A DNA stretch of 5,489 nt from a virus (Duplodnaviria > Heunggongvirae > Uroviricota > Caudoviricetes). The stretch is taken from the IMG/VR virus record IMGVR_UViG_2545824719_000020. One strand, written 5' to 3'. Made by a program: the position numbers and the translations under genes. Shown here piece by piece: positions 1 to 5,489 of the stretch (positions within the stretch are counted from its first letter, which is position 1; each line of letters starts with the position of its first letter). The notes beneath the pieces are model-generated. The model had not been told where the DNA came from. It did not search any database and saw only the letters and a program-made list of their open reading frames with translations.

Positions 1-1131
1 TCAAATGACCAGTTTTTTCCATTCCTTACCGCGTGCGTCGTTGTAAATATCGGTCATTTTTTGATTCGAATGGCCTAGCAAAATTTTGGTATCAACCCCC
101 TGCTCTCTTAACAATCGCTCTGATAAAGATCTCTGCTCATGGAAAGAGGGAGGGGTGCCATTAGCACGCCAGTTGTAATCCACAGAATCCCGGGCTTTTT
201 TAAATGCAACGGTTAATGTTGCTGGCTTAACCATCCCGCCGCGCTTAGCTGTCCCTTTCGCGTGATGGTGGTGCAATAGCCACGGACTAAGAACGCAATC
301 GCGGCAGGATGACACCACATCATCCAGGGTGAGATTTAATTTATCGCAACGCAGAGCCAGAGGGATGGCAATCCGGGTTCCTGTTTTTTGCTGTTCGACA
401 TGAAGATAACCATCCCGGATATCCGAAAATTGCATTTTGCAAATATCTGAAAGGCGCTGGCCTGTCATCAGTGCCAGCAGCATACCGCGCTGTAAAAAGT
501 AACCATCCTTTTCCGCTGCGTTATAAATCATCATCCACTCATCAAAAGTCAGTCGCTGTCTTGATATCCGCACCTGCGGTTTTTTTGCCGATTCTGCAGG
601 GTTAAAGCCTGGCGGGACATCGCCCGTTTGCTGAGCTTCCCGGAAAACATCGATCAGTACCTTCCTGAAAATTTGTCCCATTCTGTTATGTCCTCTGGCC
701 TTGTACTCTTCCAGTACTGATACCACATCTTTTACGGTTATGGCATCTAACGGTCTGGTGCCAAAACGTTCATCAAATACCCTGAGAGGGGCCGCTTTCT
801 GTTTCAGCGTGTTGAGTTTGATCTCGCCGTTTTCATATCTTTCCTGTTGAATTTTTCTGTAATTATTCAGAAAAATGGTAACGGTTGATGAACCGCCGGT
901 ATCACTAATAATTTTCTCCTGCAGACTGAGCATTTGTTCCATTTGCTGCCGGGCAAGACGGCTGTTCGCTTCTGCTGCAATAGTTTCTGCCAGTTTCTGG
1001 TCAATACTGCCGAGACCGTGATTTTTGCCTGTTATGGGATGCCTGTAACGCCAGTAAACTTTGTTATTTCTTTTGTCAAAATACGGAGATAATCCCGGAA
1101 CATTGGTTTTATATTTTCGCGGGCGCGCCAT
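1..1131 (-). CDS. int: Phage integrase, lambda Int-family tyrosine recombinase (376 aa)
   Basis: ORF from ATG 1131-1129 to TGA 3-1. N-terminus MARPRKYKTNVPGLSPYFDKRNNKVYWRYRHPITGK aligns with the arm-binding N-terminus of lambda Int. C-terminal catalytic signature is present in order (TGQR, QQKTG, HEQRSLSERL, LLGHS, DIY = R-K-HxxR-H-Y). AGAGGA Shine-Dalgarno lies 9 nt upstream of the ATG, inside xis. The first 23 nt overlap xis, as in lambda. Confidence 0.93.
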   Translation of the reverse strand: MARPRKYKTNVPGLSPYFDKRNNKVYWRYRHPITGKNHGLGSIDQKLAETIAAEANSRLARQQMEQMLSLQEKIISDTGGSSTVTIFLNNYRKIQQERYENGEIKLNTLKQKAAPLRVFDERFGTRPLDAITVKDVVSVLEEYKARGHNRMGQIFRKVLIDVFREAQQTGDVPPGFNPAESAKKPQVRISRQRLTFDEWMMIYNAAEKDGYFLQRGMLLALMTGQRLSDICKMQFSDIRDGYLHVEQQKTGTRIAIPLALRCDKLNLTLDDVVSSCRDCVLSPWLLHHHHAKGTAKRGGMVKPATLTVAFKKARDSVDYNWRANGTPPSFHEQRSLSERLLREQGVDTKILLGHSNQKMTDIYNDARGKEWKKLVI

Positions 1132-1357
1132 CTTCCAGTATCCTCTTCAAAGCAGGGTGATCTGTGGCGATCACCTCCGGCTTGTTTACCATTCCGACAA
1201 AGCGAGCTTGCGGATCCACTCGCCAGCGTCTTCCAACTTTTTTGGGGAGAGGAAATATCATTCCGGCTTTAGCGTATTTACTTAACGTACTCGGAGTTGG
1301 GACCGGTTCACTGAATTCCTCTTTTGCCCACTCAGTGAGCAGAATAAGTCTTGCCAT
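1109..1357 (-). CDS. xis: Excisionase Xis (82 aa)
   Basis: ORF from ATG 1357-1355 to TAA 1111-1109. Small basic protein (MARLILLTEWAKEEF...GMIFPLPKKVGRRWRV) that aligns from residue 1 with lambda Xis (LQEW...IFPPPVKDGREY) as recalled. Sits immediately upstream of int with a 23-nt overlap. Confidence 0.8.
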   Translation of the reverse strand: MARLILLTEWAKEEFSEPVPTPSTLSKYAKAGMIFPLPKKVGRRWRVDPQARFVGMVNKPEVIATDHPALKRILEDGAPAKI

Positions 1358-1421
1358 GAGCGTCGTTCGCTAATCATGGTCGCCGCCACTATAGCTGGTG
1401 GGCAACGACCGGGGTTGAACA

Positions 1422-3893
1422 TTAAAAATCAGCCTGATTCGGGATCAGTTTTTGCCAGATAACTGAAACGTATTTTGCCTGGTAACGGGCGTCATCAAGT
1501 GCATTATGGCGCTCACCTTCGAATGGAATAGCCGTTCTGGCATCGAAGTCTATGGCTTTCCCCAGCTCAACGATTGTGCGTACATCGCGATCGTTGTAGT
1601 AACGCCACGGGCAGGGGATCCCCTGCCGTTCGTATGAACGGCGCAAAATCGTGTTGTCGAAGTTGGCTCCATTTCCCCAGACATGAACAAAAAATTCACC
1701 GGAGTTTTCGTCGATAAATTCCCGCAATTGTAACAGTGCATCATCTAACGGGATTTCATCGGTCATAATGGCAGACTGCGCTTCACGTGATTGCTTCAGC
1801 CACCTTTTAATGACGTCACGATCAATGACTCCGCCAGCAGTTTCCAGATCGATAGTCTTACTAAATTCCGGTCCCATATCTCCGGTTTGCGGATCGAAAA
1901 ATATTGCACCTATTGAGATAATCGGGGCATCAGGATTTTTTCCCATGGTTTCAAGGTCGATCATTAGATGGTCACACGTCCTGCTGGTGGATGTGATAAC
2001 GTGATGACCGTTCATCGTAATTAAGGGATCTGCCGTCTCGCCAGTTTCACTATCGCTGGCGTGATCCTGAGCGCTACCAGCATTCTCCTTGTGTGGATGT
2101 TCAGCGCCTTCCATTTCCTTCGGATCATTTTCCTGAACTTCAACCTGATTCTCTTCATCGAATGTTTCCTGGTATGTTGCGTCACCCATCACCGCGCCAC
2201 AATCAGGGCAGTTGCCGCCACCGCTTTGACCGCAGGCGGTGCAGACTTTTTCCGGTTCCTGTTGCGCTACTGGCTCAGGTTGTTTCGTTTCTGGCTCGTT
2301 TTGTAACGCATTTGGGCTGTTTTGTTCCGCTTTCTGGCCGTTCTGTTCCGTTTCTTGTTGGTTCTGATTCACTGAATCGCGGGTTTCAATCCCCTTCACC
2401 CATTTCGGATCATTCGGGTCGCTAATCCCTGCAACAAATTCACCACGTGATACAGCAAGCAACTTATTGGCGTCAGGCTGGCTGATATTGGCTGCCTGCA
2501 TAATTTTGTTTACTTCGTCAGCGGTAACTTTTACCGGCTCTGGTTGTGCGATCGTGTCAGATGCACCAGTATTTTGTTGTGAACCTGAGTATGTACTGTT
2601 TTTGCGGGCGAAATATTCTTCTTTCGTGATTTCAGTAGCCCCGGCAGCCAGCGCCTTATCCAGACCAGAAAGTTTGTTTGCGCGACCGTATTTTTCGCCA
2701 TCCTTGTCGGTGAAGAGGAAGTAGAACGGCCCTTCACGCTCTACAGATGGTTCGACTTCCACTTTGCATTCGGTTTTTTCGTTGTCCGGAATTGCCGTTT
2801 CCACTGCATCAGTTTCTGGTACTGGCGACGAGAGAGTATCAGTTGCGCTCTGATTTCTTCCTTCATCTTCAAACACGCCCTTTGTAGTCAGGTATTCAGT
2901 AATGTATTTGTTCAGTGCCACAGGGTCTTTGTGAATGTCGATCGGACGTTCACGGACAAGGCCAAAAATAGTCTGGCGGTCGTAGCGAAGGGCATCAGGC
3001 TGTTTGCGCATTGATGCCGAGATACGCTTCCAGTCTTCGCGGTCGTTGTCGATAACTTCATTTTTTGCCCAGCGATGGATGCTGCCGTCAATGTTTCCGG
3101 CATCCACATCACCAGGCCAGAGAGCGTAGGCCAGTTCATCATCCAGTGTTTTCCATGTCTGCTTGTATTCGCGACGAATGGCGGCAGTGACAGGGTGGAT
3201 TTTTCCTGTTGAGTTTTCAGTGTTCTGCCGGTTGACTCTGGCGTAGGCGAGATCAACAACAGACGTGTATTTCCCGGTTTCTTTGCGTTCGGCTTCGCGA
3301 CGTTTTTTCCAGGTGCGTAATTCTGTCTGGATCTCAGGCCATTTTGCGCCCGGCTTACATTTATGTTTAACCCACCCGATGGCGAACAGCTTTAGTTCTG
3401 AATACATGACGTTAACTTCAGGCATTTTCATCAATGCCTCAACGATATGCCCGTCGAATGTTGCCATGTCCTCCTGCAACAATTCCTGTGCGCTAATAAC
3501 CATATCAACGGTGATGTTTTCACATGTGTCGAACTTAACCATGACAGCGTTCTGTACTTCAGGGGACAGCTTGTCAAAATTGACGTTCATCGGATCGGAT
3601 TCTGGTTCGACTGGAATAAAGGAAGCGGATTCCTCATCCCAGCGGTTTTCCTGCATATATTCAGCATCCCAGGAATCGAGGGCAGGGCGGGGTATACCGG
3701 GTTTATCCTCGCAGACAAGAAATTTATAAGCGCAGTCCTGAGCAGCCGGATAATGTTCCAGGAATTGCCAGTGAAATTTTGCGCGGGCGCGACGTTCATC
3801 ACCGGCTTCAATGGCAGTGGCTACAGCGACGGCACCTTCTTCCTTTATTGCCTGTTCGTCCGGAATGGCGGCGCAAATAAAGACTTTACTCAT
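1422..3893 (-). CDS. ydfE: 823-aa multidomain prophage protein with C-terminal DEDDh (DnaQ-like) 3'-5' exonuclease domain; likely the full-length form of Qin ydfE
   Basis: Uninterrupted 2472-nt ORF from ATG 3893-3891 to TAA 1424-1422, with GAGG at 3904-3907 upstream. Residues 641-823 carry the three DEDDh motifs: Exo I MIDLET (D646, E648), Exo II [12 protein letters not shown] (D746), Exo III [9 protein letters not shown] (H796, D801). Residues 551-565 form a CxxC-x7-CxxC zinc ribbon. Residues 1 to about 375 form a domain with no motif I can name. The gene symbol is positional only (gene after ydfD in the K-12 Qin order) and is not verified. Confidence 0.85.
   Translation of the reverse strand: [823 protein letters not shown]
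1425..1973 (-). other. DEDDh 3'-5' exonuclease domain (aa 641-823) of the 823-aa protein
   Basis: Motif-based call: DxE in MIDLET, D in NFDNTIL, H-x4-D in HNALDDA, with spacing typical of DnaQ/RNase T-like exonucleases. Confidence 0.75.
2199..2243 (-). other. C4 zinc-ribbon motif (aa 551-565, [15 protein letters not shown]) inside the low-complexity linker
   Basis: Two CxxC pairs 7 residues apart, flanked by Q/E/P-rich and acidic low-complexity sequence. Confidence 0.6.
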
Positions 3894-3988
3894 TTTGTTT
3901 TAACCTCATTACAGATTTCAGGGTGAACGAATCCCTGCCATTGCTGGCATTTTTAATCCGTTGGTATGGCGTTAATATGGCTGGCGGG

Positions 3989-4177
3989 TTATCCAGCCGG
4001 GATTTCGTTATTCAGGTTCAGCGATACTTTTTTTAACGGGAGGCATTCACCGGGGATTTTTTGTTCGTCCCTTACCTGAATGCAGGATGACTTACTGTCA
4101 TAAATTCCGGTAATCACATTTTGTGGCTCACCCGTTATAAGAAAAACGGTCATCACCAGTGCAAATGCTGAAGTCAC
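3989..4177 (-). CDS. ydfD: YdfD-like small membrane (lysis) peptide, 62 aa, GTG start
   Basis: ORF from GTG 4177-4175 to TAA 3991-3989, with GGAG 7 nt upstream. N-terminal hydrophobic helix (SAFALVMTVFLITG) followed by a polar tail containing EQKIPGECLP and EIPAG, resembling K-12 YdfD as I recall it. Sits directly after dicB as in Qin. The GTG start overlaps the stop of the dicB downstream frame (GTGA). Confidence 0.7.
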   Translation of the reverse strand: MTSAFALVMTVFLITGEPQNVITGIYDSKSSCIQVRDEQKIPGECLPLKKVSLNLNNEIPAG

Positions 4178-4361
4178 TGCTGTTCTCCGATAATACCAAG
4201 TTCAAGAAGGGCAATTCTGGAAAGTATGGAATTATCATTGAGAAGATAAGGTTCATATTTTCTCATCTTAATGGCATCTTCAGTAAATACCGGGTTACTG
4301 ATAGGACACCAATTTCAAAACAACCTTCAGACGTATTAACGTTTGGTAATAACGTTTCCAT
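4174..4361 (-). pseudogene. dicB: dicB (cell-division inhibitor) homolog disrupted by a -1 frameshift after codon 19
   Basis: ATG 4361-4359 with GAGGA at 4369-4373. Frame 1 encodes METLLPNVNTSEGCFEIGV (matches the DicB N-terminus MKTLLPNVNTSEGCFEIGV) then reads LSVTRYLLKMPLR and stops at 4265-4263. From 4305 the -1 frame encodes (P)ISNPVFTEDAIKMRKYEPYLLNDNSILSRIALLELGIIGEQQ and stops at TGA 4176-4174. Restoring one nt near 4304/4305 gives a 62-codon ORF, the length of K-12 DicB (…GVTISNPVFTEDAI…). Confidence 0.7.
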
Positions 4362-4376
4362 TATCGCGTCCTCAAC

Positions 4377-4528
4377 AATGAATTTTGTGATGCGGTGCCT
4401 GGTGCCTCCAGGTGACGTTAACCAGTTAACAATTAACGCCGGATACAGAGAATCCACCCATAACACTGTTTTTGGTTTTAACTGTTCCGCGTGCGCTCAG
4501 CCGCATTCACCACATCACAAAATTCACT
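4377..4528 (-). promoter_or_regulatory. Long-range 21-bp inverted repeat (RNA duplex) bracketing the DicF-terminator to dicB-RBS spacer
   Basis: Plus 4377-4397 (AATGAATTTTGTGATGCGGTG) is the reverse complement of plus 4508-4528 (CACCACATCACAAAATTCACT). In the minus-strand transcript this gives 19 Watson-Crick pairs plus 2 G-U pairs, contiguous. One arm starts 2 nt after the DicF U-tract; the other ends 3 nt before the dicB Shine-Dalgarno. Confidence 0.45.
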
Positions 4529-4530
4529 TT

Positions 4531-4573
4531 AAAAAGGGCGGCAGAGCAGTCACGGAGTAAAACTGATACCGCC
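4531..4573 (-). terminator. Intrinsic-terminator-like hairpin plus U5 tract forming the DicF 3' end
   Basis: GGCGG (4573-4569) can pair with CCGCC near the 3' end (about 4541-4537), enclosing an internally paired loop (CAG/CTG), followed by TTTTT at 4535-4531 on the minus strand. Read-through would be needed to express dicB and downstream genes. Confidence 0.5.
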
Positions 4574-4588
4574 AAACGTCACCAGAAA
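4536..4588 (-). ncRNA. dicF: DicF small regulatory RNA (53-nt mature form; ftsZ-targeting sRNA of the dicB operon)
   Basis: Minus-strand sequence 4588 to 4536 is TTTCTGGTGACGTTTGGCGGTATCAGTTTTACTCCGTGACTGCTCTGCCGCCC, followed by TTTTT. This is identical over 53 nt to the DicF sequence as I remember it. Same strand and position (between ydfC and dicB) as in Qin. Confidence 0.92.
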
Positions 4589-4925
4589 ATTGATAACAGA
4601 GGGCGTTGCAGCGGAGTTGTCACTTAAGCGTATGGTCAACCTGACAACCCGGTGTCCTCAACGGGGAAGGAATACCCCCGCCATACTTACCGCCGCGCCA
4701 TTTCGCGGAGTGCCACAACCGGAAGCGCACGGTCGAACTAAATTTAACGACACCGTACAGAGAGACCAATTTCGCCGTGCGCTTTCGCTTTATGCCCTGA
4801 CTTTTCAGGGACATATCCTTTCAGTAAACTGTCAGTGCCGGATGTTCACCCGTGTCCGGCGCACGCACTCCACCTGACCCGTGGAGAACTCCTTAATTAC
4901 CAACCTTAGCTTCGTTGGTTAGCTA
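4589..4925 (-). other. Hairpin-rich untranslated spacer between ydfC and DicF (DicF precursor/processing region)
   Basis: No convincing ORF on either strand. Perfect short inverted repeats at 4693-4708 (CCGCG/CGCGG), 4792-4814 (CCCTGA/TCAGGG plus 3 bp after a 1-nt bulge), 4837-4860 (GCCGGA/TCCGGC), 4868-4886 (CTCCAC/GTGGAG) and 4899-4919 (ACCAAC/GTTGGT). Confidence 0.55.
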
Positions 4926-5144
4926 TTAACGCGGGTATGTAATCATTCTGGCAATGCTTAATGCCGCTGCTTTTTCCAGCTTGGTGATATCCTGCTCCAG
5001 AGCGGACAGATTTTCAGCCTGCTTAGTCCTGGCTTCATTGGCCCATTTCAGATCCTGCGCTGCATTAATTTTCTGGTGCATCCACTCATAAAGTTCATCA
5101 TCGGTATAGTCTGGCGCGATGATGACGGGTTCTCGTTTCTGCAT
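4926..5144 (-). CDS. ydfC: YdfC-like small protein (72 aa), function unknown
   Basis: ORF from ATG 5144-5142 to TAA 4928-4926, with GAGGA 6 nt upstream. Non-repetitive, helix-like composition. Size and position (third gene before dicF) match ydfC of Qin. Confidence 0.75.
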   Translation of the reverse strand: MQKREPVIIAPDYTDDELYEWMHQKINAAQDLKWANEARTKQAENLSALEQDITKLEKAAALSIARMITYPR

Positions 5145-5173
5145 ACTGATTCCTCGCGGTGCTGTTTCGCTTA

Positions 5174-5302
5174 TCAGCCGTTAGATTTTGCCGAACTGGA
5201 AAGCGCCTGTTTAAACTCACTGAAGCTGAGAGCTTCTTCGTCTTCGGCAAGGCCTTCGAAGTATTCTTCGTAAGCCTTTTCCATGATTGTGTCGAAATCC
5301 AT
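5174..5302 (-). CDS. ydfB: YdfB-like small acidic protein (42 aa), function unknown
   Basis: Hand-translated; below the ORF-track size cutoff. ATG 5302-5300 to TGA 5176-5174 encodes MDFDTIMEKAYEEYFEGLAEDEEALSFSEFKQALSSSAKSNG. GGTGAG Shine-Dalgarno lies 4 nt upstream, and the ATG is 1 nt after the ydfA stop (TGAtATG). Size and position match ydfB. Confidence 0.65.
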   Translation of the reverse strand: MDFDTIMEKAYEEYFEGLAEDEEALSFSEFKQALSSSAKSNG

Positions 5303-5303
5303 A

Positions 5304-5459
5304 TCACTCACCTGAGTTTCTTTCCAGCCAGCGACGGGCACCATTTTCGGTTTTAAACGTTTTGCTTTTGGTATACGTCATTGCGGTGAACGTGCCGTCC
5401 TGGTTGGGGAACACGCCACATACCAGAGATTCGCTGTTGCCAAGATCGATAGTATCCAT
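5304..5459 (-). CDS. ydfA: YdfA-like small protein (51 aa), function unknown
   Basis: Hand-translated; below the ORF-track size cutoff. ATG 5459-5457 to TGA 5306-5304 encodes MDTIDLGNSESLVCGVFPNQDGTFTAMTYTKSKTFKTENGARRWLERNSGE. GAGG lies 5 nt upstream. Size, position and sequence agree with my recollection of K-12 YdfA. Confidence 0.7.
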   Translation of the reverse strand: MDTIDLGNSESLVCGVFPNQDGTFTAMTYTKSKTFKTENGARRWLERNSGE

Positions 5460-5489
5460 GCTGACCTCATTTCCCCTTAACGCCGGGGT

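Follow-up and report, generated by a model that had tools for sequence, protein, structure and literature searches.

RecE (exodeoxyribonuclease VIII), encoded by the Rac prophage, is a mainstay of recombineering. It is a PD-(D/E)XK 5'-3' exonuclease that forms a tetramer (PMC11611040), and the function of its N-terminal region, roughly 600 aa long, was listed as unknown in a 2023 review (PMC11611040). Full-length RecE is reported to enhance linear-linear recombination, and its behaviour in linear-linear cloning is reported to differ from that of truncated RecE (PMC11611040; PMC8314000). The nuclease domain alone (residues 564-866) genetically replaces the full-length protein (PMC11611040). The idea of a small conserved element that sits on a flexible acidic tether and couples DNA-end-processing proteins to their partners is familiar from the C-terminal tip of SSB and from the C-terminal domain of Redbeta, which binds lambda Exo (PMC11611040).

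Genes of the RecE type also occur in Stx phages, whose proteins annotated as 'exodeoxyribonuclease VIII' (AHB80178 of Shigella phage 75/02 Stx and XSB41351 of phage PhiR5_2) have the same N-terminal domain, middle region, motif and Cys4 knuckle as the protein described here; unlike the latter, they contain no nuclease domain detectable in Pfam and PHROG scans. They end about 100 aa past the knuckle, and their genes overlap the start of gam, which is followed by bet and exo.

Gene and domain organization

The window, that is the whole analysed stretch of 5,489 nucleotides of prophage DNA, contains the following genes:

1422..3893, minus strand: gene for an 823-aa prophage exonuclease (RecE-type non-catalytic region, then a predicted DEDDh domain; open reading frame)
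1109-1357: xis, the next gene
1-1131: int

In the closest genomes the large gene carries the annotation 'exonuclease', and its product matches phrog_2082 along its full length. Like Rac recE, it belongs to a lambdoid early-left operon near int/xis. However, while a RecT-family gene follows the relatives of the PD-(D/E)XK type, no recT or other annealase gene lies directly downstream in the window, where xis and int are found instead. Two families among the precomputed Pfam matches of the protein, PF27430 and PF27432, are absent from RecE proteins and therefore do not describe the motif shared with them. PADLOC returned just a weak generic DEDDh match and so does not support an assignment to any known defence system.

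The domain layout, derived from Pfam scans, composition and an AlphaFold2 model, is as follows:

3234..3893, minus strand: ordered domain at the N-terminus, aa 1-220, probable remote homologue of the corresponding RecE domain (PF06630); pLDDT >90
2859..3173, minus strand: helical middle domain, aa 241-345; pLDDT >90
2589..2741, minus strand: small beta/alpha domain, aa 385-435; pLDDT 92-96
2469..2588, minus strand: linker leading into the motif, aa 436-475, predicted to be disordered; pLDDT mostly <50
2376..2468, minus strand: 31-aa segment reported earlier, aa 476-506; 27/31 residues identical to RecE 456-486
2397..2459, minus strand: motif core, aa 479-499, consensus LAAxRGE[FY]VxGISDP[NT]DPKW[VI], delimited by conservation
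2244..2375, minus strand: Q/E/N/P-rich linker from the motif to the Cys4 knuckle, aa 507-550 (Q10 E8 N6 P5); pLDDT <50
2199..2243, minus strand: CxxC-x7-CxxC pattern, putative zinc knuckle or ribbon, aa 551-565
1974..2186, minus strand: linker, aa 570-640, strongly acidic with a net charge of -14 (composition, pLDDT)
1455..1970, minus strand: predicted C-terminal DEDDh 3'-5' exonuclease domain, aa 642-813 (PF16473 match)

The initial 255 aa share 91% identity with the K-12 pseudogene ydfE, which is a remnant of such an int/xis-adjacent prophage exonuclease. The middle domain is common to RecE and to many proteins without the motif, and it is here that the majority of distant representatives match our query. 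The small domain at aa 385-435 is an addition relative to Rac RecE: it has no counterpart in the K-12 protein and sits in a gap of the RecE alignment.

As to the catalytic part, aa 642-813 match PF16473 (Rv2179c-like) with E=8.5e-63 and 211.7 bits (cut-off 27), covering profile positions 2-177 of 177, and are modelled with pLDDT 80-93. Residues D646, E648, D746, H796 and D801, located in DLE 646-648, NFD 744-746 and HNALDD 796-801, fit the DEDDh pattern; the catalytic residues are assigned by this pattern, and the exonuclease activity is thus a predicted one. The sole match in a sequence search of the PDB, a weak one, was between this domain and 8kel. Rv2179c-type enzymes are single-domain proteins. 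In the window protein, which has both the full-length PF16473 match and the DEDDh pattern of the Rv2179c-like and DnaQ-type exonucleases (PF16473, PF00929), the domain is tethered by a disordered acidic linker to a RecE-type scaffold of about 640 aa. No paper found in our literature search links Rv2179c-like domains with prophages.

Extent of homology to RecE

The 31-aa segment, translated from the minus strand, had been described in an earlier note as closely resembling a piece of the N-terminal half of RecE. The RecE string given there is correct, and BLASTP of the peptide alone against K-12 RecE (sequence taken from NC_000913) bears out the resemblance, the 27 identities out of 31 with residues 456-486 having E=2e-17. 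The placement was right as far as the non-catalytic region is concerned, although in a protein of 866 aa these residues lie slightly beyond the midpoint and not strictly in the N-terminal half. The same note had supposed that two prophage exonucleases with different catalytic folds share this portable peptide. The folds do differ, being Rv2179c-like DEDDh (PF16473) here and PD-(D/E)XK (PF12684) in RecE, while the notion of otherwise unrelated enzymes with only 31 aa in common has to be abandoned, because the similarity extends much further in both the DNA and the protein:

2020..2467, minus strand: mosaic DNA block in common with Rac recE, aa 476-625 (blastn)
2016..3110, minus strand: protein-level similarity to RecE, aa 262-626 vs RecE 278-592 (BLASTP, E=1e-62)

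In blastn, nucleotides 1427-1874 of the gene are 77.5% identical to nucleotides 1367-1772 of recE over 448 nt (E=9e-108). This block of about 450 nt, or 150 codons, comprises the motif, the Q/E-rich linker, the Cys4 knuckle and the acidic linker; it begins exactly at aa 476 and stops at the junction with the catalytic domain, aa 625. At the protein level, aa 244-626 match positions 267-603 of the RecE equivalog profile NF007259 (NCBIfam) with 281.2 bits, well below the curated cut-off of 1269 bits for RecE equivalogs. Upstream of this region the N-termini of the window and RecE types are related with an HHalign probability of 95% (E=3.7e-8); since the 823-aa protein has no direct Pfam match to PF06630 (Exonuc_VIII), its N-terminal domain is to be regarded as a remote homologue below the family threshold. 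The non-catalytic middle region with the LAAxRGE[FY]VxGISDPxDPKW motif is present as in RecE. Homology stops at about aa 626, inside the acidic linker, and the Pfam scan of the protein did not find PF12684 (DUF3799, PD-(D/E)XK), which RecE has at 615-850.

Taken together, these comparisons indicate that homology to RecE spans the entire non-catalytic region (aa 1-626 here, 1-592 in RecE). Since the shared region spans far beyond 31 residues, the protein is a RecE-type scaffold on which an Rv2179c-like DEDDh exonuclease takes the place of the PD-(D/E)XK nuclease, and the motif is the invariant core of this common scaffold.

Conservation of the motif

The conserved part of the segment is a core of about 21-22 aa. 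In 38 divergent representatives (clusters at 50% identity) GIS-DP-x-DP-KW does not vary at all, and LAA-RGE[FY]V hardly varies. Among 39 family members the motif is the top 21-aa conservation window (0.81 vs 0.52 for the next best), and by 20-aa blocks conservation reaches 0.77 at aa 481-500 vs 0.06-0.29 in the flanks, figures that rest partly on sequences picked for carrying the motif. The conservation profile across homologs, proposed in the earlier note, thus singles out the segment as the most conserved element of the family. Of 73 long representatives with the middle domain in common, 44 lack the motif. Neither the literature (searched for the motif string) nor the solved structures in the PDB (searched by sequence) contain it. 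As to sampling, the IMG/VR scan gave at least 584 contigs, the 80 kept being near-identical E. coli prophages that added no diversity. Domain architectures were described from the representative library and Pfam scans, the search with a 160-aa block having given just fragments of up to 280 aa.

The sharp boundaries of the shared DNA block, which runs exactly from aa 476 to the junction at aa 625 with 77% identity, are typical of module exchange among lambdoid phages, and one might suppose that the similarity is a mere trace of recent mosaic recombination and the segment a functionless passenger linker. A passenger, however, would drift like the adjacent Q/E-rich stretches, which the block values given above contradict. 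Moreover, the core is retained not only in Escherichia but also in Citrobacter, Enterobacter and Kluyvera, where the flanks are unalignable; the copies from these genera are not very recent transfers of identical DNA, the loci showing 6-11 synonymous codon differences within 22 codons. We consider a passenger origin very improbable.

The codons bear on one more explanation, that the conservation serves an overlapping DNA or RNA element (a promoter, a small RNA or a recombination site) and not the peptide. The region is part of an early prophage operon that is rich in regulatory RNAs, and DicF lies 2 kb away. Yet the third codon positions vary freely at invariant amino acids: from genus to genus, 3-4 different codons are found for the unchanging L, A, R, G and P residues, R being encoded by CGT, CGC, CGA and AGG, and G by all four of its codons. 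In addition, no Rfam match at gathering thresholds and, in the window, no conserved overlapping ORF occur at the motif. On the grounds of the codon analysis we rejected the explanation at the DNA or RNA level, to which we give hardly any credence. Because the invariant residues use several synonymous codons across genera, the codon patterns indicate that the motif is kept by selection on the protein sequence.

The variants of the motif track the genus of the host and not the type of nuclease, the Kluyvera variant being identical with both nuclease types; exchange within local phage pools is an equally possible cause of this pattern.

Predicted disorder and charge

In the AlphaFold2 model the motif has pLDDT 43-59 and lies inside a linker (436-640) with values mostly below 50, while the domains neighbouring this linker exceed 90. 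A short helix is predicted at 475-482, and nowhere in the monomer model is the segment docked with confidence. The description of the segment in the earlier note as an island between low-complexity linkers is accurate, since its flanks are Q/E/N/P-rich, acidic and predicted with pLDDT <50. A conserved core of 21-22 aa within a predicted disordered region is what is expected of a short linear motif. Low pLDDT fits a binding motif yet is no proof of one.

The Cys4 element, a putative zinc binder as judged from its cysteine pattern, could be thought to join the neighbouring motif in a small module that binds nucleic acid and keeps DNA ends in place for the nuclease. In the Escherichia block it follows the core at a distance of 52 residues, RecE and the Stx-phage proteins retain it, and every protein bearing the motif is associated with DNA-end processing. 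However, outside the Escherichia group most representatives with the motif lack the Cys4, and the two elements are therefore separable; the net charge of the motif is 0, between linkers that are strongly acidic on either side (-5 and -14); and the Pfam DZR match to aa 551-565 is weak and not significant (E=0.12), with pLDDT of about 60. A nucleic-acid-binding module is, in our opinion, quite unlikely.

Architectures that carry the motif

The motif occurs in four architectures, that is, independently of the neighbouring folded domains:

with DEDDh: the window protein and representatives L005-L008, L016, L022 and L023
with PD-(D/E)XK, followed by a RecT-family gene: K-12 RecE, L018, L021 and L024
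without a detected nuclease domain, translationally coupled to gam-bet-exo: L002 and L004 (Stx phages)
with PD-(D/E)XK and without the scaffold: P0381, a genuine gene of 420 aa located 75 bp after kilR

The RecE-like protein of the last type supports the portability that the earlier note ascribed to the segment, for it has the segment and lacks the remainder of the scaffold. The motif-bearing proteins have no folded domain that all of them share, and the motif is the one element that stays nearly invariant in every architecture of the family.

This distribution is relevant to the supposition that the motif serves for self-association or intramolecular contact, by which it would assemble or regulate an oligomeric nuclease and not recruit a foreign partner. 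DEDDh enzymes commonly act as oligomers, the PD-(D/E)XK enzyme RecE is a tetramer, as mentioned above, and the short helix predicted at the start of the segment could pair with itself. However, the motif is found with two unrelated nuclease folds, without a nuclease and without the scaffold; given the lack of a common folded domain and of confident docking of the segment in the monomer model, motif-to-motif pairing is the sole possibility left to this explanation. We regard it as unlikely, although less so than the alternatives considered above.

Proposed role of the motif

The reading that we prefer, with a probability of roughly 0.55, is that the 31-aa segment contains a putative short linear docking motif, placed in a flexible acidic tether between the scaffold and the nuclease. 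A docking site is probable because, within a shared non-catalytic scaffold to which different nuclease domains are attached, no piece is conserved as well as the motif. Thus, the suggestion of a partner-binding motif made in the earlier note is consistent with the evidence. The motif has no sequence resemblance to the SSB tip or the Redbeta elements and, as distinct from them, is internal and not C-terminal.

The scaffold has had its PD-(D/E)XK domain swapped for a DEDDh 3'-5' exonuclease, the junction falling within the linker near aa 626. The proposed mode of action is as follows. The motif, unstructured on its own, would fold when it binds a conserved partner, which is probably a DNA-metabolism protein of the host or of lambdoid phages in Enterobacteriaceae. 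Binding would bring the attached nuclease to a common place of action; in the case of the nuclease-less form it would bring there the Red proteins of the neighbouring genes. By the same reasoning, the motif may account for part of the unexplained activity of the RecE N-terminal region, such as the enhancement of linear-linear recombination. As the fragment 564-866, which does not include the motif, can substitute for full-length RecE, the motif is not needed for core RecET recombination.

A more specific version, which we put forward only tentatively and consider markedly less probable than docking as such, is that the motif is a peptide reserved for docking to a single conserved factor of enterobacteria or lambdoid phages, delivers interchangeable nucleases to a common site and underlies the activity of the RecE N-terminal region. 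The interchangeable cargo would then be the RecE-type 5'-3' nuclease, the DEDDh 3'-5' nuclease or the Red system in trans; the common site could be, for example, DNA ends or the replisome; and the N-terminal activity would include the linear-linear enhancement by full-length RecE.

If the motif proves to have no partner, it will be one more case of lambdoid mosaicism. The abundant 'exonuclease' of E. coli prophages, encoded beside int/xis, is a RecE-type scaffold with a predicted 3'-5' DEDDh nuclease, and the best-conserved feature of the RecE N-terminal region is a near-invariant motif of 22 residues in a predicted disordered region, which outlasts the replacement or loss of the nuclease domain and offers a small and precise target for mutagenesis and partner screens.

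Prophage locus

The window covers the left end of a lambdoid prophage that sits next to ompW in E. coli; many complete genomes match it at 98-99% identity. Every gene is encoded on the minus strand, the order being int, xis, exonuclease, a DUF1482/ydfD-like gene, dicB, DicF RNA and ydfC, with the following positions:

1-1131, minus: int
1109-1357, minus: xis
1422-3893, minus: gene of the 823-aa 'exonuclease'
4174-4362, minus: dicB
4536-4587, minus: full-length DicF sRNA (Rfam RF00039, 76.7 bits, E=3e-16)

The xis and int ORFs share 23 nt (1109-1131, minus strand), as they do in the annotation of reference genomes, and DicF lies between dicB and ydfC, the same arrangement as in the Qin prophage of K-12. 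Compared with CP025847, the complete genome closest to the window, dicB lacks 1 bp at about 4295-4305 (minus strand); the frameshift past about codon 20 would truncate DicB. Either the gene is a genuine pseudogene or the missing base is a sequencing error.

A RecE-type scaffold with a different nuclease

The earlier note suggested that exonuclease residues 476-506 (minus-strand translation of window 2376-2468) closely resemble a segment of RecE, and this proved correct: aligned with K-12 RecE (recE sequence from NC_000913), the 31-aa peptide alone gives a significant local match to residues 456-486, with 27 of 31 positions identical (E=2e-17). Its further proposal, a peptide module common to two nuclease folds, holds in so far as the motif occurs in both, but the likeness extends across the non-catalytic region. 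In blastn, gene nucleotides 1427-1874 (aa 476-625) and recE form a single block (77.5% identity, 448 nt), which begins exactly at the 31-aa segment, and stops about 16 residues short of the catalytic domain. Besides the motif, this block contains a linker rich in Q, E, N and P, the CxxC-x7-CxxC element of aa 551-565 and a very acidic linker with a net charge of -14. In BLASTP, aa 262-626 match RecE 278-592 (E=1e-62), and the match to the RecE equivalog model NF007259 is confined to aa 244-626. A Pfam scan of the N-terminal 240 residues gave no direct match to the RecE domain PF06630; profile-profile comparison of the window-type and RecE-type N-termini gave a probability of 95% (E=3.7e-8). Judging from these comparisons, the homology to RecE spans the whole non-catalytic region; an unrelated enzyme with a borrowed peptide is ruled out by its extent across aa 1-626.

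The sole part of the exonuclease without a RecE counterpart is the C-terminal domain, Rv2179c-like PF16473 (E=8.5e-63), whose residues D646, E648, D746, H796 and D801 fit the DEDDh pattern, whereas RecE carries the PD-(D/E)XK domain PF12684 in its place. Homology over the non-catalytic region, combined with differing C-terminal domains, shows that the protein is a RecE-type scaffold on which the nuclease domain has been exchanged, and the alignments place the swap at the linker junction. In K-12 the DEDDh-type gene is reduced to a remnant, beside the intact RecE in Rac: the Qin pseudogene ydfE (locus L028, 3579-4343), interrupted by IS2E, corresponds to exonuclease codons 1-255 (window 3129-3893, minus strand) with 91% identity.

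Architectures and distribution

Pfam scans of cluster-representative proteins (P0 handles) and species-level loci (L handles) revealed the motif in five architectural settings:

Scaffold with DEDDh domain: the window, L005-L008, Klebsiella L016, L022, Kluyvera L023
Scaffold with PD-(D/E)XK domain: K-12 RecE, L018, L021, L024; RecT-family gene downstream in 4/4
Scaffold alone, 680-690 aa: Stx phages L002 and L004; stop codon overlaps the gam start, followed by bet and exo
Motif, linker and PD-(D/E)XK domain, without scaffold: P0381 (420 aa), P0318
RecE-RecT fusion: P0281 (703 aa), RecE N-terminal domain and motif joined directly to a RecT domain (PF03837 at 528-678), no nuclease

Where the flank of the DEDDh form is visible (L007, L016, L022, L023 and the window), xis and then int follow, with no annealase between. 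The P0381 gene starts 75 bp past a kilR gene and precedes a gene for a 271-aa product without a Pfam match, while P0281 may have arisen by a deletion that fused recE to recT, or may be an artefact of assembly. Each N-terminal type occurs with each nuclease type; the crossed combinations are L005 and L012, the latter encoding (4606-7569) a 987-aa protein that carries a PD-(D/E)XK domain behind an N-terminus and middle region of the window type (84-88% identity). Across these architectures, occurrence of the motif is independent of any single folded neighbour.

A scan for the pattern SDP[NT]DPKW across 185,579 species, each represented by a single genome, yielded 22 true loci. The named genera are Escherichia, Shigella, Klebsiella, Citrobacter, Enterobacter and Kluyvera, plus one Enterobacteriaceae isolate. 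In four MAGs, labelled Veillonella parvula (L005), Roseburia (L010) and Proteobacteria (L012, L014), the prophage genes are of E. coli type and show 82-93% identity to the window across the motif query; contamination during binning seems a likelier source than a genuine host of that label. A Planctomycetaceae match at 38% identity is doubtful. Motif variants track host genus, not nuclease type, and in Kluyvera one 21-aa variant accompanies both nuclease types.

Conservation and predicted structure of the motif

An exhaustive HMMER search with aa 244-626 retrieved only 169 clusters among 1.84 billion cluster representatives. The core in the 38 representatives whose flanks are long enough is (K/R)(Q/L)LAAxRGE(F/Y)V(E/D/P)GISDP(N/T)DPKW(V/I); its G-I-S and K are invariant although they were not selection criteria. 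The conserved-looking island of the earlier note was also recovered when 39 proteins with the motif were aligned: aa 479-499 form the most conserved 21-aa stretch (score 0.81; runner-up 0.52), against 0.06-0.29 for the linker blocks on either side. Selection of these proteins for the motif inflates its absolute value; even so, the motif stands well above the folded domains. Of 73 long representatives, 44 share only the helical middle domain of the exonuclease and have no motif, and the two are thus separable modules. Invariant residues use up to four synonymous codons (R, for example, is CGT, CGC, CGA or AGG), and between the window and copies in other genera 6-11 of 22 codons show synonymous differences. 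The target of selection is therefore the peptide rather than a DNA or RNA element, and the ~22-aa core is deeply conserved at the peptide level.

An AlphaFold2 model built on a 73-sequence alignment contains four confident domains (aa 1-220, 241-345, 385-435 and 640-823; mostly pLDDT >90), and aa 436-640 form a low-confidence linker. The small beta-hairpin/helix domain inserted in the linker (aa 385-435; window 2589-2741, minus strand; pLDDT 92-96) is absent from K-12 RecE. A separate model of aa 1-440 (pLDDT 85.6) had no informative structural relatives in PDB and BFVD. The motif lies in this predicted disordered linker; its pLDDT of 43-59 rises slightly above that of its neighbours, and a short helix is predicted at 475-482. 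The Cys4 element reaches about 60.

Possible role

We infer that the core may be a short linear docking motif that would become ordered upon binding a conserved partner. An intramolecular partner is unlikely, since the motif carriers have no one folded domain that they all share. Motif-to-motif self-association remains as a rival to docking on a partner, as does nucleic acid binding by the motif together with the Cys4 knuckle, although the knuckle is missing in most motif carriers outside Escherichia.

The family is labelled phrog_2082, 'exonuclease' or '3'-5' exoribonuclease domain-containing protein' (NCBI) and, in older records, 'exodeoxyribonuclease VIII'; precomputed Pfam annotation of close homologues gives two very recent accessions, PF27430 and PF27432, neither carried by RecE proteins. 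The motif string was in no paper found by literature search. Mosaic module exchange is familiar among lambdoid phages. Three points appear not to have been described elsewhere: that DEDDh replaces PD-(D/E)XK on a RecE scaffold, that forms without a nuclease and forms without a scaffold belong to one series with it, and that the motif is the invariant element common to them all.

The N-terminal region of RecE has been described as 'of unknown function', and full-length RecE is reported to enhance linear-linear recombination. As the RecE nuclease domain by itself (564-866, without the motif) can replace the full-length protein genetically (PMC11611040), core RecET recombination does not require the motif. 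The motif is a candidate basis for the accessory activity of RecE.

What the first reader, a model, noticed from the sequence alone, without database searches (positions are those of the whole stretch)
4174..4361. dicB cell-division inhibitor gene carries a -1 frameshift after codon 19
The reading frame that begins METLLPNVNTSEGCFEIGV stops 12 codons later at 4265-4263. The recognisable continuation (ISNPVFTEDAI…GEQQ) lies in the -1 frame and ends at TGA 4176-4174, overlapping the ydfD GTG start (GTGA). A single missing nucleotide near 4304/4305 restores a 62-codon ORF, the length of K-12 DicB. The downstream half is also diverged from the K-12 protein as I recall it (about 13 of 31 positions identical). 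DicB is a MinC-dependent FtsZ-ring inhibitor and is toxic when derepressed, so inactivation in a resident prophage is plausible. It could instead be a sequencing or assembly error; the site is not a homopolymer.
Basis: partly seen in the sequence, partly recalled or inferred. Interest (0 to 1): 0.62.

Follow-up and report, generated by a model that had tools for sequence, protein, structure and literature searches.

The report
Frameshifted dicB, probably an assembly artefact
The prophage cell-division inhibitor gene dicB really is broken by one missing base in this sequence, but the break occurs only in this one draft assembly, at the edge of a repeat shared with sister prophages, so it is more likely an assembly error than a biological loss, and it is ordinary either way.

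Summary
On the minus strand dicB starts at 4361, codes METLLPNVNTSEGCFEIGV, and runs into TGA at 4265-4263. The rest (ISNPVF…GEQQ) lies in the -1 frame and ends at 4176-4174 inside the ydfD GTGA. One base is missing between 4305 and 4304.

The diverged C-terminal half is not decay. It is the normal, intact allele of ompW-integrated prophages (WP_000449172.1), found in about 1,000 complete E. coli genomes.

The window comes from a draft contig of ETEC isolate p0305293.14 (Illumina reads, Celera Assembler) and ends one base from the contig end. Of its 61 differences from the nearest complete genome, 59 carry the state of two paralogous prophages in that genome.

The 33-nt patch holding the deletion starts at the first base past a 300-nt exact repeat shared with a paralogue. 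About 500 nt away, a 585-nt stretch is identical on two contigs of this assembly and is an interleaved mix of two paralogue alleles.

The deletion junction is absent from 5,426 complete genomes, from metagenome and viral contigs, and from species-representative genomes.

Most likely (about 0.55) this is a consensus artefact. A real pseudogene made by inter-prophage gene conversion remains possible (about 0.35). Interest is low.

The parts
4174..4361 (-). dicB, 62-codon gene split over two frames by a missing base
   Evidence: Pfam PF05358: 129.5 bits after repair, and only residues 1-22 as written. Annotated as intact dicB at the same position in the nearest genomes.
4263..4361 (-). Reading frame as written: 19 DicB codons, 13 out-of-frame codons, then TGA
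   Evidence: This 32-aa product and the 67-aa GTG-extended ORF are both absent from the 15-billion-protein collection.
4304..4305 (-). Site of the missing nucleotide (the A of codon 20, ACT, in allele A relatives)
   Evidence: Alignments. The junction ATTGGTGTCCTATCAGTAACC has 0 hits in metagenome, GTDB-representative and IMG/VR contigs and in no complete E. coli genome.
4282..4314 (-). 33-nt patch with K-12/Qin-type (allele A) states inside an ompW-prophage-type (allele B) gene; it holds the deletion and a unique CCG Pro codon
   Evidence: The best match to this patch in 5,426 complete genomes is 95.6%.
4315..4614 (.). 300-nt stretch that is 100% identical between the ompW-side and rspB-side prophages of the nearest complete genome; it covers the first 47 nt of dicB, its leader and DicF
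   Evidence: A second contig of the source assembly ends inside it, at the position equivalent to window 4451.
4536..4587 (-). DicF small RNA, intact
   Evidence: Rfam RF00039, 76.7 bits (gathering score 48), E = 3e-16, model positions 1-52/52.
3989..4177 (-). ydfD-like DUF1482 gene; its GTG start overlaps the dicB stop (GTGA)
   Evidence: Pfam PF07358, 56.4 bits. K-12 has the same 4-nt overlap.
4797..5381 (.). ydfC segment identical on two contigs of the same assembly, and an interleaved mix of two paralogue alleles
   Evidence: The YdfC protein it encodes is found only in this assembly. No exact DNA match in complete genomes; best 99.2%.
3138..3471 (-). 333-nt tract within the 823-aa exonuclease gene that matches the paralogous prophages' exonuclease at 45 of 45 sites
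   Evidence: The right junction is unique among complete genomes. The resulting protein is found on this one contig only.
1..1357 (-). Integrase (1-1131) and excisionase (1109-1357) of an ompW-integrated lambdoid prophage

Best explanation
The gene is an ordinary dicB of an ompW-integrated lambdoid prophage. The 1-nt gap that breaks it is most likely not in the bacterium's DNA. It was probably created when the assembler built one consensus from reads of three near-identical prophage copies. Relatives of the source ETEC isolate carry three paralogous int-xis-exo-ydfD-dicB-dicF-ydfC modules. Two of them have the K-12-type dicB (allele A) and the ompW one has allele B. The copies are identical for 300 nt up to codon 16 of dicB and then differ in a 5-nt block. 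That block aligns best with one gap in each copy. A column-by-column blend of the two copies that takes the gap in both of those columns gives exactly the window sequence, one base short of either parent. It is shown that the sequence is broken, that it is unique, that it sits at a repeat boundary, and that a nearby segment of the same contig looks like a blended consensus. It is inferred that the same process produced the deletion. On this reading the true gene is an intact 62-codon dicB.
For: (1) The window is contained 100% in draft contig APZZ01000095.1 of E. coli p0305293.14 and ends 1 base from the contig end. Genomes of that project were Illumina HiSeq paired-end (read length not given in the text found), assembled with Celera Assembler (PMC4462620).
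(2) Against the nearest complete genome (602354, 98.9%), 59 of 61 differences carry the state shared by its two other prophages.
(3) The dicB patch 4282-4314 begins at the first base past a 300-nt exact c1/c3 repeat. A second contig of the same assembly ends inside that repeat.
(4) Positions 4797-5381 are identical on two contigs of this assembly. At the 12 sites where c1 and c3 differ, the states alternate c1,c1,c1,c3,c1,c3,c1,c3,c3,c1,c1,c1. The YdfC protein this encodes exists nowhere else among 15 billion proteins.
(5) Both states private to the window in the patch are allele B column states inside an allele A tract: G at 4291, and the gap in a 4-edit gapped alignment of the 5-nt block. 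The gapped alignment and its edit count are hand inference; MAFFT aligned that block without gaps.
(6) The junction is absent from 5,426 complete genomes and from three other collections. Every dicB gene read in the other loci fetched is an intact 62-codon ORF (24 copies), including 8 of the 10 loci that share this integrase; no dicB start was found by the scan in the other two.
(7) Public drafts very often break inside dicB. One 46-aa partial DicB sits on at least 1,000 contigs, and singleton intermediate alleles sit on short contigs.
Against: Coverage was above 200x Illumina and the site is not a homopolymer, so a plain read error is unlikely. By my own reasoning, not a simulation, an overlap-layout assembler with about 6% error tolerance should not readily blend copies that differ at 8 of 33 positions, and reads from the ompW copy should outnumber overhanging paralogue reads there. 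A simple 2:1 majority vote also fails to reproduce every site. Intact hybrid alleles with the same A-type patch on a B-type tail do exist elsewhere (P0001 on 9 contigs; L013 DNA), so the patch itself need not be an artefact. The 333-nt exonuclease tract is pure paralogue sequence (45/45 sites) and looks more like true recombination than blending. No reads and no sibling isolates could be examined.
Confidence: 0.55

Rival explanations
1. The pseudogene is real. In this isolate's lineage the ompW prophage's dicB received a short gene-conversion tract from a co-resident K-12-type dicB. Processing of the mismatched 5-nt block in the heteroduplex (one bulged base on each strand) removed one nucleotide. 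DicB is truncated to 19 native residues and is inactive. Translation now stops 86 nt before the ydfD start, so translational coupling to the downstream lysis gene is lost.
For: The sequence as deposited has the deletion at a non-homopolymer site in a >200x Illumina assembly. Natural hybrid and intermediate dicB alleles exist, so recombination in this segment does occur. The exonuclease tract 3138-3471 (45/45 sites) fits true inter-prophage conversion in the same region. From established knowledge, DicB is toxic when derepressed, so losing it is tolerated.
Against: The allele is seen in no other genome or contig. It lies exactly at a repeat boundary near a contig end. The neighbouring ydfC segment shows a pattern that real recombination explains poorly: at least 6 switches in 440 nt, identical on two contigs. 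Two private changes within 14 nt would both have to coincide with allele B states.
Confidence: 0.35
2. An isolated base-calling or consensus error unrelated to the paralogues, in an otherwise genuine hybrid dicB allele.
For: Hybrid alleles identical to the window apart from the missing A and one synonymous base exist (L013; P0001).
Against: Random indel errors at >200x Illumina coverage outside homopolymers are very rare. This reading does not explain why the second private change (CCG) lies 13 nt away, or why both match allele B states.
Confidence: 0.07
3. A programmed -1 ribosomal frameshift yields full-length DicB from the two frames.
For: None beyond the geometry: the two halves lie in frames 0 and -1.
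Against: Reading the sequence 4320-4263 shows no X XXY YYZ slippery heptamer at or near codons 19-20. Every relative examined encodes DicB as a single ORF.
Confidence: 0.01

Closest known systems
DicB of the Qin cryptic prophage, E. coli K-12 (b1575; Pfam PF05358)
   Same: Same family. Residues 2-31 are identical and the repaired protein is 75% identical over residues 1-55. The operon order is the same (ydfA-ydfB-ydfC-dicF-dicB-ydfD), with the same 4-nt stop/start overlap with ydfD.
   Different: The C-terminal half belongs to a different allele class (13/31 identical). The prophage here keeps its integrase and excisionase and sits next to ompW. The ORF is interrupted as written.
DicB of ompW-integrated prophages (PPompW type), WP_000449172.1
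   Same: The DNA is identical from 4174 to 4281 and from 4315 upstream. The neighbours are the same: DUF1482 gene, 823-aa exonuclease, xis, int, ompW. About 1,000 complete genomes carry it at 97.9-98.2% identity to the window. Phage records named PPompW carry it too.
   Different: Residues 16-25 read DIGVLLSNRE in that allele and EIGV(T)ISNPV in the repaired window. That allele is intact.
Intact hybrid DicB (EIGVTISNPVFTEDAIKMRKYEPYLL…GEQQ), e.g. EYW83720.1 from E. coli O111:NM K6897
   Same: The protein is identical to the repaired window sequence. The DNA of one example (JVGJ01000048.1) equals the window plus the missing A.
   Different: Its Pro24 codon is CCT, not CCG. It is intact. It is known only from draft contigs, none of them in the 5,426 complete genomes.
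Collapsed-repeat or chimeric consensus errors in short-read draft assemblies
   Same: The window has multiple near-identical copies, lies close to a contig end, shows unique mixed-state sequence at a repeat boundary, and shares one consensus across two contigs.
   Different: This is not proven at read level. The divergence within the patch is high for simple collapse.

Membership tests
DicB (Pfam PF05358) | Full-length match to the family profile | tested here: met
   The repaired 62-aa sequence scores 129.5 bits (cut-off 27) over positions 1-62/62. The ORF as written scores 42.5 bits over residues 1-22 only.
DicB (Pfam PF05358) | Single uninterrupted ORF of about 62 codons | tested here: not met
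   The frame stops after 32 codons and the remainder lies in the -1 frame. Whether this reflects the organism or the assembly is unresolved.
DicB (Pfam PF05358) | Position in the dicF-dicB-ydfD operon of a lambdoid prophage | tested here: met
   DicF lies at 4536-4587 and the DUF1482 gene overlaps the dicB stop. The order matches K-12 Qin.
DicB (Pfam PF05358) | MinC- and ZipA-dependent inhibition of FtsZ-ring formation | not testable with these tools
   This needs expression and filamentation assays.
DicF sRNA (Rfam RF00039) | Covariance-model score above the gathering threshold over the full model | tested here: met
   76.7 bits against a threshold of 48, model positions 1-52/52.
Programmed -1 ribosomal frameshift gene | Slippery heptamer at the frame junction, and a two-frame layout conserved in relatives | tested here: not met
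   No heptamer on reading the sequence. All relatives have a single ORF.
Collapsed-paralogue consensus artefact | Near-identical paralogues in the genome, with the anomaly at the repeat/unique boundary | tested here: met
   The nearest complete genome has three paralogous modules. The patch starts at the first base after a 300-nt exact repeat. The paralogues were examined in relatives; within the source assembly only contig 92 could be examined.
Collapsed-paralogue consensus artefact | The same blended consensus placed at more than one location in the assembly | tested here: met
   585 nt are identical on contigs 95 and 92, with interleaved c1/c3 states. This was shown for ydfC, not for dicB itself.
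Collapsed-paralogue consensus artefact | Mixed read population at the site, or absence of reads carrying the deletion | not testable with these tools
   No read data were available.

The most novel reading that the evidence does not exclude
The deletion is real and is the footprint of inter-prophage gene conversion. A heteroduplex formed between two diverged dicB alleles of co-resident prophages. Repair of a two-bulge mismatch block removed one base. This inactivated the division inhibitor and uncoupled translation of the downstream lysis gene ydfD within a single clinical ETEC clone. It would be a concrete example of prophage-prophage recombination disarming a toxic cryptic-prophage gene.
Probability: 0.3. 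Interest if true: 0.3.

Novelty: already known. Interest (0 to 1): 0.12.

Why it matters
It matters little biologically. dicB, dicF and ydfD are well-described cryptic-prophage genes, and a frameshifted copy in one isolate would be one more prophage pseudogene.

The practical value is cautionary. In E. coli genomes with several lambdoid prophages, the 5' third of dicB is a repeat boundary where draft assemblies break or blend copies. Frameshifts, unique 'alleles' and mosaic proteins there (dicB, ydfC, the exonuclease) should not be scored as pseudogenes or recombinants without read-level or long-read support.

If the deletion were real, it would also predict lower ydfD expression through loss of translational coupling.

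Tried and rejected
1. I looked for the same allele elsewhere. Megablast of the 381-nt and 91-nt dicB regions against 5,426 complete E. coli genomes and against phage records gave a best match of 98.2% and 95.6%, always with one extra base. Exact-pattern scans of metagenome, GTDB-representative and IMG/VR contigs, for the hybrid with or without the base and for the deletion junction, found nothing.

2. Exact protein look-ups of the truncated 32-aa and 67-aa products found nothing.

3. I tried to reach sibling isolates or the source genome's other dicB copies. The integrase look-up returned only unrelated long contigs. The mBio paper's supplement is not held.

4. I tested a strict majority vote over three copies. 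It explains 59 of 61 differences from c1. It fails at several sites where c2 = c3 but the window keeps the c1 state (4980, 5027, 4812, 4845, 4876, 5241), so I rejected it as the sole rule.

5. I had recalled from memory that the window's CCG Pro codon came from a K-12-like donor. That is wrong: K-12 has CCA.

6. Programmed frameshifting was rejected: there is no slippery site and relatives have a single ORF.

7. Decay of the C-terminal half was rejected: it matches an intact common allele.

Full report
**What is in the sequence**

dicB lies on the minus strand, with ATG at 4361-4359. The frame codes METLLPNVNTSEGCFEIGV, then 13 unrelated codons, then TGA at 4265-4263. Translating 4302-4174 gives ISNPVFTEDAIKMRKYEPYLLNDNSILSRIALLELGIIGEQQ*. 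Its TGA at 4176-4174 overlaps the GTG start of a 62-aa DUF1482/ydfD-like ORF.

Adding one base after codon 19 gives a 62-residue protein that matches Pfam DicB over its full length (129.5 bits). The ORF as written matches only residues 1-22. DicF RNA lies upstream at 4536-4587 (Rfam, 76.7 bits). The gene order matches K-12 Qin: ydfC, dicF, dicB, ydfD, with the same 4-nt overlap.

**What the gene is**

The window is the left arm of a lambdoid prophage integrated next to ompW. It holds int, xis, an 823-aa exonuclease with a 3'-5' exoribonuclease domain, the DUF1482 gene, dicB, dicF and ydfC. At least two dicB allele classes circulate:
- Allele A is the K-12/Qin/O157 type: …EIGVTISNPVFTEDAINKRK…
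- Allele B is the ompW-prophage type: …DIGVLLSNREFTEDAIKMRKYEPYLL…GEQQ (WP_000449172.1).

Allele B is intact and annotated as dicB in the nearest genomes. About 1,000 of 5,426 complete genomes match the window's dicB region over at least 80% of its length; the 40 best are 97.9-98.2% identical and all are annotated as intact dicB. The window's C-terminal half is identical to allele B. Its 13/31 identity to K-12 therefore reflects allele class, not decay.

**Where the window comes from**

The window is contained base for base in APZZ01000095.1, a 118.6-kb draft contig of ETEC isolate p0305293.14. It ends one base from the contig end. The strain belongs to a project of multiple colony isolates per patient. 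Sequencing was Illumina HiSeq at more than 200x coverage, assembled with Celera Assembler (PMC4462620). P0305293.1, an isolate from the same patient, is listed in PMC4309559.

**The mosaic pattern**

The nearest complete genome, strain 602354, is 98.9% identical, with 61 differences. That genome carries two further paralogous modules, next to potC (c2) and rspB (c3). Of the 61 differences, 59 carry the state shared by c2 and c3. The differences form four groups:
- a 333-nt tract in the exonuclease gene (3138-3471, 45/45 sites);
- a 33-nt patch in dicB (4282-4314) that contains the deletion;
- a 1-nt intergenic indel at 4664;
- scattered sites in ydfC.

Inside the dicB patch the window is allele A-like except for two private states. 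One is the missing base. The other is a CCG Pro codon, which was seen in no other allele: K-12 and c2 have CCA, and c3, O157 and the hybrids have CCT. Both private states equal the allele B state in that column, provided the 5-nt block (CACTA versus TCTGC) is aligned with one gap in each copy. By hand count that alignment costs four edits against five for the ungapped one (MAFFT itself left the block ungapped).

**Why an artefact is the leading explanation**

1. In strain 602354, c1 and c3 are 100% identical over window 4315-4614. The patch begins at the first base beyond this 300-nt repeat.
2. A second contig of the same assembly (APZZ01000092.1) carries the c3-type immunity region and ends inside that repeat, at the position equivalent to window 4451.
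3. Over 4797-5381 the two contigs are identical. At the 12 sites where c1 and c3 of strain 602354 differ, both contigs show the same interleaved series c1,c1,c1,c3,c1,c3,c1,c3,c3,c1,c1,c1. No complete genome matches the DNA exactly. A blended repeat consensus placed twice explains this simply. Real recombination would need many switches and then a second homogenising event.
4. The deletion junction is found in none of 5,426 complete genomes and in no metagenome, species-representative or viral contig. Every dicB gene read in the other fetched loci is an intact 62-codon ORF, including 8 of the 10 loci with the same integrase; the scan found no dicB start in the other two.
5. Public drafts routinely break inside dicB. 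Many partial DicB proteins sit at contig ends, one of them on at least 1,000 contigs. Singleton intermediate alleles sit on short contigs.

**Why it is not settled**

- The site is not a homopolymer and coverage was high.
- By my own reasoning, not a simulation, copies differing at 8 of 33 positions should not blend easily in an overlap-layout assembler. A plain majority vote also fails at several sites.
- Intact hybrid alleles identical to the repaired window protein exist on nine draft contigs. The DNA of a partial copy on a separate 807-bp contig (JVGJ01000048.1) equals the window plus the missing A. A further natural class (P0080) joins the TISNPVF motif to a B-like tail. Recombination in this segment is therefore real in the population.
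- The exonuclease tract is pure paralogue sequence and could be genuine conversion.
- A heteroduplex between alleles A and B could physically adopt the same two-bulge pairing and lose one base during repair. The blended look of the patch therefore does not by itself separate an event in the cell from one in the assembler.

**If the deletion is real**

DicB would be cut to 19 native residues and almost certainly inactive. Ribosomes would stop 86 nt before the ydfD GTG, abolishing the stop/start coupling seen in all intact copies. DicF would be unaffected. Programmed frameshifting is rejected: there is no slippery heptamer, and all relatives have a single ORF.

**Verdict**

The gene is a known dicB allele.
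- An assembly-consensus artefact at a paralogue boundary: about 0.55.
- A genuine strain-specific pseudogene from inter-prophage conversion: about 0.35.
- An unrelated base error: about 0.07.
- Programmed frameshifting: about 0.01.

Either way the finding is ordinary and interest is low. Copy-anchored read mapping or copy-specific PCR would settle it.

Noticed in passing
window 4797-5381 (ydfC and flanks); L012 (APZZ01000092.1): This 585-nt stretch is identical on two contigs of the same draft assembly. It alternates between the alleles of two paralogous prophages at 12 diagnostic sites. It encodes a YdfC protein seen nowhere else, which is the signature of a collapsed-repeat consensus.
   Followed up: yes
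window 3138-3471, inside the exonuclease gene 1422-3893: This 333-nt tract matches, at 45 of 45 sites, the exonuclease of the two other prophages in the nearest complete genome. Its right junction is unique among 5,426 complete genomes, and the 823-aa protein is known from this contig only. It is either real inter-prophage conversion or a chimeric join.
   Followed up: partly
window 4536-4587 (-): An intact DicF sRNA gene (Rfam, 76.7 bits) lies 175 nt upstream of dicB, inside the 300-nt exact repeat shared between prophage copies.
   Followed up: yes
window 4664 and 4675: There is an intergenic 1-nt deletion and an adjacent substitution relative to the nearest genome's ompW prophage. The deletion matches the state of both paralogues, and the substitution matches c2 only. 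One complete genome (FCI29) is 99.4% identical here.
   Followed up: partly
window 1683: This is the only substitution in the window that matches none of the three prophage copies of the nearest genome. It lies in the exonuclease gene.
   Followed up: no
Related loci L014-L019, L031-L033, L013: dicB codons 16-26 are a mosaic hot spot across E. coli. A third natural class (…TISNPVFTEDAINMRKYEPYLL…FGERQ) occurs on 9 contigs. Singleton intermediates such as EIGVLISNRVF occur on short draft contigs.
   Followed up: partly
window 4159-4560 (+): A 133-codon ORF runs antisense to dicB and its leader. The source contig has a 52-aa gene called from it, apparently only because dicB itself could not be called. 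It is probably spurious.
   Followed up: no

Follow-up and report, generated by a model that had tools for sequence, protein, structure and literature searches.

How the transcript that carries both the small RNA DicF and the message of dicB is divided into its products, and what part the spacer between the two genes takes in this, is the question raised by the locus considered here. The window (the whole stretch of viral DNA that was analysed, 5,489 nt) represents the left arm of a lambdoid prophage, and on its minus strand small early genes are followed by DicF, dicB, a ydfD-like ORF, an exonuclease-like ORF of 823 aa, xis and int; the region is 99% identical to K-12. The original prediction had seen in the spacer a long-range RNA duplex of 21 bp. 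The elements of the locus are the following.

4536..4588, minus strand: DicF sRNA, 53 nt, with its terminator stem-loop (Rfam RF00039 at 4587..4536, 76.7 bits, E 3e-16)
4529..4535, minus strand: U5 of the DicF terminator (4535-4531) and AA, read from the sequence; termination here is according to the literature
4508..4528, minus strand: 5' arm of the duplex (pairing, fold, inverted-repeat search)
4517..4528, minus strand: outer 12-nt extension of the 5' arm, AGUGAAUUUUGU, pairing with 4388..4377 (long-stem subfamily only)
4387..4518, minus strand: structured RNA domain of the STnc100 family (Rfam RF02076 match, our model R1, covariation)
4377..4397, minus strand: 3' arm of the duplex (pairing, inverted-repeat search; BLAST match boundaries at 4377)
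4377..4388, minus strand: outer 12-nt extension of the 3' arm, ACAAAAUUCAUU, pairing with 4528..4517
4359..4373, minus strand: Shine-Dalgarno sequence GAGGA (4373-4369) and AUG (4361-4359) of dicB, both beyond the helix
4174..4361, minus strand: dicB coding region, frameshifted, its open frame stopping at 4263

The pairing was found exactly where it had been predicted: on the minus strand, 4528..4508 (the 5' arm, AGUGAAUUUUGUGAUGUGGUG) pairs contiguously with 4397..4377 (the 3' arm, CACCGCAUCACAAAAUUCAUU) through 19 Watson-Crick and 2 G-U pairs. These 21 pairs close a loop of 110 nt, and mismatches flank both ends of the helix. In the inverted-repeat search the duplex is the longest repeat of the window (I1), and in RNA folding, which had been proposed as a check, the whole helix is present in both the MFE and the centroid folds of 4340-4600 (minus strand; z = -5.8, from 200 shuffles). 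When the window was shuffled 100 times with its dinucleotides preserved, the longest uninterrupted helix of comparable span had 12-18 bp (median 14), as against the 21 bp observed, and RNA of the plus strand gives a helix of only 14 bp at the same positions, because the G-U pairs turn into A-C. The excess over the shuffles, together with the 14 bp of the other strand, makes the helix non-random and specific to the strand of the dicF/dicB transcript. It is hardly credible that the repeat is a chance one, or that it works as an inverted repeat of the DNA (a protein-binding or recombination site). The feature does form an inverted repeat in DNA; however, 21 bp lies beyond all 100 shuffles, the G-U wobbles provide this length on the transcribed strand only, and the substitutions between genera described below keep the RNA pairing, G-U intermediates included. 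Both readings were rejected on these grounds. We consider the duplex to be genuine, a well-supported but largely known processing signal.

As to the position of the arms, the 5' arm had been placed immediately after the DicF U-tract, which is nearly right: AA (4530-4529) intervenes, and the arm starts 2 nt after U5 (4535-4531). Since it begins past the U-tract of the terminator, the duplex is possible in read-through transcripts only. The 3' arm ends, as predicted, 3 nt (GUU) before the dicB Shine-Dalgarno GAGGA, with the AUG following at 4361. A terminator scan of 4200-4900 detected no terminator, the DicF stem being interrupted and its loop above the limit of the scan; the call of the DicF terminator rests on the Rfam structure and the literature, the scan being blind to a terminator of this shape. 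The same scan of 4200-4900 detected no promoter-like site on the minus strand, so that nothing suggests that the domain or dicB has an internal promoter of its own.

The dicB gene of the window is frameshifted by the absence of an A between 4305 and 4304 (GGTGTC-CTATCAG versus GGTGTCACTATCAG in K-12, IMT5155 and all the closest E. coli matches), and its open frame, ending at 4263 (minus strand), has 32 aa. The C-terminal half of dicB is a divergent allele too, ...TEDAIKMRKYEPYLLNDNSILSRIALLELGIIGEQQ in the restored frame. The stem and the RNA domain are intact despite the frameshift.

What the original prediction took for a loop belongs to the STnc100 family of RNAs and is both structured and conserved; its P1 closing stem consists of the inner 9 bp of the duplex. 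The 21-bp duplex as a whole is the long stem at the base of this phage RNA domain, which is conserved and lies between DicF and dicB. Alignment and RNAalifold delimit the following elements in it.

4516..4508 / 4397..4389, minus strand: P1 inner stem, GAUGYGGUG / CACYGCAUC
4504-4489, minus strand: P2
4488-4441, minus strand: variable region
4440-4414, minus strand: P3, GGCGUUAAUU...GGUUAACGUC
4412-4398, minus strand: P4, CCUGG-AGGCA-CCAGG, with compensatory changes

Two smaller repeats that had been pointed out within the loop are real and belong to these elements: CCUGG/CCAGG is hairpin P4, and GUUAACugGUUAAC lies in the loop and the 3' strand of hairpin P3.

The arguments for the family assignment come from searches in both directions. 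A permissive Rfam scan matched RF02076 (STnc100) to 4329-4538 (minus strand) over positions 1-206 of the 206 of the model with E 3e-7 and 38.7 bits, a score below the curated gathering threshold of 47 bits, and in the Rfam consensus of STnc100 a long-range helix likewise closes the structure where the duplex does so here. A covariance model of our own, R1, was built from an alignment of the subfamily and run on Enterobacterales genomes fetched by a pattern scan, where it found about 105 copies; it scores the domain of the window at 142.7 bits and also finds many copies that lie above the STnc100 threshold of Rfam, e.g., in the loci L080, L125 and L132. In the alignment of the 105 copies 94% of the cells are paired, versus 73% after shuffling and about 40% when the partners are slid, and double changes occur in 27 of the 33 pairs, nine of them among the ten pairs of P1; fitting the alignment to R1 biases it towards the structure, but the differences are wide nonetheless. 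The window copy and the family thus share a secondary structure supported by covariation, and each is detected by the model of the other.

The window copy has in common with the STnc100 / PasD prophage sRNAs of Salmonella, EHEC and EPEC the P1 closing stem, the GGUGAAU junction, P2, P3 and a P4 of the form CCNGG-AGGCA-CCNGG. In contrast to them, it lies inside an mRNA leader and lacks the 3' terminator hairpin of a stand-alone STnc100 unit: model positions of about 170-206, where this hairpin is located, align poorly in the window, onto the RBS and the coding sequence of dicB. Its closing stem has 21 bp as against 6-11 bp in STnc100 / PasD, and its score is 38.7 bits as against the gathering 47. 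Members of the family elsewhere are expressed, Hfq-dependent sRNAs. No link between STnc100 and the dicF-dicB spacer was found in the searchable literature.

An ORF that starts at GTG 4466 (window 4263-4466, minus strand) is in frame with dicB and spans P3, P4 and the 3' arm, and the title of Cam et al. (1988) speaks of an "in-phase internal start", which matches it. A protein-coding reading of the loop was nevertheless rejected: the loops of the homologs are 101, 102, 110, 111, 115, 116, 118, 119 and 123 nt long, i.e., they differ by non-multiples of three, and this variation argues that the upstream part of the ORF is non-coding.

Homologs were gathered from phage and E. coli collections. 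The stretch conserved in them begins just past the terminator, ends with the last base of the 3' arm and stands ahead of differing genes, namely dicB (Qin type), kilR (Rac type, Stx phages) or the gene of a Rha-family regulator; BLAST similarity to the kil-type and rha-type prophages ends exactly at window position 4377, the end of the 3' arm. The length of the closing helix was measured by walking outward from the innermost P1 pair, in place of duplex folding of the 44-nt flanks, which over-calls pairing in every copy. Its distribution is bimodal: most copies have 6-11 bp, 11 of the 105 reach 21 bp or more with no more than one defect, and only four fall at 12-20 bp. The outer 12 bp are found only in copies that lie within leaders of phage early-left mRNAs, upstream of dicB, kil, rha and similar genes; the long-stem set consists of the dicB, kil and rha leaders and of copies from Lelliottia, Scandinavium and Pseudescherichia, all three without DicF ahead. 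A terminator-like hairpin within 120 nt downstream accompanies none of the 12 long-stem copies versus 47 of the 93 short-stem ones (Fisher p = 0.0005), a figure to be read as indicative only, because the long-stem copies are related to one another and the test overstates their independence. The contrast indicates that short-stem copies often stand alone and long-stem copies are embedded in mRNA leaders, and it would fit stand-alone units on the one hand and embedded units in need of endonucleolytic release on the other.

The outer extension is kept by compensatory changes, which had been proposed as a further check, in Escherichia, Shigella, Lelliottia, Scandinavium and Pseudescherichia. The Lelliottia copy has 22 contiguous pairs, although the outer half is of another sequence, with six double substitutions; the Scandinavium copy also has 22 pairs, and in its inner part an A-U pair has become G-C; changes from U-A to C-G in the outer part occur in Pseudescherichia and in an IMG/VR contig, and the kil-type copies have one bulged A and changes from U-A to U-G. 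Across eight distinct sequences and 21 positions there is a single non-canonical cell; in a few further natural variants the stem contains one A-C mismatch. Another 107 copies, with 29 different pairs of arms, came from scanning viral contigs; they include recombinants in which the DicF terminator is joined to kil or the Rac-type terminator to rha. The comparison of sequences shows that selection maintains the pairing of the long stem.

Copies of the domain were also met in other surroundings. The RNA core with a short stem (8-12 bp) is kept in P1-family phages (D6, P7 and an IncY plasmid; L011, L012 and L006, about 697-825), where it stands after tRNA genes and directly ahead of tciA/terB; a shorter core is conserved in a Klebsiella phage as well. 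The "dicF-like region" annotated in P1 resembles window 4612-4699, which is upstream of DicF and not DicF itself. Tandem arrays of three to six STnc100-family domains, spaced by about 110-250 nt, occur in genomes of Pantoea, Enterobacter and Superficieibacter and in a Pantoea plasmid (L125 6398-7836; L083 949-1991; L132 2764-7097; L119 135-1621; L080 6367-7004; L056 3113-4044); some adjoin genes of tRNA, isrI, isrK or C4 RNA, and no discussion of such arrays was found in the literature searched. The reverse order, with a short-stem STnc100-like copy upstream of a DicF-like terminator (…UGCUGUGUGUAGUC-UUGGCGG…), is present in L017 1443-1570 and in 24 IMG/VR contigs; as both arrangements occur, the STnc100-like and the DicF-like modules have been repeatedly linked in both orders. 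Finally, the record of the 254-kb Aeromonas jumbo-phage AP1 (MT713136.1, H18) contains at 249906-250152 a copy of window 4352-4598 that is 98% identical, bears no annotation and covers the DicF terminator, the stem and the domain. For a segment of an E. coli prophage this is an odd host, and the copy may reflect contamination or recent transfer.

The supposition that the duplex is an RNase III substrate and a processing site of DicF is supported and, in effect, already published. Formation of a 72-nt DicF from the full-length operon transcript depends on RNase III according to Faubladier (1990), as cited by Balasubramanian (2016, PMC5069750) and by a review of 2022 (PMC9438474). Counted from the 5' end of DicF (4588 or 4587), 72 nt lead to 4517 or 4516, which is nucleotide 12 or 13 of the 5' arm and is uncertain by a few nucleotides because it is back-calculated from the quoted length. 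In the RNA-seq study of Gordon (2017), Table S1 gives an RNase III-dependent position, 1649470, which is described as "dicF-dicB intergenic" and marked as known; it has 26 reads in the rnc mutant versus 0 and 0 in the wild type. The zero wild-type reads argue, if anything, against accumulation of the middle domain under those conditions. By the dicF and dicB coordinates of MG1655 that we assume (K-12 locus L001), position 1649470 presumably lies in the loop, about 7 nt beyond the 5' arm, and not in the arm itself. Ragunathan (2023, PMC10448788) describes an upstream RNase III site only, that of the 5' end of a 190-nt species, and does not mention the downstream one. As for the substrate, the RNase III cleft takes about 22 bp, and by the rule derived in vivo the two pairs between the staggered cuts usually include G-C (Altuvia, 2018); the helix, with its 21 contiguous pairs, has the length of an RNase III site (about 20-22 bp without large defects), and the pairs between the cuts as modelled here would be G-C and U-A, in line with this preference.

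In the region of the upstream site there is the only other long inverted repeat of the window, I2 (4717-4790, minus strand; 16 nt, 88% complementary, loop of 42 nt), some 190 nt before the 3' end of DicF. For the 190-nt DicF precursor, the published 5' end that depends on RNase III would be expected at this place (about 4722, in the 3' arm of I2), and the fold of this region alone is unexceptional (z = -0.8).

It is, in our opinion, quite probable that the extended P1 of the STnc100-family domain forms upon read-through and is cut by RNase III in the middle, giving the 72-nt DicF and the dicB-ydfD mRNA. The domain sits between the DicF terminator and the dicB RBS, and reading through the terminator would complete the stem, which at about 21-22 bp would fill the binding cleft of RNase III; cleavage near its middle would sever the operon transcript. 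The cut of the 5' arm is expected between 4517 and 4516 (+/-1), as the 3' end of the 72-nt DicF, i.e., at ...UUUUGU/G within AGUGAAUUUUGUGAUG, and its partner, from the geometry of RNase III (2-nt 3' overhang), near 4387/4386. The upstream piece would keep the terminator hairpin and, after cleavage by RNase E at the 5' end, become the 72-nt DicF, which may be trimmed further. The middle piece would be the STnc100-like domain of about 130 nt, released with a stem of 9 bp, and the downstream piece the dicB-ydfD mRNA with a 5' monophosphate and a leader of about 25 nt.

The long stem could instead serve structural insulation only, locking the STnc100-like fold and shielding it from the flanking mRNA, with RNase III cleavage being incidental. 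Embedded RNA domains often need a stronger closing stem, and the inner 9 bp are the ordinary P1 of the family, with covariation. Still, we find this improbable: the helix length leaps from about 6-11 bp to one of about 21-22 bp, intermediates being nearly absent, the longer value matches the cleft of about 22 bp, and an RNase III-dependent end has been reported which the quoted length would put in this stem.

Another possibility, to our mind rather unlikely, is that the cut serves mainly to initiate decay of the RNA on one of its sides (of the toxic dicB/kil mRNA or of the spacer) and not to make a product, as a decay entry site or in the manner of sib retroregulation. A 5'-monophosphate end favours attack by RNase E, which counts for this reading, as does the toxicity to the host of the downstream genes dicB and kil. 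Moreover, the 5' arm lies 2 nt past the U-tract and the substrate exists only in terminator read-through RNA, as in lambda sib, the regulator of int, and the spacer has reads in the rnc mutant alone (Gordon, 2017). However, in lambda sib it is the hairpin of the terminator that is extended, and the mRNA upstream of it undergoes degradation, whereas the dicF-dicB stem is separate and the terminator stays intact on DicF. The upstream fragment is the stable DicF and keeps its terminator hairpin, and 3'-to-5' retroregulation of the upstream genes is therefore unlikely; the upstream ydfA bands, furthermore, are lost and not gained in the rnc mutant (Ragunathan, 2023, PMC10448788). Decay of this kind is compatible with division of the transcript by RNase III and not exclusive of it.

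The original prediction also considered that read-through of the DicF terminator might be coupled to translation through occlusion or exposure of the dicB RBS, and this part found no support. In such coupling the stem, or the adjacent tail of the terminator, would hide the RBS in the read-through RNA, and cleavage by RNase III or unfolding would expose it. The 3' end of the long-stem helix does lie always 14-22 nt ahead of the start codon in the six homologs compared, and the C/U-rich tail of the terminator pairs weakly with GAGG in the MFE fold. Accessibility was estimated from partition functions for full-length and modelled cut RNAs in two ways, the six homologs being compared. The mean unpaired probability of the Shine-Dalgarno would rise modestly after the modelled cut, from 0.04 to 0.15 in the window and from 0.16 to 0.31 in K-12, and with other transcript ends from 0.20 to 0.72; but the sign flips between homologs (0.75 to 0.35 for kilR of Rac), the predictions vary with the transcript boundaries, and in one setting the cut RNA would even sequester the AUG. 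Such estimates, depending on the transcript ends and differing among homologs, were not counted for or against coupling. In one setting the freed outer 3' arm forms a different hairpin with the AUG region; this hairpin is not conserved in Lelliottia or Pseudescherichia and was likewise discarded. The Shine-Dalgarno and the AUG lie 3 and 15 nt past the helix end, so that neither is paired in the RNase III helix as the Shine-Dalgarno and/or the start codon are in control of the lambda N / T7 0.3 type, and recombination has joined the same stem to unrelated genes (kil, rha and others) with differing RBS sequences. We regard coupling through the RBS as unlikely, and any effect of the cut on dicB is an inference.

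Returning to processing by RNase III as the preferred reading, we note that the published processing of the dicBF transcript (Faubladier, 1990, as quoted in PMC5069750 and PMC9438474) concerns the same locus and the same enzyme, and the length given puts the end in the 5' arm; it is from this literature that the RNase III dependence and the 72-nt length are taken. The stalks of rRNA operons and the intercistronic sites of T7 early mRNA are likewise long flanking or intercistronic helices cut on both strands, which separates the products; in the dicF-dicB case, by contrast, release of the bracketed domain of about 130 nt is what we would predict. That RNase III acts downstream of DicF belongs to the textbook knowledge of this operon, and the STnc100 family is a curated one. 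Two findings seem to be new, as far as the searchable literature goes: that the dicF-dicB spacer is an STnc100-family domain, and that there is a long-stem subfamily embedded in leaders. Both are refinements rather than a new kind of system, and the practical gain is modest, as a known processing site is explained and a testable by-product is proposed.

DicF and DicB are model prophage inhibitors of cell division, and the partition of the operon transcript sets the amount of each. Placing the downstream RNase III event, known for long, on a specific 21-bp stem provides exact targets for mutagenesis. The stem closes a member of a widespread and functionally obscure family of phage RNAs, which suggests that the spacer is more than linker RNA. 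We tentatively put forward, as a possibility well short of a probable one, that the long stem is a conserved RNase III excision stalk, by which an STnc100-family RNA of about 130 nt would be released from antiterminated early-left transcripts, and that the terminator together with the stalked RNA would be a mobile cassette brought by recombination to a place immediately before host-killing genes (dicB, kil, rha-type). If this were true, a single read-through event would yield three products, namely DicF (or an RNA like it), an RNA of the STnc100 type and a toxin mRNA whose leader has been trimmed, and a second riboregulator, not recognised so far, would be encoded in the dicF-dicB spacer.
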